From Nitrosopumilus sp. (lineage in GTDB: Archaea > Thermoproteota > Nitrososphaeria > Nitrososphaerales > Nitrosopumilaceae): a stretch of DNA of 64,000 nucleotides. The stretch lies in contig OZ243974.1 of assembly GCA_965214775.1 (NCBI GenBank), positions 448,001 through 512,000 on the forward strand. Direction: 5' to 3'. The notes under the pieces are model-generated. The model did no database searches. It was not told the DNA's origin and was given only the letters and a program-made list of their open reading frames with translations. A program made the position numbers and the translations under genes. Shown here in pieces: positions 1 to 64,000 of the stretch; position 1 is the first letter of the stretch, and each line of letters begins with the position of its first letter.

Positions 1-318
1 TACTTTACGTCCAAAATAACCCATTATTTCATCTACAACGTGTGCATCTTCAATATTTTCACGAATGATATGTGCACCGGGAATTTCCTCAACATAAGAC
101 AGATCAATTCCCATAACCTTGCCTTGGTTTCCTGCAAGTTTTACGGCCATTTGTGTCCAGCCGCCAGGTGCGCAACCCAAATCCAATACGTAAAATCCAG
201 GACCAATCAGCCGGTAAGACTGGTTTAATTCTTTGAGCTTGTATGCTGCACGACTGCGATAGCCCTGTTCGTGCGCAAGTTTTCTATAGTGATCTTTTCG
301 CGCATCTAATAATTTCAT
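1..318 (-). CDS. rlmE: 23S rRNA (uridine-2'-O)-methyltransferase RlmE/FtsJ, 3' end outside window
   Basis: Manual translation [31 protein letters not shown]...[13 protein letters not shown] shows the YRSRAAYKL and DLGxAPGGW motifs; ATGA overlap with the upstream gene. Confidence 0.93.
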
Positions 319-1856
319 TTGGACTTCGCAGGTTTTTTCATTTCAGCAATTACCCAGTCTTCTATGAATTGGCAATTGCGAGGGCTGATCTCGCCTTCTA
401 ATGAACATTTTTGTTCAACAGGGCAAACCAAGCATGGTGCGTTTTCTATTGACTGGGTGCTAATCGGGGTTTTCTTTAAAATTAGTTTGTAAGTCCATCT
501 TCCTTTTTCAAGAAGTTTTTCACGGTTAATGGTTCCCATTCGTTCAAGTTTTAATGCAAGTCTTGAACCGTCACGGCCAGTTAATTTCAATTTTTTCCAA
601 AGTTCGGTTTGGAACATTCCATCAGATTCACGTTCAGCTAAAATGTCACAGACTTTGTTAGTCAATCTTTCCATGTCGACTTTTTTAATTTGGAAATTTT
701 CAATTTCTTCATCAGAAAGTTGTTCTTCTAGTTCTTCTTCTAACGTTTTTTCTTCTTCTTTTTTGGCTTTTTCAATCTCTTTTTTGGTTAATTTCTTTTC
801 TTTTGCCGGCTTGGCTTTTGCTTTCTTTGCCGGCTTGGCTTTTGCTTTCTTTGCCAGTTTTTTTGCCGGCTTGGCTTTTGCTTTCTTTGCCAGTTTTTTT
901 GCCGGCTTGGCTTTTGCTTTCTTTGCCAGTTTTTTTGATCGTTTCTTTGCCGGCTTCTCTGTTGGTTTCTCTGTTGCTTTTTTTGCCGGCTTGGCTTTTG
1001 CTTTCTTTGCCAGTTTTTTTGCCGGCTTGGCTTTTGCTTTCTTTGCCGGCTTCTCTGTTGCTTTCTCTGTTGCTTTCTCTGTTGCTTTCTCTGTTGGTTT
1101 CTCTGTTGCTTTTTTTGCCGGCTTGGCTTTTGCTTTCTTTGCCAGTTTTTTTGATCGTTTCTTTGCCGGCTTCTCTGTTGGTTTCTCTGTTGCTTTTTTT
1201 GCCGGCTTGGCTTTTGCTTTCTTTGCAGGCTTCTCTGTTGGTTTCTCTGTTGGTTTCTCTGTTGCTTTTTTTGCCGGCTTGGCTTTTGCTTTCTTTGCCG
1301 GCTTGGCTTTTGCTTTCTTTGCCGGCTTCTCTGTTGGTTTCTCTGTTGGTTTCTCTGTTGGTTTCTCTGTTGGTTTCTCTGTTGGTTTCTCTGTTGGTTT
1401 CTCTGTTGGTTTCTCTGTTGGTTTCTCTGTTGCTTTTTTTGCCGGCTTGGCTTTTGGTTTCTCTGTTGGTTTCTCTGTTGGTTTCTCTGTTGGTTTCTCT
1501 GTTGGTTTCTCTGTTGGTTTCTCTGTTGGTTTCTCTGTTGCTTTTTTTGCCGGCTTGGCTTTTGCTTTCTCTGTTGGTTTCTCTGTTGGTTTCTCTGTTG
1601 GTTTCTCTGTTGGTTTCTCTGTTGGTTTCTCTGTTGCTTTTTTTGCCGGCTTGGCTTTTGCTTTCTCTGTTGCTTTCTCTGTTGGTTTTTTTGCCGGCTT
1701 GGCTTTTGCTTTCTCTGTTGCTTTCTCTGTTGGTTTTTTTGCCGGTTTTTTTGAAGATAAAATCTCTGTCTTCTTTTTTAATTCATCAAGTTCAGCCTGG
1801 ATTTTTGCTGTTTTATCAATCTGAGAATCATTTTTCTTTGCCATCAAACCACCCAA
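315..1856 (-). CDS. Winged-helix transcriptional regulator with Cys-rich C-terminus and very long Lys/Pro/Ala/Thr/Glu repeat N-terminus
   Basis: C-terminal [29 protein letters not shown] (wHTH) and [10 protein letters not shown]...C; about 300 aa of [12 protein letters not shown] repeats. Confidence 0.75.
800..1750. repeat. Coding low-complexity tandem repeats (12-bp TTCTCTGTTGGT and 21-bp TTTGCCGGCTTGGCTTTTGCT units)
   Basis: Directly visible interspersed tandem units. Confidence 0.95.
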
Positions 1857-1897
1857 TTTTTAAACCTAATTTAGTATGCTTCACCAAGAATCCATTC

Positions 1898-2392
1898 CTA
1901 TTTAACAGTAAATGTCTCCGAGATAGAAACGGTCTTGAGTTGTATTGAAACCATTTCAGCCTCAACCTTGTAGTAACCGAGATAATCAGTTATTTTAGAA
2001 AGTTCAGCATCAGTTGGAAGGATGTCCCTTTCTCCCCCATCAAGGCATTGTTTAAGAAATCCTCCTTGGTTAACTACATGACTTTCTCCAACAGGATACA
2101 GGACCGCATACGAATCTCCACAGCCAAAAGACGAGTCAGTTACTTTGATTTCCACTTCATCTGGTGCAGAAACAGAGTAGTGTTTTGAAAGTCCGAGGAT
2201 TTGAAGAGGAGAGCCTGCAGTGACAGGTTTGTTCTCATGAGATGCGGCTTTGCCCTCACGAGAAATTGGCCACATGTCCAATTCTCGATCTGGTTTTTGA
2301 AGAATGTCAGCCATAACTGCTGAACCAAAAATTATCGAAAACATTGCAGGTAAAACAAATACTATGAAAACCACCTTTGATGCCATTTTCAT
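1898..2392 (-). CDS. Hypothetical membrane-anchored protein
   Basis: 164-aa ORF with N-terminal hydrophobic helix. Confidence 0.6.
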   Translation of the reverse strand: MKMASKVVFIVFVLPAMFSIIFGSAVMADILQKPDRELDMWPISREGKAASHENKPVTAGSPLQILGLSKHYSVSAPDEVEIKVTDSSFGCGDSYAVLYPVGESHVVNQGGFLKQCLDGGERDILPTDAELSKITDYLGYYKVEAEMVSIQLKTVSISETFTVK

Positions 2393-2489
2393 TTAAAATC
2401 CGTAATTCCCTTATATCTATTTAGCAAAAAGCAATTTTTTAGATCAATATGACGAATGAGTTAAATCGTAGCCGGCTAAATATCGCTAG

Positions 2490-4583
2490 ATGCGACTTAG
2501 AAAATTCAGAGTTAGAGCATATCGTTGCATTCACGATTCTGGAGAAATTAATGTTGGGGATTTAGCTGCCTTTGTAGGAAGGAACGAAAGTGGAAAAACC
2601 ACCATTCTTCAAGCACTAACTTTGCTAAACCGAGATGAACAAGTCTCCGAACTAGATCTTTGCGATGAAATGAATGAAGAATTGAAGGGAGAAATCCGTC
2701 TTGCTGAAGGGGAGTTTGAACTAAATCAGCATGAAATGGAATTACTAAAGGAGAAATTTCCAGGTTTGCCGGAAATGAAAAAAATCAGACTTTATAGAAC
2801 AAACCAAAAACCTAAAGTCCAGTATGAGTTTGACGACATCGAATTAGGGGAGAATGAAGACAAGGGATTAAATTCCTGGGAAAACTTTTCAAAACAAATT
2901 TTAGGATTTCTCGATATCCTTCCCAATCATTTAAGAATTCAAGTTGACACAAAATTTTTTGATGGACCTGCTCCCAAAAACCAGGAATTATTTGACAGCG
3001 GCATGGCAGAATTCAGCAATCAGTTTCACGTAATAGCAATTCAAGAGCCAAAAGTTGTAGAGGAATGGGAAAAAATCTATGAAAACCCCGAAAATCAGTT
3101 TTCAAACCTGCTGACAGGCGAGAGTGAAAAATCAGCATTACAGAATTTCATTTCATCAGAGCTGCATCCAAGATTCGTATACTTTTCTGATTACAAAAAA
3201 ATCTATGGAAATATCAATCTAAATGAGTATCTTAGAGAAGAAAAAGGCGAACGCCAGGACTCCATTGAATTCATTGAGGAGTTTGACAAGGCAGAAACCG
3301 TTCGAAATCTCTTCTATTTAGCAGAATTAGACATGAATGAACTAGACGAAGTTAAGGAAAGCCCATCAAAATGCATCAAACTGCTCAATGCAGCTAGTAA
3401 TAGATTGACCAGCAAGCTGAACCCCGCCTGGAAGGGCGATCCAATCCATGTTGATTTAAGATACAATCCCGGCAACATCATGAGTGTAGTAATTTCAGAT
3501 GTTCACAAAGACGGAACCATAACAAATACAGGATTGCTAAATAGAAGGGCCGAGGGTTTCAAATGGACGTTTTCTTTTATTGTTAATTTTGCAGCAGAGA
3601 CCCAAAGGGCTGAGCTTAAAGAGGCGGTGTTGCTTCTAGACGAACCTGCAAGGAACTTGCATCCTACACAGCAAATGGGAATTTCAGATTTGCTAAGTGA
3701 TCTTGCAGGATCCAACCAAGTCTTATATGCAACACACTCTCCATTTATGATATTTGATTATACTCCAGGAAACCTGTTGGTAGTAGAGTTAGACAAAAGA
3801 AAACATCTCAGCAGAATATTCTATGATTATTGGAATGCAGATGATAAGACACTAACTCCAATTTTGTATGGGCTCTGTAGGGGGCAGGTTGACTCCATTG
3901 TAGACAGGGAGATTGGAACCAACTCTAGGCCAATCATAATTGTTGAAACAATGTCAGATTCGATGTACCTTAATGCATTTGACAAATTCCTACAGGATCC
4001 AAACATCTCCATGAACCCGTTAAACGTAGTTGCGGCATATAACAAAAACTCAGTCTTGCCCCTGGCAATTTTTTATAGGAATCACGGATACAAAACATTT
4101 GTCCTGCTAGATAATTCCGAGGAGTCAAAGCAGATCTCCGCCCAGCTAGCATCAAACGAATTCTCCCCCGTACAGACGATTTTCTTCGAAAGAGAGGGGA
4201 AAAAGTTAGAATCAATTGAGGATTACATAGTTCTAGAGGACTATCTGCACGCAGTTAACCAGACTTATGAAATCAAGTTAAGACACGAGGGATTTTCAAA
4301 TTTGACGCCTCAGCATGTCTCTAGCAAAGAAAGCAACGGCACGGTCAACAAACTCAGAAAGATTTGGAGTGAGCATAGGGAAGACGATTGGGGAGAATTT
4401 GGCAACGAGGAGATTACCAGATATATTTGTGAAAAAATCACATTAGAGGAGGCAGATTTCTTATCAGACAAGACCAAGGATCAATTTAGATCATTGTACA
4501 GATTGATTGCAGAAAGAATCAGGCAGTATCAAAATATGGCTGCAAAGCCAGATCTTGATAAATTTCAGAAAGCCAAGGCCTGA
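2490..4583 (+). CDS. OLD-family-like ABC ATPase with C-terminal TOPRIM-like region
   Basis: Walker A GRNESGKT, Walker B LLLDEP, THSP motif; IIIVETMSD and VLLD TOPRIM-like motifs. Confidence 0.8.
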   Translation: MRLRKFRVRAYRCIHDSGEINVGDLAAFVGRNESGKTTILQALTLLNRDEQVSELDLCDEMNEELKGEIRLAEGEFELNQHEMELLKEKFPGLPEMKKIRLYRTNQKPKVQYEFDDIELGENEDKGLNSWENFSKQILGFLDILPNHLRIQVDTKFFDGPAPKNQELFDSGMAEFSNQFHVIAIQEPKVVEEWEKIYENPENQFSNLLTGESEKSALQNFISSELHPRFVYFSDYKKIYGNINLNEYLREEKGERQDSIEFIEEFDKAETVRNLFYLAELDMNELDEVKESPSKCIKLLNAASNRLTSKLNPAWKGDPIHVDLRYNPGNIMSVVISDVHKDGTITNTGLLNRRAEGFKWTFSFIVNFAAETQRAELKEAVLLLDEPARNLHPTQQMGISDLLSDLAGSNQVLYATHSPFMIFDYTPGNLLVVELDKRKHLSRIFYDYWNADDKTLTPILYGLCRGQVDSIVDREIGTNSRPIIIVETMSDSMYLNAFDKFLQDPNISMNPLNVVAAYNKNSVLPLAIFYRNHGYKTFVLLDNSEESKQISAQLASNEFSPVQTIFFEREGKKLESIEDYIVLEDYLHAVNQTYEIKLRHEGFSNLTPQHVSSKESNGTVNKLRKIWSEHREDDWGEFGNEEITRYICEKITLEEADFLSDKTKDQFRSLYRLIAERIRQYQNMAAKPDLDKFQKAKA

Positions 4584-4663
4584 GATTAATGAAGTTTGCT
4601 CATAAAGAGTACGGAATTAAGAAATGACAAAATGGAAGAAATTCTTTAAGGTTTAAGTGAGAG

Positions 4664-6871
4664 ATGGACAAATTGACGAACATGACAGAGTCCTCGATGA
4701 GAGGAATTTTCCTTTCAATTGTGTTAGTTTCATCAGTTGCGATGCTAGTCACGTTTCCAGAAAACGTATTTGCCGAGGAAGTGGAGGTTTCCAGCATTGC
4801 ACTAGGCCAAACAACAATCATCGAATTGACTAACAACTCAAATGAGGACGTCAACACATTTAGAATTTGGCTGGGAGCAGACGATGCTTTCAAATCATTC
4901 AAAACAGAAGATGGGTGGGCAGGTGAAAAAACTCCTCTAGGAGTCATTGTTTTTACGTCAGATGACGCAATCAGGCCCGGAGACTCTGTAAAGTTTGGAG
5001 TAAAAACAGACAAAGTAGAACCGGCAATAAACTGGAAGGCATTAGACGACAAAGACAACCAAATGAAGATAGGCCTGGCACTTCCAAAAGAATTGCCGGT
5101 TGTTGCCAAAAATCAAGGAGACTCAACGCAGCAAAATCCAGGAGACGATACTCAGAATCCCGAAAACCAAGAAGCAACAGAAACAGAAACAGCTGCAGCA
5201 GTGACGGCAGAATCGACATTCAGAATCATCCCTGAAAAACCAAATGTGGGATCCTCAATCAGGGTGACTGGCGACAAGTTCGGGGCATCGCAGAATTTTG
5301 ATTTCTACATAGACACAAGGAAGATCGGAAGCTTTGTGACTGATGAAAATGGCCATTTCATGACAACTATGCAGATTCCAGATGATCAGACAGCTGACCG
5401 GGTAGACTTTACGGTCAAAAGCCAAGAAGGGGATGAAAGGAAGATCAGTTTAAGAATAGGAGAGCCCAATCACAGAATTGTAGAATCAGACAATATCAAA
5501 CTAACAATCCAAGGAATTCCCAATGTGGTTCACAGAGGAGACTTTATGGAAATATTTGGAACAGGACAGCCCGGAGGGGCAATTACTGGCGAAATTACAA
5601 ATTCCGACGGGGAGATAATCAACTCCCGTACTGCAGAAATTGACAGCAAAGGGGACTGGAAGCTAGAACCGATCATCGTTCCGTTAATCACGCCATTGGG
5701 CAAATACAGCATCACCATTACAGACGGCAGAGAAGACACGGTAATGCAGTGGAGTGTTGAATCAGACAAGGTAATTTTGATTGAGCCAAGCAAATTAAAG
5801 TATGACGCCGGAGAGGTCATGACTTTTCGCGGAACGGCATTAAAAAACACGCCAATTGAGTTTATTGTAGAAGATCCACTGGGAAAAGAGATCTACTCGG
5901 ACATAATCGAGATTGACGATTCGGGGTTTGTAGAGTTTGATTTCCCAACAACGCAGACAACATTAGAGGGAACCTACACAGTTATTGCATCACAAGGCAG
6001 CGATAAAGAATTCATTTTTGCAGGACTGGGACAATTGCCAAACATTCCAGTCAACCTAGAATTTGACCAGGTAAATTACAAGGCAGGAGACGTTGCAGAG
6101 ATTTCGCTTACAGGAAAAGCATCAGAAATCATCTCTCTGCTGATAATCGATCATTCAGACAATCCGGTGGGCAATGCTACATCAATCACCCTTCAGCCTG
6201 ACGGCAGGGGCACATACTTTCTTGATTTGGAGGGATACGCATCCGGGGCCTATACTGCAGTAATCAGCAAAGGAAGCGCACAAAGCGAGGAGAGATTTGC
6301 TGTTGGACTTCCGGTAGGGTCAGGAGAAATCGAAGTAAATACGACAAAATCAGAATATCTTCCAGGGGATTCCATTCTTATTTTAGGAAATGTGAATCCA
6401 AACGTCCTGCTCATGGTAACTTTGACAGATCCAGACGGACATGATGTAAAAATTAAAGAGATATTTTCAGACAAGTACGGAAAAATCTCAGAGAGTTCAT
6501 TCAGAGTTCCGTCCGAAGCCACTCCGGGAACGTGGAACATCAATGTAAAAAGCGGTGCCAACTTTGCCAACATCGAAATTGGAGTTTTAGACATATCAGC
6601 TGAAGGCATGGTAATCAACACTTCAGAAGGCCCAGACGTGCCCGGATTTGGAGAGACCATCAACATCGAAATAGCAGGCGCGTCTCAAACAGTCCAAATT
6701 CAGATTATTGCCGAAGACGGAGAGGTAATCGAGGAATTAGAATTCCCAGCTTCGGCTCAAGGAGAAATACATCAGCCATGGATAATCCCCAAGGATATCG
6801 AACCCGGAACATATACCGTAAAGGCCCAAGATGCGTTCAATTCTGCCCAAACCACATTTGTTGTAGAATAG
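4664..6871 (+). CDS. Secreted/surface protein with multiple Ig-like domains
   Basis: Signal peptide; acidic beta-rich repeats (PxG...G.Y.V). Confidence 0.7.
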   Translation: MDKLTNMTESSMRGIFLSIVLVSSVAMLVTFPENVFAEEVEVSSIALGQTTIIELTNNSNEDVNTFRIWLGADDAFKSFKTEDGWAGEKTPLGVIVFTSDDAIRPGDSVKFGVKTDKVEPAINWKALDDKDNQMKIGLALPKELPVVAKNQGDSTQQNPGDDTQNPENQEATETETAAAVTAESTFRIIPEKPNVGSSIRVTGDKFGASQNFDFYIDTRKIGSFVTDENGHFMTTMQIPDDQTADRVDFTVKSQEGDERKISLRIGEPNHRIVESDNIKLTIQGIPNVVHRGDFMEIFGTGQPGGAITGEITNSDGEIINSRTAEIDSKGDWKLEPIIVPLITPLGKYSITITDGREDTVMQWSVESDKVILIEPSKLKYDAGEVMTFRGTALKNTPIEFIVEDPLGKEIYSDIIEIDDSGFVEFDFPTTQTTLEGTYTVIASQGSDKEFIFAGLGQLPNIPVNLEFDQVNYKAGDVAEISLTGKASEIISLLIIDHSDNPVGNATSITLQPDGRGTYFLDLEGYASGAYTAVISKGSAQSEERFAVGLPVGSGEIEVNTTKSEYLPGDSILILGNVNPNVLLMVTLTDPDGHDVKIKEIFSDKYGKISESSFRVPSEATPGTWNINVKSGANFANIEIGVLDISAEGMVINTSEGPDVPGFGETINIEIAGASQTVQIQIIAEDGEVIEELEFPASAQGEIHQPWIIPKDIEPGTYTVKAQDAFNSAQTTFVVE

Positions 6872-6929
6872 ATGTTGCAAAACGGATGATTTCAAACAGT
6901 TTTATTTTAGAATAAATGCTACAACAGTC

Positions 6930-7442
6930 ATGAATCTGAAAGACAAGATTGTAGAGTATGCAGACTTTCCAAAAAAAGGAGTCACATTCAGAGACTTCAG
7001 TCCGATTTTAAAAGATCCTTCAGCAATGTCGTATATTGCCGACGAGTTTGCCAAATACTTCCATCCAAAAGACATAGACGCCTTTGCCGGAATAGAATCC
7101 AGGGGATTCACCCTTGCCTGTGTCTTGGCTGCACGATACAACAAAGGAATGATAATGGTTAGAAAGGCAGGAAAGCTTCCCGGCAACACTACAAAACTCT
7201 CATACACTGTCGAATATGGAAAAGATACCATTGAAATTCAAAACGACATCATAAAAAAAGGCCAAAAAATCCTAATCTGCGATGATCTGCTTGCCACGGG
7301 AGGAACTGCAAAGGCATCTGCCAAATTGATTGAGAAGGTCGGCGGTGAAATTACCGGATTTGCGTTCATCATTGAGTTGACCGAGCTGAACGGAATCAAG
7401 GGAATAAGCAAATACGACTGCAAGTCATTGGTGAAATACTAG
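6930..7442 (+). CDS. apt: Adenine phosphoribosyltransferase
   Basis: [29 protein letters not shown] motif [11 protein letters not shown]. Confidence 0.96.
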
Positions 7443-8236
7443 TGGAAAAAGACATAGAAATTGGAATTTTTGGCGGAACGGGAATTTATGATTCGGGGCT
7501 GCTAGAGGATGCCAAAGAAATCGACATTGACACGCCGTATGGAAAGCCGTCTGACACAATTACAGTCGGAGTTTTCAAGGGAAGGAAGATTGCCTTTCTT
7601 CCAAGACATGGAAAAAAGCATTCAATTCCGCCACACATGATAAATTTCAAGGCAAACATTTGGGCATTCAAAGAGCTGGGGGTTACCAGAATTATCGCAC
7701 CGTCTGCGGTGGGAAGTCTTAAAGAAGAGTTAGAACCGGGACATTTTGTTTTGCCAACGCAGTTTTTAGACTTTACAAAATCAAGAGACGGCTCATTCTC
7801 CGAAGATGGGAGGGTGATCCACATTTCAGTGGCAGAGCCGTTTTGTCCCGAGCTCCAATCATCAATTCTAAGGGCTGCAGAGAATCAGCAGGATCTAACA
7901 GTACACAGGGATCGCACATATGTCTGCATTGAGGGGCCTAGATTTTCCACAAAAGCCGAATCAAGATTCTACAGAACGGCAAAGGCAGACATTATCGGAA
8001 TGACGCTGGTTCCAGAATGCCAATTGGCAAAAGAAGCTCAAATTTGTTATGCGTCAATTTCAACTGTTACGGATTATGACGTTTGGGCTGAAAAACCGGT
8101 TACAGCCAGAGAGGTCCTAGAGACACTGTCTAAAAACGTTGAAAAAACAAAAAGGCTGCTCGGAGAATTAATAGACAAGATTCCCGAGACTAGAAGCTGC
8201 TCCTGTGCAGAGGCGCTCAAGGAAGCAGAATTCTAG
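7442..8236 (+). CDS. mtnP: S-methyl-5'-thioadenosine phosphorylase
   Basis: GIFGGTG, TPYG, PRHG, EGPRFST.AES, GMT..PE, VTDYD motifs. Confidence 0.95.
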
Positions 8237-8517
8237 TCATCTGCAAAGGATTCCTTTTTCAGACCTTCAGGAATGGTAATGTCGCCCTTGAGAAGATTTT
8301 CCTGCAACAGCATGATCACTTTTTCAACATCGTATCCCAATTTTTTTAGTTCTGATTCCGTATCTTTTGAGAGTTTTGCACCAATGTTCTGTCCGCCGAT
8401 TCGGCCAAAGGCTATTGCCGTGAATCTGAACTCGTGTTCGTCTATGTTGAATTTTCCGGCAATCTTGGCAGCCATCTGGCTGCCATGCACGTTATTTATG
8501 TGAACCTTGAGATTCAT
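8233..8517 (-). CDS. Hypothetical protein
   Basis: 94-aa ORF with normal composition. Confidence 0.7.
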
Positions 8518-8524
8518 TCCCAGT

Positions 8525-8905
8525 CTAGATCTCTACGGCTTTGTTTATGTTGTTTTCCACTAGGAAACTCCAGTGATCGTTATCACTTATTGCATAATTT
8601 TCCACTCGGAGATCCAGTATTTTTTCACCAACAGTTTCAAACTTTATTGTCCCATTTTCAGGCAGCCTGACCAGCTTCCATCTGTCCCTTCCTTTTTGCA
8701 ACCTGCTGACTGCAACGGCCCACTTTTGATCTGGCTTAATTTCAGGCATTCCCACAGTATCAGATAGTTCCTCTATTCCTAGTTGTTTTTCTTCACAGTA
8801 GAGCTGTTTGGTCCTAGCTGAGCGCCAAACATCAACAGAACCGATAGTTCTCTCATCAATGTTTATGTTTATTACTCCAAAATAAGTAATGTCGTTATCC
8901 AACAA
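8525..8905 (-). CDS. Hypothetical protein
   Basis: 126-aa ORF, operon-like spacing. Confidence 0.7.
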   Translation of the reverse strand: MLDNDITYFGVININIDERTIGSVDVWRSARTKQLYCEEKQLGIEELSDTVGMPEIKPDQKWAVAVSRLQKGRDRWKLVRLPENGTIKFETVGEKILDLRVENYAISDNDHWSFLVENNINKAVEI

Positions 8906-8923
8906 AGTAAGGATGCGGCAGTT

Positions 8924-9277
8924 CTATTTAGTCCTTGCATCATCAAACGGTTTTTCCAGGAGCGCCCCAATTCCATCAACTGTTTTGTTTCGCTTAAAGT
9001 CAATGTTCTCCCGCTGGCACATTCTTTTGTACATGTTTACCGCTGTGAATCTAGGGTGCATTGCTTCAAACTCCGTCTCTGTTATGTCAATAAAGGCCCC
9101 AATCCTCATCAGATCATTTGCAGCTTGATCCGCATCCTCAACAGGGATTGCCAGTTTTTCTGAGATTGCCTCTGCGCTCATCCTTCCATTGCAAGTCACC
9201 AGCACGTATACACGGGCCTGAGAAGGAGTCAGTTTGATTTCAGAAACCAAGGCATCCTCGATTTGGGACATCTCCAT
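8924..9277 (-). CDS. TrmB-like helix-turn-helix protein
   Basis: LTPSQARVYVLV..GRMSAEAISEKL pattern; start refined to MEMSQ. Confidence 0.7.
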   Translation of the reverse strand: MEMSQIEDALVSEIKLTPSQARVYVLVTCNGRMSAEAISEKLAIPVEDADQAANDLMRIGAFIDITETEFEAMHPRFTAVNMYKRMCQRENIDFKRNKTVDGIGALLEKPFDDARTK

Positions 9278-9443
9278 ACTTGCATATAGACAGGGTTGGA
9301 ATAATAAAATGTAACAGCTGTGACTCTGAGGATCAGGCACGGTTCTGACTCCAACGGACATCCAGGATGCAAATCGCCTTGCAGAACCGCCGCAAATCGC
9401 TTTGCAGAGACGATCCGCTACGACAAAATGACGATGCGCCGAT

Positions 9444-9668
9444 CTATTTTTTTACCAACAACTTTTTTGATATTTTAAGAGAAAACCCCATGGCGACAAA
9501 ATGAATTATTCCTCCTATGACTGCAGATGTAAGCATGTCATCAGTAATCATCCAAGAGATCACAAACCCTGCCAATGACGGAACGGTAAGAATCGCGGCA
9601 ATTATCGTGCCCTTAAGAAATATTTCGCGTCCGGACAGGAGGATGTCGGATTTTTTATCGTCTGCCAA
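9444..9668 (-). CDS. Small two-helix membrane protein
   Basis: 74 aa, two hydrophobic segments. Confidence 0.65.
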   Translation of the reverse strand: MADDKKSDILLSGREIFLKGTIIAAILTVPSLAGFVISWMITDDMLTSAVIGGIIHFVAMGFSLKISKKLLVKK

Positions 9669-9740
9669 TTCCCAGTTTTGGTGACAATCGTAATAAAAAC
9701 CAAAGATACTTTATATTTGGCAGACTCGAATTTTTACTGT

Positions 9741-10199
9741 TTGGCAAGCTACAAGGGAACGTATTCCAACGAGCAATCATTGAATTTTGCAATTCCGATA
9801 ATCATAATTCTGTTTTTGGGAATTGTTTACGTAATGACCCAGAGGGCAGATTCAGGATTTGCCAGTTTTATTCTGATTGGGGCAGCCGCAGTTACCATGT
9901 TTTACTGGGTAAGGGTTCTAAAGAAGATGACACGAGAACAGGCACCTGCGTATTCACAGGTAAGAGAGCAGGAGACAAAGAACTGGGTCTATGATCTCAT
10001 CAAGGGCGAGGGGGAGTTTGTGTTTGTTGCAGAGGTTCCCGGCCCCGAGGATAAAATTGCAGTAAGGCTGATTGACGGGATTCTTTACATCAGGGGGACT
10101 GCCGGTTTTTCAAAAGAGGTCCCCATTGAAGTGGCAAACGACATGCAAATAGTCGATTTCAAATACAGAAATGGCGTCCTGACACTCATAATAAGATAA
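9741..10199 (+). CDS. Membrane-anchored Hsp20/alpha-crystallin family protein
   Basis: Two TM helices followed by VAEVPG...YRNGVLTL. Confidence 0.8.
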   Translation: MASYKGTYSNEQSLNFAIPIIIILFLGIVYVMTQRADSGFASFILIGAAAVTMFYWVRVLKKMTREQAPAYSQVREQETKNWVYDLIKGEGEFVFVAEVPGPEDKIAVRLIDGILYIRGTAGFSKEVPIEVANDMQIVDFKYRNGVLTLIIR

Positions 10200-11327
10200 T
10201 TACAGGCTTTTTGCCAGCTCTAACTTTTGTGGAAGGTATTTGTCAGTGATGTTTGTAAGACCGTATTTTGCAAATGCCTCCAATTCTGCCTTTCTTTTTA
10301 GTCTAAGGAAGACCTCCAGCTCTTTTTTCCATATTCCGGATTCGTATCTAGGATCTTTTTGCAAGTCATAGCATCTCTTGACATCAGACTCGGTCATGGG
10401 AATTGTTGGCAGTTTGTATTTTTCAATATCCGTGGCCCACACTCCCACCCATTTTGCGTCAGGTACGGTCAACTCCCTGAGATGTGCTGCATTAGCAGAG
10501 CCTGACTTGATTACCATTGCAATGTGTTCTCCATAGACGTCCCCGTCAGTCAGGATTATTACCGGCAGTCCCATCTCGTCATGCAGTCTTTTAAGCAGGG
10601 TCCTTGTAGAACGAGGGGCCTGTCCGCCGGTATTGATGATGATGGATTTGAATTTTTTATCAACCTGCTCTTCGACGAACCGTGTAAAGAGACCGCCTTT
10701 TTCAATTGCAATGACAATTTCGGCACTAGTATCGGTCAGCTCTGCAGTGGTCAAGCTCGGACCAATGGAATAGCCATCAGGGTGATTTGACAAGTTCATC
10801 GTTTTTCCCTCGTATCCGGGAATGGTGTATTCAATATCCAAATCTCCAAAGATAGAACTTCTTTCTTCAGGGAAGATGTGAAAATCCTCCCGGGGTCTGG
10901 AAGTAACAGCCTCCAGATCCACGATAATGTTGTCAGATTCGGACTGGTCGTCAAATTCAATTGCAAATGCCTGCGAGGAATAGTAAACGTCTCTCAGCGT
11001 GGATGATTTCTTCTCCAGGGTAAGCCGATTGGCAAAGAATGCCAGCCACATTAATTGGGTAAACGAGCGGAGTTGGGAGGAGTTTTTTGCGCTTCTTAGT
11101 GCAGAGGAACTGCCCAGGATGTATTGCCTGAGTTTTTTGTCATAAACTATGTTTCCGACAGAGCGGCTTGGAATTGAAAATTTTGGGAATTTGCCGTTAT
11201 CCAGGTCTTCGTAGATCTTGGCACCGTGATTTTTCAGAGCTGCAAGGACGTTCTTTTGCTTTTCTTTAGCTGTTTGGCCTGGTGCCCTTGGCTTTGGCTT
11301 TTTAGTTGCCTTCAATTGGTTTTTCAT
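10200..11327 (-). CDS. top6A: DNA topoisomerase VI subunit A
   Basis: TLRDVYY catalytic Tyr, IEK, GGQ, TDGDVYG, KAELEA. Confidence 0.96.
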   Translation of the reverse strand: MKNQLKATKKPKPRAPGQTAKEKQKNVLAALKNHGAKIYEDLDNGKFPKFSIPSRSVGNIVYDKKLRQYILGSSSALRSAKNSSQLRSFTQLMWLAFFANRLTLEKKSSTLRDVYYSSQAFAIEFDDQSESDNIIVDLEAVTSRPREDFHIFPEERSSIFGDLDIEYTIPGYEGKTMNLSNHPDGYSIGPSLTTAELTDTSAEIVIAIEKGGLFTRFVEEQVDKKFKSIIINTGGQAPRSTRTLLKRLHDEMGLPVIILTDGDVYGEHIAMVIKSGSANAAHLRELTVPDAKWVGVWATDIEKYKLPTIPMTESDVKRCYDLQKDPRYESGIWKKELEVFLRLKRKAELEAFAKYGLTNITDKYLPQKLELAKSL

Positions 11328-13194
11328 CCTCTTTCTTCTGCCTCTCCTCTGCATTTGGCTTGTTTTCAGTCGTAAGCTGCTCTTCTAAAATTTTCTTATA
11401 ATTAGGTTCCTTCTCCCTGCCTGCAAGCTCGGTACAGAACTCTGCGATCATTGGGACGTACTTTGCATACAGATTGGCCCTCTTCCTTGCCATTTCAGCC
11501 TGGCCTCTTTTTGACATGTATGCGGCCAGTTTTCTTGACAGGTATTGCAAAGCCAGGCGCAGTTCTCTTTCAATCTCCTGCCTGTCTGCGACATTTTCTT
11601 TTCCGGCAGTCTTGTACGGAATTCTGGTAGAGCAGATGTGCGAAACAATGACAAACGGAGGTTCGCCTTTGATTTTATAGCGGCCCCAATCCGTATCGCG
11701 GACCACCTTGAGAACTACGTCGCTGCCTTCATCGTACAGCAGTGGGATTCTGTTTGCGTATCGATACACGTGCGGTCCTCCAGGCCTGATGTCTCCGCCA
11801 TATGCAATTCCCATTTCAATGACAAAGGGAAAACCAGAGTATGCAGAGGCCGGGCGCTGAACCACAGCGGCAAAATCAGGATTGAAGAATTTTCTGATTC
11901 CCTTTTCTAGCGGGATCTCGCCCAGAGGGGCCAAGCAGCTTGGATCCGGTGCAAGAAAATCATCGTATCTCTGAAGAGAGTCGCTGAGATTGACCAGTTC
12001 CTGGTTTGTCATGGCTCCCATTCTTTTTTCGGGTTTGAATCCTGCAAATTCAGCAAACTTTACTGCTGTTGTCGCGCCTACCCGTTGGAATCGCTTTGTA
12101 AGAAACGTGTTTAGCTGTTCTCCTTGGACAGTATTTGTCAGTTGTTTGTAGTATTGACTGTCAGGATCCATGTCTACGGATTTTGATTGCGAGTCACCAA
12201 AATCCCAATAATACAGTTTTTTGTTTGGAACGTCAAGATCCTCTATTCTAATTTTGTTCAATTTGTCAAAATCCATTCTAAGAAAGGACATCAGTGCAAT
12301 AACAACGCGAACTTGTCTGGAAAGATTCCTCCATTTCTTCTTTGCCTTTGCCATAATTGCCGTAAAGCCAAGGTTTTGTTTTGACAGTCCCAGGTCTTTT
12401 CTGACCTTTTCTATCATTGGATCATCAATTGTAGGAATTTCAAATTGGGACTCTGCAATCATCCTTCTAATCCTTTCGACGTCAACTCCGTGTGGGTGGG
12501 GCCGGATAATTGTCGGAGGGGGAGGCATGTCTTTTACAAATCTCGGATGGGAGAATTTTTCCCCTTTTGGATCATCAAAGGTCATGGATGCATAAGGGGT
12601 AATCAACGAAGTTTCATATACATATTCACGTATTTTGATTCCGGCCTTTGAGTAGTCTCCCTCCAGACAAACGCTTACAGACAGTCCTTTTCTTGCCGCT
12701 TCTTTTGTAGTGTGTTTTACAATGACTGGCTTGTTTTTTTCAATGTCCAGCAGGATTTCAAACTGATCCTGTGTTTTTCCATCAGTGCAGCTCTTTACAA
12801 CGACAGGCTTGTTTGTGGTGATTTGGCCATAAAGTATCGCCATTGTGGCACCGAGTCCAAACATTCCCCGGGCTTGTTTTAGGCCAAATTTCGAACCGTA
12901 AAGAACCGTCCCAAAAGCCAGGGGGACGTGCTTTGCATCCACTCCGGGGCCGTTGTCCTTTACAGTCAGAATGTATGGTTTGGGGTCCGGCTTGCCAGGA
13001 TCAACTGCCTTGATTGTAAGATGAACGTCAGGCAGGATGCCCTTTTGATCACATGCATCAAGGGCATTTTCAACAAATTCCCTTACTGCAGTGTATAACG
13101 AACGAGTGGGATTGCTAAATCCTGCCAAATCACGGTTGCTGTAAAAGAACTCGCTTGGGGAAATTTGGTTGAATTTTTCCTTAATAGAAGACAT
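11302..13194 (-). CDS. top6B: DNA topoisomerase VI subunit B
   Basis: GHKL motifs EFVENALDA, DNGPG, GSKF...RGMFGLG; RYANRIPL. Confidence 0.97.
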   Translation of the reverse strand: MSSIKEKFNQISPSEFFYSNRDLAGFSNPTRSLYTAVREFVENALDACDQKGILPDVHLTIKAVDPGKPDPKPYILTVKDNGPGVDAKHVPLAFGTVLYGSKFGLKQARGMFGLGATMAILYGQITTNKPVVVKSCTDGKTQDQFEILLDIEKNKPVIVKHTTKEAARKGLSVSVCLEGDYSKAGIKIREYVYETSLITPYASMTFDDPKGEKFSHPRFVKDMPPPPTIIRPHPHGVDVERIRRMIAESQFEIPTIDDPMIEKVRKDLGLSKQNLGFTAIMAKAKKKWRNLSRQVRVVIALMSFLRMDFDKLNKIRIEDLDVPNKKLYYWDFGDSQSKSVDMDPDSQYYKQLTNTVQGEQLNTFLTKRFQRVGATTAVKFAEFAGFKPEKRMGAMTNQELVNLSDSLQRYDDFLAPDPSCLAPLGEIPLEKGIRKFFNPDFAAVVQRPASAYSGFPFVIEMGIAYGGDIRPGGPHVYRYANRIPLLYDEGSDVVLKVVRDTDWGRYKIKGEPPFVIVSHICSTRIPYKTAGKENVADRQEIERELRLALQYLSRKLAAYMSKRGQAEMARKRANLYAKYVPMIAEFCTELAGREKEPNYKKILEEQLTTENKPNAEERQKKEDEKPIEGN

Positions 13195-13756
13195 CTTTCT
13201 GATTTTCCCACAATTTCATCTTGTCTTCTTTCTCTTTTCTGTTTGCAGCCTCCAGTTTGTTGTAGACTGCGCCATGCATGCTTCCGTTTGAAATTGAAGA
13301 TATTGCATCAGCTGCAAGACGCAATTTTCTTGCATCGCCAATAATTGAAACTGTTTTGCCATAAACCGAAATGTGTGTACCGCTAAGATTTTCCATGTTT
13401 CTTCTTGCCCTACCCCCTTCTCCAATAATTCTCCCTTTTATCCTTTCGACATTTGCATTTGATTTTCCGGCAAACTCCCTAAGATCTATCACATGCAATG
13501 TATTTTCCCCCTTTAGCAGGGTCATGGCATTTTCAGGCGAAAAACCCCTGCCAACAGCTGTGACAATTTCCATTGCCTTGAAAGGTTCTGTCTTTTCGAC
13601 AGAGCCGGCTGATCTTATCAGTACCTCCCCGGTTTCCCCGTCGATATCCAGAGAGACACGGCACATAGATTGAATTTTTGATTTTACATTGCCTGATTTC
13701 CCAATGAGGACTGCTATTCGATCATTTGGGATTCTAATCAACTTCTCAAAGCTCAT
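13181..13756 (-). CDS. KH-domain pre-rRNA processing protein (Dim2/Pno1)
   Basis: LIGKSG, GRGFSPE, RIKGRIIG..G KH motifs. Confidence 0.92.
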   Translation of the reverse strand: MSFEKLIRIPNDRIAVLIGKSGNVKSKIQSMCRVSLDIDGETGEVLIRSAGSVEKTEPFKAMEIVTAVGRGFSPENAMTLLKGENTLHVIDLREFAGKSNANVERIKGRIIGEGGRARRNMENLSGTHISVYGKTVSIIGDARKLRLAADAISSISNGSMHGAVYNKLEAANRKEKEDKMKLWENQKDVFY

Positions 13757-14535
13757 TTTGCAATTTCCTCATAGACTTCATCTGGATCCCTTACGGAGAT
13801 GCCCCTTTTATTGAAGAACCGGGTTATGTTGCTAATATCCCTTTTAAGAAGATTCTGAGAGTTTGGATGCCTCAAATCAACTGCAGAGCCCAAATCAAAG
13901 ACGACCAGTCGGCCATCTGTCTTGAAGACATTGTATTGAGAATAGTCCCCATGGACCAGTCTTGCCTTTTGATAAAGATCTCCGATGATGGATATTGACT
14001 GCAGATAATCATTATAGTCTACCTGGGATTCCAGCAGTGTTTTTGACGGCGACCCGCCGTCGCTTCCAATGAAATCCATGGCCAGGACATTGTTTGCAAC
14101 CAGAATGGGCTTGGGAACAGGAATGCCGGCATCATAGCACTGAGAGAGGTTGCGGAACTCCTTTTTGGCCCAGAGATAAACGAGGTTTTTTGTACCTTTT
14201 TTTACGTTTGAGAACCTAGGATCACCCAGGATGTAGGGCTCTCGTTTCTTAAAATTAGAAGTGCTGACCAGGTAAATTTTCAAAGCCACGTTTTTTTGGT
14301 CGTCATCTACGCCCCAAAACAGTACGGATTCCTTTCCGGCGCTGACTGCCCCGTTCACACAAGAGATCACATGATCAGCAATCATCTTGTATAGCGTCAT
14401 AACGGTCGGCTTGTCTAGGACCTCATTGACAACCTTGCCTTTTTTAAATCCGTCATCAAGCTGTCTTCTTTTTGATTTGGAGTATAGTTTCCTGTCTATT
14501 TTTGATTCCAGGTTGCGGCTTAGTTCATCAGACAT
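13753..14535 (-). CDS. rio1: RIO1 family serine protein kinase
   Basis: SAGKES, WAKKEFRNL, LVHGDYS.YN, FDLGSAV. Confidence 0.93.
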   Translation of the reverse strand: MSDELSRNLESKIDRKLYSKSKRRQLDDGFKKGKVVNEVLDKPTVMTLYKMIADHVISCVNGAVSAGKESVLFWGVDDDQKNVALKIYLVSTSNFKKREPYILGDPRFSNVKKGTKNLVYLWAKKEFRNLSQCYDAGIPVPKPILVANNVLAMDFIGSDGGSPSKTLLESQVDYNDYLQSISIIGDLYQKARLVHGDYSQYNVFKTDGRLVVFDLGSAVDLRHPNSQNLLKRDISNITRFFNKRGISVRDPDEVYEEIAK

Positions 14536-14591
14536 TTTGCAAAGCCCCCACCGGCAAAAAATTGTTCTTGGAAAAAACATTGTATGCCATG

Positions 14592-14888
14592 TCACATTTT
14601 AAAGACGATTAAAAATGGCACGTCTGAAATGGTTTTTACGCCGTTCTCAGAACCAATTCCAAGTTCCAGCGATAATGAGACAGTTTCTTTTCCAACCATG
14701 TTGATGATAGAAGAATTTTGCAGCAGTGTCTTTGCCTCCTCTCGATCAACAAGTTTTTGGCCATAGTAGCTTTCACTGATATGTATGTTCAGTTCCCCCT
14801 CGGTGATGTTTTGTCCCAGCAATTCGGCGTCACAGATGTTTAGCATCGGGTTTTTTTGATAGTCAGTAATTCTTGCAGAGAATTGCAT
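14592..14888 (-). CDS. DUF424 family protein
   Basis: ICDAELLG...YYG...INMVGKETV pattern; usual neighbour of aIF2-beta. Confidence 0.85.
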   Translation of the reverse strand: MQFSARITDYQKNPMLNICDAELLGQNITEGELNIHISESYYGQKLVDREEAKTLLQNSSIINMVGKETVSLSLELGIGSENGVKTISDVPFLIVFKM

Positions 14889-15319
14889 TATGCATATTTA
14901 CCTTTAAGGGTGGATTTTGCACCACATGCCTCACAGATTAAAAACGAAATTCTGTTTTCCTTTTCAATTTTGGTGTCGGGGCTTTTGCATGTAGGGCACT
15001 CTAGATAATCCTTAACATAAATTTGAAACAGTCTTGTAAAATCATCAGGTGCGCGTTTTCCGATAAACATTGCCTTGTCACCCAATCTTTCGGCGGGAAC
15101 GGCGAATTCTTTTGACAGGTATTGAAGAACTTTGTCAGGATCCCTTCTTAGAACTTTGGGAAATTCAGAAAAGTTACGCAGGAATGTCTTTTGGCCTTCC
15201 CACATGACATCAACTACCGGAAGTTCAAATCTGGCGGAGGGATCCTTTTTGGTCTCTCCCAGCTTGTCCTGGATTCGCTTAAGCAAACTCTCATATTCTG
15301 CCTTTGTCAATACAACCAA
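14888..15319 (-). CDS. Translation initiation factor aIF-2 beta subunit
   Basis: RFELP, NFSE..LRRDP, CPTCKSPDT...CEACGA zinc finger. Confidence 0.95.
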   Translation of the reverse strand: MVVLTKAEYESLLKRIQDKLGETKKDPSARFELPVVDVMWEGQKTFLRNFSEFPKVLRRDPDKVLQYLSKEFAVPAERLGDKAMFIGKRAPDDFTRLFQIYVKDYLECPTCKSPDTKIEKENRISFLICEACGAKSTLKGKYA

Positions 15320-15383
15320 GTATACACTAGACCCTATATGGGTTTTGAAAAAGAGAAATCGTGTGGACTTCTGTTAATAATGG

Positions 15384-15530
15384 CTATTCCACTTTTCCTA
15401 TTCGGAAAACATTAGTTCCACATTCTGGACATGTGCCTTTTACGGCCGGACGTCCGTTTTTCAGTTTAGTTTCTTTGGGATCTTTTACTTCCCTTTTAGC
15501 CCTGCATTTTACGCAATACGCTTCAACCAT
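15384..15530 (-). CDS. Small zinc-ribbon protein, DUF5679/Cren7-like (below ORF track cutoff)
   Basis: Manual translation MVEAYCVKCRAKREVKDPKETKLKNGRPAVKGTCPECGTNVFRIGKVE. Confidence 0.85.
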   Translation of the reverse strand: MVEAYCVKCRAKREVKDPKETKLKNGRPAVKGTCPECGTNVFRIGKVE

Positions 15531-15777
15531 TCTAAAAATTCTCAAACTTTGTGGTATTTAGGAGGAGCCTGTAAAAATTATTTCACCATAAACTAGATGC
15601 AGATGAATTTTTTCAGACGTCAAAAGATCAAAAATGGTAAATATTATACGTAAAATCAAAAATTTAAGAAAAATTTTTATGTAAAATATTGAAAATACGG
15701 TAATTTTCAGGGATTTGATCATCTGAAGCGATTTCTTGAGACCACAAGTTATAAGCCAGAAATGCCAAAAGCCAGAA

Positions 15778-16278
15778 ATGGCTTCAAAAAAGGGGATAGC
15801 AGTCACTGCAATAGTTTTAGCGGCAATCACAGGAGGTAGTTTTCTTGTATGGCTTGTTCCAGCAGACAACCAGACAACGTTTGTTGTTTCAGACTATGAG
15901 GGTTATCTTGACGGAGTCAAGAATATTCACGAAGTTCTAGAAGAGTCTGTCGAGATGGATTATCACAGCCTCAGAAACGGGGAGATTTCTCCAAGAGACT
16001 ATAACGTTCTTGCCGATGTAACGTCATCCCAGGTTACGGCACAGATAAGCGAGTTTGTCACATCCAAACCGCCAGAAGAATGGCAGGGCAGTTACATCAG
16101 CTATATGGAAGCAATGAAAAAATTCAACGAATACGTAGGAGAAACCAGGGTTCTAGCGTCAATGATCGAAAACGGCGATTCCGAAGATGAGATGAATCAA
16201 GTGGTTCAGAAAATTGAAGAGTTGAAAAAAGAGTCGCAGGAATTGATCAGGTCATCAGACGAGTCCAGGCCAAGATAG
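15778..16278 (+). CDS. Hypothetical membrane-anchored helical protein
   Basis: MASKKG plus hydrophobic N-terminal helix. Confidence 0.7.
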   Translation: MASKKGIAVTAIVLAAITGGSFLVWLVPADNQTTFVVSDYEGYLDGVKNIHEVLEESVEMDYHSLRNGEISPRDYNVLADVTSSQVTAQISEFVTSKPPEEWQGSYISYMEAMKKFNEYVGETRVLASMIENGDSEDEMNQVVQKIEELKKESQELIRSSDESRPR

Positions 16279-16353
16279 CCTCAAATCCGAATTTTACTAG
16301 CCACAATAGTTGGAAATCGTTAAAAGGTGATTTTGTGATAAAGATAACAGGAC

Positions 16354-17499
16354 ATGTCTCAAAGATCTGACAAGGTGGAAAAAGACGTCAACGTCTCGAC
16401 TGCCAACAGACTGCTGGTAATTTGCATAGACAGGGATAATGACGTAGGCGAGAAGGCCGGAATTGTCACACCAGTCATAGGCAGGGACGCATGCATCGAG
16501 GCCGCACAGAGATTGGCCCTGGAAGATCCGGAGGACGCAGATTCAAATTCAATTTTTTCTGCAATAAAGACATACGAGGATCTTATCAGCAAGGGCTACC
16601 AGGTAGAGGTAGTTACAGTTGCAGGGGTCAAGGACAGGGGGGTTCAGGCAGACGAGAAGATTTTAAGTGATACAAAAAAGGTGCTGGAGGAGTTTTCTGC
16701 CAATGGCGCAGTGATTGTATCTGACGGGGAGGACGACGAGAGCGTTATTCCGGTAATTCAAAACGTGCTGCCAGTAGTCTCAGTTCAACGCGTAGTCATG
16801 AAGGTAAGCAGGAGCGTCGAGTATTCCTATGCAGTTTTTGGCAAATACCTGAAGATGGTCGCATATGACTCAAAATATTCCAAGTTCTTTTTAGGAGTTC
16901 CAGGAATTCTTTTGTTGATAGGCGGGATAGCTACAGTGTTTGGATATACTGCAGAAATTTTTGCAGTGCTTGTCAGCATTTTGGGCGGTGCATTTGTGAT
17001 AAGAGCCTTTGACATAGACAGGGCTTGGTCAAGCTGGTCAAAACCAACGCCGATGGGATTCATCAGAATTTTCACAATGGTTGCAGGAGTGTTGCTTATG
17101 CTGTCATCTGTTCCGGCCGGAGTCAGTACGGTGGATCCTGCACTGTTGGAAGCTGACACGGAATTGATTGGAAAGATTTCAGACAAGGTAATCATCGGAC
17201 AGTTTGTTGCAGGAGCTCTGCCAATCCTGTGGATTGGAATGGGTTCAATCTTTGCCGGAACGCTTCTAAGTAACTGGATTGGAGGGATTCCAAGGCAGAT
17301 CAGCGACATCTTGAGAATTGTCGTGTTAGCTTCGCTGTATCCTACAATTGCACAGTTTACCAGCATCATGATTTACGAAGAGAGTTCATTTACACTGATT
17401 CCGCCACTCCTGGGAGGACTGGCAGCGACCTTGGTATCGGCGACCATTCTCTTCAAAAAATACAGAAGAAACAGGGATCAAGAGATGGTTTCAGATTAA
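16354..17499 (+). CDS. DUF373 family membrane protein
   Basis: LVICIDRDND.G.K, DPEDADSN, VSDGEDDE; multiple TM helices. Confidence 0.9.
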   Translation: MSQRSDKVEKDVNVSTANRLLVICIDRDNDVGEKAGIVTPVIGRDACIEAAQRLALEDPEDADSNSIFSAIKTYEDLISKGYQVEVVTVAGVKDRGVQADEKILSDTKKVLEEFSANGAVIVSDGEDDESVIPVIQNVLPVVSVQRVVMKVSRSVEYSYAVFGKYLKMVAYDSKYSKFFLGVPGILLLIGGIATVFGYTAEIFAVLVSILGGAFVIRAFDIDRAWSSWSKPTPMGFIRIFTMVAGVLLMLSSVPAGVSTVDPALLEADTELIGKISDKVIIGQFVAGALPILWIGMGSIFAGTLLSNWIGGIPRQISDILRIVVLASLYPTIAQFTSIMIYEESSFTLIPPLLGGLAATLVSATILFKKYRRNRDQEMVSD

Positions 17500-17571
17500 A
17501 TTTTTAAAATCTGCCAGATCATCATTGAAAAACACTGATATTTCTAGGCACGTACCTACCTAAGGGTAGAG

Positions 17572-18363
17572 ATGAACAGGATAAAAGACGTTTTTTTTCA
17601 CTTGTCAGGACTGTACAAAATCTACGGAAAAAGGCTTGAAAACGAGATCAGGGGCGGGGACATTCCCAACCATGTAGCGTTAATTCTTGACGGAAACAGA
17701 AGATGGGCCAAAAGGCACCTTACAATGCCAAAAGAGGGGCACTGGAAGGGCGCCGATGCAGTAGAGAGCCTGCTGGACTGGTGTGAGGAATTTGACATCA
17801 AAATTGTCACCCTGTACGCATTATCAGCTGAAAATCTAGGCAGAAATGACGATGAGATGGATTACCTGTATGAGCTGATCAGATTAAGATTAGAGAAATT
17901 ATACAACGATCCTAGAATCCACAGAGACCAGATGAGGGTAAAAGGAATTGGGAGAATTGAACTGCTCCCAGATTCCATCAGAGCAGTTTTACAAAGGTTG
18001 GATGACGCAACAAAGGACTATAGCAATCGTTTTCTAAATATCGCACTGGCATATGGCGGGCAGTACGAACTGGTTGACGCAGTTAAAAAAATCGGGGAAA
18101 AAATCAAGAAAGGATCCTTGGACATAGATGAAATTAGCAAGAAGGAGATTGAATCAAACCTGTACACGTCACATCTGCCGCAGTCATCGCCAGACATGAT
18201 ATTGCGCACATCGGGCGAAAAAAGACTGAGCGGGTTTCTAATGTGGCAAAGTGCATACAGCGAATTGGTTTTCATGGATATCTTCTGGCCCGAGTTCAGA
18301 AAGATAGATCTGATGCGGGCAATCAGGACGTTTCAGCAGAGAAAAAGAAGGCTGGGCAGATGA
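17572..18363 (+). CDS. uppS: Polyprenyl (undecaprenyl-type) diphosphate synthase
   Basis: HVALILDGNRRWA, LSAEN, YGG, RTSGEKRLSGFLMWQ. Confidence 0.96.
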   Translation: MNRIKDVFFHLSGLYKIYGKRLENEIRGGDIPNHVALILDGNRRWAKRHLTMPKEGHWKGADAVESLLDWCEEFDIKIVTLYALSAENLGRNDDEMDYLYELIRLRLEKLYNDPRIHRDQMRVKGIGRIELLPDSIRAVLQRLDDATKDYSNRFLNIALAYGGQYELVDAVKKIGEKIKKGSLDIDEISKKEIESNLYTSHLPQSSPDMILRTSGEKRLSGFLMWQSAYSELVFMDIFWPEFRKIDLMRAIRTFQQRKRRLGR

Positions 18364-18779
18364 TCAGAGAGACGTCGGCAGGAATCGTGCTGTTTAGAAG
18401 AGAGGGTGACAGGAATCAGTTTTTGTTACTGCATTATCCGTCTGGACATTGGGATTTTGTTAAAGGAAAAATGGAATCAGGCGAATCTGCCCGCGAAACG
18501 GCGATAAGGGAAGCTAGGGAAGAGACAGGGATTGCAGACATTGCATTTTTGGATAATTTCGAAGAGTGGATAGAGTATGATTTTCAATTCCGAGGGGAGC
18601 TGGTGCGCAAGAAGGTGGTATTCTTTCTAGCTGAAACCGGCACTGCAAACATAGAAATTTCTCACGAACACTTGGGCTATACCTGGATGGATTACAATGC
18701 GGCAATGGAAAAAACGACATTTGACAACGCAAAAACCGTGCTGGCCAAGGCACAGACGCTACTTGCCCAGGCTTTGTAA
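18360..18779 (+). CDS. NUDIX hydrolase (Ap4A hydrolase-like)
   Basis: WDFVKGKMESGESARETAIREAREETG Nudix box; SHEH. Confidence 0.9.
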   Translation: MIRETSAGIVLFRREGDRNQFLLLHYPSGHWDFVKGKMESGESARETAIREAREETGIADIAFLDNFEEWIEYDFQFRGELVRKKVVFFLAETGTANIEISHEHLGYTWMDYNAAMEKTTFDNAKTVLAKAQTLLAQAL

Positions 18780-19505
18780 TTGCAGGGTTTTTGCCGTCCC
18801 CTTTGGATTTTTTGCATTCAGAATGGTTCTGCCGACAATCAGAAAGTCAGTCCCCAAAGAGATCGCTTCTGAAGCATCTCCGCCCTGAGTGCCAACCCCC
18901 GGGGAGTAGATGGCCAGTTTTTTGCCCGCAAGTTTTGAGCAATATTGAATGATTTCCGGGAATGTGGCTCCGACAACAATTCCGTCTGCCTTGGATTCCA
19001 AGGCCCAGTCCAAAAACAGCTGGTAAAGCTGCTGTTGCTTCTTCTCTCTCGTTTTTACCTCCATGCCATAAGACAGTCGGGCCTCAGGGGCGCTCATATG
19101 GCATAGCGTGATGACCCCCTTGCTGTTTTTATGGGCAGATTTGACAAGATTTTTCAGACTGTCCAATCCCATTATGGGATTTGCGATAACGGCGTCAAAT
19201 CCCAGCCGCCACAGATACTCAATTGCCGCCTGATTTGTGTCTCCTATGTCATTGAGCTTGATATCGGCGATTGTTTGCAGTCCAAACCGGTGGGCAGTTT
19301 CTGTGATCTTTGAAATTTGTTTGCCGCTTAACGGCAAAAGCAGATGAAGGTTTAGCTTTATTGCACAAAGGTGGGGGTGCAATTGCTCAATGTTTTTGAT
19401 GGTTTTTGATTCCAGGTTTTTGACAGACGGGCCATAATCGTTTGCAAGAATTGCCTTGCCGTTTGTCCTGGAGATCCTTGAAATTCTAGTTTTGAAGGTG
19501 GGCAT
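18759..19505 (-). CDS. pyrF: Orotidine 5'-phosphate decarboxylase
   Basis: DIKLNDIGDT, SPGVGTQGG, IVGR. Confidence 0.93.
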   Translation of the reverse strand: MPTFKTRISRISRTNGKAILANDYGPSVKNLESKTIKNIEQLHPHLCAIKLNLHLLLPLSGKQISKITETAHRFGLQTIADIKLNDIGDTNQAAIEYLWRLGFDAVIANPIMGLDSLKNLVKSAHKNSKGVITLCHMSAPEARLSYGMEVKTREKKQQQLYQLFLDWALESKADGIVVGATFPEIIQYCSKLAGKKLAIYSPGVGTQGGDASEAISLGTDFLIVGRTILNAKNPKGTAKTLQLQSLGK

Positions 19506-20181
19506 AATCGACTAATGGGTGGGTCTCTTTTAATTTTATAATTTTTACATAGGAATAGCCGTGTTCGGAGGGATTTTCAACAAAAACAGGCTCAGAATCA
19601 TTAGAAAGGGAGAATTTCAGGAAGGGCTTTGCCGGATCGCTGTCTAAAACAACATGGCAAAAATAGGAGGTTCCCTCCTCATGAAAGTTCATAAAAACCC
19701 CCAGCAGCCACTTTTCCGAATGAGGAAACAGGAATAGGGGGAATGGAACCTCGTCAAAGCCCCAGGTTAGTTTTGCCAGGCTGAACATATCTTCCAACTC
19801 AATTGGCTGGTATCGATCCATGGTTCCGTTTCCAGGCCTTAATGTTTTTGGAAGCGACTTTATCCTAACAATCGGAGAGTACAGTCTGCTGGAATCGGAA
19901 GTCGAGTTTACTATTTCAGACTCCTCCTTTCCGCCTTTTAGTCCATAGCACAAGTAGTGGCCATTGCTCTCCAAAGTGGTATAGTACACAATCGGCTTTT
20001 CTTTTAGCACATCCATCTGAACCGAAAGAATTTTTCTCCCGTCATGATCGTGCAAAAAGGAGACTCTCGGTGCGCGCTCAAGGGCACAAACGAGCCTAGA
20101 AAACTCCAGCGTGGAATTGACCTGGATGTAGCGGGGCAGCTTGTCAGAAGAACCTTGAATTTTATCCACGTATGTGCTCAA
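19486..20181 (-). CDS. Hypothetical protein
   Basis: 231-aa ORF between purA and pyrF. Confidence 0.75.
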   Translation of the reverse strand: MSTYVDKIQGSSDKLPRYIQVNSTLEFSRLVCALERAPRVSFLHDHDGRKILSVQMDVLKEKPIVYYTTLESNGHYLCYGLKGGKEESEIVNSTSDSSRLYSPIVRIKSLPKTLRPGNGTMDRYQPIELEDMFSLAKLTWGFDEVPFPLFLFPHSEKWLLGVFMNFHEEGTSYFCHVVLDSDPAKPFLKFSLSNDSEPVFVENPSEHGYSYVKIIKLKETHPLVDYAHLQN

Positions 20182-20217
20182 TGTCTTGTCAAATTAAACC
20201 TATCCAAAAAAAGGAGC

Positions 20218-21219
20218 CTAGCCTCGTCTGTCAATAACATCGTTGACTGCCGGGCCGGTACCAATGATTGTCACAGGCGTGCCAAGTTTCTCTTCAATGT
20301 TTTCGATAAAGGATTTTGCCTCATCAGGCAATTCATCATAAGATGTCTTGCCTGCACAGCCTGTAAAAAGAACGTCAAGTTTTGTAATCGAGATTTGCGT
20401 TGCTCCATTAAGCATGATGGCACGCCTGGCCAGGTCAAAATCAAAGTCAGCTGCACGCCTTTGCCTTCCCGTAACAGTTCCAAATTCTGACCAACCCTTC
20501 CTCTCAGCCTCCTCAAGAGACAGTTCGTTTTGCAGTGGCCCCGTGCCTACACGCGTAACGTACGATTTGAAGACCACCATTACCTCATCGACTTTTGTAG
20601 GCCCCAATCCGATATCGGCGCAAATTCCAGAGGCAGTCACATCTTTGGATGTGACAAAGGGGTAGGTTCCGTGCCAAAGGGATAGAAAGGTGCCTTGCGT
20701 GCCCTCAACTAGGACGTTTTCATTGGCCTCCAAGGCAGAATTGATTTCTTTGGGAACATCCACAATCAGCGAAGAGATCGAATCAAAGTCTTTGGCCAGT
20801 TTCAAGACCCTCATAGCCCGATCTGAATTTGCAGGACCGGTTCCAGAACCTGTGCTTCCGATTTTTTCTTTTAATTGGCCCTTGGAGTCTCTAGCAAGAT
20901 GAGATTCCTCGATGATTCCACAGTGCCTGTCTATAAAAGAACGGCCGGCAGCATCAAAGTCCCTGATCTCCCTTTTTAACAGTTCAGGATTGATGACGAC
21001 GCCGGGTCCGATCATGACTTTGGCATTTTTGTTCAAGAAACCGCTTGGCAGCATTCTGACTTTGTAGACTTTGCGGCCATCCCTTATTGTATGGCCGGCA
21101 TTTGGTCCTGCGCCACCACGTACAATTATCTTGGGATTGTCTTTGATTGCCAGATAAGAAATGATTTTTCCTTTTCCTTCATCTCCAAAAAAGCCCCCGA
21201 CTACAACTGTTGATGCCAT
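20218..21219 (-). CDS. purA: Adenylosuccinate synthetase (short archaeal form)
   Basis: GDEGKGK, GPNAGHT, EGTQG, YPFVTS, GTVTGR, TKLD. Confidence 0.97.
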   Translation of the reverse strand: MASTVVVGGFFGDEGKGKIISYLAIKDNPKIIVRGGAGPNAGHTIRDGRKVYKVRMLPSGFLNKNAKVMIGPGVVINPELLKREIRDFDAAGRSFIDRHCGIIEESHLARDSKGQLKEKIGSTGSGTGPANSDRAMRVLKLAKDFDSISSLIVDVPKEINSALEANENVLVEGTQGTFLSLWHGTYPFVTSKDVTASGICADIGLGPTKVDEVMVVFKSYVTRVGTGPLQNELSLEEAERKGWSEFGTVTGRQRRAADFDFDLARRAIMLNGATQISITKLDVLFTGCAGKTSYDELPDEAKSFIENIEEKLGTPVTIIGTGPAVNDVIDRRG

Positions 21220-21299
21220 GATTCCCAGTCAGACCCGCGTTTATTTAAGCTAAAGTGCCGAAACGTGATTTTATATTCGGTGCAAGATACGTCTGATCG

Positions 21300-21761
21300 A
21301 TGGCCGGAGAGAATTTTGCAGGAAACATCATAGTGAATCTAGCAAGTCTGCCAGACTTTCTCAGGAACCCGATTCTGAAGAAAAGAATGACAGAGTTTTT
21401 TGCATTGTCTGATCCTGAAAAAAAAGAAATCATCAACAACGCACTAGAAGCCGGGCCGACAATTCCGTTTCCAAATTTTTCAAGACTGTTCAAAACATGG
21501 CTTGAGGTTTTGGCTGCCCTTGCCGAAGAACAAAGAGAAGGGCTGTTCTCCGAGTACATAATCGAGGTGTCTCGATCACCTCAAAAGTTGATTGCCTTTA
21601 ATTTGGACGGGATTTTGGAGATATTCCTGACGCTGGAAGAAAATGAAAGGGAAATTCTGTCAAATACAATTAAAAAGATCATCGGCAGTTTGGATGAGAA
21701 CCATAAAAGAAGGCTGATGATAGTCATCCCAGATAATGCAAAAAAGCACCTGAAATTTTAG
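21300..21761 (+). CDS. Hypothetical protein
   Basis: 153-aa ORF. Confidence 0.75.
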   Translation: MAGENFAGNIIVNLASLPDFLRNPILKKRMTEFFALSDPEKKEIINNALEAGPTIPFPNFSRLFKTWLEVLAALAEEQREGLFSEYIIEVSRSPQKLIAFNLDGILEIFLTLEENEREILSNTIKKIIGSLDENHKRRLMIVIPDNAKKHLKF

Positions 21762-22039
21762 GTGCCAGCCGGCTCGTCGGGCTTTCGGTTATCTTCGTTT
21801 GAGTAATCCACAATTTCACCGTCAGGAGACATTACTCCGGCAAAGATTTTCTCATGTTTTTTCAACAATTTTCTGTGATCAGGCATCGACATATCCAGCC
21901 TCATTTCATTCATAACCATGACCCGATACTCCTTCCATTCAGCCCAGCATTTGTTGCATACGGGGTATTTTTCTGCAACCATGTCAAGCTGTTCGGAGTC
22001 AGGAATCTCATCCTTGCATTTAGTGCATATGCGGCCCAT
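21758..22039 (-). CDS. Fe(II)-trafficking protein, YggX-like
   Basis: C..CWAEWKEYRVMVMNEMRLDM resembles the YggX W..W...Q..LINE..L motif; start refined to MGRIC. Confidence 0.75.
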   Translation of the reverse strand: MGRICTKCKDEIPDSEQLDMVAEKYPVCNKCWAEWKEYRVMVMNEMRLDMSMPDHRKLLKKHEKIFAGVMSPDGEIVDYSNEDNRKPDEPAGT

Positions 22040-22083
22040 GAAAAGTCCCTGCCAAAGACTACTTTTATCTTTTATCGATGCAA

Positions 22084-22225
22084 CAGTAGTTGAAAATGTA
22101 CACTCCGTATGCCACCTGTGTGATGGCACCTCCATCCATCCACGGCTCTGCACGCATGGGATTCCGCATGCCAAAACCACGTGAGACAGCTGTTCTGGTA
22201 AACAAAAGTACATTTTCAACTACTG
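22084..22225. mobile_element. MITE, 142 bp
   Basis: Perfect 18-bp terminal IR CAGTAGTTGAAAATGTAC; 5-bp target duplication TGCAA at 22079-22083 and 22226-22230. Confidence 0.88.
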
Positions 22226-22266
22226 TGCAAGGTAACAGTAATAATTAACAACGGCATTGATCCTGC

Positions 22267-22485
22267 ATGAAGATCAAGTGCCCCAAATGCAAGGAGGATG
22301 CAGAATTGGCGATGGATTTTTCCTTGGTAAAATGTGGCTCGTGTGACCTGGAAATGAGCTATGGCGAATATGTCAAGTTTGTCGCCCATAACGAGTCCAG
22401 ATATTCAGATATTTTGGGGGACTATTCAGGGGATGTCAGGAGCCAGCAGGCAGGTTCTTCTTCTTCTTTGGATGAATGGGATTAA
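22267..22485 (+). CDS. Small zinc-finger protein
   Basis: CPKC...CGSC. Confidence 0.7.
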   Translation: MKIKCPKCKEDAELAMDFSLVKCGSCDLEMSYGEYVKFVAHNESRYSDILGDYSGDVRSQQAGSSSSLDEWD

Positions 22486-22545
22486 CAGCATGGTAAAATC
22501 ATCCACCAGATTAAAATAATTAGTTTAAGAGATTTCTAAACATAG

Positions 22546-23196
22546 TTGGAATTCTTACTTGAGAACATTCTCAATCTAGTTGGATTTTTGGTAGGATTGG
22601 TCATCGGGACAATGTCGCTTGTTGGTTTCCGGAATACGGGCAGTCCCACATTGTTTAGGCTGACAATTGCCTTCTTTTCGATCAGTGTGGGATTTTTTGT
22701 GATTTGGTCAGGATACATGATAGAGGATTTCATAATAAAATCAGGAAGTATTGAAAGGTGGGTTCAGGCATTAGGAATAGGAATTCAGACAGTAGGATAC
22801 TTTTTCATCGCCTTCTCACACAGCATTAAATCATTTTTCCCCAAGTCAAGATACTTTAGATCAGTGGGAGTTTTTCCGTTGTTCCTTGTTTCATCAGTAC
22901 AGCTAGAGCACATCTTTAGATCAGTCTCGTTTATTCTTCTTGCCTATGGCGCAATTGAAACCATACTCTCATATCTTGAAAACAGGAACAAGGGGGCAAT
23001 CTCAGTGGCAGTGGGTCTTGCAATGCTGACCTTTGGAGAGTTTTTAGGATGGTATTCTTTTGTTTTTCCAGAATCAATCTTGGATCATGCTTCCATAATA
23101 ATCAAGATCGGGGGCCTGATACTGCTGTTTATTCCGGTTAGCAAAGTGCCGCTAACCAAGATAAAATTTGACGACGGTTTTGACGGTCTGAAATAG
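22546..23196 (+). CDS. Multi-pass membrane protein
   Basis: About 7 hydrophobic segments. Confidence 0.75.
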   Translation: MEFLLENILNLVGFLVGLVIGTMSLVGFRNTGSPTLFRLTIAFFSISVGFFVIWSGYMIEDFIIKSGSIERWVQALGIGIQTVGYFFIAFSHSIKSFFPKSRYFRSVGVFPLFLVSSVQLEHIFRSVSFILLAYGAIETILSYLENRNKGAISVAVGLAMLTFGEFLGWYSFVFPESILDHASIIIKIGGLILLFIPVSKVPLTKIKFDDGFDGLK

Positions 23197-23295
23197 GCTC
23201 AATTTTTTAAAAGTTTTGATTGGGTTAATTTCTTTTATCTTCTTGGTGTATTGGAAAAAATCATTGCACTATCATAGAAACTAACAGGACAAATA

Positions 23296-23592
23296 GTGCT
23301 AGCAATGACCAGATACAGAACCCACATGAAAATTATCGGGGATATCCTGTACACGGCAAGAGATGATCTGCAGGACGAGGATGGCGCAACAGTCACTTAT
23401 CTGATTAGAAAGGCAAACGTTTCTCATTCAAGAATTTCCAGAATTCTAAAAACCCTGGTATCACAAGGGCTGCTGGAACAAGTTGGTTCACAAGGCTCAA
23501 ACAAATACAAGATTAGCCAGTCAGGAAGGGAGTTCCTGCAGGCATATCACACGTTTAGAAAGTTTGCAGACGATTTTGGATTAAATATTTAA
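23296..23592 (+). CDS. Winged-helix transcriptional regulator
   Basis: YRT...IIGDIL...T.LIRKANVS...L...GLL...YKIS..GREFL. Confidence 0.85.
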   Translation: MLAMTRYRTHMKIIGDILYTARDDLQDEDGATVTYLIRKANVSHSRISRILKTLVSQGLLEQVGSQGSNKYKISQSGREFLQAYHTFRKFADDFGLNI

Positions 23593-23606
23593 TCTTCTTC
23601 TTGTTC

Positions 23607-23705
23607 TTATTCTTCTTTGACGCCATCAAAGCCGTCTGAACCGTCATTATCATCATCATCAAAGTCGTCTTCAAAATCATTGTCTTCGTAATCAAAGGCA
23701 GACAT
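23607..23705 (-). CDS. Very small acidic protein
   Basis: Manual translation MSAFDYEDNDFEDDFDDDDNDGSDGFDGVKEE. Confidence 0.4.
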   Translation of the reverse strand: MSAFDYEDNDFEDDFDDDDNDGSDGFDGVKEE

Positions 23706-23786
23706 TCTTTTTTAGGGCATGCTGCAGCTTTTAAAAACCTATCAGAAAAAGCAACTGTAATTAATCAAAAAAAATCAGAGTGACTG

Positions 23787-24407
23787 ATGAAGGTGCAATG
23801 CGACGAGAAAGGAATTCTAAAGGCCTCCAAAGTTATTAAAAACGGGGGAATTGTAGTTTATCCTACTGATACCGTATACGGGATAGGCTGCAACCCCTAT
23901 CTAAAAGAATCAGTAGACAGAATTTACAAAATTAAAGGCAGGGACAGATCAAAACCGCTGCCCTTGCTAGTTTACTCAGTTGAGACGGCAGAAAAGATTG
24001 TTTTTTTTGATGAAAAGACAAGAAAAATTATTAAAAAGTTTTGGCCCGGAGCGCTGACGGTACTTTTGAAAATTACTGACCAAAAACTAAAAGAATCATT
24101 GGGAATCAAGGACAAGATTGCAATAAGAATTCCAAACAGCAAATGCGCTTTGGATTTATTGCAAAAGACTGATTTTCTTGTTGGAACCAGTGCAAATGTT
24201 TCAGGAGAAGAGCCATTTACAAATCCAGAGGATTGCTCAGCGGCAGGGCTGGCAGAGGATTGCGAGATTTTTGTAGATACGGGAGCCATCAAGAGCAGGG
24301 GAGAGTCAACAATAATCGAAGTAGTAGTGGCAGAAGGAGGAGGGGATGATCAAGTCAAAATCCTTCGAGAGGGTGCCATTAGCAGGGAGGAGATACTTGG
24401 CATATGA
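23787..24407 (+). CDS. tsaC: Threonylcarbamoyl-AMP synthase (TsaC/Sua5)
   Basis: PTDTVYG, KGR...KPL, FWPGALT, TSANVSG. Confidence 0.93.
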   Translation: MKVQCDEKGILKASKVIKNGGIVVYPTDTVYGIGCNPYLKESVDRIYKIKGRDRSKPLPLLVYSVETAEKIVFFDEKTRKIIKKFWPGALTVLLKITDQKLKESLGIKDKIAIRIPNSKCALDLLQKTDFLVGTSANVSGEEPFTNPEDCSAAGLAEDCEIFVDTGAIKSRGESTIIEVVVAEGGGDDQVKILREGAISREEILGI

Positions 24408-24925
24408 ATATGATAGTTACGTGTGCAAGACATCTTGAATCAGATACCGAGGATGAACTGAGGGGCTTTCTTGAGGAATTTGGAGATTCTGAGCCAAAAG
24501 TTGCAATTACAGACATGTCCGGGATTTTAGTTGCAGATACCAAACTAGAGCCAGTTCAGACAGTAAGAAAGATCAAAGAAAAGTTTCTTGACGAGCCCTG
24601 GAGTGTCAGATATTGCCTGAGAATAATTCCCGTTCAAAGGGAGACAGAGTCAAAAATCGGAAGTATTGTTAAAGAGGTATCAGGATTAGGCAGCCAGATA
24701 GACGAGGGTGAGACATATAGGATTTCAGTAGAAAAAAGGAATTCGGATATTTCCAGCCAGGAACTGATTGCAAGCATTGCAAGCAGGTTCAAAAACAAGG
24801 TATCATTGGAATATCCAGACAAGACAATCCTGGTTGAGATTCTTGGAAACAAGGCGGGAGTCTCGATACTGAAAAAATCAGACATTCTGAGTATAGAAAA
24901 AACCAGACGAAGTATGTCAGAGTAG
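24404..24925 (+). CDS. THUMP-domain RNA-binding protein
   Basis: YRISVEKR, VSLEYPD..ILVEI. Confidence 0.85.
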   Translation: MNMIVTCARHLESDTEDELRGFLEEFGDSEPKVAITDMSGILVADTKLEPVQTVRKIKEKFLDEPWSVRYCLRIIPVQRETESKIGSIVKEVSGLGSQIDEGETYRISVEKRNSDISSQELIASIASRFKNKVSLEYPDKTILVEILGNKAGVSILKKSDILSIEKTRRSMSE

Positions 24926-25696
24926 CACGGATGCTTTTTCTATCAGGATATCCTCAAGCGGCGTTTTTGAATTTACAGAGTCGATATGTTTCTGATTGAT
25001 TTTGAAAAAATTTTTGATAAAACTCTGGTTATCCTTTGAAAAAAGAGGTACTGCCAGGTTTTCAGACAGATGAGCGCACAGGGAACTCTGCATTGCCTTG
25101 CTGCCAATTGAAATCAAAATGAAGTTTTTGTTTGGTTTGATTCCGGCAGTCTTTATCGCATCGGAAATTTGCTTGGTAATAGCAAACCTCATCAGCAGAT
25201 CTGTTTCCAATTTTTTTGACAGCAATATTTCGTTTTTTTCTGAGTTCATTGACAGTGAGACTATTTGTCTGAGATGATAGTTGTTCAAAATAAAGCTGCT
25301 TGATATTGCCTGTATCCTTAATTTTGGGTATTTTTCCCGTAATTCATCAATAAATTTGACACCGATTTTTTTGCTGCCTTTGATTTCCATTACCTGGACT
25401 GATTTTTTCTGAGATTCAAAAGCCAATCTTTTGGCGGAGGAGCCTCCATGAATCACAGGAATGATGCTTACGATGTCATTATTTTTGATGATGGATTTTT
25501 TTCCGTCGATGGCTGACGAATCAACGCCATTAATTGCAATCAGAGAGTTTGCAAAGTCTAGTTTGGGACCATTCCCAGGTTGCAAGTTTTCTAATTCCAG
25601 CAGCAGGGATTCGATTGAAATCTCAGATGTCTCAAGACGCAATTGATCTGTCTGGAATGATTTTTTGGCCCCCCCGACAAATTTGACGGTAATCAT
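24917..25696 (-). CDS. MoaD/ThiS ubiquitin-like domain fused to KEOPS subunit Cgi121
   Basis: ITVKFVGG...LIAING.D...IIPVIHGG then Cgi121-like ETDLLMRFAITKQISDAI..AG. Confidence 0.85.
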   Translation of the reverse strand: MITVKFVGGAKKSFQTDQLRLETSEISIESLLLELENLQPGNGPKLDFANSLIAINGVDSSAIDGKKSIIKNNDIVSIIPVIHGGSSAKRLAFESQKKSVQVMEIKGSKKIGVKFIDELREKYPKLRIQAISSSFILNNYHLRQIVSLSMNSEKNEILLSKKLETDLLMRFAITKQISDAIKTAGIKPNKNFILISIGSKAMQSSLCAHLSENLAVPLFSKDNQSFIKNFFKINQKHIDSVNSKTPLEDILIEKASVLL

Positions 25697-25894
25697 TTTA
25701 ATCCAAAAGCTGTAAAGACCTAAAAAGTGTTATTCGGTTTTCTCTTCTGAACTGTCTTCGGCGATACTTTCAGTAGTCGCTTCGGCAGCAGGTTCGGCAG
25801 GCAGGACCATGAAGCTGGTTTGGACACGTGGCCTCCCCGTACGGTTTTTCAGCACATTCTGCCTGGCTGATACGTGGCTATCGTGCCTGCAAAA

Positions 25895-27100
25895 CTACGT
25901 CTGCGAAGCACTGGTGTCGGCTCGGTCGTCTTTAGACACGGAAACGTCTTGACTCCTCAGATTAGTTGGAACTTTGGCTTTGCCGTGTTTATCCAAAACA
26001 CCGTATGCCTCTAGCAGATCTGGATCTGACATGTTGACTATTGCATCGACTGGATCATCGTATTCTCTTTTATGGTCAAAATACCAGAATGCGCTGAGTA
26101 TGTGTACGCCCAACTCCTTCCTTATATAACCTGGAAAAGCGATAAAATCCGAGTCAAATGTAAAGAACACGACTTTGTATTTCTCTGCAAGATCTGCAAG
26201 AAAGGCGGCCCTTGCCAGTATTTGGATGTCGCGCCGGTCGCTATCATTTGATATGCTGATGGAATATGGATACTCGGGATCTTTTCCCTTCTTTACCATG
26301 TTCCATCTTCTTCTTTGTTGAGCTAGGCCGTCATCGTTGTTTATGGATTTGTACATCTTTTCTACTTTTTCCACCCACATATTCTGCATCTCTGACGTTA
26401 ACGTGAGTTGATTTGACTCGACGTCAGATACATTATCGGTGCACTGCTTGTGCTTGGAACTCAACACGGGTTCCAAGTCGTTTTTTCTGGCAACACTCTT
26501 GTATTCGTTCATGACATTTTCCACTATGAAAAATCTCGGTTCGCTGTCAAAAAACGTGGCCATCTTATCGTAAAACTTTTCCTTTGTGTCCAGATAGCTT
26601 TTACAAGCGTTTGTATCTGGCAGCAGAACAATGTTGGGGTTCAAGGATGCTTCCTCTGGCTTTGGTGGTTCGGTCTCTTCTGTCAACCCTTCTGGCTTTG
26701 GTGTTTCGGGTTGTTCGGTCAACCCTTCTGGCTTTGGTGTTTCGGGTTGTTCGGTCAACCCTTCTGGCTTTGGTGTTTCGGGTTGTTCGGTCAACCCTTC
26801 TGGCTTTGGTGTTTCGGGTTGTTCGGTCAACCCTTCTGGCTTTGGTGTTTCGGGTTGTTCGGTCAACCCTTCTGGCTTTGGTGTTTCGGGTTGTTGTGCT
26901 TCTTGTGATTGTTTTACTTTTTCTTCACGAATTTCTTTTTTGATAAATTTAGTAATGTACCCAGCAATCTCATTTTTCAGACATTTGGAACGAATAATTG
27001 AGATTTTATCTAATACCTTCTTATTGTCAGCAAAATCCTCACCGAATTTTGATTTGTGTACATCAAGTACCTCGTAAGAGAGACGTTTTATCCTGTCCAC
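25895..27100 (-). CDS. rps17e: Ribosomal protein S17e domain fused to a 12-aa repeat linker and a PIN-like domain
   Basis: N-terminal FGEDFADNKKVL...IRSK.LKNEIAGYIT (S17e); C-terminal LLPDTN, VMNEY, RDIQIL..A, FFTFDSDF (PIN motifs). Confidence 0.75.
   Translation of the reverse strand: MDRIKRLSYEVLDVHKSKFGEDFADNKKVLDKISIIRSKCLKNEIAGYITKFIKKEIREEKVKQSQEAQQPETPKPEGLTEQPETPKPEGLTEQPETPKPEGLTEQPETPKPEGLTEQPETPKPEGLTEQPETPKPEGLTEETEPPKPEEASLNPNIVLLPDTNACKSYLDTKEKFYDKMATFFDSEPRFFIVENVMNEYKSVARKNDLEPVLSSKHKQCTDNVSDVESNQLTLTSEMQNMWVEKVEKMYKSINNDDGLAQQRRRWNMVKKGKDPEYPYSISISNDSDRRDIQILARAAFLADLAEKYKVVFFTFDSDFIAFPGYIRKELGVHILSAFWYFDHKREYDDPVDAIVNMSDPDLLEAYGVLDKHGKAKVPTNLRSQDVSVSKDDRADTSASQT
26653..26896. 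repeat. 36-bp coding tandem repeat (about 6 copies, EQPETPKPEGLT)
   Basis: Unit TTCGGTCAACCCTTCTGGCTTTGGTGTTTCGGGTTG. Confidence 0.95.
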
Positions 27101-27143
27101 GCTTCGGATAACAACCGGGGTATTTTATACCTATATGCCACCA

Positions 27144-27264
27144 CAGTCTTCCCAGATGTACACGACTCATGGTGGTGGAGACGGCTGCATGCGGATCTGC
27201 AGGCATCATAATCTGAATTGTGGCAAATGTGGAACCGTTTTTCTGGGAACTTCTGGGAAGACTG
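27144..27264. mobile_element. MITE, 121 bp (family A copy 1)
   Basis: Terminal IR CAGTCTTCCCAGA; 5-bp duplication CACCA on both sides. Confidence 0.88.
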
Positions 27265-27797
27265 CACCATATTGGGAGTCGCCGTCGGCAGTACATCCAA
27301 GACCAGCTCCATGCCTAAAACCAAAACACGCCCAAAGCCAGCCGGGCCAGATTCGAACGTAACATCTCGCATCCTGGAAGTCGTTCCAGATTTTAGGCAC
27401 GAATGTGTTCAATCAGGGTTTTCGGGACGACAAAATTCACACCTGAACTTCCAGAGTCCGAGCTGTTACATTCGAACCGGCGCGCACACCACCGCCGCCG
27501 CCAGGCAGAGGAAGACCAGCTGCTGCGACCAATGTTGCTGCTTCTTCTGCCGCCGCTGCCCGACATATGGAGTACGGCGGCACGGGCCGCCTTGTTCCTA
27601 GCCCGTCGACGGGGCGCATCGCCATGCCGCAGGACTGTGCATATCTTTTTGATGTAACCGGTTTTTGCGTGCGTCGTGACATGATGATCCGCATGCGGCA
27701 GTTTGATCTGATCAACACGCTGACGTTTGGAAAATCTTGCGTAGTTTTTAGTCACGGCCGATTGCGCATAAAGTCTATTCTCCTGTGTACAATTGTG

Positions 27798-28559
27798 CTA
27801 TTTCATCGCAGTTTCGATGTTCTGAATAACGTTTTTTGATATTTCGTCAAATGACGGAACTGTTGGAAGTAAGGGGTTTAGATCTACATCCCACTCATTT
27901 TTCATTTTCTTAATGCCGTCTTTTATCTTATCTGATGAAAACTCTTCTTTATAGAAAGACAGTTTTGAATTTGCTAAACTTTTGTCGAGTTCAATGCCTT
28001 GCTCAAAGAGATACCACATATCATACAAATGACGTGGCTTTTGGGCATATGCCAATGCCCGTATTTTTTCAGCCATAATTTCCTCAACACTCATGCTAGG
28101 AATGGAAAAACTACCAGTTTCCAGTATACTGTAAAAATGCTGAATTGGCAGGGTTTCTACGTTCCTAACCACTTCCTCTCTCAAACTAAGGTCGATTTTG
28201 ACGGACATAGGATGACCGTTATAATTCAGGTACTTTACAGAGTATTTTTGACTGCGCTTACCAGTTTCCATCTTCTTGACTTCGGTGAAATTCACATCAA
28301 GTTGCTTGATTTTCTCTTTTAGTAAAGATTCTAGTTCATTTGAGATATCGCTATTACAGGTAAAATCAAGATCCTCTGAAAATCTCGCATCTGGAAAATA
28401 TATTTTTTTGAGTGCAGTGCCTCCCTTAAACACCATTTCAGATATTTTTGAAAATTCTGAAATTACAAGCAACAAGACAGTTGCAGAATAATCTTTTTGG
28501 ATGGTCTCTGCAAACACCCCATGCCTGCCGCCTAGCGACTTTATTTCGTCTGCATCCAT
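27798..28559 (-). CDS. AbiEii-family nucleotidyltransferase toxin (type IV TA)
   Basis: QKDY, FKGGTAL, RFSEDLDF, AEKIRA, RHLYD. Confidence 0.92.
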   Translation of the reverse strand: MDADEIKSLGGRHGVFAETIQKDYSATVLLLVISEFSKISEMVFKGGTALKKIYFPDARFSEDLDFTCNSDISNELESLLKEKIKQLDVNFTEVKKMETGKRSQKYSVKYLNYNGHPMSVKIDLSLREEVVRNVETLPIQHFYSILETGSFSIPSMSVEEIMAEKIRALAYAQKPRHLYDMWYLFEQGIELDKSLANSKLSFYKEEFSSDKIKDGIKKMKNEWDVDLNPLLPTVPSFDEISKNVIQNIETAMK

Positions 28560-28561
28560 TT

Positions 28562-29386
28562 CTAGTACTCCATCCAGCTAAGCAATTCATCCCTTGTTCT
28601 GTTAAGTATTAATCCGTATTCCTTTGAATATGCAATTCTTGTTTTTGCAGCAGTAGGATCAAGAAAACTATAGGGATACCTAGCTGTTTCTTTTTTTATT
28701 TTCTCAGACAGGTTTTTTTCTATATCGAGAATAGTGAGCAGATAGCCCAGTCTGCGTAACACGACATTGATTCCAATTTTTTTGGTTAGTTGATAAATTT
28801 CATCCCAATTGACTTCTTTTCGTATGTTCCACATCGCCTTTGTTACTTCTACTATCCCACCGCAATATTCCGGGTGAGTTAATCCGTCAACCACCGTTTT
28901 TTCTTTTGAAGAAATGTTAAAATGGTTATTTTTTCCTATTCTGTGTTCGACGTATCCAAAAAACTTCTTTTTTGATATGGTGACAAACTGGAATTTTTGA
29001 TTTCCAAACTTTAGGATGCGATTTTTCTTTCGTTTCGGTGTAACGACAAAAACCGTGTAGGGTATCTGTTCTGTCATGTCCCAAAAATTCATCGCAGTCC
29101 AGAATCCGACATAATATTCACCAATTAGTCGAGGTACAATTAGCCAGGGATCCTCAGACCAATATCCCTCAGGACCGGCTCTTGCAGGGATAAGGAGATA
29201 TTTTCCGTTTTCAATTTCTTGTAATCTCTTCTTTTTTTTCAATCCTTCAATTACATTCCAAGCAGCAGAATCTGTTCCTTCAAGAATATTTCTAGCATCG
29301 TCGAAGGTAAAGACACTCATTTTCTTCATTTCCAGACTAAACAGTAGTTTTGTTTCCTGCGGCCCCAACCGTATATTTTGTGCCAT
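28562..29386 (-). CDS. AbiEi-family antitoxin/transcriptional regulator (type IV TA)
   Basis: N-terminal wHTH (GKY), YVGFWTA, TEQIP, EKTVVD, RRLGYLL; directly upstream of the toxin. Confidence 0.9.
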   Translation of the reverse strand: MAQNIRLGPQETKLLFSLEMKKMSVFTFDDARNILEGTDSAAWNVIEGLKKKKRLQEIENGKYLLIPARAGPEGYWSEDPWLIVPRLIGEYYVGFWTAMNFWDMTEQIPYTVFVVTPKRKKNRILKFGNQKFQFVTISKKKFFGYVEHRIGKNNHFNISSKEKTVVDGLTHPEYCGGIVEVTKAMWNIRKEVNWDEIYQLTKKIGINVVLRRLGYLLTILDIEKNLSEKIKKETARYPYSFLDPTAAKTRIAYSKEYGLILNRTRDELLSWMEY

Positions 29387-29536
29387 CTTTCTCTCCTTTA
29401 AAGAGAGATCAGTTGCACAAAATATATATAATTTATGTATCTTTTCTCTCTTCTAAAGAGAGATCAGTTGCACAAAATATATATAATTTATGTATCTTTT
29501 CTCTCTTCTAAAGAGAGATCAGTTGCACAAAATATA
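29385..29536 (-). promoter_or_regulatory. 55-bp tandem repeat (about 2.7 copies) containing a TATA-like box and a palindromic putative operator of the AbiE operon
   Basis: AAGAGAGATC recurs at 29401, 29456 and 29511; TCTCTC-N-GAGAGA palindrome; TTATATATA on the minus strand. Confidence 0.7.
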
Positions 29537-29992
29537 CTATTTGAGGCAAATACTCCCCACATAAGGACGTGGTACTGACACCTTAATGCCGATGTTTTGG
29601 GTGAATTTTTGACCAATTCTGGAAGGTGTGTCCAGACACCACGACCCGGAGAACTTGGCAAAAAACTTTGCAGAACAGGGGCAGCCGCGGAACCTGCTGC
29701 CTATGACAGGCTGAGCCTAGACGAAAGGCCGTAAAAGTACAGAGTTTGGCCTGGATCTTCTGATTAATACCGCCCCGTGATGCGGGTTTGAAGATGTGTG
29801 AAGACTGTGGCCTTCCGGCTCGCAGTATTGCTGTTGACTAGCCTTGAAAAAATCTTGGAAAGGCAATGATCGGCGACAACGAATGTGCAAGACCGGACAA
29901 AAATAGCGATTTGGAATTTTGTGCTTGGAGTGGAGCTTGTCTTTGCGCCATTCAAAACCAGAACCGGCAAAAAACACAGTTTCCAGTCTTTC

Positions 29993-30068
29993 CTACAACA
30001 TCTCCGGAAATTCTTTTGACTCTAATCTTGATTGGTTCTATTGCAGAAACAGCAGGCAGCTTGGGCAT
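29993..30068 (-). pseudogene. hicA: hicA toxin remnant with internal deletion
   Basis: Starts MPKLPAVSAIEPIKI and ends out of frame KEFPEML*; lies downstream of the hicB pseudogene. Confidence 0.5.
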
Positions 30069-30175
30069 GTATCTCTACGGTCGTATGTGGTCACGTCCCC
30101 TTGCTAGCTAGGCACGAAGATTACAATCATTCATGCTAATTCGTGCCTGACTGATGGGGGTAGGTGACCTCGTAC

Positions 30176-30373
30176 CTACGGTCTCTTTGCCAACGTGGAA
30201 GGAATAGGCTCGCCGTGTTTTTTTAGGCTGGACAAGTATCCCGACATGGCATCCTTGGCGTTTGCGACGGCATCCTGTCTGGTTCTTCCCTAGGATATGC
30301 ACCCGGGAAGATCAGGTACCTCGGAGACAAACACCCCGTCTTCGTCTTGCTTTACGAGTATTCTAAATCTCAT
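30176..30373 (-). pseudogene. hicB: hicB antitoxin with internal TAG stop
   Basis: MRFRILVKQDEDGVFVSEVPDLPGCIS*GRTRQDAVANAKDAM...GEPIP. Confidence 0.85.
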
Positions 30374-30420
30374 TTCAATCATATGCCGAGTCATTTGATA
30401 TAAAAATCAAACAGGTGACT

Positions 30421-30541
30421 CAGTCTTCCCAGAAGTACGCGATTCATGACTGTCCAGATGCCGGCAAGTGAATCTGCAGGCGTCATAACTTGGTTTGCTT
30501 CAAATCCAGAACCGTTTTCCGGGTTACTTCTGGGAAGACTG
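30421..30541. mobile_element. MITE, 121 bp (family A copy 2)
   Basis: 17-bp IR CAGTCTTCCCAGAAGTA; 5-bp duplication TGACT. Confidence 0.9.
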
Positions 30542-30586
30542 TGACTGTTTTGTGACGTTGGCCGTATGCGGGGGGTTGCCGCCTAT

Positions 30587-30668
30587 TAGACTTTATGCGT
30601 AATCGATCCAAAACTAGGATTATTACGAACAAATTCATCTCATTCAGATCGATTACGCATAAAGTCTA
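30587..30668. mobile_element. MITE, 82 bp (family B)
   Basis: Perfect 22-bp IR TAGACTTTATGCGTAATCGATC; related copies at 59020 and 60619. Confidence 0.85.
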
Positions 30669-30850
30669 TTTGACACCAAGGTTCTTTTGCCCAAAGATGT
30701 CAAAGACAGCAGTCTTTTCAAGGTGGCGTGGTTAGCGTCATCACGCTGCACATATAATGCCTTGAGAATTTGGACAAATGTGCCGCATCCCAGATTGTGC
30801 GGAATTCTCCATTTGGCATCATCCGTGTCTTGATCTTTTTCTGCACTCAT
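30669..30850 (-). pseudogene. Truncated gene (MSAEKDQ...) cut by a MITE
   Basis: ATGA-coupled to the reconstructed end of the 32018-32824 gene; frame runs into the family B MITE. Confidence 0.5.
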
Positions 30851-30872
30851 GTTTTTGCGTTGGTGTTTGCTG

Positions 30873-32024
30873 TGTGGGATCCAGAAAGTAGTTCGCCCCC
30901 CCTTATTTGACATCATACTCCTCTCCTGTCTGCCCGTCAATAACGGTTTCCCCCTCCTTGGGCATCTTTCTGAGAAATGCCTGTGCGGGCGTCTCCTGAT
31001 TGTCCCAGTCCAGCGACCTGTGGGGCCTGTCATGATTGTACCACTGCATGAACAGGTCTATCGGGTCGCTTTTTCTCATCATGATCTCCTCGAACTCGTG
31101 CAGCTTGCGCTGGATCTCCCCGTGGAGGCGCTCGACCTTTCCGTTGGTCTGGGGTCGTCCCACGCCTGCCAGGATCTGCCGTATTCCCAGTTCTGTCAGT
31201 TTCTTTTCAAACTCGCCTTCGCCCCTCTTTTTTGCCGTCTCTTTCTCGTTGGCATAGAACTGGCTGCCGTGGTCTGTCATGATCGAGGCCGGCTTGCCGT
31301 GCTTTTCTATTGCCGTCTCAAGCACTGCCAGGGCGTTTTTGGTCGTGGCATTATCAAAGATGCCATATCCGGTCACAAACCTGGAGGCATCGTCCTCGTA
31401 GCACAGGAACCATCTGCCGTCGTGCATTCCGCCGTGGATCTGCTTCCAGTCTGTATGCCACAGCGAGTTTGAGTGATCGCGCTCGTATCGGACCCACCTG
31501 TACCTTGTACCCTTGCTGGGCTGCGCCTCTGCCATCTCCTCGTCCCTCAGTATCTTGTGTATGATGCCGTGCGGGATATGGATTCCGGTCTGATTCGCTA
31601 TGCGCTGCTGCAGTCCTGCAGCCCCCATGCGCTCTGCATGTCTGGCAGACATGACTGCAGAGTGCTCCCTGCGTCCGGGCAGACCGTTCTGGGGCCTTCC
31701 CATTGGCGCAGGATGCGATATTTCGCTTGCCGCAGGGCAGCCTTTGTGCCTGGCCCACAGCTTCTGGACCCACCGTACTGTCACGTCCATGGTTCCGGCT
31801 ATCTGGGCGTTGGTAAGCTCGCCCTTTTTCTTTTCTTTCACTATCCATTGTACTTGGCTTTTCTCTAGCTTCATGCCGTTTGGGTGCTCAAGACTCACGT
31901 ATTTACGGAGCTTTCGTCGCCAGACCCACACACCTGTACTTCCAGTGTGGGTCAGGCTTGCACATCTGCTCCTGACCGACTTTACACACTCGGAGAAGGG
32001 GTGAACTACTTTTTGGACTATACA
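30873..32024 (-). mobile_element. IS481-family insertion sequence, copy A (1152 bp)
   Basis: TGT...ACA ends with imperfect IRs; 16-bp flanking duplication GCGTTGGTGTTTGCTG; near-identical to 50458-51609. Confidence 0.93.
30903..31874 (-). CDS. IS481-family DDE transposase
   Basis: WHTDWK, DDASR, TDHGSQF, PQTNGKVERLH, YN..RPH.SL. Confidence 0.93.
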   Translation of the reverse strand: MKLEKSQVQWIVKEKKKGELTNAQIAGTMDVTVRWVQKLWARHKGCPAASEISHPAPMGRPQNGLPGRREHSAVMSARHAERMGAAGLQQRIANQTGIHIPHGIIHKILRDEEMAEAQPSKGTRYRWVRYERDHSNSLWHTDWKQIHGGMHDGRWFLCYEDDASRFVTGYGIFDNATTKNALAVLETAIEKHGKPASIMTDHGSQFYANEKETAKKRGEGEFEKKLTELGIRQILAGVGRPQTNGKVERLHGEIQRKLHEFEEIMMRKSDPIDLFMQWYNHDRPHRSLDWDNQETPAQAFLRKMPKEGETVIDGQTGEEYDVK

Positions 32025-32824
32025 GCGTTGGTGTTTGCTGTAAAACTCTTAATTAACTCCTTCATCTCATCAGAACTCACTCCGATAGCATCCGAAGCTA
32101 CTTTGTAATCAGAATCACCAATTTGCGAAACTGCTTTTTCAATGTCATTTTGTGACAAAAGTTTCAACACGCCTGATTTGAGCGCATCTAGTTTTGTCTC
32201 CGAATACCACATCAGTGCATAGATATCGGCAACATCCTTCCTTTTTTTGTGATCTTTGTTCCGGTTTGGTAGCGAAATGAGCTTGGTAGCAAGCAGGATC
32301 TCTGGTTTTGGAAGCCTAACAGTTACCCCGAATTCCTTAGTTTCTACAAACTCGCCCTTTTCAAACAGCAAACCAAGTAATTTTTCATCAGCAGGCGTGA
32401 TTCCCAAAACGTCATGGATGTTATTCGGTATGTTATCTACCAGAGGATCTACGTACAAATCAAACAGATCGTATTGCGGTGTTTTACGGGCTTCTTGTTC
32501 TGTGAGCACTCTTTTTGTTTCTCTATGATAGTGTTGAACTAGGCGAAAACCAATCGAATAAAATCCAATGCCCTCCAGTGCACGAACGGATTGGTTAAAT
32601 GCGGAATTCTCCATCGATTCTCTGGTTTCATTCTTTGAAAAATGAAATCCCAGGTCAATGTCTTTTGAGCCATGATAATCACGCCCTTTGTCTTTTTTGT
32701 AGTTCTTGTTTATCGTAAGATAAACCGCCCACCCGCCAAGCAAACAAAGCGGCTTGGTTACTTTGGAAAACACCCTGACAAGGCTATCTCTTGAAATTTC
32801 CGTCTCATGCTCTTCATAAAGCAT
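32018..32824 (-). CDS. Nucleotidyltransferase-fold (AbiEii-like) protein; last codons altered by IS481
   Basis: LLGGWAV, SKDIDL, LLATKL, KRKDVADI. Confidence 0.8.
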   Translation of the reverse strand: MLYEEHETEISRDSLVRVFSKVTKPLCLLGGWAVYLTINKNYKKDKGRDYHGSKDIDLGFHFSKNETRESMENSAFNQSVRALEGIGFYSIGFRLVQHYHRETKRVLTEQEARKTPQYDLFDLYVDPLVDNIPNNIHDVLGITPADEKLLGLLFEKGEFVETKEFGVTVRLPKPEILLATKLISLPNRNKDHKKRKDVADIYALMWYSETKLDALKSGVLKLLSQNDIEKAVSQIGDSDYKVASDAIGVSSDEMKELIKSFTANTNAV

Positions 32825-33410
32825 CCTTTTCCACCTTTTCCAGCAACATGTCGCCTGCCTCCCCACAGGCACCGCTCTCGTTGTACAGATCAAGTATGAC
32901 TTGCGGAACAGATGCCAGGGTCAGGCCATCGACCTGAAATGACTTGTAAAACACGTGTTCGTCTCCGTAAATAACGCGCACATTTCCTTTTCCCACCAGT
33001 CCGTTTGCAACAAAGAGCTTGTGCCACTGTAGTCTGTCCGAATGGTGAACGTAAATGTCGGTTCTAGACGGAAACAGATAGTTTTGTATTTTGTTTTCTG
33101 CCCTATATGTGGTGAGCGCATATTCCAGATCCGTTTCTTGTAGCAGTTCCAGAGGTTTTTGTACCATGTACTCCCTGTATTGAAAGGCAGGCTGCCATTT
33201 CTGCCACCACAAAAACAGCGATCTAAAATCTCTCACTCTGGTTTTGTGGATTATTCCCTGCTTTTCCAGTCTTTGCAGCAATTCATGTATCCACGAATAT
33301 CCACTATCGGCCAATTTTGCTATTCGATACTTTGTCAATTTTCCGGCAGGCTCATTTAACAGAACTCGTGCCACTCTACCCTTGATGCTAGACCGTGTCT
33401 CTTTTTTCAT
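32814..33410 (-). CDS. HTH / AbiEi-like antitoxin partner
   Basis: N-terminal HTH, YALT, DIYV, SVPQVILDL; overlaps the nucleotidyltransferase gene. Confidence 0.7.
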   Translation of the reverse strand: MKKETRSSIKGRVARVLLNEPAGKLTKYRIAKLADSGYSWIHELLQRLEKQGIIHKTRVRDFRSLFLWWQKWQPAFQYREYMVQKPLELLQETDLEYALTTYRAENKIQNYLFPSRTDIYVHHSDRLQWHKLFVANGLVGKGNVRVIYGDEHVFYKSFQVDGLTLASVPQVILDLYNESGACGEAGDMLLEKVEKDAL

Positions 33411-33579
33411 TCTATCGGTTTATATTAAATAGTATATCTAATAAAGATATATCTTTTTATTATAAATATTGCATCTAAAACCGATAATTTATTCTCAAAA
33501 TTAGGTTACACAAGTCGAAAATATGGGTATTTCGTCTTTAAATGGAGCATTATAAGCAATGCCGACAGAATTATCCGAG

Positions 33580-33830
33580 TGTAGTATATGAAAAGTCGGT
33601 CCGCTAGTCATCTGCATCCCTCTCCATCCATTTTGGGTCCTTCCTCCTGATCGCTTCCGTTGCCTCCTTGCTTCTAAACGCCAGAAGCGGCGTCTCACAG
33701 TTGGCAATGTCAAGCGAAAAGTGAAGCCTTCTCTCGTTGTAATAGTCCACGTACTGTTTCAGGCCGTCATAATGCCATATCTCCTCCTCGATGGTGCGAT
33801 GGAGCCTCTCCGGTTTACCCGTCTCAGGCG
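33580..33830 (-). pseudogene. 3' remnant of an IS481-family element
   Basis: GKPERLHRTIEEEIWHYDGLKQYVDYYNERRLHFSLD...; terminal TGTAGTATATGAAAA resembles the end of the IS at 44806. Confidence 0.85.
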
Positions 33831-33879
33831 GTGAAATCCCCCCTTAAACCGAAAAAATCCATTGTGAGGTGGCTGTACA

Positions 33880-35316
33880 ATGAGTGATACCGTAAAAAGG
33901 TCGTGGGGGCGGCACGAGAAGCTGCTTGAGGATCCCGACGTCAAGAGATGGTGCGACAATATAGCAAGGGGCAGCGTGGCCACCGCAGAGATCCGGCTGC
34001 GCAGGCTCGGCGTGTACTGCGAGAGGACAGGCACCACGCCGAGGGACTTTGCGCAGGCCGGAGTCGACGACGTAAGAAGCGTCGAGGACCTGCTGATGGA
34101 CCACGTGTCGTTTCTCGAGGGCAGGGGGCATGCGCCCTCGTACATCGAGGACATACTCAAGACGCTGCGCTCCTGGCTCTCGTTCAACTATGTGCGGCTG
34201 GTCCGGAAGATAAAGATCAAGAACGCCGACATTCCGGTGACGCTGGAGGACGAGGAGATTCCCACCCGGGAGAGAATCCAGGACGTGCTGGACTCGGCAC
34301 CGGCAAGGGAGCGCGTGTCGATATCGATGATGGCCTTTGCCGGCGTGCGGCCGCAGGTGCTTGGCAGCCACCACGGCGAGGACGGCCTCAGGATGAGGGA
34401 CATCCCGGATCTGCAGGTGGACGGCCAGAACGTATCCATTGCCAGGACGCCTGCAAGGATAACGGTGAGGCCCGCCCTGAGCAAGGCCGGACACCAGTAC
34501 TTTACGTTCCTGCCCGAGGCAGGGTGCAGGTACCTGCAGGGATACCTCATGGAGAGGATCGCAGGAGGCGAGAAGATTGAACCGGACTCGCCCGTGATCA
34601 CGTTCGTCAAGGGATACAGGACAAAGTCGGACCGCGACACGTCCCACCTGAGGACCGTGACCGTCACGGAAGGAATCAGGAACGCCTTTGGCATTATAAT
34701 CAAGGAGCGGCCCTACGTCCTGCGGGCGTACTTTGACACCCAGCTGCTGCTTGCGGAGAGCAATGGAAGGATGACGCACGCGTACCGCCAGTTCTTCATG
34801 GGACACAAGGGCGACATCGAGGCAAAGTATACGACCAACAAGCACAGGCTTGCCGACGAGCTCGTATCGGACATGAGGGGGGCATACGAGCGCAGCCAGG
34901 GGTTCCTCGTGCCAGGCGCGGATGATGAGACCGCATCAAGGGACAGGAAGGATCTGCTGCTTGAGATGTGGAGGGGGCAGGCGCGGCTGTACGGGATAGA
35001 CCCCGTAAAGATAAGGATAGAAAAGCAGAGGGCATCGCAGGGCAAAAAGACCGGGCAGGCAGATACGGCAGATGATCAGATAGGCGCCATCAAGGCTGCC
35101 ATTCAAAGGATAATCAGGGGAGACGGCCGGACGGTGCGGCCGCAGGCAGGCGAGAAAAAGGCATACGAGAGCAGGCTGGTCGACGGTGAGGGGGATCTCG
35201 TAGCATGTATTGAGGACGGGTGGGAGGTCATAAGGGAGCTAAGCAGCGGCAAGATCCTTCTCAGGCGCAGCACCGGGGCGGAGCCGGCGGGGGTTCCCGA
35301 CCATTCGGACCAGTGA
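33880..35316 (+). CDS. Tyrosine recombinase/integrase
   Basis: AGVR (Arg I), K, RPYVLRAYF (Arg II), FMGH...KY catalytic Tyr; SAM-like N-terminus. Confidence 0.9.
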   Translation: MSDTVKRSWGRHEKLLEDPDVKRWCDNIARGSVATAEIRLRRLGVYCERTGTTPRDFAQAGVDDVRSVEDLLMDHVSFLEGRGHAPSYIEDILKTLRSWLSFNYVRLVRKIKIKNADIPVTLEDEEIPTRERIQDVLDSAPARERVSISMMAFAGVRPQVLGSHHGEDGLRMRDIPDLQVDGQNVSIARTPARITVRPALSKAGHQYFTFLPEAGCRYLQGYLMERIAGGEKIEPDSPVITFVKGYRTKSDRDTSHLRTVTVTEGIRNAFGIIIKERPYVLRAYFDTQLLLAESNGRMTHAYRQFFMGHKGDIEAKYTTNKHRLADELVSDMRGAYERSQGFLVPGADDETASRDRKDLLLEMWRGQARLYGIDPVKIRIEKQRASQGKKTGQADTADDQIGAIKAAIQRIIRGDGRTVRPQAGEKKAYESRLVDGEGDLVACIEDGWEVIRELSSGKILLRRSTGAEPAGVPDHSDQ

Positions 35317-35628
35317 CTCTATCGCATCCTCCTTTTTCCGGTATGCCTTTTCAGATATTACGGAGAGCAGCGCGTTGATCAGCTCGACGTACGGGGCTAT
35401 GGCGCCGCATACTACGGCGTCAAGGAACTCGTGCCGCAGGGTCTCCAGGGCGCCTGCAAAGTCCGTGGAATAGACGTAGATCCTGCTTCCGATTACCTCG
35501 CCCTCCTTTGCAGAGTCGGCTTTTGGAACCCACAGGACGTCAAGGTCCGCGTTTGTCCCGCTTGCCTTCTTGAGCCTGTCAAGCTCCTCCCTGAGCGATT
35601 CCCTGAGCATGGCCGCCTTGCCTTCCAT
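35239..35628 (-). CDS. Hypothetical protein (HE-motif, metallopeptidase-like)
   Basis: GEV.GSRIYVY...ETLRHEFLD. Confidence 0.55.
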   Translation of the reverse strand: MEGKAAMLRESLREELDRLKKASGTNADLDVLWVPKADSAKEGEVIGSRIYVYSTDFAGALETLRHEFLDAVVCGAIAPYVELINALLSVISEKAYRKKEDAIESLVRMVGNPRRLRPGAAPEKDLAAA

Positions 35629-36014
35629 CCATCTGCATGGGGCTGTTTTCTTAAAAGCAGAGACAGGGTCCGGACGCGAGGGTCTGCCCCTTCAGAAGGC
35701 GCGGCGTGGGGGTGGAGGGGGGCGTGGTGATCAAGACCCCGGCCGGCGGTGCCGCCCACGGGGAAAGCCCCTGCGTCCGGATTTTCAGGATTTGAAAAAG
35801 CATCTCCGGCAACTGACTGCGTCGGATGCCTTGGAAGCCATGGTGACGGTTGAAGATCCTTGATCATCAAAAGGCGCATTCCGGCGCAGATCATGCCGGC
35901 ATGTGTTGGGGAACTCGGCCGCCACCGTCCATATCAGGGACGATCCAAGTGGGACGTCCAAGTACCGGTGGAAGGCACAGACCACGGCGGTTTTTGACGA
36001 ACCGTAAATGTTCG

Positions 36015-36803
36015 TCAGGATCTCCTTCTTCCCCCAACGATTACGCTTGGGATTCCATAGTTCTTCCTGTACTTGTTGACATAGTCTGCGATATCGCCGC
36101 TAAGCGAGTCATTTGATATGTCGTCAAATATTATCGCGCAGATGTTGGGAAACCTTTCTTGGTACTCCTCAAGCTGGGCCCCGAGGTTGCGCAGATCCGA
36201 GCGCTGCTTTGGCACCTTGAGCTCCAGCACGTACCTGCCGTCTACCAGTATGTCGATTCTGTCGTTTCCGATTATGGTTACCTGCCGGTCGATCTTCCTG
36301 CCGGGAAACTTGGCCTTGAGAAAGATCACCAGCTGCGATTCAAGGTGCTCCTCGTTTGATATCTTTTCGGGCTCAAACTCGGCACGTATCAGGTCGATCA
36401 TCGGCCCAAAGTCGCCGCGCCCATGCTCCGGGCCGCCTGCGTCCCTGAAAAAACTCGGGGATACAATGCGTCTCTTTTTTGCAAACTCGCTGAGATGGGC
36501 GTACCTTATCTCCCCGCCGGGGACGTGCCTCCAGATAAAGTCAAGATAGTCCTTTCTGGATGGCGGGATTTTACGCCTCCTTCCGTTGTCATCAGTATCG
36601 ACCTCCGGCTCGGGTTTTTTATTCAGGTATTTTTTCAAAAACTCCTCAAGATCAGGTATCTCAAAGTGTTCCAGGAGATCGTCGACCCTGCCACGGATTT
36701 CATCGAGTTCGTGCTGCCTCTGCCTCCTTTGATCCTGAACCTGGTCGTATTTCTTCTTGGCATCCGATAGGATCTTCTTCCAGCCCACGCGCAGCTCAGG
36801 CAT
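36015..36803 (-). CDS. PD-(D/E)XK nuclease-domain protein
   Basis: EEHLE, RIDILVD...LELK, GAQLEEY. Confidence 0.7.
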   Translation of the reverse strand: MPELRVGWKKILSDAKKKYDQVQDQRRQRQHELDEIRGRVDDLLEHFEIPDLEEFLKKYLNKKPEPEVDTDDNGRRRKIPPSRKDYLDFIWRHVPGGEIRYAHLSEFAKKRRIVSPSFFRDAGGPEHGRGDFGPMIDLIRAEFEPEKISNEEHLESQLVIFLKAKFPGRKIDRQVTIIGNDRIDILVDGRYVLELKVPKQRSDLRNLGAQLEEYQERFPNICAIIFDDISNDSLSGDIADYVNKYRKNYGIPSVIVGGRRRS

Positions 36804-37104
36804 GGCAGATATTTAATTTTTGACTGGCATGTGGGACAAGAGTCTGCCCTCCGGGAGATGCGGCACAGAATGCGTGATCATAATAACCTCGGCATGTAGT
36901 GCAGTTGTGGCCAGACTTGACATGGCTGACCGCTTTTTTACAGCCGGCTCTGGTGTTTTTCAGAGTCAGAATATACGTCAGGGCCTGATTGTATCGTACG
37001 CGGCGCCTTTTGCCTCCACACATGCCACGTAATGCTGTCTGTTTTGCATGCATGGCCGACTTGCTATCGGAATATTTTGATCCCGGAGACTGCGTACAGG
37101 GTGA

Positions 37105-37320
37105 CTAGTCGCCGTACTTGGCATAGTGTTCCTTCCACTCTGCAACCCTTTTCTTGATGGCCTGTTTTACGGGCTCAACTGCACCGGGCTCCAGCTCGGA
37201 GAGCTTGAAACCGCCATGACCATGAAGCACGGCAAGCTCTTCTGCGGTGACATATTCCGACATGTGCCCCCTTTCGTATGTCGGATTCTTGAACAGTTCA
37301 GATAAACTTGTATTTGCCAT
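37105..37320 (-). CDS. Small hypothetical protein, downstream partner of the repeated two-gene module (copy 1)
   Basis: 23-nt overlap with the upstream ORF; MA...FKN start. Confidence 0.6.
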   Translation of the reverse strand: MANTSLSELFKNPTYERGHMSEYVTAEELAVLHGHGGFKLSELEPGAVEPVKQAIKKRVAEWKEHYAKYGD

Positions 37321-37936
37321 TGCTGTATACCACCACTATCTCTTTTTGGTTGTACTTGTTCTTAAACATTAGCAGTTTTTTCACGTCTGCGCTTATTATC
37401 ATGCCCACGTCATTGTCTACCCTGTTCTTATCCACGTCTGTCCACGTTCCAATCGACGGCGTATATCCCTCGCTTACAGTTCTCTCAAACTCACGTTCAG
37501 ACGTCTCATCAAACGGCCTCGCGTGATGTGTGCGTCCTATGATCCCTACGGGCTTGCCGCCTATGCCGTGTGCGTCATAGAACCTCCTACGATGCGCCGG
37601 ATTAAAGACGTCAAATACGGAGTTGGTTGCATAGTCATACGTTCCACTCCCTCCCTCTGCCATGAGTTTATTCATCGCAGGCAGGCCGTTGGAGAATTCA
37701 GATGCCTTTATCCTTCCGCCGTGCCTGCTCAGGGGGTCGGGCTTTATCGGTTCGCCCTTTTTGTAATTTATCACAGACCGCCTGCCTCCACCCGCTACTG
37801 GAACCTCCCTCCTTATCCATCTTGTGCCCGGACTCGTCAAGCCTTCCTGCACGTGGCGGGAGGAACCTCCTGTGCCGGCAACCATAAATTCGTGAAAGCC
37901 GCCTGCTGCCGGTAGGCGTATTTGTTCATAAAACAC
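37298..37936 (-). CDS. Hypothetical protein, paralog of 54714-55148 (true start probably further downstream)
   Basis: Collinear motifs shared with the 54714 ORF. Confidence 0.7.
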   Translation of the reverse strand: MFYEQIRLPAAGGFHEFMVAGTGGSSRHVQEGLTSPGTRWIRREVPVAGGGRRSVINYKKGEPIKPDPLSRHGGRIKASEFSNGLPAMNKLMAEGGSGTYDYATNSVFDVFNPAHRRRFYDAHGIGGKPVGIIGRTHHARPFDETSEREFERTVSEGYTPSIGTWTDVDKNRVDNDVGMIISADVKKLLMFKNKYNQKEIVVVYSNGKYKFI

Positions 37937-38139
37937 TTTACAAACTTTTGCTCGCCAGGATGCCAGTTACCCGGCGGCAAGTGAACCGTCTCCGAGGATC
38001 TTCTCGCAGACCTCACATATGAGGCCGCTTGGCCAGCAATGAGGCGGGACAAGTCACGACTTTGCAGGTGCGTACCTCATTGACCTCGCACGAATCAGAT
38101 CTCTAAATCCTTAATACTGCCACAGTCCTGTTCCAGCGC

Positions 38140-38429
38140 ATGAGATTTCTGGTGGACGAAAACCTCTCAAAGAACAAAAAATCCCTGGTTGATCACAGGA
38201 ACCTGAAAAACGTCAAGGATGAAATCGACGGAGGGGTTTCTGACGAAAGGATCATCGAATGCGCAAAAGGCCACGGTCGCGGAATCTACACCCGGGACAA
38301 GGGGTGCGCCCTGCTTGGACTGATTGCAGGGGTTATCGTATGGTACAGGGATCAAGAAACAAGGAGGGCGTAAAGCTAAATGCCCAGAAGCTGCGATTTA
38401 CAAAAAAAGAAAGGGAAGATGGACCATAG
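38140..38429 (+). pseudogene. DUF5615/Mut7-C-like PIN domain gene, probably frameshifted
   Basis: MRFLVDENL, SDERI..CAK, IYTRDK; continuation KEGVKLNAQKL is in another frame. Confidence 0.6.
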
Positions 38430-38961
38430 CTGCGCACTGCGGCTCATGTGGTATCCTTGTCCTGTGCACGCATCCATGCGTCTTGGGATGTTTGCAGCAG
38501 ACCGTCGGCTTCATGCAGGCCTGCAGCGTTCAGTCCTGCAGTATTCTGCTTGTCTGAAAAAACGGGGGAGCACTGTCCAGTCCTTCGGGGAACCTGCTGT
38601 ATCCCGGAAACCGCGGCCTCCTGCGGGAGCCGTGCAGCCTGATCTCCCGTATCATCTCGATTGCCAGCTCCTGCAGCAATCCCCTTACCTCTGACATGAC
38701 GTAAAAAACCACGCTGCTTTAAAGCCCAAAAAGCCGGACGGGAATATACACCACGGAGGATCCGGCCTTGCTACCGGCCGGCCATGGGGTCGCAGCTGTA
38801 TGGGAGCCCCTGCCCGGCTGACGGGGCGGGAAGTCCGGTGCATGCCCTGACGCGCCGCCCCGGCCAGAGAACAGGGCAAGCCCCTCCGAATCGGCCCAAA
38901 AAACCTTTTATTGCCTGTACCGTACTTTACGGTACCATGAACAAAAGGAAGAGCCAAGGAC

Positions 38962-39153
38962 ATGATTGAGCGCTGTCCCTCGTGCGAGACGGGCTCGATC
39001 AGCACCCCTGTCATCCTTGCCAGGGGATCCAAGAGACGCCGAATCCGGCTCCCGTGCCGGGCATGCCGACACTGCAAGATCATAATCATCGACGACGTAA
39101 AAAAGATGGGCGGCTGGGCCATCTGGATCGGAGATGAAAAATCGGATCTTTAA
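38962..39153 (+). CDS. Small zinc-ribbon protein
   Basis: CPSC...CRACRHC. Confidence 0.5.
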   Translation: MIERCPSCETGSISTPVILARGSKRRRIRLPCRACRHCKIIIIDDVKKMGGWAIWIGDEKSDL

Positions 39154-39170
39154 ATCATTTCTTTTTTCTT

Positions 39171-39851
39171 GTGTTCGTGAATCCGCTGCTGGTTATTACC
39201 CTGATCCACCTCGCATACGCCGGCGGCATAGATGCATTTCTTGAGGAATACGACAGACAGACGTGGTATCTAGGCGAGGATTTGGTACCCGGCGACTATT
39301 TTGTGTATGACGTGTGCGACGCGGTGCATTTCAGGGACGGCTCGTGCTATGCAATACGCCTTGACTTTTACGCGGAGCTCCTGTCTCCTGCGGGCGATAC
39401 ATGGGTGGTGCAGGCCGAGATAACGGACGGCGGGCACAATACTGCACACCACATATTCCTCATTGACTCGGACACGATGAGGATCAGGACGGATCATGTG
39501 GGATCTGCACATGCGCGCTCCGTGGAGAACACCATATTCTATCTCTCACAGTTTGCCCCGCCATACGGCCAGAAGAGTCTCGGGGTTGGAAGCGTATGGG
39601 GCGAGGTTCCCTCATCGCTGGGGGCAGCCGAGCTCCATGTCGCGTCCCATGATACGGCTCACGTGGGTGATGATATACTGGACGTGTCGATCCTGGAATA
39701 CTGGGTGTTCAGGTCCAGCGTATTTGCGGTATCAGAGTCACTGGGGTTCCCCGTGTCCGCATCCGTGTATGACCCGCGCGCAACGCTTGACGATCCATCC
39801 CTGGCATTCGCGTTCACGCTGTCCGAGTTCTCCTCGGGCAGAGGGCAGTGA
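39171..39851 (+). CDS. Secreted hypothetical protein
   Basis: Signal-like N-terminus; WYLGE.L.PGDYF.Y.VC. Confidence 0.7.
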   Translation: MFVNPLLVITLIHLAYAGGIDAFLEEYDRQTWYLGEDLVPGDYFVYDVCDAVHFRDGSCYAIRLDFYAELLSPAGDTWVVQAEITDGGHNTAHHIFLIDSDTMRIRTDHVGSAHARSVENTIFYLSQFAPPYGQKSLGVGSVWGEVPSSLGAAELHVASHDTAHVGDDILDVSILEYWVFRSSVFAVSESLGFPVSASVYDPRATLDDPSLAFAFTLSEFSSGRGQ

Positions 39852-39909
39852 GGATTTTCCTAAAACGCCAAGGGCCGAATCCGGACGGCCGCAATACAAT
39901 TCCAAAAGC

Positions 39910-40031
39910 GTCCCGGACGTCGGCTACTGTCGCCCACCTGCGGGAACATTTTGTCCCGGACGTCGGCTACTGTCGCCCACCTGCGGGAACATTTTGTCCC
40001 GGACGTCGGCTACTGTCGCCCACCTGCGGGA
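39910..40031. repeat. 43-bp perfect tandem repeat, about 2.8 copies, intergenic
   Basis: Unit GTCCCGGACGTCGGCTACTGTCGCCCACCTGCGGGAACATTTT. Confidence 0.92.
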
Positions 40032-40143
40032 CAAGATCATCCCTTCTGCACCGGATCTGACGCGATCCTGGTACGGGCATGCCCGGAATCCGGAACGGGA
40101 GGATTCCTTGCGGCCTCTAAATAGAACCCGCATTATGTATGCA

Positions 40144-40485
40144 ATGAACCCACTGGTGATAGTCGGCGTGGTGACCGTATCGCTGCTTGCCGCAGGCATG
40201 ATTGTGTCGTTTTCGGGGGATCAGCTGAGGTACTCGCAGACGGCCGAAAGGATTGCAGAGATGCAGTCAGAGCGGACGCGCGAGGAGCTGGATGCCACGT
40301 ACGGGGACGGCCGGATCACACTGGAGAATCCGGGCTCCGTGCCGGTGCACATCGTGGAGATTCGCATACTGGATGATGACGGCCATATGATACACCGAGA
40401 AAAGGCCGACAGCACGATTGCGCCTGCACGGGGCCTGGAGGTGCCGCTTGATGCGGGACTGCTAAACCCGGAGGATGCGCAATGA
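40144..40485 (+). CDS. Archaeal pilin/flagellin-like small protein
   Basis: Hydrophobic N-terminal helix, ER..E.L, ITLENPGSVPVHIVEIRI beta-sandwich motif. Confidence 0.6.
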   Translation: MNPLVIVGVVTVSLLAAGMIVSFSGDQLRYSQTAERIAEMQSERTREELDATYGDGRITLENPGSVPVHIVEIRILDDDGHMIHREKADSTIAPARGLEVPLDAGLLNPEDAQ

Positions 40486-42677
40486 GCTACGTCCTGTGCA
40501 TGACCGCAGTTCTGGCGTCGGTCTGCTGCCTTGCGGCAACAGCAACAGCAGTAGCGGCATACGGGGAGACCATAGAGATAGTGACATCCCGGGGAAACGT
40601 CTTTGTTGTAGACATGGGCCCGTCCGGTGGGCCGGATACGGCCGACGATGACGGGGGCAGCAACTCCATGATAGGCGGGCTCGGGATAAACTCGCGGCTC
40701 GTACACCACGGCGTGGCCGGCACCATGATCCACGGCCCGGGTACGACGGGCACCGAGGAGTCGCTGAGGCCGTACACCACGGTTCCCTCCGATACGCGGT
40801 TCGTCGCGATACTTGAGGATGACGGGGCCGACTCGTATCCCGTCCCCGACGCGTATTCAAGGTACGAGTTTGTGGGTGGCGCACTAGAGCGCAGAACCGC
40901 AGAGCCTGCAAACATACTCGGATACGCAGACGCCCGCACCGTTCATGGCAGCGTCGACATCGTGGTAGACGATGACGGCATAACGCTGTCAGGGGAGGGA
41001 CGGATCATACTGAGACTGCACGATACGACCGAGCAGATCCACATGCGGGGCCAGGCAGGCGGCGATACGGTGATGAGGGTTGTTCATTCCCCGTACGATC
41101 TGATGGCAATCCCGCATACGGGCAAGGGGTTCTTGGTAAATAACATGACATCAGATCCCGGAACAAGCGGGCTCGAGGTGCTGGTGGGATCCGTGGACGA
41201 CTCGGTAAAGTCGGCCAATTTCGAGTTCGTGCAGGAGGCCTCCCTGACCGTATACCATGGCAAGTGCTGCAAGGGAAGATACGTGCAGACGGGCTCCCAC
41301 GAGATAAGCACGCCTGCACACCTGATCATACAGGCCCACCCGAGCGGCTATCACGCAGTCACCGGCGACACTACCGATCCGTGGACCATGGATACGGACT
41401 CGATAAAGAGGCCCGGGGCCAAGACGCTCAGCACGCACTACAACAGGGTGACGGGCTTTGAGCACACCATACATGACACGCTCCCGGTCAGGCAGGCCGG
41501 GCCCTCCCTTGTCGGCGCCTTTGATGCCGAGTTTGGCGGCCTGCGCGACGCGTACCTGGTAGTCGACAGCAGCGGCCAAGCGCCCTCCAGGATATGGGCG
41601 CATACGATATCGGATGCCGACTTTGTCAGCATAGGGGGCGTCCCGGACGGCACCGCATACAGGATTACCAGCGGCGCGGATACCGTGTCTGCCGGCATAT
41701 CAGACGGGACCATAACGGTCGGGTCGTTCCCGACGCCCGCCCGGAGCGAGGAGCTTGCACTGCACCTGTATCCGGACGCCCTGGTGCATGTGGGAACGGG
41801 CGATGCGGGAATGATCGTCCTGGATCACGCAAACTCGGAATCCCTTGCAGTCGCAGGAGGAGGTGCCGACGAGGACACCGTGTATACGGTTCACGCATAC
41901 GTCAAGATTCCGGTGACCGGCGCCGTAACGATAAACGGCACCTCGATGGACGGTCTCGCGCTGCCGTATCTTGACGGCAGCTACTCGGGCGGCGATTCCA
42001 TGATGATCCCGGTGATCCCGACGTACAGGGGCATATCCATGTCGATAAACGGGATGGACGCATACCTTGGAATCGCGGACGTGCTGGGCGGGACCGGCCT
42101 GAGGATCACCGATCCCGTATCGAGTACGATCTCGGTATCACAGGACAGGTTTGTCGACAGCATCCAGTCAACTGCGGGAATAGTCGCGTACGCGGTGGCC
42201 CCGACGGACGGCAGGATGAAAGCGCACGTGAGGGCCGAGATCTCCGGCGTCTCGGAGATTACCAATACTAGGACATACTTTGAGAACACCCCGCCACCTC
42301 CCCCGCCGCCGCGGCCAAGGGATCCGCTGACGCTGTGGATAGAGGTGTACGTGAACGGCCAGCTGCGCGAGATCGACGGCCGCACCCAGACGCAGATCTT
42401 CTTCAGCGACACGCCCGGCGAGTCCCACCAGTCCGGCGCCAGCGGGAGCCACTCCACGTTCCATACGGCGCGATTCTCGTATCCTGACATCCTTGTATTT
42501 GACTCCATGTCCGTTCCCGTGGAGGCCGCCGACTTTGTGGAGTTTTACTTTTACAACCAGATAGAGGCGCACGGAAGCGTGCCGCCGCTGCCCTCAGGGT
42601 TTCACGAGCATGCGCAGCACGGCCGCGCCTCGGCCACCGCGACCATGCGGTATGCCAGCATAAACACCGGCATGTGA
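40482..42677 (+). CDS. Large secreted beta-rich protein
   Basis: Signal peptide, poly-Pro stretch; ATGA-coupled to the pilin-like gene. Confidence 0.75.
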   Translation: MSYVLCMTAVLASVCCLAATATAVAAYGETIEIVTSRGNVFVVDMGPSGGPDTADDDGGSNSMIGGLGINSRLVHHGVAGTMIHGPGTTGTEESLRPYTTVPSDTRFVAILEDDGADSYPVPDAYSRYEFVGGALERRTAEPANILGYADARTVHGSVDIVVDDDGITLSGEGRIILRLHDTTEQIHMRGQAGGDTVMRVVHSPYDLMAIPHTGKGFLVNNMTSDPGTSGLEVLVGSVDDSVKSANFEFVQEASLTVYHGKCCKGRYVQTGSHEISTPAHLIIQAHPSGYHAVTGDTTDPWTMDTDSIKRPGAKTLSTHYNRVTGFEHTIHDTLPVRQAGPSLVGAFDAEFGGLRDAYLVVDSSGQAPSRIWAHTISDADFVSIGGVPDGTAYRITSGADTVSAGISDGTITVGSFPTPARSEELALHLYPDALVHVGTGDAGMIVLDHANSESLAVAGGGADEDTVYTVHAYVKIPVTGAVTINGTSMDGLALPYLDGSYSGGDSMMIPVIPTYRGISMSINGMDAYLGIADVLGGTGLRITDPVSSTISVSQDRFVDSIQSTAGIVAYAVAPTDGRMKAHVRAEISGVSEITNTRTYFENTPPPPPPPRPRDPLTLWIEVYVNGQLREIDGRTQTQIFFSDTPGESHQSGASGSHSTFHTARFSYPDILVFDSMSVPVEAADFVEFYFYNQIEAHGSVPPLPSGFHEHAQHGRASATATMRYASINTGM

Positions 42678-44805
42678 GGCTTAAATCTATAGTGTCGTTT
42701 TGCAGGCAGATGATCGTACAGGGAACGGTACTTGCGGCGCTGCTGCTGCTGTGCGCGGCCCCCGTGGCCATATACGGGGAGGAGCTGTGGGTCCCCCGGC
42801 ACATGATTGCGGGCCAGACCTATCACGGAGTAGTAATCCTGCCAGAGGCCTCGCCGCACGGATCCCTGGTACTGCTCTCCTCGGGCGGGGACGTCGGGAT
42901 GCCACAGAGCCTGTACATACCGTCGCTGCACAACCACGGGATATTCGAGATGGTGCCGGAGGGAGACGGCCCCGTCGAGATCCTTGCAACCATACACGGG
43001 GCGCTCCACTCCGCAGAGAGCACCGTATACCCTGAGACTTCCTCCCCTGCAAGGTTGCAGCTGATCCTGCCTGCCAACGCCACCCTCGCTGATTCCATGA
43101 TCGGATATGTAGCAGTCGTGGACGAGCACGGCCTTCCGGTCATATCAGATGAGACCATCAGGGTCACGCTTGCCGCATCAGGATCAGTCCAGGTGCCTTC
43201 CGGCGTGCACATTGCCAACGGCACGTTCTATGACTCGTTTTACATGGATACCGAGGGGCCGGGCGGGATAATTGCAAGCGCCGCCGGACTGCAGCCGGAT
43301 CACGCCGAGATGCAGAGGGTCCGGGACGGGGTAACGGTGAGAGTCGGGATTGCGCCGGATATTGCAATGCCGGACTCCTTTGCGTACTATTACGTCTGGC
43401 TTGAAAAGGACGGCGCCCCCTTCAAGCCGCCGGGCACGGCAAGGGCGTTCATACACTCCAACAACCATGACATCGCAAGGACCCATGTCAGTCCTGCCTT
43501 TGACTCTGACGGGTTTGCAGTAACCTTGGTCGACGGGGTCGCACGCGGGGTGATATACACGGGTTCAGCTGGCCATGCCGTCATATCTGCAAGCATCCCG
43601 GAGCTCGGCATGGGGCAGGACATGATGTTTGTCGGGGCCGCCAGGTTTGACGGCATGCACGACGACATTGACGAGAGGCACGCATACATGGTATCTGAAC
43701 AGCGGGGGGATCCGGAGGCCAACCTCATACGGTCGTGGATATATCCTGATATAACCGACGGGACGGCGTGGGGGGTTGCAGCCATGTACAACGTGGACAA
43801 GGACAGATACCTTGACGCAAGGCTGGATGAGTCGGGCAGGCTTGAGACTGTCATATCCGAGGACATGATACTTGCACCCGTGGAGACCGACGGCAGGACG
43901 GTCTATGTCTCCTCGCCATACGGCCTGGAGCATGCAGACGCCCTTGTCATGAGATATGACATGATGCCCACAAACGCCGCCGAGTTTGAGATCAGGGGGA
44001 CCGGTGCCGGAAGCTACGAGATGTCGCTCTCCGGCCAGGGGCTGGAGCCCTCATCGTCCCGGGTAAACGTCACCGAGCCGCACGGCAGCAGGTTTCAGCT
44101 CAGCATATCGGCGCTTCCGGTGCTTGGCGACACGTGGCAGGATCTTGCCATGATATCAGTCGTGGACGGGGACGGCGCGATGGTGGATGCCGCCGAGATC
44201 CTTGGAAGGGACGCGGAGATCTCCGTCGTGGCGCCCGGGGGCATAAGCCCGGGCCCGATCCGGCCGGCCCACTCGGGCTCCGCCATACTGGACGGAACGC
44301 TGGACGGGCCGGCGCAGATCACGGCAATACTTGACGGCGTGGGATCGGCCAGCTCCGATATCATTCCTGCGGGGGTGGCGACCTCCCTTGAGCTGCTGCT
44401 GCCCGGATCAGTGCATATCGGCGAGGAGTTTCCGTTTGCGGTACACGAGACAGACAAGCTCGGCATTCCGATACGAAAGGCAGATTCGGTAAGGATATCG
44501 ACGCCTCTTGAGCTGTCCGCAGGCGAGCACATGGTATTGCGCGAGTCCGGTACGGGAAACGTGTCTGCAATATCGGGCGCCGGGGCCGACGGCGCGCAGA
44601 TATCGGGGTTTGCCAATGTAATGCGCGCGGAGCTTGACGTGGATCAGTCCAGGCTCAGGATAGGGGAGACGGCGCGCATCGAGGTAATCAACGACATAGA
44701 TGCGCAATATTCGATAGATACGAGGCAGCCCTTTGAGCGCGTCTCTGACTCGGTATTCGTGATAACCGCGGACAGCGAGGGCGAGTCCACCGTAAGCATA
44801 CTTGC

Positions 44806-45870
44806 TGTATTATATGAAAATTATGTCGCACCATCACCAATGTCCTCCTCCATCCATCTTGGGTTGCTTTTCCTGATCGCTTCTGTGGCCTCCCTGTCGG
44901 AGAATGCCCGCAGCGGCGTCTCGTAGTTGTCGATGTCAAGCGACCAGTGCAGCCTGTCCTCGTTATAGTAGTCGATGTATGCAGACAGACTCTTGTGGTT
45001 CCATATCTCCTCCTCGATGCTCCTGTGGAATCTCTCCAGTTTGCCATTGGTCTGCGGGTGATACGGCCTGGAGTTTATCAGCCCGATTTCGCAGTTGAGC
45101 AGCTCCTCCTCAAAGGCAGTGGGCCTCCATCCGCCCTTGGGCGGACTCTTCTTCTTCTTCGGATCCGAGCGCGCCCCGACAAAGCACTTGCCGTTGTCTG
45201 AGAGTATGGTGGCAGGCGCGCCGAACTGGGCCACGGCCTGCCGCAGGACCGCCACGACGTTTTCTGAGGTGGCCTCCCTGAACAGGCCCGCACCAGTCAC
45301 GCACCTGGACGAGTCGTCTAGGAACGTGACCAAATTGAGCCCTGCAAAGCGCGGATCCTTCATGGTATGCCAGTCCACGTGCCACATGGCATTGGAGTAT
45401 TTGCGCTCAAAGCGGACGTATTTTCTGGGCATTGATTTTGCAGCCGATGGCGTCACCAGCCCGTTTTCTTTCATTATCCTGTATACCTCGTAGTAGCTTA
45501 TATCGAGTTGCCTTCGCAGCCTCTTGGCCGTATGAACCACCCCTGCTGCACTGTGTTTGTACTCCTCCAGGACTGCGCGCACGTCCCCGTCGGGAACCGG
45601 GGCGCTCTTTTTCCTTCCCGGCTTGAGCGGCACGTGGTGCGTGTCGCCTGTCTTCCTGAACCGGGCATACATCCGCTGGACGTGCCTTGTCGTGACGCCT
45701 ATCTCCGGGGCCACCTCCGAGGGCTTTCGTCCCCCTGCACATTGCGTCACTGCGTATCTGATCTGCTTTGCCTCGAGCCTTACAACCATCGGTTTTCTTG
45801 ATCGGTAAAGCCTAAAGTAATCCTTTGCAATCCTCCTCAAATTAGTGCGACCTAATTTTCGTACAATAGA
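44806..45870 (-). mobile_element. IS481-family insertion sequence, copy C (1065 bp, different element from A/B)
   Basis: IRs TGTATTATATGAAAATTATGTCGCAC / TCTATTGTACGAAAATTAGGTCGCAC; 16-bp duplication CCGTAAGCATACTTGC. Confidence 0.93.
44821..45789 (-). CDS. IS481-family DDE transposase
   Basis: WHVDW, DDSSR, SDNG, HPQTNGKLERFH. Confidence 0.93.
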   Translation of the reverse strand: MVVRLEAKQIRYAVTQCAGGRKPSEVAPEIGVTTRHVQRMYARFRKTGDTHHVPLKPGRKKSAPVPDGDVRAVLEEYKHSAAGVVHTAKRLRRQLDISYYEVYRIMKENGLVTPSAAKSMPRKYVRFERKYSNAMWHVDWHTMKDPRFAGLNLVTFLDDSSRCVTGAGLFREATSENVVAVLRQAVAQFGAPATILSDNGKCFVGARSDPKKKKSPPKGGWRPTAFEEELLNCEIGLINSRPYHPQTNGKLERFHRSIEEEIWNHKSLSAYIDYYNEDRLHWSLDIDNYETPLRAFSDREATEAIRKSNPRWMEEDIGDGAT

Positions 45871-46646
45871 CCGTAAGCATACTTGCGACCAGGCCCGGGT
45901 ACGAGCCGGTCATGCTGTCTGCCGAGCTGCAGATACTCCACATATACCTCATGGATATAGACGTCACGGACTCGGGCGGCCTGCGGATACACCCAAGGTT
46001 CACGGTTACCGCGGGCCCGGACTCGGCAGTCGTCGGGCCCCCGTACCATGCAGAGTTTCGGCCGGGAACCGTGAAAGTCGAGTTCCCGGAGCACCACTCT
46101 TCGGATACCGCGGGATACTCCTTTGATCATGCCGTGGTAAACGATGAAATATCACACCACAGCGTGCTGTCGCTAGAGCCGGACGGGGATGTTGTGATAA
46201 ATGCGGTGTACCGGCAGGAGGTGCTGATAAGCGTGATCGGCGGGGAGGGCTCCGGAGTGTACGGTATAGGCCAGACTGTGACCGTCAGTGCTCCCGAAAG
46301 ACACGTCGTGTCATTTCTGGTGCGCGAGGTCTTTGAGAGATGGGACGGGCTAGAACACGGCTCTGCCACGGCCACGTTTGCAGCCGGGGAGAACATGGAG
46401 ATAACTGCAGTGTACCGGACCGATTACACGTACCTGATGGTAATCGTTGCCGCACCACTGCTTGCGGGAAGTGCCATCGTGCTGTACAGGATGTCGGGAC
46501 TGGGATGGGCAATGAAGAATGTAATAGACAGGATGGCAGGCCTCATTCCCGGAGCATCCGCAAAAAGGGACGGCGCCGGGGGCCAGGATCTACAGGAGAA
46601 GGACTGACCGTTTCCTGCCTTTTAACCTGCCGTCCATTGATGGTCG

Positions 46647-48995
46647 TTGAAGGTCCTCATCTGTCTGCTTGCATTCATTGCGGTATTCCTTGCAGCCGAG
46701 GCGGCACACGCGTACCACGGCACGTCGTTTCCGTGCAGCCTGCGCGTGCAGGGTACGATACTGCCCGTATACTACGACGGCAGTCCCCGGAACAATCCTG
46801 ACGGGACGTTTTATCCGGGCGACTCGTTTTACTATCTGGTAAGCTATTCGGCAGGCCCCCAGTGCAGGGGCCTGCACACGCACGAAATAAGGCACACGGA
46901 CGGGCTAGAGATAGAGTTCCATGTGTCGGGGCCCCCGCGTCCGGGCCGCGTAGGGGATGACGGGTACACGGATCCCGACTCTGTGGACAGGATAAGAAAT
47001 GTAATAGAATCCAGGTGCGAAAGAAGCGGCCAGTACTCTGGATGCTTCTTTGGCAAGGCCACCGTCTCCGGGGACGCGGGGTTCTCCTGCACCGGATCGG
47101 ATCCCTGTGTAGACAGGACCGAACACGTAGAGCAGTCGGTGACTGCGATCAAGAGAGTCTGCACAAGCGGTGACGGGGGCATAAGGTGCAGAAACGTGCC
47201 AGTCACAAGGACCGCCGTCATGACGCCCCCCGTCCTCAAGCCCTCCCTGGACGTGATCCTGACAAGGGAGATCCTGCATGACGCAGACGGGTACGAGGCC
47301 CGCAACCTTGACGGGACATACTATCTCTGGGATCCGGTCACCGTACTGCACGTGCAGCAGTTCCGGTGGAAGGACCATCGCGCCAATACGATACACTTTG
47401 AGACAGGCAGGAGCACGGACCTGCATACGGAGGCGGTACGAGAGTGCGGCGAGAACTCGTGCGATGTGATACTGGAGCATTCCGGGCTTACCCCGTCCGG
47501 ATGGCGCCTTGGCAACGGCGACGGCATTACGATATACAACGCCACCGGCGAGCCGCACCTGGGACGGGCCGAGATAGATTATGACGTCAGGGTGTACAAC
47601 AACGGTGAGCTTCTGCTGGACTATAACGAGGAGGTGACAGACGCGCTGATCGTCCTATATCTGCCGCAGTACACGGAATATCCGTACTCGCTGCTGTCTG
47701 ACGACATGCGTACCTCGTATCAGAACCGCGCCTCGGTGGCGCTGCACTACTTTGGCTCGCTTGGCGGGGGGCCTGACGATGCGGAGCTGCTACACGAGGA
47801 CAGGCGCAGCAAGATAAACGACTTTGCATACGCGGGATTCGGCCTTGATCCGTGGCATCCCGTCATGTTCAACGAGACACTGTCATGGTCGGAGGCAGTG
47901 GACGTGGGAATAATCCCGTACCCGGGGGGACACGAGCATATACTATCGCCGTCGTCACATCCGGGTATAATACCGTGCACGACAAAGGAACACGGCACTG
48001 CCATGATGAAAAAATCAGGATACTGCAAGATCCACTTTGACTATCCAATTCTGGATACGGTCACGGGGCCGTCGGGCCCCAGATACGAGAACGCCACGCT
48101 GTTCAACACCCTGATATCGCACGACTTTGCGGGAAGACACGACACGTATCTCTCACACTACGAGTACAGGTTTGCCGAGCCATTCCTGCACACCATGCTC
48201 CGCGTGGAATCCGTCGGGGCAGGCGGCTCTGCGGCCGACACGCCGGTCACAGTAGACATAGGTCCTGCAGGCGACGTCCAGACGATCCCGGAGTATCTCC
48301 ACGAGAAGGCCACACACGATACCGGTGACGCCGGCCTAGGAATCATAGTCTCAAATGACACGCATCCGATCCAGTATTCGGCATCCGGCCAGGGGGCCAT
48401 CGATGTAAAGCTGCGCCGGGTCAGCTCCGAGTTTGGCAGGTACTCCATAGAGGGGAACCAGGACGTTGCAGGAAGGGACATCGCGGACCTTGCGCCGCTC
48501 TACCTTGCAAACTCCAAGAATGCCCGGCTTGAGGTGCCACTTGACGTGGGACTGGGCTCGCCCTCTCCGCTGTCGGTAAACGTTACTGCAGGCGGCATGA
48601 CAAGGCAATACGAGTACGACTATGCGGACTTTGGAAGCAACATCACCATATCGGCAAACCTTGCACAGGACAACATGCTTGCAGCATCGCGGGAGCACGG
48701 CTACGTGACTGTAACGGCGCCCCCCGAATTCGGGAGGATAGAAAGGCTGTATCTGGACGGCCAGGATACGGGTGCCGACTGCGGCGTATCCTGTATCATA
48801 AGCGTGCAGGACGATTCCTCAATCCGGGTTACGGCAGAAAACGGGTGGGGAGGAACCGCACATGCGACAGTCCCGGAGTTTGTGCCAGAAGAGCCGCGCC
48901 GGCTGCTGCCCGAGCACGTGGTTCCGCTTGCGCTGTTTGCGCTTGCAATGATTCCCGCGTACCTGGTATACGACAGGATGAAGAGCAGGCGCTGA
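46647..48995 (+). CDS. Large secreted, C-terminally anchored surface protein
   Basis: Signal peptide, RNxDGT(F/Y)Y twice, Cys pairs, C-terminal TM followed by basic tail. Confidence 0.78.
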   Translation: MKVLICLLAFIAVFLAAEAAHAYHGTSFPCSLRVQGTILPVYYDGSPRNNPDGTFYPGDSFYYLVSYSAGPQCRGLHTHEIRHTDGLEIEFHVSGPPRPGRVGDDGYTDPDSVDRIRNVIESRCERSGQYSGCFFGKATVSGDAGFSCTGSDPCVDRTEHVEQSVTAIKRVCTSGDGGIRCRNVPVTRTAVMTPPVLKPSLDVILTREILHDADGYEARNLDGTYYLWDPVTVLHVQQFRWKDHRANTIHFETGRSTDLHTEAVRECGENSCDVILEHSGLTPSGWRLGNGDGITIYNATGEPHLGRAEIDYDVRVYNNGELLLDYNEEVTDALIVLYLPQYTEYPYSLLSDDMRTSYQNRASVALHYFGSLGGGPDDAELLHEDRRSKINDFAYAGFGLDPWHPVMFNETLSWSEAVDVGIIPYPGGHEHILSPSSHPGIIPCTTKEHGTAMMKKSGYCKIHFDYPILDTVTGPSGPRYENATLFNTLISHDFAGRHDTYLSHYEYRFAEPFLHTMLRVESVGAGGSAADTPVTVDIGPAGDVQTIPEYLHEKATHDTGDAGLGIIVSNDTHPIQYSASGQGAIDVKLRRVSSEFGRYSIEGNQDVAGRDIADLAPLYLANSKNARLEVPLDVGLGSPSPLSVNVTAGGMTRQYEYDYADFGSNITISANLAQDNMLAASREHGYVTVTAPPEFGRIERLYLDGQDTGADCGVSCIISVQDDSSIRVTAENGWGGTAHATVPEFVPEEPRRLLPEHVVPLALFALAMIPAYLVYDRMKSRR

Positions 48996-49197
48996 ACAGT
49001 ATTGCCTGTCCAATCAACCATGCTGTAAAAATGAAAAAAATTACTCCTCGCTGTCCGAAGAGTTTGACGTATGCTCTTTTTTTGGAAACAATGCTTTTTT
49101 CAAATCTCCGCCTACCCTTATTGGCTTGACAGTAGATTCGGCCTCATCGTTACTCATACCATTACAATGCGGATGTTTTATAATAGAGTTGTCCATC

Positions 49198-49710
49198 ATG
49201 TGTTCGTTGCAGGAAGAATTTCTAGAAGAAATGAGATTGGAGTATGACAGGCGTAATCAGGCATCTGAAAGTTTGATAAAAAAAGCAAACAATCTGATGA
49301 CCGTATCTGGAATAATCGCCACCTTGATTATGGGGCTTTATGGCTCTTCGTATGATGCGGAAGGGTTCCAAATCTTTGAGCCCCAGAGCTTGATTTTAGT
49401 TAGCATGGTGATGATGATCGTTACCGTATTTTACTGTGTTGTGTCAAACAGAGTGGAATTTCAACGCACGATATTCTTGGGCAAAAACTTTCTTGAGCAT
49501 TCTATGACAAGCTCTAAAATCATCAAAAGCTGGACAAATTCAGCAAGAGATGACTACCATGAGGCATTAATCGACGAATATGTCAAGTGCTTGTATCAGG
49601 CTGAATGCGTAATTGAAGAAAAATCAGAGAAGCTGGGTAATGCAATAAGAATATTCTTGTTTGGGTTAATTAGCTTTCCAGTGCTCTTTGCACTCGGCAT
49701 GGTTTTTTGA
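49198..49710 (+). CDS. Three-helix membrane protein
   Basis: Low-GC ORF with three hydrophobic segments. Confidence 0.65.
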   Translation: MCSLQEEFLEEMRLEYDRRNQASESLIKKANNLMTVSGIIATLIMGLYGSSYDAEGFQIFEPQSLILVSMVMMIVTVFYCVVSNRVEFQRTIFLGKNFLEHSMTSSKIIKSWTNSARDDYHEALIDEYVKCLYQAECVIEEKSEKLGNAIRIFLFGLISFPVLFALGMVF

Positions 49711-50040
49711 TTTCTGAGGCTATTCCGTGGATCGGTTTCGGATTTTGGGCCGTGTTGTGGGCATACTGGCAATCACAGGTTCTTGAAGGCCGCCTGCTAC
49801 CTGCAGAGGTATCTGATCATGAAACACTTGGAACTTTTGCTCGTTAGCATGCCTCTGACAAGACCATACGGCAGTCTTCCAAGCAACATAAAATGGTTTC
49901 AACTCGAAGCAGTTCAGACCGGCCTGCAGATCCGCACATCGTAGTCTGCACCGCCATGAGCATGGCTACATTTGGGAAGATTGCAGATAATCAAAGACTT
50001 TTAATCGCCGCCACAGTAGCTAGATTAATCCGGGATTCAG

Positions 50041-50457
50041 ATGTCAGAACCGTTGGAATGGATTTATCCATTTGAAGCAATTATTTATTCACGAGATGAA
50101 TTATACAGATATAGTCTTGGTTCAGCAATAACAATCAAAGGCCAAAACTCGGTAATATGCCTTAGAAATATTGACGACGACAAAGTTGCAGGATATTTGA
50201 AATTCAATGTGGATTCAAACACGGACAGCATGAATGAGATTGGAGATATTGCAAAATCAATTTTTGTTAGGTTTGAAGATTCAATGTTACTAAAAGGAAG
50301 AATTCTTAGGGAGACAAAATTTGGTGGGTTAAAGTGTATGAATTGCCAAGGTCGAAAATTCAAGGTTAGTTCTGAACTTGCTATAAGGTGGAAAATTGAA
50401 GGCAAAACAGGAACCATATCCGAGAATGAGGAACGGAAGATTGAAAAATTTTTCAAA
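50041..50457 (+). pseudogene. Hypothetical gene 3'-truncated by IS481 copy B
   Basis: Low-GC coding frame runs directly into the IS end at 50458. Confidence 0.65.
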
Positions 50458-51609
50458 TGTGGGATCCAGAAAGTAGTTCGCCCCCCCTTATTTGACATCA
50501 TACTCCTCTCCTGTCTGCCCGTCAATAACGGTTTCCCCCTCCTTGGGCATCTTTCTGAGAAATGCCTGTGCGGGCGTCTCCTGGTTGTCCCAGTCCAGCG
50601 ACCTGTGGGGCCTGTCATGATTGTACCACTGCATGAACAGGTCTATCGGGTCGCTTTTTCTCATCATGATCTCCTCGAACTCGTGCAGCTTGCGCTGGAT
50701 CTCCCCGTGGAGGCGCTCGACCTTTCCGTTGGTCTGGGGTCGTCCCACGCCTGCCAGGATCTGCCGTATTCCCAGTTCTGTCAGTTTCTTTTCAAACTCG
50801 CCTTCGCCCCTCTTTTTTGCCGTCTCTTTCTCGTTGGCATAGAACTGGCTGCCGTGGTCTGTCATGATCGAGGCCGGCTTGCCGTGCTTTTCTATTGCCG
50901 TCTCAAGCACTGCCAGGGCGTTTTTGGTCGTGGCATTATCAAAGATGCCATATCCGGTCACAAACCTGGAGGCATCGTCCTCGTAGCACAGGAACCATCT
51001 GCCGTCGTGCATTCCGCCGTGGATCTGCTTCCAGTCTGTATGCCACAGCGAGTTTGAGTGATCGCGCTCGTAGCGGACCCACCTGTACCTTGTACCCTTG
51101 CTGGGCTGCGCCTCTGCCATCTCCTCGTCCCTCAGTATCTTGTGTATGATGCCGTGCGGGATATGGATTCCGGTCTGATTCGCTATGCGCTGCTGCAGTC
51201 CGGCAGCCCCCATGTGCTCTGCATGTCTGGCAGACATGACTGCAGAGTGCTCCCTGCGTCCGGGCAGACCGTTCTGGGGCCTTCCCATTGGCGCAGGATG
51301 CGATATCTCGCTTGCCGCAGGGCAGCCTTTGTGCCTGGCCCACAGCTTCTGGACCCACCGTACTGTCACGTCCATGGTTCCGGCTATCTGGGCGTTGGTA
51401 AGCTCGCCCTTTTTCTTTTCTTTCACTATCCATTGTACTTGGCTTTTCTCTAGCTTCATGCCGTTTGGGTGCTCAAGACTCACGTATTTACGGAGCTTTC
51501 GTCGCCAGACCCACACACCTGTACTTCCAGTGTGGGTCAGGCTTGCACATCTGCTCCTGACCGACTTTACACACTCGGAGAAGGGGTGAACTACTTTTTG
51601 GACTATACA
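50458..51609 (-). mobile_element. IS481-family insertion sequence, copy B (1152 bp)
   Basis: Only a few SNPs versus copy A; no target duplication. Confidence 0.93.
50488..51459 (-). CDS. IS481-family DDE transposase
   Basis: Near-identical to 30903-31874. Confidence 0.93.
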   Translation of the reverse strand: MKLEKSQVQWIVKEKKKGELTNAQIAGTMDVTVRWVQKLWARHKGCPAASEISHPAPMGRPQNGLPGRREHSAVMSARHAEHMGAAGLQQRIANQTGIHIPHGIIHKILRDEEMAEAQPSKGTRYRWVRYERDHSNSLWHTDWKQIHGGMHDGRWFLCYEDDASRFVTGYGIFDNATTKNALAVLETAIEKHGKPASIMTDHGSQFYANEKETAKKRGEGEFEKKLTELGIRQILAGVGRPQTNGKVERLHGEIQRKLHEFEEIMMRKSDPIDLFMQWYNHDRPHRSLDWDNQETPAQAFLRKMPKEGETVIDGQTGEEYDVK

Positions 51610-51655
51610 TAACGCCAACGTACTTGATGCCCTTGTCAGCAATGCCATCCTGGAC

Positions 51656-53341
51656 TTGGAGTTTGTAGGGAATCTTGACTTGAAAAAAACTATTCTCGAT
51701 CTATATGAAAAACACAAGAACAGCATACCTGCATTATACAACGACGTACTGCGCGACTCTTTTGACAAGTATCTGAGTGACGATCTTGATCACAAGCTGG
51801 ATAATTCCGTCAGCCATCTGGCAAGCAAGTCATACATAACAAGCATGGATGGAGATGTCTCTCTTCCGGCAAAATACTCAAAACTCCATGACAGCGTTTA
51901 CAGCATAATCAGCGAGATGCGTGACGGCCTCTCCTATAGCAGCCTGATGACAAAAATAATGAACGAGTTTCCATTAATCAGAATCACGTCCCGGATACAG
52001 ATGATTGATGGCATGCTAGACGAGCTGGAGCAAAAACACGTGGTTGTCAGAAGCCGGGCTTACTGGAAGTATTCGCCGGACTCTGATCAGCTGTTCACCT
52101 CTGAAAACTATGGCTACAAGAAAGAGCAAACCAAAAAGGGCATCCTGTCTGCCGGGCGAACCAAATTCTTTGGCCGAAACATAACCCCTGATCAGTTCAT
52201 TTCAGAGATAAACGTCATGGAGACCGGAGATCTTGATGATCTTGATGATCAGGTTACACGTATAGCAGGCCTGGTTCTAAGTGATGCAGCCATGCTGCAG
52301 AGTCCCCGGGACAGCATGAAAGAGTTTGATTTCATTGTAAACCTTACAGACTATAACTTCAGACCAGAGCATGTTGAAATGATGAAAAAGCTTGACTTTC
52401 AGGCAACGTCTGACATATTTCACTGCAAGGTTATGATCAAAGAAAAGATTACCCCAAGTGTACTGACATCGCTCAAGGATGCAGTTCCGCCAGGCGAGCA
52501 GGGCGTCATATTTACGTGTACAAAAGTCAGCCCGGAGATACTGCAGCAGACCAGGGATGACAGGAAGATCCAGATAATAGACGAGGAGGGAATCCGTGAC
52601 TGGTGCTCAATAACCCCCACCATCCCGTGCAGGCGGCACTCCGTTGCCAGGGTCATGTACGGGGATGGCGTAGGCAAGATCGTTTTGGTCAGGTCGCTGA
52701 ACTATGAATCCGGACTGGCAATTGTAGAGACTGCCCCAGATCGCATTGAAACCACGTTCCCAATAGGGTGCCTAAGTGAGATCAATTTACAGGTACACAG
52801 TGCAGATGAGCTTGAAGCTGCATCAAACAGTTATTTTGACTTTGCCTGCCTGTTATCAGATTTAGCACCGAACACTTTTGACGAAGGAATGCAAACAAGG
52901 ATAGTTGCCATTCATGACAGATACATCGATCTTAAGAAAAGCACAAACCCTGAATTGTATGATGGGCCGCATCCTCCCTACCATGTTGAAGAAGACAAAT
53001 ACAAGGGCAGCATGTTTGTAGAATTTGACAACACCTATGCAAGGATTAATTTGAGAAAATACCGGCCAGATGATTTTATTGGTTGTGATTGCGGGCATAG
53101 CCTGAATGAGGAATACCACCATACATTATGCAAGCACCTTGTAGCCACGATTGATCATGCCTGTAGGGATGGACTTGAATGGGATGTGATCAAGCACAAC
53201 ATAGAGACATTAACGGAAAAACTCGTCATAATCCAAGCAAGTAATGTCAAAAGAATGATTGATGCCCTATCATGTGTGATCAGGCCAGAATCAAAACAGG
53301 CGTTCAAGGAATATCTCTTGAAACATGTGGACGATGGCTAG
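51656..53341 (+). CDS. Protein with Mrr-like restriction-endonuclease-fold region and SWIM zinc finger, probably 5'-truncated by the IS
   Basis: FD...FHCK...GVIFT...IQIID.EGI; CDC...CKH SWIM motif. Confidence 0.65.
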   Translation: MEFVGNLDLKKTILDLYEKHKNSIPALYNDVLRDSFDKYLSDDLDHKLDNSVSHLASKSYITSMDGDVSLPAKYSKLHDSVYSIISEMRDGLSYSSLMTKIMNEFPLIRITSRIQMIDGMLDELEQKHVVVRSRAYWKYSPDSDQLFTSENYGYKKEQTKKGILSAGRTKFFGRNITPDQFISEINVMETGDLDDLDDQVTRIAGLVLSDAAMLQSPRDSMKEFDFIVNLTDYNFRPEHVEMMKKLDFQATSDIFHCKVMIKEKITPSVLTSLKDAVPPGEQGVIFTCTKVSPEILQQTRDDRKIQIIDEEGIRDWCSITPTIPCRRHSVARVMYGDGVGKIVLVRSLNYESGLAIVETAPDRIETTFPIGCLSEINLQVHSADELEAASNSYFDFACLLSDLAPNTFDEGMQTRIVAIHDRYIDLKKSTNPELYDGPHPPYHVEEDKYKGSMFVEFDNTYARINLRKYRPDDFIGCDCGHSLNEEYHHTLCKHLVATIDHACRDGLEWDVIKHNIETLTEKLVIIQASNVKRMIDALSCVIRPESKQAFKEYLLKHVDDG

Positions 53342-53343
53342 CG

Positions 53344-54516
53344 CTAATCCATGCCGGTGATTATTTTTTCTAACATTTTTTTGTCACACCTTGCAATCTC
53401 CTTATCCAACACATGAAATACCCTTAACATGTCGGGTTCATCTTTTAGGTCGCCTTGAATAACATCCTTTAATTCATCCAAACTTTTAGCAGAATGGTTG
53501 CCAGGTTCAATGTCGGATGCCGCGTGTTCGTGTCCTGGCTCCTGCGCGTATTTTGTGGCACCATCGTCTCGATACCATGGGTCATATCCGAGCCTTTCCA
53601 ACATGTGTTCCCATGACTGGAATTCCCCCTCATACTGCGATGCGGTTAGTTCAGAGTGCTCCTCAATTTCCTCCTTTGTGGGGGTGCGTCCGACGATGTG
53701 TCTTACGCGCTCAAACTCCGCTATCATGGATGCCTTGTTTGGCGGATCAATTGTCTTTGCAATCCTGACTAGTACGTCGATGCCGGCCCCGAACTCCTCC
53801 TCGATGTCAATCCTTGTGGTGCCTGTCGGCGGAAAATATTCGTAATTGTCTGAGGAGTGTTTTGGCTCTTTTCTTGCTAGGGCCCGTCCAAGGTCCCTCA
53901 GCATGTGCGCACGACGCTTGTTAAAGTACGACAGATCTGGATCATCATGCCCTTCCTCGTCGTATGACGCGCGAAGCTTTGCCTTGTGTTCTACGTTTCT
54001 TGGGTTTCTTCGCACCATGTAATTACAACAGTTGCAGTACCATCCCGCCGAGCCCATCCTTGCAGGAGACCCGTCCTTAACGTGGCATCCTCTGTAGTCT
54101 AGCCATATGTCGCATATCTGGCACCTGCCCTGCCCCGATTCGTACCTTCCTGTGCCCGTGGGCTTTGTCACTGGCTCCCTCGTCTTAGCATAGTGGTCAA
54201 ATGCCTCAATCTGTCTTAATGCCCACTTTGCATAGTCTGCGCTTCTTGCCGTGAGGTATGCCTCACAAAATCCCTCTATGGGATTTCCAGGTGCTCGGCC
54301 TTCATTGACGAATTTTGCATATCTGGTTACCATGTTCCTATAGGGCTGCGGATTTTTGTGATTTCTCCATGCCAGGTATTCCTCAACAATATCCGGCTCG
54401 TACCTTCCTGTGCCCGTGGGCTTTGTCACCCTGAACTTCCTGCATATCCCCTTGCAGGTTCTCTTCTGTTCCAACACCTGATCATGGGACACGCATTCAA
54501 TAAATCTATAAGTCAC
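53344..54516 (-). CDS. Cys-rich protein with homing-endonuclease-associated-like repeat and an in-frame 86-aa insertion
   Basis: CKGIC, RCQIC, CNCC; GRTPT..E......Y...F.SW...L; duplicated VTKPTGTGRYE. Confidence 0.7.
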   Translation of the reverse strand: MTYRFIECVSHDQVLEQKRTCKGICRKFRVTKPTGTGRYEPDIVEEYLAWRNHKNPQPYRNMVTRYAKFVNEGRAPGNPIEGFCEAYLTARSADYAKWALRQIEAFDHYAKTREPVTKPTGTGRYESGQGRCQICDIWLDYRGCHVKDGSPARMGSAGWYCNCCNYMVRRNPRNVEHKAKLRASYDEEGHDDPDLSYFNKRRAHMLRDLGRALARKEPKHSSDNYEYFPPTGTTRIDIEEEFGAGIDVLVRIAKTIDPPNKASMIAEFERVRHIVGRTPTKEEIEEHSELTASQYEGEFQSWEHMLERLGYDPWYRDDGATKYAQEPGHEHAASDIEPGNHSAKSLDELKDVIQGDLKDEPDMLRVFHVLDKEIARCDKKMLEKIITGMD

Positions 54517-54533
54517 GGGTCTTAGTAAAGACC

Positions 54534-54701
54534 ATGAGAGATACCATAGGAGGCCGTCCCTACGAGGTAAGAAAGGACGGATCCAAGTATGTCATCAGTT
54601 TCTATCCGCAAGCAAAGAACGCAAAGAACCCGGATGCCGTCCTGTTTCGGCTGACGCTGACCAAGGACGAGATCAAAAAGCTGGCAAAGATTGCAGCGTG
54701 A
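54534..54701 (+). CDS. Small hypothetical protein (55 aa, below ORF track cutoff)
   Basis: MRDTIGGRPYEVRKDGSKYVISFYPQAKNAKNPDAVLFRLTLTKDEIKKLAKIAA. Confidence 0.6.
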   Translation: MRDTIGGRPYEVRKDGSKYVISFYPQAKNAKNPDAVLFRLTLTKDEIKKLAKIAA

Positions 54702-54713
54702 GTTGGGACGGGT

Positions 54714-55148
54714 TTGAATGGCGGACGGCACGATCCTCACAAATACGGCGAGGAGTATGATGCAGGAGTGGAGTCGATACGACGGCATGGCTCGGGATCC
54801 GTGACGTATCATCCTGGCATGGGATCCTGCATAGATCTTGCAAATCCAGACGAAAAGGACGCACTCTTTGAGAGGCTTACGGATGGCGGACAGCCGGTCT
54901 ACCTGATCTCCGTCACCAACAACAGAAAGGACTTTGACGAGGAGTCCAGAAACGAGTATATCAGGTTTCGCAAGCAGGGGGCAGACGTGATGCTGGGGCA
55001 GTGGATCGACATCAACGGCTTCACGTACAGGGATGTCACTGTGGCAATCTCTGGAATCGGGCGTGAGGAGGCGTTAAAGTATAAACATGAGTACGGCCAA
55101 GCATACATAGTGGTGATGGAAAGATATGGCCCTCCAAGACTCATCTAG
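54714..55148 (+). CDS. Hypothetical protein, paralog of 37298-37936
   Basis: Shared G.W.D, D, Y.Q..IVV motifs. Confidence 0.72.
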   Translation: MNGGRHDPHKYGEEYDAGVESIRRHGSGSVTYHPGMGSCIDLANPDEKDALFERLTDGGQPVYLISVTNNRKDFDEESRNEYIRFRKQGADVMLGQWIDINGFTYRDVTVAISGIGREEALKYKHEYGQAYIVVMERYGPPRLI

Positions 55149-55311
55149 CAAAAAGACGTTCAAGAATACGTTTGCCCCGCATGTGGGCAACAAGGAGCTG
55201 GATGTGCAGGCGGTGATAATGGGACTGCGGGTGTCGTTGTTCCACCACGAGGATCTGCCGCCAGAGGTACAAGAGGCCGTCGCATCCGAGCTTGCCAGAC
55301 AAGAGCGCTGA
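55126..55311 (+). CDS. Small hypothetical protein, downstream partner (copy 2)
   Basis: 23-nt overlap with the upstream ORF; paralog at 55491. Confidence 0.7.
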   Translation: MALQDSSSKKTFKNTFAPHVGNKELDVQAVIMGLRVSLFHHEDLPPEVQEAVASELARQER

Positions 55312-55490
55312 TTCGAAATTAACAGATTCTGATTGTCTGTGAGCGAATTTGCATGACGGTCCAAAACATCAGCAAAATACGAATTATCTGCGAAGTCGCT
55401 TGAAAAACTCGTACGGCTTCTGATTTCGGATCATCTATCAGGGGAAGGGTAAGCTTTTATCCCAAATGTCAATACTGGAGATAAGAAAAG

Positions 55491-55694
55491 ATGACACTGC
55501 GTAATTCCTCCAACCAAAAGACGTTCAAGAACACGTTTGCGCCCCACATAAGAAACGAGACGCTGGATGTCCAGGCCATAGTGGCGGGGTTGCGGACAAC
55601 CCTGATCCACTCCGAGGATCTGCCGAAAGAGGTGCAGGACGCAGTGGTGGACGAGCTTGAAAGGCTTGCAAAGACCAGGCAGGGCGGGGCATGA
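55491..55694 (+). CDS. Small hypothetical protein, tandem paralog of 55126-55311
   Basis: KTFKNTFAPH...LDVQA...GLR...EDLP.EVQ.AV..EL conserved. Confidence 0.72.
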   Translation: MTLRNSSNQKTFKNTFAPHIRNETLDVQAIVAGLRTTLIHSEDLPKEVQDAVVDELERLAKTRQGGA

Positions 55695-55758
55695 TCCACA
55701 GTCTGCAGTACCTGGATGTTTGTGGAACCGGTAACGACTTTGGCTCTGCCAGCATGCT

Positions 55759-55867
55759 GTCTCACAATGCAACCGCATTTCAAATTTTCCGATGCCTTCG
55801 ATTTTTCTGAGCTTACCGCTCGGCAAATCGAGTCTCACAATGCAACCGCATTTCAAATTTTCCGATG
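55759..55867. repeat. Two identical 36-bp direct repeats separated by 37 bp (possible minimal CRISPR-like unit)
   Basis: GTCTCACAATGCAACCGCATTTCAAATTTTCCGATG at 55759 and 55832. Confidence 0.6.
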
Positions 55868-55926
55868 AGAACACCATGCGGTACAACATAAAGCCGGTTT
55901 CGTCCTCACATTATGCGGTGGCGACG

Positions 55927-56394
55927 ATGATCATAATGGCAGGCATCCCGGGCTCGGGCAAGACCACGCTTGCAAAGACGCAATACCCCGGATTCGAGAG
56001 GGTCTCCCTTGACGACATACGGCTGATGCCAGCAGGGGAGAGGCGCAGGCTGCTGGAGGCATCGCGCTCCCATGCCGACATTGCGCCCTACACGAGCAGG
56101 GAGCGGCGCATGGAGCATGTCCTGATAGAGCGGGCACTGGAGAAAGGCAGGGACATCGTAGTAGATGACACCAACACGACGGCGGAGATACGCTCAGTCC
56201 ACATAGCACACGCCTCAAAGTACGGCTACGACATACACGCCGTCTCCTTTTACAACTTTGATGCTGCTGCAGACAGGAACCGACAGCGGAGTGGAGGGGA
56301 ACGCATTCCCGATGCTGCAGTCGCGGCCAAGCGCAGCGAGTTTGAGCCGCCCAAAATCGAGGAGGGCTTTGAGTCTGTCCGCGCCATATTCTAG
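55927..56394 (+). CDS. P-loop kinase (AAA_33 / polynucleotide kinase-like)
   Basis: GIPGSGKTT, VSLD, VVDDTN, RNRQR, FEPP..EEGF. Confidence 0.88.
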   Translation: MIIMAGIPGSGKTTLAKTQYPGFERVSLDDIRLMPAGERRRLLEASRSHADIAPYTSRERRMEHVLIERALEKGRDIVVDDTNTTAEIRSVHIAHASKYGYDIHAVSFYNFDAAADRNRQRSGGERIPDAAVAAKRSEFEPPKIEEGFESVRAIF

Positions 56395-56796
56395 ATGGAA
56401 AAAAAGCGCCGCATTTCCAGGAATCCGTCCCAGGCGGCACAAGCCCGCCGGCAGGCCCGCACAATCTCAATCCCCGCAAAATTCGACATACGGGCTCAAA
56501 ATTAAGATTTAACGTTTGAAGAGCGCCTTCATTTTAATCGCATGCCTCCTGGCTTGAGGGGGGAGGGAGGGAGGAGGGCGCGTAAATCTGGTTTTGTAGA
56601 AACTTGGAAATCAAACTTGTATTTTGTGGGCAGCAGATGGCGCATTCGCAACAACTCTGGCCAAATTAACAGAACCAATAATTCGCAATCCTTCAAGTAT
56701 GATCCAAGGCGATCTCGTACCGGGACACGATCACAACTCTAAAATCACATGCCCACATTGGACATCCATGCGGAAGGCAGCTGCAGGAATCTGGCC

Positions 56797-58950
56797 ATGA
56801 ACTTGTATTTCAGATCAGCCCCGCTCGTCCTTGCTGTCACGGCAGTCCTGATCGTATTCTCTCCCGGCCCGGCAGAAGGCCAGTTGTATACCGGAGTTCT
56901 GGAGCTGGACGGGATCCCGTCAGTCGTACAGGCGGGCAGCCCCGTGACCTTCTCGGGATACCTGACCACGACATCCGGGTTTGCCGTGCCAGACGCCGTG
57001 ATCTATATCAAGGACGACGTCACATTTGGGCGCGACAGGATCATGGCGACCCTATTGACCGATGACGCAGGCAGGTTTCACTGGACTTGGGTAGCACAGC
57101 AGCGCAGCAGCGGCAACTGGGACTTTTATGCGGTCTTTGAGGGCAGCGGCAACGTGCGCAGTGCACGCAGCAGTACCGAGGCCGTTGCAGTCTCATCAGG
57201 CCACACGCCAGTGCCTTCCGACTCGTCGTCATCCCGTCGTGCCTCCATAGTCTTGGACAAGATCCCGTCCGCGGTTTACGCAGGGGAATCAGTCACGTTT
57301 ACAGGCCGGCTTACGTCAAACGGATACCCGCTTGCCGACAGGCTCGTGAAGATCAACGAGGACGATCCGCTCCTGCCCGATCAGCGGCTCGGATACCAGA
57401 GGACCGACAGGAACGGAGAGTTTGCGATAACGTGGCGGGTCGGTGCGGGACTAGTCGAGGACGACTTTGACATATATGCGGCCTTTGACGGCGATGGCAC
57501 CTACCAGGGGGCCAGATCATACAACCAGGAGATGGCCGTCATGAAGTATGGCGGCTCGATAGACCTTGATCCCATACCTAGATCCGCAAAGGTGGGCGAG
57601 ACTGTCACGTTCTCCGGGACGCTGAGCCTTGACGGTCACAGCACCGAGGGCGCCGTCGTATACATCATGGACGAGGACACGCTAACACGTGACGACCTCC
57701 TTGTGGCCGCCTACGTCGACGGGAGCGGCAGGTTCTCTGCCAACTGGCTCGTAACCGACGTCGACCCTGACGGGGTCGCAGACATCTACGCGGTCTTTGA
57801 GGGAAACGACATCCTGTCCAGGCTGACAACGTGCGACCCCGGACCAACCAGGGCGTTTGGAGGCATGTGCACGGACACGAAAAAGATCTCGATATCGGGA
57901 TACGCCTCCCGGGAGCCGCCCAACGTGGACATCACGGGCCCGTACATGGAGTTGTATTACTCGCTCCCGTTTCAGCATTCCCCACGCGTTGCCATAGTGC
58001 CGTCCCCCTACTCGTATGACGATGTCAGGAGCCATATCGTGCCAGTGAAGGAGGGCATACTGATGTGGACAGGCATGATGAAGCAGGAGCACGGCGGCAG
58101 CTGGGACGTCACGTTTGATGTCATAATACCTGGTGACTCGTTCCCGTCCCGGCCCGATGTAATAGTCAACCTTGTCACCCATGATGTCCATAGGAGTTGC
58201 TACAGTGATTATTACGGCGTAGCAAAAATCTTTTCCAACCCAAAAGTACCCGTCTATACATGGGTCTGCTCCACATCTGAGGGCAAAAAGCGGCCAGACT
58301 ACGAAGTCTCAGCTACTGCCGCCCATGAGTTCATCCATGCCGTCGGACTCGGCCACACGTTCAACAAGCCCGGCGATCTTTTGTGCAGTGTAGAGGATGG
58401 TATAAACACGTGTCCGCAGTCGCCGTATCCCAATTCTAAGACTCCATCCGATCTAAACCTTGAGGCCGTAGCGCATATTTACGGAACGGATGGGTTCACC
58501 ATGCCCAACAATCTCGTGCAGTACCGTGAAGTGTTTACTGGCAGCAGCCCGCCGGCCGGAGACGACGGCGTGGATCAGGTACCGGGGGTTGCGCGGGGGA
58601 TGTCCCACGGCTGTCCGCTGGAGGGATACACCTACGACGTGTGGGTGGACGGTGAAACAATCGAGCCGGGATGGTCTATCTGGTATGACATATGCAGTAC
58701 GACTCCCATTTACTACTCGTTCACGACGGACGATCCCGAGGACGGATTCTTGCTGTACCTGCTTCCGCCCGAAACCGACATCGACGACTTCATAAGCTAT
58801 GGTGCCGGCAGCTACTACACCTGCGAGGAGTACGATGTGTCTTGGCATTCCAAGTCGAACACCTGCAAAGTCGAGCTCGGCTCAAAGCTGGTCATACACA
58901 ACGACGGCATGAATGCGATACGGATAGTCGACGGCTATATACGAAACTAG
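56797..58950 (+). CDS. Secreted protein with three Ig-like repeats and a matrixin-type zinc metalloprotease domain
   Basis: Signal peptide; three LD.IP..V..G..VTFSG.L...D.YA.FEG repeats; HEFIHAVGLGH. Confidence 0.85.
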   Translation: MNLYFRSAPLVLAVTAVLIVFSPGPAEGQLYTGVLELDGIPSVVQAGSPVTFSGYLTTTSGFAVPDAVIYIKDDVTFGRDRIMATLLTDDAGRFHWTWVAQQRSSGNWDFYAVFEGSGNVRSARSSTEAVAVSSGHTPVPSDSSSSRRASIVLDKIPSAVYAGESVTFTGRLTSNGYPLADRLVKINEDDPLLPDQRLGYQRTDRNGEFAITWRVGAGLVEDDFDIYAAFDGDGTYQGARSYNQEMAVMKYGGSIDLDPIPRSAKVGETVTFSGTLSLDGHSTEGAVVYIMDEDTLTRDDLLVAAYVDGSGRFSANWLVTDVDPDGVADIYAVFEGNDILSRLTTCDPGPTRAFGGMCTDTKKISISGYASREPPNVDITGPYMELYYSLPFQHSPRVAIVPSPYSYDDVRSHIVPVKEGILMWTGMMKQEHGGSWDVTFDVIIPGDSFPSRPDVIVNLVTHDVHRSCYSDYYGVAKIFSNPKVPVYTWVCSTSEGKKRPDYEVSATAAHEFIHAVGLGHTFNKPGDLLCSVEDGINTCPQSPYPNSKTPSDLNLEAVAHIYGTDGFTMPNNLVQYREVFTGSSPPAGDDGVDQVPGVARGMSHGCPLEGYTYDVWVDGETIEPGWSIWYDICSTTPIYYSFTTDDPEDGFLLYLLPPETDIDDFISYGAGSYYTCEEYDVSWHSKSNTCKVELGSKLVIHNDGMNAIRIVDGYIRN

Positions 58951-59019
58951 GCCGATACCCTGCGCCTTGCCGTCTGGTTGAGTCCAACCTGAACTTCCAG
59001 AGCACGACCTGTTACCTAT

Positions 59020-59099
59020 CAGGCTTTGCGTAATCGGTCCAGATCTAGGATTATTACGAACAAATTCATCGCACTCAGGCCGATCACGCATAAAGTCTA
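59020..59099. mobile_element. MITE family B, degenerate copy
   Basis: Shares the internal CTAGGATTATTACGAACAAATTCATC and the CGCATAAAGTCTA end with 30587-30668. Confidence 0.82.
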
Positions 59100-59138
59100 A
59101 TGAAACTTGTAATCAAACAAGACACTTGGACCAAGCAA

Positions 59139-60596
59139 TCAGATGTAGACATTTTTAGTTTGAACTTGAGTGGTCAAATTCGTTCGTTTTTTGACAATGT
59201 TCATAGCTAGGCCAAAACATTTGGCGGCAAGTTTTTCTGTAATCTCATGTCCTTCATGAATTACGTCATTTCGAAGGCCTTGCAGTGAACGTAATTCCAC
59301 GTATTCGTCATCTGGAATAACTTTATCCAAATGAAGAATTTCTAACACTCGATACAGATCCCATCTGTCAAGATCATCACGGATTCTTTTACTTACTCTT
59401 GCTGAAAGTAATTTTTGCATCCACAAACCATAGATATGTCTTTCAACAATTATCCATGAGGTTATGAAGGATTGGGAATTATCGCCGTTTGACAATTGGG
59501 TATAAGAGCTAAGAAGTAATTTTAAAAGGTTAACATGTTCGTCGTTTGCTAAAATATTTTCAGCTGTTCTAAGAACATTTTCTAAATCACCTATAGAAAT
59601 CTGAGTTCTGGCATTCAGGTGCGCAGGTGGTTGCTTCAAACGAAAATGAAAAAGATCTAATCTTTGTGAAGTACCATGCCATGAAGAACCTGTAATTTTG
59701 TGTGTTTTGTTATCGAATGTTACCTCAGCTAAATCCGAAGAAGACAAAGATTGTAAAGGAATGCCAGATACTACTGCCACAGACATAATTGCACTAAAAA
59801 TTTTCTCAACAGATTCTTTATCGGTGCTTTCAATTCCTATCAATCCCCCTTTTGTGATAACCAATGCATGGTTTTGGAAATTTTTTGCAACCACATATTC
59901 TTCTAGTACAGCATATTCCTGTTGTTGTATTCGTTGTTTAATAGTAGGTTTAAAATCGCCAAAAAGAACCGGAGGATAAAAATAAGTGCCCAAACCAGCA
60001 TTCTGATCAGGAATAAATTCGCGTATTTGAGCAGTTTTTTCAGTTTTGTCTCGTTTAAAATCCGCTCTGTATCCCAGAACACGATCAATGGCATATTTGT
60101 CAAAATCAATATCCGATAAATTGCCATAAAGATCCCAGGTAGCCAATTTTTGATTATGCAAAGATTGACTGCCAATACGCGCATCATCGGAGACCATTTT
60201 TGGCATATTATTAACATGCTTTCCAAATGTGACAACAGCATTTTCGACTGACTCTTTAAAGCTAGAGGTGGTAAATTCTTTAATTTCTGGAAGATTCACA
60301 TGCTCCCACAAAGAGTTAGAAGCGAATTGTTCTAATTTGTCCAAGAACGAGTCATGTTGTAGCGGACATAAGAAAATACTTTTGTCATCTAAAGAATCAA
60401 GATGAGTTTTGATCAGCAGGTGATAACTGTTGTTAGGAGAGCTCAGGATGTGGATTTGACACGGTTCTCTTAATGACGAAATCATCTGCTCTTTTTTCTT
60501 TTCTTCAGCAGTAAGATTCTCAAACTCAGTTCTGAATGTGTCTATCATTCTTGTTAATTTTTGTTCGATAGATTCTTGTTGACTCATACAATGCAT
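59139..60596 (-). CDS. HEPN-domain (ApeA-like) protein
   Basis: C-terminal SFITSWIIVE and LRNDVIH (R-x4-H); low GC. Confidence 0.72.
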   Translation of the reverse strand: MHCMSQQESIEQKLTRMIDTFRTEFENLTAEEKKKEQMISSLREPCQIHILSSPNNSYHLLIKTHLDSLDDKSIFLCPLQHDSFLDKLEQFASNSLWEHVNLPEIKEFTTSSFKESVENAVVTFGKHVNNMPKMVSDDARIGSQSLHNQKLATWDLYGNLSDIDFDKYAIDRVLGYRADFKRDKTEKTAQIREFIPDQNAGLGTYFYPPVLFGDFKPTIKQRIQQQEYAVLEEYVVAKNFQNHALVITKGGLIGIESTDKESVEKIFSAIMSVAVVSGIPLQSLSSSDLAEVTFDNKTHKITGSSWHGTSQRLDLFHFRLKQPPAHLNARTQISIGDLENVLRTAENILANDEHVNLLKLLLSSYTQLSNGDNSQSFITSWIIVERHIYGLWMQKLLSARVSKRIRDDLDRWDLYRVLEILHLDKVIPDDEYVELRSLQGLRNDVIHEGHEITEKLAAKCFGLAMNIVKKRTNLTTQVQTKNVYI

Positions 60597-60618
60597 GATA
60601 TTCAGAATGCATCGCTAT

Positions 60619-60698
60619 TAGACCTTATGCGTATTTTCCAAAAATGACGTAAAAGCTGCCTGATTTTTTTGATTTGAACCAATTACGCATAAGGTCTA
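60619..60698. mobile_element. MITE related to family B (80 bp)
   Basis: 15-bp IR TAGACCTTATGCGTA. Confidence 0.78.
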
Positions 60699-60770
60699 AT
60701 GTGTGTTCTTGTCCAGTTTCCGTTTTTGCTCGATCTTTTTGATACGTTTCACTTAGCTGATCAGGAACGG

Positions 60771-61178
60771 CTATTCAAAGAAGAGATAGGTGGGTTTCTT
60801 GTCAACATCTGTAGAAATCCCAAATAATACACCTTCATGATTTTCAACGCGTTCCGCAAAATTACAAAGATTTTCTAAAAATGCTTTTTTGGATCTTTTC
60901 ATTAGTTTTTCATGAGTATTGTATTTAGAAACATATTCAGCTGTAGCATCAAGTCGTGATATTTCAGGCTGTTGTGCGGCTGTTCGTTCTTTCTCATATT
61001 GTTCCTCATATGTTTCAATAGAATCCTTTTCCTTTGATATGGCGTCTAAATTATCAAATGTTTGTTCGACATATGTTTCACAAGGACAAGGCAGGGTTCT
61101 AATGGTTTTATGAACGCATTTTTTTCCACAACTGTGTGTAAATGGTGGATGTCCACAATCTTTACAAATTTTTATCAT
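60771..61178 (-). CDS. Hypothetical protein with N-terminal Cys/His cluster
   Basis: CKDCGH...H.C...C...CPC. Confidence 0.6.
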   Translation of the reverse strand: MIKICKDCGHPPFTHSCGKKCVHKTIRTLPCPCETYVEQTFDNLDAISKEKDSIETYEEQYEKERTAAQQPEISRLDATAEYVSKYNTHEKLMKRSKKAFLENLCNFAERVENHEGVLFGISTDVDKKPTYLFFE

Positions 61179-61785
61179 TTTGACGTAACTCTTAATTTAG
61201 ATTGGTGTCTGTGTTTTGTTGTTTTGTAAGAGTGGCCGAGTAATTTTTTGATTAGCCCCATGTTGCTCCCATTGATTGTAATGGCACGTTCTGTACGCAA
61301 CGGAAAAAAGAATCCCTTTATGGGCCGTATTTCAGAAATTTTTTCTTTGAAGGTTTTGGGATCTATTCTAAATCGTAGCGTTGCCGTTTTTTTGCCTGCC
61401 AACAAAACAGCAAATAGTTTTTTTCGCTCTGTAGGCTCATCGAGATAGAATCCATACCATCCGTGCAACGGCTTTCCAACGCACCTGAATTTGTCAGTAA
61501 TGTGCAAATCTAGTTGTTTTAGCAGAGATTGGACTTCTGGAGATGCTTGATCAAATCTTGTATTCCAGTCTTGAACTTCCTTGTTTTCCTGCTTGGAGAC
61601 GGTTTTGGATAAAGTATCACAGGGGTGAATGTGTGTGCCATTTTTTGCTTCAAATGTATTGAATTCAAGTAATCGGTTTTCTATTTTCTTCATTTCAGAT
61701 ATGGAATCAGACACTTCCTCTATTTCTGGCGTTTTTTTATCAACCACAATAACCAGACCAAGCTCTCCATCTAAGACTTGTTCTA
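61175..61785 (-). pseudogene. DUF5655-like domain protein, 5'-interrupted by IS630
   Basis: Coding frame abuts the IS630 left end at a TA; WYGFY...FAVL..K pattern. Confidence 0.55.
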
Positions 61786-62891
61786 TAGCAACGAGCATAA
61801 GTCTTTGAGCCAAAACAAGGTAATTCGAAAAGTATAATGATCACGTAACTGGCGCAGTATGTATGGCAAAAGAAACAGATATTCTGTCAGAGGCCATGCG
61901 CAAAGAAAAGGATGTCAAAGTCTACAAGAAGATCATGGTGCTGATGTTTGTGCTAGAAGACGACATGGGCGTACCCGAGACCGCAAGAAGGGTCCGGTGC
62001 AGTGAGAATTCCGTGCGCAACTGGCTGGCGAGGTTTTCGGAGGACGGCATAGACGGTCTCCGGGATCTTCCCCGTTCCGGATGCAGGCCAAAGGTGGGCA
62101 GAGAAAGTATTGTCGCCATAATGGATCTGTCCACTGCATGCAAAAGTACCGATGTCATGACGGTACGCGATGACATAAGGGATGCCACCGGGACAGAATA
62201 CAGTATAGAGCATGTCCGGAGAATGATGCGCCAGCACGGCCTGTCGCGCCGCAAGGTGCAAAACATACATGTTAACCATGCCACCCCAAGCTCGGTATAC
62301 TCATGGCAGTGGTATCTTGAAAACGTGCGGATTCCGTGCCTGAAAAACGACGGTTTTACGCTGGTGTCATCTGATGAGGCGTTCTTCGTGCAGGGCGCAT
62401 ATGACAGATACGTGTGGGGTCCGGTCGGTACCAGAAGCGTGGCATCGTATTCGGGGGATCACACAAAGGTGGCCGTGTTTGGAAGCATCGCAGAAGACGG
62501 CAGGAAGCTGTTCAGGACGCTTGCGGGATCGTTTACGTCGGTGCAGTTCATAGAATGTCTGGAGGCGCTGTGCACCAGGTTTGGCAGGGTTGCCGTCTTT
62601 TGCGACAGGCGGGGCGCGCGCAGGGCTGCTTCCGTCGCAGAATGTCCGGCGGGCCATCCCGACGTCGGGCTGATAATGATCCCTAGGGGATCGCCGTACC
62701 TCAATGTCGTGGAAGAATGCTGGAACCTGGGCAAGCACGCAGTTTTCATGGGGATAGTGTACAGAAGGATCAGCGAGCTGCGGCACACCATATCTGAGTA
62801 TTACAGGACGGTGTCGTTTGCCCGCCTTTGCATGTACAGGTACATTTACAGATCGCCGGCCAAGGCCCTCAATTACTTGTGACCGTTGCTA
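61786..62891 (+). mobile_element. IS630-family insertion sequence
   Basis: Ends TAGCAACG...CGTTGCTA flanked by TA dinucleotides. Confidence 0.85.
61863..62882 (+). CDS. IS630-family transposase
   Basis: HTH (VRNWL.RF..G..GL.D.PRSG), SDEA, CD, SPYLN.VEECW. Confidence 0.9.
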   Translation: MAKETDILSEAMRKEKDVKVYKKIMVLMFVLEDDMGVPETARRVRCSENSVRNWLARFSEDGIDGLRDLPRSGCRPKVGRESIVAIMDLSTACKSTDVMTVRDDIRDATGTEYSIEHVRRMMRQHGLSRRKVQNIHVNHATPSSVYSWQWYLENVRIPCLKNDGFTLVSSDEAFFVQGAYDRYVWGPVGTRSVASYSGDHTKVAVFGSIAEDGRKLFRTLAGSFTSVQFIECLEALCTRFGRVAVFCDRRGARRAASVAECPAGHPDVGLIMIPRGSPYLNVVEECWNLGKHAVFMGIVYRRISELRHTISEYYRTVSFARLCMYRYIYRSPAKALNYL

Positions 62892-63167
62892 TATATGTAG
62901 AGGTTTCACCGCTAGGATGCATATGAGGTCTAAAGTAGTTCAATAGTTGAAAGTGTGCCACAAGAACCCATCTAGCGACCCGTTCCGTACAGAGTTGTCT
63001 ATCACGAACGTTTCAGATCCCCGGAGAAAATCCGTATATGGTCACCAATTTTACACAGCCCTACTGCGGGGTTGTCCAAAAAATTTCCTCAAAATGACCG
63101 CTAAGCTTATAGATCATGGGCGTAATACACCGAAAACAATTTTGATCAGCCGATCCTGGCTATTTCA

Positions 63168-64000
63168 ATGAGTAACAACAGAAAGAACACAGAATACTAC
63201 CGACTCTACGAGCAAAAGCGCAGGCAGGAGAGCCCCCGCAAGAAGAGGGCAAGGAAGAACCTGGGAAAGATCGTGCGCAGGGTGGCCAAGAAGATGGCGG
63301 ACAAAACGGGAATCGATGCCAAACTTGCATGGTCTGCCATACGCATTGCGATCCTCAGGATCGAGAACCACCTGTCCTACAGGATCATGGCCACGCATCT
63401 GGAGACAAATCCGGACGATCTCAGGAGGTGCGGCCTGGACCACACACTCTCCAAGTCCACCCTGCACAACAGGGTGAAGATGCTCTGGGAAATGGGCAAG
63501 GACTTTATGGATGAGGTCGTGCTGGCCATGTCAGACGGCGAGCGCATAGCGGACCTGCACGGCGACTCGACGGGGTTTGGCCTCCGCAAGTACAAGAGCT
63601 GGCATCATGCCAAGTACGGGGAGATGACAGGACACGACTTTGCAAAGCTGCACATAGTAGGCGCAGTAGGAGGCAGGATACTGTCATTTGAGGCCACGCC
63701 TGGCACATCGGCCGACTCGCCGGAGTTTGCCCGCATGTTTTCCCGCATTCCAAAGGGAGGATACGACATAGTGGCGCTGGATTCGGCATACGACTCGTAC
63801 AAAAACTGCGAGCTGATTGCAAAAAGCGGCCGCGGACCTGCCATAAAGCCGGCAAAGGGAAACGAAAAGCCTTGGCGGGTTCAGTGCCCGGGCCAAGATG
63901 CTGCAGTGGCTGCGTGACAGGCCAGACGAGTTCTGGCGCGCCTATCACATGAGGAGCCAGGTAGAGGCCCTGTTCTCGGCAATGAAGGAAAGGACTGGAT
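63168..64000 (+). pseudogene. IS5-like DDE transposase with frameshift near 63870, running off the window
   Basis: DSTG, KLH, DSAYD; the YHMRSQVEALFSAMK (YREK) motif lies in a different frame. Confidence 0.82.

Follow-up and report, generated by a model that had tools for sequence, protein, structure and literature searches.

How a core ribosomal protein gene could come to encode a nuclease-like domain, and whether its product would serve the ribosome, are the questions raised by this locus, at which an archaeon of the ammonia-oxidiser type has its sole S17e gene fused in frame with most of a PIN-like nuclease gene. Ribosomal proteins are encoded by highly conservative genes, and a core small-subunit protein with a captured nuclease domain is unusual. 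The features discussed lie in the window (the whole stretch of 64,000 nucleotides that was analysed, and to which all coordinates refer) as follows.

24917..25696, minus strand: ThiS/Urm1-like and Cgi121 (KEOPS) gene, a syntenic anchor that follows S17e in relatives
25730..25801, minus strand: stranded native S17e C-terminus, 23 codons (PAEPAAEATTESIAEDSSEEKTE) plus TAA, collinear with relative G090
25802..25894, minus strand: segment of 93 nt (31 in-frame codons) without an assigned source, between the TAG and the native tail
25802..26647, minus strand: inserted segment, 846 bp or 282 codons, between A151 (..PEEA) and the native P of PAE..
25895..25897, minus strand: TAG stop of the chimeric ORF
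25895..27100, minus strand: chimeric S17e::PIN-like ORF, 401 aa, GTG start, TAG stop
25913..26647, minus strand: PIN-like nuclease coding part, residues 152 to ~396, equivalent to codons ~13 to ~257 of the free-standing relative P0003
26648..26893, minus strand: native low-complexity S17e tail, codons 70-151, holding the 36-bp array; predicted disordered
26894..27100, minus strand: S17e globular (helical) domain, codons 1-69 (Pfam PF00833, residues 4-69)
27115..27137, minus strand: promoter-like element, TATA-like ATATAGGTATAAAATACC, ~25 nt upstream of the start codon and common to G090
27141..27267, no strand assigned: MITE-like dispersed repeat, just upstream of the putative S17e promoter and present at 98 places in the genome

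The chimeric gene and its surroundings

The 401-aa ORF consists of an S17e domain, a disordered repeat tail and a 240-aa domain with a confidently predicted fold, and compares in length with 95-125 aa for S17e in genus relatives and ~60-70 aa in the order's other families. An earlier sequence-only reading had described an S17e domain, repeats and PIN-type motifs in this one ORF, and all of these were confirmed. Pfam PF00833 (Ribosomal_S17e) matches residues 4-69 with an E-value of 3.2e-17 (63 bits against a cut-off of 22.8), and helices are predicted over residues 2-69; the NCBIfam equivalog NF002242 scores 56.2 bits on the chimera, under its cut-off of 72. Over the S17e domain the S17e genes of the two closest genomes, G090 (the nearest) and G065, have 89-91% nucleotide identity, with 59 of 66 and 60 of 66 residues identical, respectively, and the corresponding dN/dS values of 0.10 and 0.13 indicate that the S17e part of the chimera remains constrained. 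This genome, which is 99.9% complete, has a single PF00833 match; the search for a second S17e copy that had been proposed together with the fusion thus returned none. Related genomes contain S17e in 38 of 41 cases, which argues that the protein is not commonly dispensable there. Note that within the 66 codons of the S17e domain ~6 replacements fall on the window's branch as compared with ~1 on the branch of each relative; among the former is G40C, at a mostly conserved Gly.

The start codon (V, M or L) is at the same codon in S17e relatives, and the element at 27115..27137, which we infer acts as the promoter, recurs in many relatives, where it reads in frame as 'EYRYKIP' ahead of the start. 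At relative loci, S17e is followed by Cgi121 in 18 of 19 cases and THUMP is found in 16 of 19; the distance from the S17e start to the Cgi121 start is 1404 nt here and ~380-450 nt in relatives. This conserved neighbourhood, together with the start codon, places the chimera at the orthologous S17e position. The gene adjoins a mobile/defence island with three MITE-like families, two AbiE-type modules and an rve integrase, its upstream neighbours being MITE-like repeats and a separate AbiEii/AbiEi pair. The GC-rich stretch at 27140-27780 consists of dispersed repeats, and the MITE-like repeat is missing from one X7 contig (the joint skips 27141-27267). Rfam and tRNA scans of the window returned nothing.

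Behind the S17e domain, Tandem Repeats Finder reports a 36-bp unit in 6.7 copies with 97% matches (26655-26895), that is, six perfect QPETPKPEGLTE units and one degenerate unit, each of 12 aa, and residues 70-149 are predicted with pLDDT <50. The S17e of G065 has three 12-aa repeats at the matching place, which argues that the repeats belong to the native S17e tail rather than to the insert. A second assembly shows the fusion again as P0002 (389 aa, encoded on 166,905 bp of contig), which terminates at the same residue and includes an array of five units; the linker's length is therefore variable, as the sequence-only reading had supposed, with five units there and six here.

That two loci were wrongly joined via the 36-bp repeat is an explanation to which we attach very little weight. 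In its favour, no contig from the four runs, which were checked through short assembled contigs only, crosses the array, where coverage is nil or close to it over 26711-26865. However, the array sequence is unique to this locus in the 2.83-Mb single-contig genome, which leaves no second site to which either flank could belong, and the second assembly crosses the array independently. Moreover, contigs from runs X1 and X2 enter the array from both sides (55-60 nt from the PIN part and 30 nt from the S17e domain), and the insert has native S17e sequence on both flanks, in the right order and frame. The X1 and X2 contigs cover both insert junctions and those of X6 the 3' junction, with 0 differences; in the contigs of these three covering runs the TAG at 25895-25897 has no alternative letter. 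Metagenomes that contain the stretch come from 9 studies.

Boundaries of the inserted segment

Comparison of the rps17e loci, which had been suggested as a check, was made with G090 and G065 and places the insertion between EEA and PAE. The tails of these two relatives read ...EEA followed directly by PAE(T/Q)VVES...SEEKTE and the stop, whereas the window reads ...PEEA, then the 846 bp, then PAEPAAE...SSEEKTE and the stop. Homology to both relatives ends at ~26905, in the S17e domain, and picks up again at 25801; the 5' boundary of the insert is set at 26648 because the last native codons, ..EEA, match the EEA/PAE junction of both relatives. The insertion fits exactly, and in frame, between two codons of the acidic tail. 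Thus the earlier proposal that the native tail had been displaced by an insertion holds, whereas its estimate of about 1 kb for the size does not, the insert being mapped to 846 bp.

As had also been proposed, the piece downstream is the native C-terminus: 25730-25801 on the minus strand gives PAEPAAEATTESIAEDSSEEKTE and then a stop, is collinear without a gap at 23 of 23 positions with the last 23 residues of the G090 S17e (PAETVVESATETNTEENSEEKTE), and ends in EEKTE, which is typical of the genus. It shares the frame of the 401-aa ORF, from which it is separated by the one TAG and 31 more codons, and its 23 codons are predicted to be left untranslated behind that TAG. The native EEA/PAE junction in two relatives, with the tail still in place here, makes the locus a record of the birth of a multidomain gene from a gene fragment.

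The insert contains codons ~13 to ~257 of a PIN-like gene and 111 nt without an assigned source, namely six more codons, the TAG and the 93 nt at 25802..25894. These 93 nt have no other copy in the genome and no homology to G090 or G065, and a 30-mer from them has no exact match in metagenome contigs; they are possibly the 3' flank of the donor gene. The insert is bordered by short stretches of similar sequence (TCCTTG at the start and TCCTG/CCTG at the end), and neither a target-site duplication nor IS ends were seen at the insert.

The PIN-like domain and its relatives

The PIN-like part is 74% and 71% identical in nucleotides to a broken paralogue in the same genome (G000:C1:974128-976345) and 65% identical in amino acids to P0003. 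The PIN-type acidic motifs named in the sequence-only reading are real and fall in nearly invariant family columns (alignments A1 and A2): D162 (PDTN), E199, D291 (DIQIL) and D316/D318 (TFDSDF), the D162 column holding E in P0003 and P0010. Of 37 positions without variation among five relatives, the domain keeps 33, which is within the range of true family members; its frame is open over 250 codons with all PIN acidic residues kept, and no decay is visible.

A PIN fold is suggested by several searches, in which sequence, profile and fold comparisons each gave PIN nucleases as the best, though weak, matches. Pfam PIN on the chimera itself gives an E-value of 0.19 and 12.8 bits against a cut-off of 23.6, and the chimera is under every Pfam PIN cut-off. 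Its relatives P0012 (phmmer E 1.3e-4) and P0014 (phmmer E 4.9e-4) pass cut-offs, the former for PIN_8 (27.6 versus 26.1) and PIN_4 (22.1 versus 21.9) and the latter for PIN (24.3 versus 23.6). A PDB profile search gave weak best matches to the PIN protein 1o4w (E 0.077) and the VapC 3zvk (E 0.25). With an AF2 model of the domain (pLDDT 89.1, pTM 0.87), Foldseek against the PDB returned 0 hits at E <= 0.001 and a top list made up mostly of PIN folds (VapC11 6a7v, Rrp44 PIN, FitB, VapC, PRORP), of which VapC11 6a7v has an E-value of 0.067, a probability of 0.97 and a TM of 0.57 by target; a named VapC match in the top list is VapC20, which is ribosome/RNA-directed like the Rrp44 PIN. In the ESM Atlas a PIN_halo cluster ranks first at 0.91, with no more than 144 features in common. 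Taken with the Pfam result for S17e, these matches, though weak, uphold an in-frame fusion of S17e to a domain that is tentatively PIN-like.

The PIN-like family of which the inserted domain is a member is uncharacterised and very small, and occurs in three different architectures. The family has 10 representatives among 1.84 billion proteins, and the domain matches 11 of 151 genus genomes; the S17e fusion occurs in 1 of the 151, and no S17e domain was found in 12 loci around family matches (9 of the 10 other genomes). In P0003 and the own-genome paralogue the PIN-like domain continues into an AspBHI_N/type-IV-REase-like domain, and in P0006-P0009 it is located behind an ectodomain and a membrane helix. 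(The C-terminal domain of P0003 matches RE_AspBHI_N at E 7e-4 and PADLOC mREase_IV at E 7e-4, weak matches that are below or without a curated cut-off. P0003 also has a precomputed PF26348 annotation.) The nearest free-standing relatives thus carry a modified-DNA-reader-like domain, which raises the possibility of a DNA substrate in place of RNA. The S17e-fused copy has neither the SRA-like reader nor the membrane part, its homology stopping near residue 396. Our donor search found no relatives of the domain in viral contigs, phage records or metagenome contigs, and a search of genome contigs found one locus only, membrane-anchored, in Nitrosopumilus sp. A conserved ORF beside stand-alone distant homologues (L028, L029 and L031) was considered as a known antitoxin family and has no Pfam support.

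Among 5.8 billion sequences, S17e-domain proteins of 220-702 aa form 4 clusters only. Two of these have a globular addition, PIN-like in both cases, and this recurrence is suggestive of selection or of a strong mechanistic bias. The one other than the chimera, P0017, is a 321-aa S17e and PIN_12-like protein on an ENA metagenome contig of 3,993 bp. It has the same order of S17e domain, linker and PIN-like domain as the chimera, with acidic motifs PDTN and NDHD, and its PIN_12 match (E 2.5e-5) scores 25.2 bits, below the Pfam cut-off of 32. Its linker is a charged helix, whereas that of the chimera is made of P/E/T repeats, and the two PIN parts give no BLASTP alignment and an hhalign probability of 33% over 34 columns. 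The different PIN family and different linker argue that P0017 arose in an independent event. For its PIN part, comparison with 1072 candidates gave no relative, and 401 genomes of the class yielded a single weak match. Our literature searches returned no paper on an S17e-PIN fusion; neither 'ribosomal protein' nor 'S17' occurs in the main text of a catalogue of PIN domains (PMC5499597), and annotations in its Supplementary Table S1 may list one.

Origin, possible function and known systems

We lean, by a little, toward a reading in which the 846 bp were inserted by illegitimate recombination and the chimera is young and tolerated rather than selected. With no transposon ends and similarity over a few bases only, a fragment would have entered the sole S17e gene exactly at a codon boundary within the disordered acidic tail, its extra 111 nt being perhaps the donor's own end and 3' flank. 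As the insertion spares the native promoter, the start codon and the S17e fold, translation would run from S17e through a repeat tail of ~80 residues into the PIN-like domain and end at the TAG. We infer that the chimera is the working S17e of the organism; if so, a flexible tether would hold the PIN-like domain at the solvent face of the 30S, near the mRNA exit. Since the sole S17e gene has taken up the domain, the ribosomes probably carry a tethered predicted nuclease domain. Toleration is preferred because, before the insertion, the tail was a long appendage of variable length that was exposed to solvent, and because the captured domain has lost its targeting part (SRA-like reader or membrane/ectodomain). 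The youth and rarity of the chimera would fit the occurrence of the domain in so few genus genomes and the stranded tail that is still collinear with G090. That both junctions are in frame has a ~1-in-9 chance for a random insertion and so is not decisive. We count against a young and tolerated chimera that the captured domain shows no decay and that a second, independent S17e-PIN fusion exists.

Those same observations bear on a rather unlikely alternative, in which all 30S subunits carry a catalytically competent PIN-like nuclease by the mRNA exit, on a variable tether of ~80 residues, that arose at least twice and is kept by selection as a useful ribosome-resident effector that would cleave mRNA or rRNA in defence or quality control. 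It might cut mRNA, the 16S 3'-end or tRNA in stress or virus infection, with the repeat array setting its reach. The intact catalytic constellation and family-invariant residues would fit such a function, as would the recurrence of the fusion with an unrelated PIN domain, the different tether lengths of the strains, the ribosome/RNA-directed PINs among the top fold matches, and the placement of eS17 at the mRNA exit channel in the portions of two papers that treat it (PMC9932298, PMC7005279). However, each fusion is a singleton lineage, the PIN part of P0017 is nearly without relatives, and mutation bias could also give recurrence: relatives of both PIN types follow long low-complexity linkers in membrane proteins, which could recombine with the S17e tail. 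Moreover, toxicity, as known for VapC toxins, would be expected of an active PIN RNase that is present on ribosomes in stoichiometric amounts. Less probable still, and by our estimate quite improbable, is that the ORF is real and the ribosome is without the PIN part, either because the tail is clipped by proteolysis in the disordered linker or because S17e is declining and the gene decaying. The 80-residue low-pLDDT segment between the domains and the replacement excess on the window's branch would agree with this, but that excess is based on very small counts, the S17e domain still has a low dN/dS, no second S17e could take over, and S17e is present in most related genomes.

The preferred reading of a young, tolerated insertion and its selected counterpart can be set against each other, in that the second, unrelated fusion makes chance versus selection directly testable. 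With no second S17e gene, the locus is also a natural test of the cargo size tolerable on the tail of a ribosomal protein and, if the domain is active, of the effect of a nuclease anchored beside the mRNA exit.

Compared with eS17 (PF00833), the chimera is the same in having a normal S17e domain at residues 1-69, the S17e-Cgi121-THUMP neighbourhood and a sole copy, and is different in carrying a folded nuclease-like domain and in a native C-terminal EEKTE that is predicted to go untranslated. Ubiquitin-eS31 and ubiquitin-eL40 are ancient, conserved N-terminal fusions from which the ubiquitin part is cleaved off; they likewise join a ribosomal protein to an unrelated folded domain in one ORF, whereas the S17e::PIN-like fusion is lineage-specific and C-terminal. 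P0003 and the paralogue resemble type IV restriction enzymes of the AspBHI/MspJI type in joining the PIN-like domain to a weakly matching reader-like domain, whereas the S17e-fused copy is without the reader domain by which it would belong to that class; to our knowledge, known members of the AspBHI/MspJI type use nuclease folds other than PIN.

The eukaryotic eS17 has a C-terminal extension that reaches toward the mRNA exit channel and contacts mRNA, and that is called absent in archaeal orthologues, according to the portions of the two papers that describe it (PMC9932298, PMC7005279). The chimera shares with it a C-terminal appendage on a globular domain and differs in that the genus here has its own acidic, repeat-prone tail, to which this genome adds a globular domain. 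With the VapC-group PINs (VapC, PIN_4, PIN_8 and PIN_12; Matelska et al. 2017, PMC5499597) it shares a predicted strand-helix core and four acidic positions, and differs from them in a large helical insertion (~residues 205-285) and a 50-residue C-terminal helical addition. Consistent with a domain that is fused rather than free, the locus is not a VapBC-type module: the domain lies inside the S17e ORF, and no antitoxin gene is adjacent.

Structure of the chimeric gene and its assembly

The sequence-only reading had described an S17e domain, 12-aa repeats and PIN-type motifs in one 401-aa ORF, with a coding tail past the stop, and every detail proved correct. The S17e domain spans residues 4-69 (Pfam Ribosomal_S17e E 3.2e-17, 63 bits, cut-off 22.8; against the NCBIfam S17e equivalog the chimera scores 56.2 bits, below the cut-off of 72). 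The array that follows translates as six perfect QPETPKPEGLTE units, as claimed, and one degenerate unit, and the listed PIN-type motifs lie in residues 150-401. After the TAG, 31 more codons of the same frame lead to PAEPAAEATTESIAEDSSEEKTE, a stranded native piece that is in frame with the 401-aa ORF and stops at 25730-25732. In the full-length structural model the N-terminal domain is helical, residues 70-149 have pLDDT < 50 and the PIN-like domain has > 90.

25895-27100 (-): S17e::PIN-like ORF, single 401-aa frame, GTG start, TAG stop
26655-26895: tandem array, 36-bp unit x 6.7, 97% matches
26647..25802: insert, 846 bp (exactly 282 codons), between codon A151 and the native P codon

Comparison of rps17e loci in related genomes, which had been proposed as a check, located the insert exactly. 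When 151 genomes of the genus were searched at the DNA level, G090 and G065 came out as the closest; their S17e domains are 89-91% identical to that of the window at the nucleotide level, and the three genes have an upstream promoter-like element in common. The native tails of G090 and G065 continue from EEA into PAETVVESATETNTEENSEEKTE and PAQTVVESTTTTGTGESSEEKTE, respectively, and then stop, and the tail in the window runs from PKPEEA into foreign sequence and then into PAEPAAEATTESIAEDSSEEKTE and a stop. The insert boundaries follow from the EEA junction of the relatives and from homology to G090, which picks up again at 25801 with 23 tail residues collinear and gap-free. Thus, the downstream piece is indeed the native C-terminus, displaced by an insertion, as had been suggested; the insertion measures 846 bp rather than the suggested 1 kb or so. 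Because G065 has 12-aa repeats starting EAQQ in the same place, the repeats are, by this alignment, native S17e tail outside the insert. The insert ends have only short similar words in common (TCCTTG at the start, TCCTG|CCTG at the end), and neither a target-site duplication nor IS ends were seen there.

An assembly artefact, for which the sequence-only reading had allowed, is highly improbable as an explanation of the fusion. Neither the sequence of the 36-bp array nor the 111-nt insert end has a second copy in the genome. Contigs from public runs of different studies match with 0 differences over 25064-26710 (X1 record 1), 25000-26091 and 26067-26711 (X2 records 9 and 10) and 25307-25919 (X6 record 18), so that contigs from three runs cross the 3' junction and contigs from two cross the 5' junction; the array is spanned by none of these contigs. 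Moreover, the same fusion is found in a separate ENA assembly, on a 166,905-bp contig, as a 389-aa protein, P0002, with five repeat units, some variant, and 100% identity over residues 150-401. The evidence says that the fusion is not an assembly error.

The inserted domain and its relatives

We term the inserted domain PIN-like, as score and fold results each fall below thresholds yet all point toward PIN. The PIN-type acidic motifs that had been read stand up as near-invariant columns: in the family alignment E199, D291, T314, D316 and D318 are nearly invariant, position 162 is D/E, and the inserted domain has the residues looked for in the acidic-residue test for PIN. For the PIN fold itself the case is suggestive. 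Alone, the domain scores no better than E 0.19 against Pfam PIN; phmmer, run exhaustively against 1.84 billion representatives, gave just 10 proteins at E <= 0.001, of which P0012 (PIN_8, PIN_4) and P0014 (PIN) exceed Pfam cut-offs; and a profile search of PDB sequences placed the PIN domain 1o4w (E 0.077) and VapC 3zvk first. Foldseek returned nothing at E <= 0.001 for the AlphaFold model (pLDDT 89.1, pTM 0.87), yet PIN folds head its list and make up most of it (VapC11, E 0.067, prob 0.97; Rrp44 PIN; FitB; VapC20; PRORP), and the first ESM Atlas match was a PIN_halo cluster (0.91). Of 37 columns invariant in five relatives, the inserted domain keeps 33; for those relatives themselves the leave-one-out figures are 33/34 to 33/46.

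Besides the S17e fusion, the domain occurs in three settings: before a domain weakly matching RE_AspBHI_N and PADLOC mREase_IV (both E 7e-4), as in the closest free-standing relative, P0003 (65% identical), and a paralogue that this genome carries elsewhere; C-terminally in P0006-P0009, which also have a Cys-rich ectodomain, a membrane helix and a low-complexity linker; and in short stand-alone proteins. A frameshift and a DDE_Tnp_4 insertion sequence disrupt the paralogue. (This IS is 1.5 kb long and has a second, inverted copy just beside it.)

G000:C1:974117-976349 (L022 5596-8518): own-genome paralogue, PIN-like plus SRA/AspBHI_N-like, adjoining urease genes

Nucleotide homology between insert and paralogue covers window 26646-25915 (74% and 71% identity); the insert therefore comprises codons ~13 to ~257 of a gene of this type, with the partner domain missing. 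For the other 111 nt (six codons, TAG and 93 nt) no match was found. Since membrane-type members end 10-20 residues past the shared GKAK.P motif, the donor gene itself may have ended at this TAG. Distant stand-alone homologues of about 110-170 aa (L028 336-1770, L029 1483-2918, L031 341-1770) each adjoin a conserved 206-282-aa ORF without a Pfam family, and the two may form a two-gene module.

Within the genus, 11 of 151 genomes contain a match to the PIN-like domain, and an S17e domain was absent around the other matches in 12 fetched loci (9 of 10 other genomes). A search of 5.8 billion proteins for sequences of 220-702 aa with an S17e domain gave four clusters among 68 candidates; it relies on shared 5-residue words and would therefore miss fusions in distant archaea. 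The clusters are P0002, which is the fusion described here; P0015 and P0016, both with long low-complexity tails; and P0017. P0017 (321 aa, on a 3,993-bp ENA contig) comprises S17e, a charged helical linker and a PIN_12-like domain that covers the whole profile (E 2.5e-5; 25.2 bits, below the cut-off of 32) and has the motifs PDTN and NDHD. We read P0017 as an independent fusion because its PIN part gave no BLASTP alignment with that of the window and an hhalign probability of 33% over 34 columns. Its PIN part has no other relative among 1072 candidates and one weak match in 401 class genomes, a membrane-anchored protein with a linker. The main text of a PIN catalogue (PMC5499597) and full-text literature searches gave no description of an S17e-PIN fusion.

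S17e genes and their neighbourhood

In 19 same-genus loci and four further genomes S17e is short (~95-125 aa from a conserved V/M/L start) and consists of the S17e domain and an acidic T/E/P-rich tail. These tails are repeat-prone, with 9 x ATPETVTE in G021, 5 x AETANV in G014 and 3 x EAQQETVSEPAP in G065. For 22 genomes the end of the gene is complete (L009, cut by a contig end, was dropped); the C-terminus is exactly EEKTE in 11 of them and fits [ED][EN]K[TSA][ED] in 18. An acidic, repeat-prone extension with a conserved terminus thus runs through the whole genus (loci L003-L021, L037-L041); passages of two reviews describe archaeal eS17 as lacking a C-terminal extension (PMC9932298, PMC7005279). 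In other families of the order the open frames are about 68-116 aa. The G002 frame (L020, G002:C1:984024-987506) has 297 aa, with AAAEQAVSEPVVEQEP repeats and then a repeated SRQFQSQWWSRNRRRQ stretch; the latter seems to be the same DNA repeat in a different frame, as would result from a frameshift within the expanded repeats.

A ThiS-like/Cgi121 gene follows S17e in 18/19 relative loci, with a convergent THUMP gene next in 16/19. The distance from S17e start to Cgi121 start is about 380-450 nt in relatives versus 1404 nt in the window. Cgi121 has an N-terminal ThiS/Urm1-like beta-grasp domain, and the full-length protein is conserved in 16/19 relative loci; with Sua5/YrdC 0.5 kb away, two t6A-pathway genes are neighbours. 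Directly upstream of the putative S17e promoter, dispersed MITE-like repeats of three families are stacked, and these account for the GC-rich stretch there. One X7 contig joins 27140 to 27268, so strains differ in whether they carry the first element; third-family copies also flank the ISs at the broken paralogue. Further upstream (27798-29386, 30903-33410) come an AbiEii/AbiEi toxin-antitoxin pair, an integrase of the rve type and another AbiEii-like gene, this one with an HTH partner; the 19 relative loci gave no match to AbiEii.

24917-25696 (-): Cgi121 (KEOPS subunit); ThiS E 4e-6, residues 5-85; CGI-121, residues 117-254
23787-24407: Sua5/YrdC
27141-27267: first MITE-like family, 98 places in genome
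27350-27475: second MITE-like family, 55 places
27536-27780: third MITE-like family, 36 places

Origin and possible role of the fusion

Independent assemblies show the tail of the only S17e gene to be interrupted, exactly in frame, by 846 bp that carry a fragment of a PIN-like gene. A second S17e copy had been suggested as something to look for, and PF00833 matches this gene alone in the genome (2.83-Mb single contig, 99.9% complete, in which the window is G000:C1:448001-512000). The dN/dS values of the S17e domain (0.10 versus G090 and 0.13 versus G065; control pair 0.06) indicate that it is under purifying selection, and the window branch carries more replacements in S17e (about 6 versus about 1 each, the counts being small). 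Given that the organism has no other S17e and that its tail was a long, variable appendage beforehand, we infer that the chimera is produced and incorporated.

On balance we lean toward a young, tolerated capture on the border of an island of mobile and defence genes (the MITE-like repeats, two AbiE-type modules and the integrase), with a PIN-like nuclease that would have lost its targeting part. That the chimera is instead a selected ribosome-tethered nuclease is a less probable but serious alternative: the predicted active-site residues of the PIN-like part are intact and P0017 is a second fusion that we read as independent, although such recurrence might come from recombination between low-complexity linkers. 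Clipping or decay of the chimera is unlikely. The two reviews, in the passages concerned, locate eS17 on the side of the small subunit where mRNA exits and describe a long C-terminal extension of eukaryotic eS17 that touches mRNA and that archaeal orthologues lack (PMC9932298, PMC7005279). With 80 residues of tether between it and the S17e domain, the PIN-like domain could extend to the mRNA exit region.
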